A stretch of 10,833 nt of DNA from Promethearchaeota archaeon (GTDB lineage: Archaea; Asgardarchaeota; Lokiarchaeia; Sigyniarchaeales; SOKP01), in NCBI GenBank assembly GCA_048938025.1, contig JBHLMP010000077.1:1-10833 (forward strand), written 5' to 3'. Shown here in pieces: positions 1-10,833 of the stretch (the first letter of the stretch is position 1; every line of letters begins with the position of its first letter). A program made the position numbers and the translations under genes. Under the pieces are notes generated by a model that had not been told where the DNA came from, made no database searches, and worked only from the letters and a program-made list of their open reading frames with translations.

Positions 1-110
1 GAAAATAATATTTTTAAAATAAGATATCATAAAGTGTATTAGGTTAGACTTTTACATATCTAATTAGTTAATTGTTTAGCCAAAAAAAAGCAAATTTATA
101 GGGATGTGGG

Positions 111-665
111 TTGGAATACAGCTCAACTTTTAAGATAGTGATTTTTGGTGATTCAGGAACGGGTAAGACTACATTAGCTCATAGATTTTTAACTAATCTT
201 TTTAAACAAGATATTTCTATGACGTTAGGAGTCGAATTTATGTTAAAAGATATTGAGGTTGACGGGGAATTCGTTAAATTACAAATATGGGATTTTGCTG
301 GTGAAGAACGGTTTAGATTTCTTTTTCCTTCTTATCTAAAAGGAGCTAATGGTGCGATATTTATGTATGATATTACTAATTATGGGTCATTAGCTCATGT
401 AGATGATTGGTTTGCTATAGTGGAGGAAAAAATTGCTAAAAAGGAAGTAGATAATTATTTGCCAATTATCTTTGTTGGTGGTAAAGTAGATTTAATTCAC
501 TTAAAAGAAATATCAACTAAAAAAGCAATGCAAATTGCCAAATCAAAAGAAGCACACGGTTTTATAGAATGTAGCTCAAAAACAGGTGAGAATGTAAATA
601 AAATTTTTGATCTATTGGCACGGTTAATCTTTAGAAATAAAAGATCATTGGAAGCTTTCTCTTAG
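111..665 (+). CDS. Rab-like small GTPase (Ras superfamily), canonical motif order, no prenylation motif
   Basis: G1 GDSGTGKT (aa 13-20), G2 MTLGVEF, G3 IWDFAGEERF, G4 variant VGGKVD, G5 ECSSK. Rab-like KLQIWD and RFRFL..SY. TTG start with an in-frame TAG at 99-101. The C-terminus lacks Cys. Confidence 0.93.
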   Translation: MEYSSTFKIVIFGDSGTGKTTLAHRFLTNLFKQDISMTLGVEFMLKDIEVDGEFVKLQIWDFAGEERFRFLFPSYLKGANGAIFMYDITNYGSLAHVDDWFAIVEEKIAKKEVDNYLPIIFVGGKVDLIHLKEISTKKAMQIAKSKEAHGFIECSSKTGENVNKIFDLLARLIFRNKRSLEAFS

Positions 666-690
666 CTATTATTGCATGAATCAATAATTC

Positions 691-2532
691 CTATAAATTA
701 TCTAAACCTAAGCTTTCAAGTTTAGCTTTACTTATTTCTCCCGTAGATAAATCCCATTCTCTAAAATTGTAAAAATTTTCTCGTAATAATTCAAAATTTG
801 GTGTTTTTCCTGCCGAACCACCTTCACTAAGCGGTCTTAATAAAATTTGAGGTATTTTATCCATCTTAGGAGTAATCCCCATTTTTAAATTAAACAATCG
901 TTTCATATTTAGAATTCTTTCACCATATAGTTTTATCTCATCTAGACCAAATTTTAAACCAGTAGCATGTTTTATAATCGTGGCGATTTGTGATGGCAAT
1001 GGGTTACAAAAGGAACAAATTATCAGTGAACTATATAAAGCTCTATAATCCATAATGATCGAACAGCACTTAGCCATTTCTAAATCATTTGCATAAGTAT
1101 CTAGACTTACAGTGGGGGCATCGATTTCTTCAAATGGATAACCCAATAAGACAAAATACATATCACATAAATTATGAGAAGGTCCTTTATGGGCAGCACC
1201 GATTCCATAGGCAATTGACATTCCAAAATTTGAACGCATATCATGGTAAGTGATTTCTAATCCATCAATTGTTGCTATTTCATCTTGAGGAATATTAAAA
1301 TATTCACCAAAAGCGTTAGATCCCTCTGCTAATATATCACCTATCCCCTCTCTATAAACAATTTTATTTAATAATTGTTCTACAGTCTCAATATTACCCC
1401 AATTTGGTTTTAGTCCATCAATATCTATTGATTTAATATTTCCAATAGTATAATGGTAAATAATACAAGCTATAATTCCACTTGAGCTAACTGTGTCTAT
1501 TCCATAATCATTACATTTTGTATTTATATATGAGATAAATTCAAGATCATCATTTAAAATCAGACTTCCAAATCCGCATATCGTCTCATATTCAGGTCCT
1601 TCGGTTTCTTCGGTTTTATATTTCCCCTCCTTTATAGCTATTCTTCTCCCACATCCAATCACACATGAATGGCAGAACCGATTTTTTACAAGAATAGTTT
1701 GGGCCATAGCAATACCAGAGATCTTCGTAGCGTTATTCCATTTTCCTATTGTGAAATATTTAACGGGTAATTCTCCTGTTGAACTATACAGATTCACTGT
1801 TCCTGAAGTACCAAAATTAGTTATTGCCAGTGATCCATAATTATTTTTTACATTATCCCTAGCATCCTTTATTGCTTTTTTTAATTTATCTTTATTATGT
1901 ACATCTAATTGAAGATTATTACCCCTAACTATTATCGCTTTTAGTTTTTTTGAACCAAAAATAGCCCCCATACCTATACGACCTGCTGCTCGTTGTTCAG
2001 ATATAACATTAGCATATTTTACAAGGTTTTCACCAGCTTGTCCTATACAAGCAACCTTCCCATGATCATCACCAAAAATATCCTTTAACATCATGGTGGT
2101 ATATTCAGTACCTCTTCCCCATAAAAATCTAGCATCCCGGATTTCCACTTTATCATCTTTAATTTCAATATAAACAGGTTCTTTTGAAGCACCAGATATA
2201 ATTATACCATCATATCCTGCTTTTTTAATTTCAGCACCAAACCAACTCCCGCAATTAGATTCCCCCCACATATTAGTATATGGGGACTTGGAACAAATGG
2301 TCCACCTACCTGAATTAGGTGCAAATGTACCATTTAAGGGACCTGTCATAATCATTAAGATATTTTCAAGAGATAATGGATCAGTGTTTTTATCCAATTT
2401 ATCATATAAATAACGACATGCATAACCAGCCCCTCCTAAGAAATCTCTTGCATAATCATCATTTAATGGTTCAATTATGATTTCTTGATTTGTAAGATTT
2501 ACATGTAATAATTTTCCACGAAAAGATTTTAT
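691..2532 (-). CDS. aor: Aldehyde:ferredoxin oxidoreductase family protein (tungstopterin, 4Fe-4S), about 613 aa with a proposed ATA start
   Basis: AOR motifs: KSPYT, AAGRIGMGAIFGSKKLKAI, CHSCVIGC plus later IICSFC (4Fe-4S ligands), GPEYET, DTVSS, GDILAEG. The frame stays open upstream of the TTG at 2397 and encodes IKSFRGKLLHVNLTNQEIIIEPLNDDYARDFLGGAGYACRYLYDK, the typical AOR N-terminus. The next upstream in-frame stop is at 2571-2569. The product call is firm; the start position is inferred. Confidence 0.9.
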   Translation of the reverse strand: MKSFRGKLLHVNLTNQEIIIEPLNDDYARDFLGGAGYACRYLYDKLDKNTDPLSLENILMIMTGPLNGTFAPNSGRWTICSKSPYTNMWGESNCGSWFGAEIKKAGYDGIIISGASKEPVYIEIKDDKVEIRDARFLWGRGTEYTTMMLKDIFGDDHGKVACIGQAGENLVKYANVISEQRAAGRIGMGAIFGSKKLKAIIVRGNNLQLDVHNKDKLKKAIKDARDNVKNNYGSLAITNFGTSGTVNLYSSTGELPVKYFTIGKWNNATKISGIAMAQTILVKNRFCHSCVIGCGRRIAIKEGKYKTEETEGPEYETICGFGSLILNDDLEFISYINTKCNDYGIDTVSSSGIIACIIYHYTIGNIKSIDIDGLKPNWGNIETVEQLLNKIVYREGIGDILAEGSNAFGEYFNIPQDEIATIDGLEITYHDMRSNFGMSIAYGIGAAHKGPSHNLCDMYFVLLGYPFEEIDAPTVSLDTYANDLEMAKCCSIIMDYRALYSSLIICSFCNPLPSQIATIIKHATGLKFGLDEIKLYGERILNMKRLFNLKMGITPKMDKIPQILLRPLSEGGSAGKTPNFELLRENFYNFREWDLSTGEISKAKLESLGLDNL

Positions 2533-2541
2533 AATGTTAAG

Positions 2542-2547
2542 CGCCCC
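2542..2547 (-). promoter_or_regulatory. Putative Shine-Dalgarno-like element for aor
   Basis: Minus strand reads GGGGCG-CTTAACATT-ATA: a G-rich island in AT-rich DNA, 9 nt before the proposed ATA start. Confidence 0.4.
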
Positions 2548-2549
2548 AT

Positions 2550-2690
2550 TTCTTTTAAAGAATAATTTTCATTATTATTTAAGAATTTAATTTTCATATA
2601 TTTTTTTTATTATAATTTTCAATAATCACATATGAAAATTTATAGATCATTAAAAGAATTTTTTTAATAAATGAAATTTCAATAATAAAT
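2550..2690. promoter_or_regulatory. AT-rich divergent promoter region (aor / thioredoxin-like gene)
   Basis: Extremely AT-rich spacer between divergently oriented genes with several TTTA(A/T)A-like boxes. Exact TATA boxes cannot be assigned. Confidence 0.45.
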
Positions 2691-3191
2691 ATGAAATCGC
2701 AAATGAAATTAAAATGGAATGATTTAGTATCTCCAACAATGACCCCAGATGAATACTTAGATACTTATGGCGACAAGATTGCTGATAACTACAAAACTTA
2801 TGAACCAAATCCAGCCATACTCGAGAAGATAAAAGCTAATTTAAAGAATAAGAAAGAAAAATTAAAAATTGTTGCTCTAGGTGCTGACTGGTGTCCAGAT
2901 TGCTCATTAAACGTACCACGGATGATAAAAGTAGTAAAATTGATGAAAAGTAATGATATAAGTTTACATATTCTATATGGAATAATGGTTAATGCTTTAC
3001 ACAAGCCAGGAGAGAAAATATGGCATAAAAAGCGATCTCCTCCTGAAGCAGTTGATCCAAAATTTAAATTAAAAGCTATTCCAACGTTCTATTTCTTCAA
3101 TGCTAATGGTGACTTCCTTGATGTTATAGTAGAGAATCCAAAAGCTTCAATTGAAGAAGATACTCTTGAGATCTTAGAAAAAAACATGTAA
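2691..3191 (+). CDS. Thioredoxin-fold protein (WCPDC active site)
   Basis: LKIVALGADWCPDC CxxC motif and the cis-Pro loop AIPTFYFF. An alternative ATG lies at 2703. Confidence 0.88.
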   Translation: MKSQMKLKWNDLVSPTMTPDEYLDTYGDKIADNYKTYEPNPAILEKIKANLKNKKEKLKIVALGADWCPDCSLNVPRMIKVVKLMKSNDISLHILYGIMVNALHKPGEKIWHKKRSPPEAVDPKFKLKAIPTFYFFNANGDFLDVIVENPKASIEEDTLEILEKNM

Positions 3192-3289
3192 GGAGTTTTT
3201 TCTTTACATCTTATTTTCAAGCTTATTTGTTAACTCCTTTCTTCTCAAATTCATCAACATTTAAATTTGTATTTATGTATAATAATTTT

Positions 3290-5332
3290 ATGTCAAAATT
3301 AAAAGTAAAAAAAGTTATAATTTTCAAGCACGGTGTTTCATATTATATTCTCGAAGGAATAATAAAAGGAACAGATTCGTTCGAACTTGAATTTAAAGTT
3401 GATGAGATGAATGATGTACTAAAATCTCTTTTTGTATTAGACACTAGTGAAAAGGGGTATATATCCTCAATTTCTTATGATGCTGCTTTAGACACTTTTC
3501 AGTTATTAAAATCAATCATGTTAAATATTCCTGATGAAGACTCGTTTTCTTCACTAATAACACAAATTAAAGGAGCTAACGTCAATCTAACAATTGGAGC
3601 TAGTAAACAAATTTCAGGAACGATAATGGGCATTGAAGAATTTGAAAAATTTATTAAGGAAGAAAAATTAGTCGAGAAATTATTGATAATGTTACAGGAT
3701 GATGATCTTATTACCAAAATTCCCTTTTCAGAGATTAAATCCTTCGATATATTAAATGAAGACATTAAAAAAGATTTAAAATTTTTTCTTGATACTATTA
3801 TTGCTGGAAAGAAGAAAGATGCTAAAAAAATAAAAATTAATTGTGAGTCAGGTGGAGTAGATAATGTTGAACGAAGTATTTTTGTATCTTATATACGAGA
3901 AAGCCCTATCTGGAAAACTTCTTATCGATTAATAATGAGCAAACAACAGGCATTAGAACAAAAGTGTCTACTTTCTGGTTGGAGTCTTATTGAAAATACA
4001 ACAAATCAAGATTGGGAAGATATTGAATTATCTTTAGTAGCAGGAATGCCTGTATCTTTTAAATATGATTTTTACAGACCTATTTTTATACAACGCCCTG
4101 TTATTCAACCACCAAAAGTTTTGAGTGCTAGACCCACTGAAATAGAAGAAGGGTTAGAAATGGAAAGATTTAAAGACTATGCTATGGCAGAAGCAGCACC
4201 AAAACTTAAAGCTATGAAGAGTCGTGCAAGAATGGCAGCTCCATCTGCCCCACCAGTAGGTGCAGCTGGTGGATTTGGTGTTACAGGAGCTACTATATCT
4301 GATGATGTTTTAATGGACAAAGTTAAATCTCAGACAAAAACTCAAACCAAAGATTTAGGAGAGCTTTTTGAGTATAATATTTCAAATCCTGTTTCCATTA
4401 AAAGGAAACAGTCAGCTTTAGTTCCAATTTTAACCGAAGCAATCAAAGCTAAGCGAATATTATTGTATAATAAAGATGAGCATAATAAAAATCCTAATGC
4501 TTGTCTTGAAATAACAAACAATACAGATTTAACTCTCGAAAGGGGACCTGCTACAATAATCTATGATGATAATCTTGCTGGAGAAGCTATTATCCCCTTT
4601 TTAAATAAAGAGGATACAAGAATTTTAAATTATGCTGTTGAACAAGCTGTAATCATAATGCATGAACAAAAATCTGAAAATTTAAGTGTTCATAAAGTAA
4701 CATTCGGGAGCGGTTATTCTTATGAATACTATTATACCAATTTAATGACTGAATACAAAATAAATAACAAGACCACTGAAGAAAAGGAACTCTATCTTGA
4801 TCATCCTAAAGCCTCTGATTACAAATTTATTGAAAAGCCTGTTGAACCAGAAGAAACTCCGAACTATTGGCGCTTTAAAATAACCTTAAAACCTAAAGAT
4901 GCAATTATTTTTAAACTTAAAGAACAAAGAGAAAATTACTCAAGCAATTACTTATGGAATTGGTCCAAAGACGATATTCTCAAAAGAGTAGGGTTTTATG
5001 TCAAACATAAATTCATTGATCCAAAACTCGAACAACAACTAAAAGAAATTGCGGAATTGATTCAAAATTCAAATGATTTAAGAAACAAGAGAGAAAAATT
5101 ACATGAAGAACGAGATGTAATGACTGATGAACAGGTAAGGCTAAGAGAAAACATTGCTGTTTTAGGGACTGATAGTCAATCAATTACATTAAAAGAAAGA
5201 TATATAAAAAAATTTAATGATCAGGAAAGTAGATTTGAAGAAATTAGTAAAGAACTTAAAACATTAGATAAAAAAATAGACACTATCACTAAAGAAATTG
5301 AAGAAAAAATGCAAAATCTTTCTCCTCCTTAA
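3290..5332 (+). CDS. DUF4139-type protein with a C-terminal coiled coil (680 aa)
   Basis: N-terminal VIIFKHGVSYY, VSY...PIWKTSYRL, GWSLIENTTNQDWEDIELSLVAGMP, low-complexity MAAPSAPP linker, LGELFEY, RLRENIAVL...ERYIKKFNDQE coiled-coil tail. The start was moved from TTG 3227 to ATG 3290 (MSKLKVKKVIIFK), because the extension reads like intergenic DNA. Confidence 0.75.
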   Translation: MSKLKVKKVIIFKHGVSYYILEGIIKGTDSFELEFKVDEMNDVLKSLFVLDTSEKGYISSISYDAALDTFQLLKSIMLNIPDEDSFSSLITQIKGANVNLTIGASKQISGTIMGIEEFEKFIKEEKLVEKLLIMLQDDDLITKIPFSEIKSFDILNEDIKKDLKFFLDTIIAGKKKDAKKIKINCESGGVDNVERSIFVSYIRESPIWKTSYRLIMSKQQALEQKCLLSGWSLIENTTNQDWEDIELSLVAGMPVSFKYDFYRPIFIQRPVIQPPKVLSARPTEIEEGLEMERFKDYAMAEAAPKLKAMKSRARMAAPSAPPVGAAGGFGVTGATISDDVLMDKVKSQTKTQTKDLGELFEYNISNPVSIKRKQSALVPILTEAIKAKRILLYNKDEHNKNPNACLEITNNTDLTLERGPATIIYDDNLAGEAIIPFLNKEDTRILNYAVEQAVIIMHEQKSENLSVHKVTFGSGYSYEYYYTNLMTEYKINNKTTEEKELYLDHPKASDYKFIEKPVEPEETPNYWRFKITLKPKDAIIFKLKEQRENYSSNYLWNWSKDDILKRVGFYVKHKFIDPKLEQQLKEIAELIQNSNDLRNKREKLHEERDVMTDEQVRLRENIAVLGTDSQSITLKERYIKKFNDQESRFEEISKELKTLDKKIDTITKEIEEKMQNLSPP

Positions 5333-5367
5333 AGTTTCTAATAAAAATTTATTTTTTTATTAAAATA

Positions 5368-6072
5368 ATGACATATAAATCTGCATTCCAAGGATTTAGA
5401 AGCCTAATGTATCGAAGTGGCAGAGTTTATAACTTCATATCAAACAAAATCTATGATATTAAGCGAAAATATTTAACTATTTCAAAATTAATCGGTAAAA
5501 ACAAGCATGTATTGGATCTAGCCTGTGGAACGGGATTTCTTACTCGATTTATACATCCATCAAATATCTATGAAGGTTGGGATATAAATCATAAATTCTT
5601 AAAAAAATTAAAAAAGGATTGGAAGCATGGAAAATCTAACATTAAACATCTAATAGTCAAGCAGAAAGACCTTTTTAACTTTCATGAATATCCAGATGAA
5701 AAGGTAGATGTTATTGTCTTATGTGATATTTTACATCATATTAACCCTTTGCATTTTGCTTTAGTGGAAAATGCTAAAATATATGCTAGAAAAGTAATAA
5801 TCTGCGAACCTATTGCAGTAAAACCAAAAGATATTAAAGCAAACACTCGGTTTATTAGAATATTCGTGAGAATTGGTAGATTTTTTCCCGAAAAGCTTTA
5901 CAAATTGATAGATTTTCTATTTCTTGATAATGACGGAGTAAACTCTTATAAAAAACGATTAACATGGAATCACAATAACAGAAGTATTAAGACTCTATAT
6001 AGCTCCATGGGATTTGAAAAAATTTATAAAATTAAGGATAATTATATTGGTGTCTGGGATTCCAATAACTAA
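5368..6072 (+). CDS. Class I SAM-dependent methyltransferase, substrate unknown
   Basis: Motif I VLDLACGTG, acidic motif II YEGWDIN, then DVIVLCDILHHI and VIICEP. Confidence 0.88.
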   Translation: MTYKSAFQGFRSLMYRSGRVYNFISNKIYDIKRKYLTISKLIGKNKHVLDLACGTGFLTRFIHPSNIYEGWDINHKFLKKLKKDWKHGKSNIKHLIVKQKDLFNFHEYPDEKVDVIVLCDILHHINPLHFALVENAKIYARKVIICEPIAVKPKDIKANTRFIRIFVRIGRFFPEKLYKLIDFLFLDNDGVNSYKKRLTWNHNNRSIKTLYSSMGFEKIYKIKDNYIGVWDSNN

Positions 6073-6190
6073 CTTCTCTATTTTTTCAACATTCTTTTTA
6101 TTAATATAAAAGTTATTTTTTGATAATTTACTATAAGTATTCAATGAGAAGAAAAATATTGCAAATAAATTTTATCTGAAATAAAAATAA

Positions 6191-7027
6191 TTGGAGTTTA
6201 TTTCCAACTTGAAAATTACACTCAGCCTTTGGGATATTGCCGGACAAGAACGTTTTGATTTCTTTAAAACTGATTTCTATAAAGGTGTTGCTGCCATAGG
6301 ATTAGTTTTCGACTTAAGTCGTCCTGATACTTTTGATAATATTGATGTATATTTCAATGACATTAGGGATAGTTCAGGAAACATCCCTATTATCTTAGTT
6401 GGAAATAAGAATGACTTAAAAAAAGATTTGGGTGAAATAATACCTCGAGAAAAAATAATACAAAAAGTTAATCAACATCATTTACTTGAATATATTGAAA
6501 CTTCAGCTTTAGAAAACGAAAACGTTGATAATTTGTTTAATCGCCTTGCTATTGTTGCCTTATTAGATCTACAGCCTAGAATAGGAGAATTTGTTGATAT
6601 AGATCATTTTCGATTTAAAGTCCTATTAGTAGGAGATGCATCAGTAGGGAAATCTTCATTAATTAAAGCTTTTGCTAATAAAGAGTTCACAGAAGAATAC
6701 AAATTAACTGTTGGCTTAGATTTTATGACTCAAAATTTTGAAATACCCGATGAAGATTTACCAAAAGAGGTTCAAGATATAATTAAAAAGTCTGTTAAAA
6801 CTTTCAGAAAGAAATTTAAGAGACTCTATAAAAAAGAAGAAGTTCCAAAAATTAGTTCAATTAGAAAAAAAACACCAACTAAAAAGATTTTGCTTGAAAC
6901 GGCTTCAGATCAAGAAAATGATAAAATTAAAAAGAAGGCACATTTTTCCAAGAAGATTCTCCTTTTTTCTTTAACAATTGTAATAATTGCACTAATGATA
7001 ATTATTTTCTTCTTCTTTTTCCGTTAA
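6191..7027 (+). CDS. Circularly permuted Rab-like GTPase (G3-G4-G5-G1-G2) with polybasic linker and C-terminal transmembrane anchor
   Basis: G3 WDIAGQERF aa 14-22; G4 GNKND aa 71-75; G5 ETSAL aa 103-107; G1 GDASVGKSS aa 148-156; G2 YKLTVGLDF aa 170-178; Lys-rich region about aa 199-255; hydrophobic ILLFSLTIVIIALMIIIFFFFF aa 256-277. An in-frame TAA lies directly before the TTG start. Confidence 0.88.
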   Translation: MEFISNLKITLSLWDIAGQERFDFFKTDFYKGVAAIGLVFDLSRPDTFDNIDVYFNDIRDSSGNIPIILVGNKNDLKKDLGEIIPREKIIQKVNQHHLLEYIETSALENENVDNLFNRLAIVALLDLQPRIGEFVDIDHFRFKVLLVGDASVGKSSLIKAFANKEFTEEYKLTVGLDFMTQNFEIPDEDLPKEVQDIIKKSVKTFRKKFKRLYKKEEVPKISSIRKKTPTKKILLETASDQENDKIKKKAHFSKKILLFSLTIVIIALMIIIFFFFFR

Positions 7028-7149
7028 TTAATCTAAAAAGTTAATGCTTCATCTGATTCTAAGTACTCACTTATCTTTAATTTATATAATTCAAATTTTT
7101 ATAGCAAAAAAAAATAAACTATATTTTCTTTTTTATCTTAATATTTTTT

Positions 7150-7157
7150 GGTGTGAT
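7150..7157 (+). promoter_or_regulatory. Putative Shine-Dalgarno-like element
   Basis: GGTGTGAT just upstream of the ATG at 7160 resembles the archaeal GGAGGTGAT SD. Confidence 0.4.
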
Positions 7158-7159
7158 AT

Positions 7160-7372
7160 ATGAGTATTGAAGAACTTGAAGACCAAGTTGAAAAGTTATT
7201 AGAAGAAAGGGATCAACTAGAGGAAATCTGCGATACGTTGCCAAAATGTGAAGAAGATGATGCATGCGAGACTTGTGAAACATATAGGAAAATTGCACTG
7301 ATTGATGAGAAAGTAGAAGAGTTAGAAGATAAAATCGAAGAATTATTAGGAGAAGAAGAGGAAGAAGAGTAA
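7160..7372 (+). CDS. Small, highly acidic coiled-coil protein with a C-x5-C-x5-C-x2-C motif (putative metal-binding)
   Basis: 70 aa with 31 Asp/Glu and Cys24, 30, 36, 39 between two heptad-patterned helices. Purine-rich coding-like composition, an SD-like element upstream and a T-rich tract downstream. Confidence 0.8.
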   Translation: MSIEELEDQVEKLLEERDQLEEICDTLPKCEEDDACETCETYRKIALIDEKVEELEDKIEELLGEEEEEE

Positions 7373-7401
7373 AAATTTAAAAACTAAATAAAAAATCTTA
7401 C

Positions 7402-7446
7402 ATTTTCTTTTATTTTATTTATTTATCTTTTACATTTTAATTTTTA
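7402..7446 (+). terminator. Putative archaeal oligo-T terminator region
   Basis: Multiple T4-T5 runs shortly after the stop codon at 7372. Confidence 0.4.
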
Positions 7447-7577
7447 ATTATCTCATATTTACAGAAATTTGAGAATGCAAAACTAAAACTATTTTAATTG
7501 ATTAAAAGAAATTAATATAAAAAAATAACAAATTAAAATAGAAAATTAAATATTGAAATAAAAAAGTGAATGTATTG

Positions 7578-8879
7578 ATGCAAAAACCTTCTAAATTTAA
7601 AGTACAAGCCATTAATGATGAAATTTTAGTCAAGTTAAGTTTGAAAAATAGATATAATTTTGTAAACAGTAATTTAATGCCTATTTTAACGCAAGATGAG
7701 TTTGATTTTCTAAAGAAGGTCCAGCAATTTTGCTTAAAGTTTGAAAAAGATAACAATATCACCCATGGACCTGAAGAAGATATATATGATTGGATCCCCG
7801 CTTTTGGAGCAGAAGGTTATATTACCCGTCAACATGCTTTTAAATGCATTGATTTAAATTATGAAAAATATGGATTTATTGCTGACTTTTTAAGAGTACT
7901 CGCACTAGATATATTTGATCCACAATTTGCTATGAGTGGCGGAGCCACAGTAATTTGTATTAATCCAATTTATGAACATCATGAAAATTTGCCGATTAGA
8001 TTGGATGCATTGAAACAATTAGTTACTGGTAAAACACCTGGATGTTTATTGATTACAGAACCAGAAAGAGGATCTGATGCGGTCCATATGTTAACTACTT
8101 GCGAGGAACAAGATGATGGTAGTTTCATTTTAAATGGAGAAAAAATTTACAATACCAATGCACCAAAAGCAAAATGGGCTGTAGCATATGCTACTGCCGA
8201 AAAAAACAACGGAAATATGATGGCTCAATTCTTAATTAATACTGATTGGGATGGTTGGCATTGTGAGAGAGTTGGAATCCCCTGGGTTCCTAAATTATAT
8301 TTAGGAAAAGAGCATCTTGAAAATCTACGTGTTCCGAAAGAATATATTCTTGGGGGAGTTGGAAAAGGAAGAGAATATCTTTTCGAAGGCTTAGTACCTG
8401 AAAGAGTTGCAATAGCCATGAGAGGTATAAGTGAATGTTGGGGCGCCTTATCACATGCATTTATCTATTCGAATTTAAGAAAGCAATTTGACCAAGAAAT
8501 CCTAAAATTCCAAGGAGTTGGCTTTCTTTTAACAGATCTATGGGCTAAAACCACGAATTTAACTTTAGCTATGCTTAAGTATTGTGAAGTTTATGATGAA
8601 AAAATGAAAAAATATGGAGGAGATTTACCCCAGCCTATTTCTCAATCAATGGTGGCAAATGCATCTCAATTTAAATATCAGGCAGCGCTGTTATCTAAAA
8701 AAGTTTGTTATGAATGCGCTAATTTAATGGGTGGAGCTGGTCTTTGTGATAATACATTAATGCACGATTATTTAAATATCTCTAGAATACAAGAAATTAT
8801 TGGTGGCTCAAGACAGATTCAACAATATATCATGTCCCTAAATTTAAGAAGAATGTATAGATCACTTGAAACTTTCTAA
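7578..8879 (+). CDS. Acyl-CoA dehydrogenase (tandem copy 1)
   Basis: LITEPERGSDA, FILNGEKIYNTNA, RKQFDQEILKFQGV, LMGGAG, EIIGGSRQIQ. ATG 7578 is preferred to GTG 7566 because it matches the paralog starts better. Confidence 0.93.
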   Translation: MQKPSKFKVQAINDEILVKLSLKNRYNFVNSNLMPILTQDEFDFLKKVQQFCLKFEKDNNITHGPEEDIYDWIPAFGAEGYITRQHAFKCIDLNYEKYGFIADFLRVLALDIFDPQFAMSGGATVICINPIYEHHENLPIRLDALKQLVTGKTPGCLLITEPERGSDAVHMLTTCEEQDDGSFILNGEKIYNTNAPKAKWAVAYATAEKNNGNMMAQFLINTDWDGWHCERVGIPWVPKLYLGKEHLENLRVPKEYILGGVGKGREYLFEGLVPERVAIAMRGISECWGALSHAFIYSNLRKQFDQEILKFQGVGFLLTDLWAKTTNLTLAMLKYCEVYDEKMKKYGGDLPQPISQSMVANASQFKYQAALLSKKVCYECANLMGGAGLCDNTLMHDYLNISRIQEIIGGSRQIQQYIMSLNLRRMYRSLETF

Positions 8880-9097
8880 TCGTAAAATTAGTGTTTTTTT
8901 CTATTTATTTCCTTGCAAGATAGATAAACAAATAAAAAGAACTTATAATTTGATATTAATATTTACACAGAAAAAAGAAACTATTTAAAGAAAACCAATG
9001 ATATTTATTTTATCTAAATATAATAAATAACATAATTATTCTCTTTTAACAATTAAATTTAAAATTAAATAAGTAATCAAAAAAATGTGTTCAAAAA

Positions 9098-10393
9098 ATG
9101 TCTAATAAAAAATTTGAAGTTCAGGCTATAAATGATGAAATTCTTGAGAAATTGAGCCTTAAAAATAGATATAAATTTCTCTATTCCAATTTATTGGGGA
9201 TCCTTTCTACTGAAGAATTAGATTTTTTCAAAGAAGTTCAGAAATTTTGTCTTAATTATGAAAAGAATAATAATATTACTCATGGCCCACATGAAGATAT
9301 TTATAAGTGGATTCCTGATTTTGGAAAGGCGGGATATGTTTGTAGAGCTCATAAATTTGAAGAATTGGATCTTAATTATGAACCTCATGGTTTAATGGCT
9401 GAATTTCTTAAGACACTTGCAGTTGATAATTTTGATCCTCAGTTCACGATGGGTGCAGGAGCAACTATATTAGCTATTAACCCTATTCAAGCTCATCATG
9501 AAAAAATGCCAGAAAGGCTTGATGCATTAAGAGAATTAGTTACTGGTCAGGCTCCAGGATGTATATGCATAACAGAACCTGAACGAGGTTCGGATGCAGT
9601 ACATATGTTAACAACCTGCGAACAACAGGACGATGGAAGTTATTTATTAAATGGCACTAAAATTTTTAATACCAATGCCCCTAAAGCAAAATGGGCAGTA
9701 GTATATGCAACTGAAGAACAAAATAACGGGAATAAAATGGCTCAATTTTTAGTTAATACCTCCTGGGATGGGTGGTTCTGTGAAAGAGTTAATATTCCCT
9801 GGGTCCCTAAAGTTTATTTAGGTAAAGAGACTCTAACTAACCTTCGAGTTCCAAAAGAATATATCTTAGGTGGTGTAGGAAAGGGTCGTGAACACCTTTT
9901 TGAGGGTCTTGTTCCTGAAAGAATTGGAATAGGAATTAAAAGCTTATGTGAATGTTGGGGATCAATAGCTCATGCTATTATTTATGCTAATATGAGAAAA
10001 CAATTTGACCAAGAAATTTTGAAATTTCAAGGAGTAGGTTTTCTTTTAACTGATTTTTGGGCTAAAACTACAAATTTAACTCGTGCTATGGTACAATTCT
10101 GTAAATTTTATGATAATTTAGTCGAAAAGTTCGGGGGTGATGCTAATATTCCTACGAGTTTTCGTCATGGTATGGTCGCTAATGCTTCACAACTAAAATA
10201 TGAGGCAACTTCTCTTTCGGAGAAAATTTGTTATGAAGCTGGAAATCTTATGGGTGGAGCAGGTCTATGTGATAATACTTTAATGCATGATTATATAAAT
10301 ATGTCCAGAATTGGTGAAATTGTGGGAGGTTCAAGACAGATTCAACAATACATTATGAGCATGAGTCTCCGCCAACTTTTTAAAATACTATAG
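9098..10393 (+). CDS. Acyl-CoA dehydrogenase (tandem copy 2)
   Basis: CITEPERGSDA, YLLNGTKIFNTNA, RKQFDQEILKFQGV, LMGGAG, EIVGGSRQIQ. Colinear with copy 1. Confidence 0.93.
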   Translation: MSNKKFEVQAINDEILEKLSLKNRYKFLYSNLLGILSTEELDFFKEVQKFCLNYEKNNNITHGPHEDIYKWIPDFGKAGYVCRAHKFEELDLNYEPHGLMAEFLKTLAVDNFDPQFTMGAGATILAINPIQAHHEKMPERLDALRELVTGQAPGCICITEPERGSDAVHMLTTCEQQDDGSYLLNGTKIFNTNAPKAKWAVVYATEEQNNGNKMAQFLVNTSWDGWFCERVNIPWVPKVYLGKETLTNLRVPKEYILGGVGKGREHLFEGLVPERIGIGIKSLCECWGSIAHAIIYANMRKQFDQEILKFQGVGFLLTDFWAKTTNLTRAMVQFCKFYDNLVEKFGGDANIPTSFRHGMVANASQLKYEATSLSEKICYEAGNLMGGAGLCDNTLMHDYINMSRIGEIVGGSRQIQQYIMSMSLRQLFKIL

Positions 10394-10428
10394 AATTAAG
10401 AGAGAATAGATTCTTAGTAATTTAAATC

Positions 10429-10449
10429 CTTCTTTTTTCTTTTTTTTTT
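10429..10449 (+). terminator. Putative archaeal oligo-T terminator
   Basis: TTTCTTTTTTCTTTTTTTTTT about 35 nt after the ACAD copy 2 stop codon. Confidence 0.55.
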
Positions 10450-10533
10450 GAAAAAAAGTTTTAAAACATTATCTATATTCTACTATGTAATTAATTAAAA
10501 TTTGATAATATTTATCTAATTGTGTAAATAAGA

Positions 10534-10833
10534 ATGTCGAGCAAAAAATTTAAAGTTCAAGCCATTAATGATGAAATTCTTGATAAATTTAGTCTAAAGA
10601 ATCGATATAATTTCTTGAATAATAACCTAACTCCAATACTTTCACAAAAGGAATTTAATTTCTTACGGGAAGTCCAAAGATTTTGTTTACGCTTTGAAAA
10701 GAAAAACGATATCATTCATGGACCCGATGAAGATGTATATGATTGGATCCCCGCTTTTGGAGAACAAGGATATATCACTCGTCAACATTCATTTGATATG
10801 GTTGATGTAGTTTATGAAAACTGGGGTTTGGCA
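10534..10833 (+). CDS. Acyl-CoA dehydrogenase (tandem copy 3), 5' part only, truncated by the window end; absent from the ORF track
   Basis: ATG 10534 opens 100 uninterrupted codons: MSSKKFKVQAINDEILDKFSLKNRYNFLNNNLTPILSQKEFNFLREVQRFCLRFEKKNDIIHGPDEDVYDWIPAFGEQGYITRQHSFDMVDVVYENWGLA. This aligns with the N-termini of copies 1 and 2. Confidence 0.9.
   Translation, partial: MSSKKFKVQAINDEILDKFSLKNRYNFLNNNLTPILSQKEFNFLREVQRFCLRFEKKNDIIHGPDEDVYDWIPAFGEQGYITRQHSFDMVDVVYENWGLA

What the first reader, a model, noticed from the sequence alone, without database searches (positions are those of the whole stretch)
6191..6750. Circularly permuted Rab-like GTPase with G3-G4-G5-G1-G2 order in a probable Asgard archaeon
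Seen: the protein starts at strand beta3/G3 (DIAGQ, nt 6233) and continues through G4 (NKND, 6404), G5 (SAL, 6503) and helix alpha5. After a linker of about 15 aa it supplies beta1/G1 (GDASVGKS, 6632), G2 (T173, 6707) and beta2. Each motif occurs exactly once and all are intact, including the catalytic Gln. The two halves complement exactly, with the break in the beta2-beta3 hairpin loop. Known: prokaryotic permuted GTPases (YlqF/RbgA, YjeQ/RsgA, YqeH) use G4-G5-G1-G2-G3, while G3-G4-G5-G1-G2 is described for the rare eukaryotic cpRAS domain inside larger (e.g. VWA-containing) proteins. Inference: this is a stand-alone archaeal Rab-like permutant, either an independent origin or a relative of cpRAS. 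Switch I and switch II would sit at opposite ends of the domain.
Basis: partly seen in the sequence, partly recalled or inferred. Interest (0 to 1): 0.92.

Follow-up and report, generated by a model that had tools for sequence, protein, structure and literature searches.

The report
Permuted membrane-anchored small GTPase of Asgard archaea
This gene encodes a Ras/Rab-like GTP switch protein whose two halves are in swapped order and which carries its own membrane anchor. It belongs to a conserved family in one group of Asgard archaea, and this arrangement had been described only inside a few large eukaryotic proteins.

Summary
ORF 6191/6209..7027 (+) encodes a small GTPase with motif order G3-G4-G5-G1-G2. 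Pfam, BLASTP, a PDB profile search and an HMM of this genome's canonical GTPases all match it in two swapped, complementary pieces.

It is not a misassembly or a decayed tandem gene:
- Contigs from 4 runs of 4 studies bridge the junction.
- 70 of 400 genomes of the phylum carry it, all in two families of one order.
- The 120 best database relatives all keep the order and the G1-G4 motifs.
- dN/dS is about 0.15.

AlphaFold2 folds aa 1-210 as one domain (pTM 0.81). The model superposes on Rab/Rho over β3-α5, and on solved YlqF/YqeH/YjeQ permuted GTPases across the new α5-β1 junction (Z 10-12.4).

Behind β2 come a conserved acidic-Pro motif, a polybasic helix and, in this protein, a C-terminal transmembrane helix. 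Relatives carry longer membrane modules. The 28 archaeal members form one clade. Their G2 motif is Rab-like, not the Ras "TIE" of eukaryotic cpRAS, so an independent origin is likely.

I read it as a membrane-tethered GTP switch whose anchor leaves from the switch I/β2 end. No paper in the held library describes it.

The parts
6188..6190 (+). In-frame TAA stop directly upstream of the ORF. No room for an upstream G1-G2 in this frame.
   Evidence: Read from the sequence. In 31 of 31 rows examined an in-frame stop lies 3-21 codons before the TLSLWD strand.
6193..6196 (+). GGAG, a Shine-Dalgarno-like site 12 nt before TTG 6209.
   Evidence: Sequence. GGAG/GAGG-type words at a similar distance in many orthologous loci (printed upstream regions); not counted.
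6209..7027 (+). Gene for the circularly permuted small GTPase (272 aa from TTG 6209; 278 aa if TTG 6191 is used), stop codon included.
   Evidence: A start at -3/-4 from the β3 motif in all 31 rows (13 ATG, 18 TTG). dN/dS 0.14-0.16 against the 4 closest orthologs.
6212..6235 (+). Strand β3 (aa 2-9), the new N-terminus.
   Evidence: DSSP of the AF2 model. Aligns to Rab/Rho β3.
6233..6247 (+). G3 / switch II motif DIAGQ with the catalytic Gln.
   Evidence: D9, G12, Q13 invariant in 81 sequences. DxxGQ in 120 of 120.
6404..6415 (+). G4 motif NKND (guanine specificity).
   Evidence: N66, K67, D69 invariant. 120 of 120.
6503..6511 (+). G5 motif SAL.
   Evidence: T98 and S99 invariant, A100 nearly invariant. 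115 of 120 by my pattern.
6524..6565 (+). Helix α5 (aa 106-119).
6566..6604 (+). New linker α5 to β1 (aa 120-132, DLQPRIGEFVDID), conserved across the family.
   Evidence: D120, R124, G126 invariant, L125 and E127 nearly so. Solved YlqF/YqeH/YjeQ-type permuted GTPases superpose on the model across this junction (model 13..177, Z 10-12.4).
6605..6655 (+). Strand β1 and G1 P-loop GDASVGKS (6632-6655).
   Evidence: G142, V146, G147, K148, S149 invariant. 120 of 120.
6707..6709 (+). G2 / switch I threonine within YKLTVGLDF (Rab-type, not the Ras 'TIE').
   Evidence: Y164, K165, T167 invariant.
6722..6742 (+). Strand β2 (aa 172-178), last element of the G domain.
6743..6838 (+). Conserved acidic-Pro motif (PDEDLPKE) and polybasic helix (aa 186-209).
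   Evidence: P185 invariant, E187 nearly so. Helix with pLDDT 73-82. 12 K/R against 7 D/E in aa 179-215.
6839..6937 (+). Lys-rich, low-confidence spacer (aa 211-243).
   Evidence: pLDDT under 50 for aa 210-239 and 241-245. Poorly conserved.
6938..7024 (+). C-terminal hydrophobic helix (aa 244-272), a predicted tail anchor.
   Evidence: Kyte-Doolittle 19-residue mean up to 3.24. AF2 helix 232-271. Present in 28 of the 120 closest relatives.

Best explanation
ORF 6209..7027 encodes a functional, circularly permuted small GTPase of the Ras superfamily. Its nearest kin are the Asgard Ras-like proteins with Rab-type motifs.

The chain starts at strand β3/switch II and runs through G4, G5 and helix α5. 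A conserved 13-residue linker returns it to β1/P-loop, α1, switch I and β2, so that one complete G domain forms. From the end of β2 the chain continues into a conserved acidic-Pro motif, a polybasic helix, a spacer and a C-terminal transmembrane helix.

Shown here:
- the permuted order;
- its conservation under purifying selection in one order of Asgard archaea;
- intact GTP-binding and catalytic motifs;
- a confident single-domain prediction.

Inferred:
- It binds and hydrolyses GTP as a molecular switch that sits on a membrane.
- The β2-β3 hairpin tip, the N-terminus and the end of α5 all lie on the face of a Ras-like domain opposite the nucleotide (textbook fold geometry, recalled). The permutation would therefore keep the domain's orientation to the membrane but move the tether from α5 to the strand that follows switch I.
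- Nucleotide-dependent movement of switch I and the interswitch could then act directly on the basic helix and anchor, much as the interswitch toggle of Arf controls its amphipathic helix.
- The family most likely arose once, from a tandem pair or fusion of canonical genes that lost its first G1-G2 and its last G3-G5, independently of eukaryotic cpRAS.
For: Order:
- Two swapped, complementary matches.
- In one search, 29 of 29 permuted rows gave two swapped hits and 49 of 49 canonical rows gave one.

Real DNA:
- Contigs X1 rec 3 (6265-6727, 0 differences), X4 rec 13 (6394-6729), X5 rec 17 (5995-6727) and X7 rec 29 (6462-6727) bridge 6570-6610 in 4 runs of 4 studies.

Conservation:
- 462 relatives at E<=1e-3 among 2010 candidates; the 120 listed all have E<=1.1e-90.
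- G3 lies before G1 in 120 of 120. G1, G2, G3 and G4 patterns are present in 120 of 120, G5 in 115 of 120.
- 47 invariant columns in 81 sequences include every nucleotide-binding residue.
- dN/dS is 0.14-0.16 at dS about 0.5 against the 4 closest orthologs.
- An in-frame stop lies 3-21 codons before β3 in 31 of 31 rows.

Genomes:
- 66 of 400 at E<=1e-45, plus 4 more divergent ones checked by HMM.
- All are in families f1 and f3 of one order. One copy in the window's own genome.

Fold:
- aa 1-210 gives pLDDT 81.4 and pTM 0.81, with the low-confidence stretches around switch II (aa 11-20, block mean pLDDT 59) and switch I (aa 162-169, pLDDT under 50).
- Canonical Rho/Rab chains superpose on model 1..119-124 (Z 12-13.3, rmsd 1.5-2.1).
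- Solved permuted GTPases superpose on model 12/13..177: 8pv1_Cd Z 12.4 with 148 aligned, 3jct_m Z 11.0, YqeH 3h2y Z 11.0, YlqF 1puj Z 10.5, YjeQ 2yv5 Z 10.4. So β1-α1-β2 sits in the canonical place relative to β4-β6.

Membrane part:
- Hydrophobic aa 244-272 and a basic helix.
- Long relatives have membrane helices at their C-termini.

Single origin:
- 28 archaeal permuted rows form one clade (SH-aLRT 95) nested among canonical GTPases.

Source material for the permutation:
- Tandem canonical pairs 21 nt apart in this genome (C16) and in G128. G204:C98 gave a like read-through match that was not inspected.
- Fused di-GTPases in the protein library.
Against: - No biochemical data: GTP binding, hydrolysis and membrane insertion are all inferred.
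- The structures are predictions. The full-length model is weak (pLDDT 67.3, pTM 0.56).
- The aligners used are sequential, so no single superposition covers the whole domain.
- A domain-swapped dimer is not excluded.
- 92 of the 120 closest relatives lack the transmembrane helix, so anchoring by a TM helix is not a family-wide trait.
- A divergent subgroup (genus g13) has DPPG[DE] in place of DxxGQ, so hydrolysis may not be universal.
- The sister group is unresolved, and the tandem pair on C16 is near but not sister in the tree.
- The duplication-and-truncation route is a model, not a finding.
Confidence: 0.87

Rival explanations
1. Artefact or relic: a misassembled contig, or the decayed remnant of a tandem di-GTPase (pseudogene) that only looks permuted.
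For: Tandem canonical GTPase genes exist in this genome. Read through their stop codon, they mimic the order (G000:C16, E 3e-33 with 1 TAA). Multi-GTPase fusions are common in the library.
Against: - Four runs of four studies bridge the junction.
- Identical boundaries in 70 genomes.
- Stops just upstream of β3 in 31 of 31 rows.
- A conserved linker and a conserved post-β2 motif.
- dN/dS about 0.15.
- A confident single-domain prediction.
Confidence: 0.02
2. It is a true relative of the eukaryotic cpRAS domain (same permutation event), either its Asgard ancestor or a transfer between eukaryotes and archaea.
For: - Same motif order and the same break point between β2 and β3 as described for cpRAS (PMC2430557, part 1 of the text read).
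- A 2026 paper lists CPRas as a possible LECA gene (PMC13393502, passages).
- Asgard archaea are the closest prokaryotic kin of eukaryotes.
Against: - cpRAS is described as a typical RAS-family domain with the 'TIE' G2 motif, sitting inside VWA or COG2373-like proteins.
- Here G2 is YKLTVGLDF. The best solved relatives by profile are Rab11/Rab7. The domain is N-terminal and followed by a basic helix and membrane segments, and no VWA was found.
- The family was found only in two families of one order, and in 0 of 250 genomes of the other families sampled.
- Circular permutation at this loop has evidently happened more than once: P0204 has the order but lies apart in the tree.
Confidence: 0.07
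3. The two halves do not complement within one chain but between chains: an obligate domain-swapped dimer or polymer in which β1-α1-β2 of one protomer completes β3-α5 of the next.
For: The free β2 and β3 ends and a 13-residue linker could permit swapping. Nothing here measures the oligomeric state.
Against: The monomer is predicted with pTM 0.81. Its two blocks sit as in solved single-chain permuted GTPases. The linker is long enough, because α5's end and β1's start are neighbours in the fold (recalled geometry).
Confidence: 0.08
4. A pseudo-GTPase: the fold is kept as a scaffold or membrane adaptor, without nucleotide cycling.
For: The genus g13 members have lost the catalytic Gln (DPPG[DE]). 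Many small GTPase-like proteins are non-catalytic (general knowledge).
Against: In the window's protein and the 120 closest relatives all of G1-G4 are intact, including Lys/Ser of the P-loop, Thr of switch I, Gln of switch II and NKxD. This is hard to explain without nucleotide binding.
Confidence: 0.04

Closest known systems
cpRAS domain of eukaryotic CPRas proteins (Elias and Novotny 2008, PMC2430557)
   Same: Motif order G3-G4-G5-G1-G2. The break is in the β2-β3 turn and α5 is joined directly to β1. All GTPase motifs are retained.
   Different: - cpRAS is a RAS-family domain ('TIE' G2) embedded in large VWA- or COG2373-type proteins, and was called eukaryote-specific.
- This one is archaeal, has a Rab-type G2 (TVGLDF), lies at the N-terminus of the protein and is followed by a basic helix and a membrane anchor.
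- Kinship was not tested in a tree.
YRG / YlqF(RbgA)-YqeH-YjeQ(RsgA) circularly permuted GTPases
   Same: A permuted P-loop GTPase with α5 joined to β1. The model superposes on the solved structures over 120-148 residues across that junction (Z 9-12.4).
   Different: - Their order is G4-G5-G1-G2-G3, cut between β3 and α2. Here G3 stays with G4-G5 and the cut is one element earlier.
- They are ribosome-assembly factors with RNA-binding domains.
- Sequence match is negligible (YqeH model 23.6 bits against a cut-off of 297.4).
Canonical Asgard Ras-like (RasL / 'Rab-like') small GTPases, e.g. window 111..665 and the tandem pair on contig C16
   Same: The same superfamily and motif set, with 29-45% identity over the pieces. 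The family nests among them in the tree.
   Different: They have the canonical order, are about 170-190 aa long, and have no C-terminal extension. Archaeal Rab-like proteins were reported to lack any membrane-association signal (PMC4915359, passages). This family has a polybasic helix and, in part of its members, transmembrane helices.
Arf family membrane switches (what it may work like; comparison from recalled textbook knowledge)
   Same: A helix next to the interswitch hairpin could couple nucleotide state to membrane contact.
   Different: Arf uses an N-terminal amphipathic helix and keeps the canonical order. No toggle has been shown here, and the sequences are not Arf-like beyond the shared fold.

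Membership tests
Ras superfamily small GTPase (Pfam PF00071, TIGR00231) | G1 P-loop GxxxxGK[ST] | tested here: met
   GDASVGKS at 6632-6655. Invariant G/GKS in 81 sequences. 120 of 120.
Ras superfamily small GTPase (Pfam PF00071, TIGR00231) | G2 Thr, G3 DxxGQ, G4 NKxD, G5 SA[KL] | tested here: met
   T at 6707, DIAGQ at 6233, NKND at 6404, SAL at 6503. Conserved (G5 pattern in 115 of 120).
Ras superfamily small GTPase (Pfam PF00071, TIGR00231) | Score above the curated cut-off | tested here: met
   PF00071 132.6 bits against 21.6. TIGR00231 66.6 bits against 42.5. Both in 2 stretches.
Ras superfamily small GTPase (Pfam PF00071, TIGR00231) | Canonical order G1-G2-G3-G4-G5 | tested here: not met
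   The order is G3-G4-G5-G1-G2. It is a permuted variant of the family.
Ras superfamily small GTPase (Pfam PF00071, TIGR00231) | One compact G-domain fold | tested here: met
   By prediction only: pTM 0.81. Overlapping superpositions cover model 1..124 (Rab/Rho) and 12/13..177 (YlqF-type).
Ras superfamily small GTPase (Pfam PF00071, TIGR00231) | GTP/GDP binding and hydrolysis | not testable with these tools
   Needs purified protein.
cpRAS (Elias and Novotny 2008) | Order G3-G4-G5-G1-G2 with the cut between β2 and β3 | tested here: met
cpRAS (Elias and Novotny 2008) | RAS-family signature, e.g. the 'TIE' G2 motif (as stated in the paper) | tested here: not met
   G2 is KLTVGLDF. YKLT is conserved. 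The best solved relatives by profile are Rab11/Rab7.
cpRAS (Elias and Novotny 2008) | Embedded in large proteins with a VWA domain or a COG2373-like region | tested here: not met
   No such Pfam domain in the window protein or in the long forms P0133, P0134, P0141. The domain is N-terminal.
cpRAS (Elias and Novotny 2008) | Groups with cpRAS domains in a phylogeny | not tested
   No cpRAS sequence could be obtained. The two VWA+Ras proteins found (P0292, P0300) have the canonical order.
YRG / YlqF-type permuted GTPases | Order G4-G5-G1-G2-G3 | tested here: not met
   G3 precedes G4 here.
YRG / YlqF-type permuted GTPases | Match to curated family models | tested here: not met
   TIGR03597 YqeH 23.6 bits against a cut-off of 297.4.
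Rab family proper | C-terminal prenylation cysteines | tested here: not met
   The protein ends in a hydrophobic helix ...IIFFFFFR with no Cys.
Rab family proper | Specific sister relation to eukaryotic Rabs | tested here: inconclusive
   The sister of the clade is unresolved, with forks under 80, and the taxonomy of the reference rows is unknown. A published survey found no Asgard sequences specifically sister to Rabs (bioRxiv 10.1101/2024.02.28.582541, passages).
Tail-anchored membrane protein | A single hydrophobic helix within about 30 residues of the C-terminus and no signal peptide | tested here: met
   aa 244-272, hydropathy mean up to 3.24. AF2 helix 232-271. The N-terminus is strand β3 of the G domain.
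Tail-anchored membrane protein | Actual insertion in a membrane | not testable with these tools
   Needs fractionation or imaging.

The most novel reading that the evidence does not exclude
This would be a second, independent and prokaryotic invention of the G3-G4-G5-G1-G2 permutation, which an earlier survey had argued should not fold. Selection would have favoured it because it moves the membrane tether from helix α5 to the strand behind switch I. The GTP/GDP state of a Ras/Rab-type domain would then be transmitted mechanically to a polybasic helix and transmembrane anchor, giving an Arf-like membrane switch built on a different scaffold in Asgard archaea.
Probability: 0.3. Interest if true: 0.8.

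Novelty: new variant of a known kind. Interest (0 to 1): 0.68.

Why it matters
- The G3-G4-G5-G1-G2 arrangement was known only from the eukaryotic cpRAS domain, which its describers took to be a eukaryote-specific derivative (PMC2430557). A conserved archaeal family shows that the β2-β3 hairpin of a Ras-like domain can be opened in nature more than once.
- The family supplies small, single-domain proteins (214-283 aa) that are far easier to express and crystallise than CPRas proteins.
- It bears on an open question in eukaryogenesis: how the many Asgard small GTPases meet membranes. Archaeal Rab-like proteins were reported to lack any membrane-association signal (PMC4915359). Here a polybasic helix and transmembrane segments are wired to the switch I end of the domain.
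- It is a natural test case for how far switch mechanics depend on chain connectivity.

Tried and rejected
- **Foldseek against PDB with the full-length model.** Only the β3-α5 block aligned (92-132 columns). The aligner is sequential, so it could not test the position of the second block. It was replaced by the VIA-align search.

- **Complex prediction.** I tested the G domain (aa 1-210) against the neighbouring acidic Cys4 protein (7160..7372). The result was no support (score 0.00, mark 0.32). This is no evidence either way.

- **Co-distribution of that neighbour.** It is present in 114 of 134 genomes of family f1. These include genera that largely lack the GTPase (g12: 37 of 42 against 1 of 42). 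It is absent from g2 (0 of 5), which has the GTPase (5 of 5). I therefore dropped it as an obligate partner.

- **Expression.** No RNA holder was listed for 5900-7400.

- **Read laying joints.** Joints such as 6408>6644 have low depth (5-8), come from single contigs and were found at 90% likeness. I take them for paralogs or other organisms, not variants of this gene.

- **Search for fused or cpRAS-like long forms.** 102 proteins of 477-2000 aa were returned, and I screened the 100 new ids among them, P0272-P0371. None had the permuted order, apart from one N-terminally cut animal multi-GTPase (P0281). The VWA+Ras proteins P0292 and P0300 have the canonical order.

- **ESM Atlas.** Only generic small-GTPase clusters were returned. 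No named family was found for the C-terminal module of the long forms.

- **NCBIfam and Pfam.** Both gave nothing for the 701-aa upstream protein.

- **Literature.** The searches were 'circularly permuted'+GTPase+Asgard, cpRAS (9), Asgard+'small GTPases'+permut (10), permuted+Lokiarchae+'Ras superfamily' (31), 'G3-G4-G5-G1-G2' (50), and Asgard+'Ras superfamily'+GTPases+transmembrane (51).
  - They found no description of an archaeal permuted Ras-like GTPase.
  - The word 'permut' does not occur in the main text of the Asgard GTPase survey 10.1101/2024.02.28.582541 or of PMC4915359.
The library also lacks most subscription journals.
Full report
**1. The observation**

The window is a whole 10,833-base contig (C31) of a 3.52-Mb, 88-contig genome that is 96.7% complete.

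ORF 6191..7027 (+) translates to 278 aa.

Four independent comparisons give two complementary matches in swapped order.
- Pfam Ras: E 1.2e-38, 2 stretches, aa 6-120 against profile 45-157 of 162.
- BLASTP to the canonical GTPase at 111..665 of the same window: aa 9-120 to 55-170, and aa 142-196 to 7-61.
- A profile of 81 family members against PDB sequences: all 60 listed chains show 2 stretches. For Rab11 3bfk_A, profile 133-186 matches residues 5-58 and profile 5-113 matches residues 59-165.
- An HMM that I built from 34 canonical small GTPases of this genome. These were the 34 of 51 phmmer hits with E<1e-15 and 150-210 aa. All 29 permuted rows hit HMM 46-56 through 161-172 first and HMM 3-5 through 50-62 second. 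All 49 canonical comparison rows hit once. Those 49 were the members of P0164-P0271 that are 150-260 aa long, out of 108.

The break therefore lies at HMM position 54/55, which is the β2-β3 turn.

**2. The start codon**

An in-frame TAA sits at 6188-6190. I examined the window plus 30 orthologous loci. L016 and L034 did not match my search pattern and are missing from this count.
- An in-frame stop lies 3-21 codons before the TLSLWD strand in all 31 rows.
- A start codon lies 3 or 4 codons before it in all 31 rows (13 ATG, 18 TTG).

The start in this window is thus most likely TTG 6209 (MKITLSLWD), with GGAG 12 nt upstream. Nowhere is there room for an upstream G1-G2 in frame.

**3. Not an artefact**

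Contigs of four public runs from four studies bridge the junction at 6570-6610 with 0-5 differences:
- X1 record 3, 6265-6727;
- X4 record 13, 6394-6729;
- X5 record 17, 5995-6727;
- X7 record 29, 6462-6727.

X1 may be the source sample.

The protein database holds 462 relatives at E<=1e-3 among 2010 candidates. The 120 listed all have E<=1.1e-90 and are 197-283 aa long.
- In all 120, G3 lies before G1.
- The G1, G2, G3 and G4 patterns are present in 120 of 120, and my G5 pattern in 115 of 120.
- In an alignment of 81 sequences, 47 columns are invariant. They include D9, G12, Q13, N66, K67, D69, S99, G142, G147, K148, S149 and T167.

Against the four closest orthologs, dN/dS is 0.14-0.16 at dS about 0.5. 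Eight further pairs, chosen from the 29 same-genus loci, gave 0.06-0.12 but at saturated dS.

**4. Distribution**

I searched 400 genomes of the phylum, window genome included.
- 66 have a match at E<=1e-45: the window's own genome, 63 of 134 others in its family f1, and 2 of 14 in family f3 of the same order.
- A profile search at E<=1e-34 added four more: one f3 genome (G131) and three of genus g13 (G274, G276, G278). I confirmed by HMM that these carry the permuted order at the N-terminus of their open frames.
- The total is 70 of 400.
- None of the 250 genomes of the other families gave a permuted match. The single hit there (G128) is a tandem pair of canonical genes.

The tool scored only the best 3-6 candidates per genome, so divergent copies could be missed.

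Within f1 the family is patchy: g1 50 of 53, g2 5 of 5, g11 4 of 10, g12 1 of 42.

Sources label the close relatives Promethearchaeota, Lokiarchaeota, Thor-, Odin-, Hod- and Hermodarchaeota. These labels cannot all be right. P0018 ('Lokiarchaeota') and P0041 ('Odinarchaeota') are near neighbours in the tree.

A scan of 1.84 billion cluster representatives found 12 full-length 50%-identity clusters with a single N-terminal permuted match (P0122, P0123, P0126, P0128, P0129, P0132-P0135, P0137, P0141, P0142) plus fragments.

**5. Fold**

AlphaFold2 on the full 272 aa gave pLDDT 67.3 and pTM 0.56. The score is lowered by a disordered spacer.

On aa 1-210 with 60 aligned sequences it gave pLDDT 81.4 and pTM 0.81. 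The elements, in order, are:
- β3 (2-9), α2 (14-24), β4 (27-35), α3 (45-56), β5 (61-66), α4 (80-89), β6 (94-97), α5 (106-119);
- linker;
- β1 (133-141), α1 (147-157), β2 (172-178);
- a further helix (186-209).

Confidence is lowest around the two switch regions: block mean pLDDT 59 for aa 11-20, and pLDDT under 50 for aa 162-169.

Structure aligners keep chain order, so I used two overlapping comparisons from one search of 48,161 PDB representatives.
- Canonical Rho/Rab chains superpose on model 1..119-124 (Z 12-13.3, rmsd 1.5-2.1).
- Solved permuted GTPases of the other type (G4-G5-G1-G2-G3) share the α5-β1 connection. They superpose on model 12/13..177: 8pv1_Cd Z 12.4 with 148 aligned, 3jct_m Z 11.0 with 147, YqeH 3h2y Z 11.0, YlqF 1puj Z 10.5 with 142, YjeQ 2yv5 Z 10.4, RsgA 6h4d Z 10.3.

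So in the model the β1-α1-β2 block sits where a G domain needs it. This is a prediction, not a structure.

**6. What follows the G domain**

Behind β2 comes a conserved [DE]x[LI]PxE motif (P185 invariant). A helix follows, and aa 179-215 hold 12 Lys/Arg against 7 Asp/Glu. Then come a Lys-rich spacer and a very hydrophobic C-terminal helix at aa 244-272.

Of the 120 closest relatives, 28 (268-283 aa) have such a terminal helix. The other 92 (197-243 aa) end after the basic helix.

A second subclade has long forms (316-755 aa; L034 707 aa, L035 439 aa). In these the same N-terminal domain is followed by a low-complexity, often Pro-rich stretch. In most of them a conserved module of about 130 aa and hydrophobic helices then follow at the C-terminus. 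Pfam and the Atlas give no name for that module.

The three g13 members (473-531 aa open frames) have DPPG[DE] in place of DxxGQ.

**7. Evolution**

In a script I re-ordered the blocks of the permuted proteins and built a quick maximum-likelihood tree of 112 rows: 29 permuted, 49 library representatives and 34 canonical proteins of this genome.
- The 28 archaeal permuted rows form one clade (SH-aLRT 95).
- That clade splits into a 19-row group (99) holding the window's protein and a 9-row group (98) of long forms.
- The sister group is unresolved.
- P0204, a 243-aa protein of unknown origin that has the same order and resembles Rab7 to my eye, lies elsewhere.

Raw material for the standard duplication-and-truncation route to circular permutation is at hand.
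- This genome has two canonical GTPase genes 21 nt apart on contig C16 (177 and 170 aa). They share 40-41% identity with the query over the pieces.
- A like pair occurs in G128. G204:C98 gave a like read-through match that I did not inspect.
- Fused di-GTPases occur in the library (P0148, P0150).

In the tree the C16 pair is near but not sister.

**8. Relation to cpRAS**

I read part 1 of the text and further passages of PMC2430557. cpRAS has the same order and break point. [quoted passage not shown]

Here G2 is YKLTVGLDF, the architecture differs, and the distribution is one archaeal order. I could not obtain cpRAS sequences, so kinship is untested by phylogeny. I put it at 7%.

**9. Mechanism**

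Shown:
- intact nucleotide-binding and catalytic residues under purifying selection;
- a predicted complete G domain;
- a basic helix and membrane segments attached behind β2.

Inferred:
- It is a GTP switch on a membrane.
- In Ras-like folds the N-terminus, the end of α5 and the β2-β3 tip lie on the face away from the nucleotide (recalled geometry). Opening the hairpin therefore keeps the domain's orientation but moves the tether to the strand that follows switch I.
- Nucleotide-driven movements of switch I and the interswitch could then reach the basic helix and anchor directly.

The neighbours give no firm partner. In the 31 loci searched, the 701-aa protein was found in 22, the methyltransferase in 24 and the acidic Cys4 protein in 28. 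The Cys4 protein does not share the GTPase's distribution, and the complex prediction gave no support (no evidence either way).

**10. Novelty and limits**

Six full-text searches found no description of an archaeal permuted Ras-like GTPase. Only the cpRAS paper holds the term G3-G4-G5-G1-G2.

The main text of the broadest Asgard GTPase survey does not contain 'permut'.

An earlier analysis stated that archaeal Rab-like proteins lack any membrane-association signal (PMC4915359, passages). This family is a counter-example on sequence grounds.

Limits:
- Everything functional is inferred.
- The tree is a quick search.
- Taxon names are codes or unreliable labels.

Noticed in passing
window 111..665 (+): A canonical-order Ras/Rab-like small GTPase of 184 aa (Pfam Ras E 1.9e-44, one stretch 8-173) on the same contig. 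The genome holds about 50 small-GTPase ORFs (51 phmmer hits).
   Followed up: partly
window 7160..7372 (+): A 70-aa very acidic protein: two helices around an invariant C-x5-C-x5-C-x2-C cluster, and a poly-Glu tail. It lies near the GTPase gene in 28 of 31 loci. It is single-copy in 114 of 134 genomes of the family, including genera without the GTPase. No Pfam or NCBIfam family above cut-off.
   Followed up: partly
window 3227..5332 (+): A 701-aa protein with no Pfam or NCBIfam family. It is conserved upstream of the methyltransferase-GTPase pair in 22 of 31 loci, with 75-93% identity over its last 200-245 residues.
   Followed up: no
window 7566..8879, 9098..10393, 10534..10833 (+): Three tandem paralogs of an acyl-CoA dehydrogenase-like protein (Pfam Acyl-CoA_dh_1 and _M on the first), with near-identical N-termini. 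The third runs off the contig.
   Followed up: no
G000:C16:42326-43390 (locus L036 827..1894): Two canonical Rab-like genes in tandem (177 and 170 aa, 21 nt apart). Read through the stop, they mimic the permuted order (E 3e-33). A similar pair was confirmed in G128. G204:C98 gave a like read-through match that was not inspected. This is a plausible kind of precursor for the permutation.
   Followed up: partly
L034 64..2187; L035 1912..3231; proteins P0128, P0133, P0134, P0141, P0142: Long forms: the permuted G domain is followed by a Pro-rich low-complexity region, a conserved module of about 130 aa (motifs such as KQMNP..NKLSV and PGC..VP) and C-terminal hydrophobic helices. No named family. 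Atlas structure neighbours are unnamed archaeal and bacterial proteins.
   Followed up: partly
L037, L038, L039 (genomes G274, G278, G276, genus g13): Divergent permuted members (473-531 aa open frames) with DPPG[DE] instead of DxxGQ, that is, without the catalytic glutamine.
   Followed up: partly
protein P0204 (243 aa, library representative, origin unknown): A protein that resembles Rab7 to my eye, with the same G3-G4-G5-G1-G2 order (Pfam Ras in 2 stretches). It lies far from the archaeal clade in the tree. It is either an independent permutation or a gene-model artefact across tandem genes.
   Followed up: partly
L014 2221..3216 (-), L027 457..1452 (+): In the short-form loci inspected (L014, L027) a 331-aa gene on the opposite strand lies between the GTPase gene and the acidic Cys4 gene. 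To my eye it carries HD-type His/Asp motifs; no family search was run on it. It is absent at that place in the window.
   Followed up: no
proteins: Source labels for close relatives span six candidate Asgard phyla, yet the genome search finds the family in one order only. A 'Lokiarchaeota' and an 'Odinarchaeota' protein are near neighbours in the tree. The labels look unreliable.
   Followed up: no
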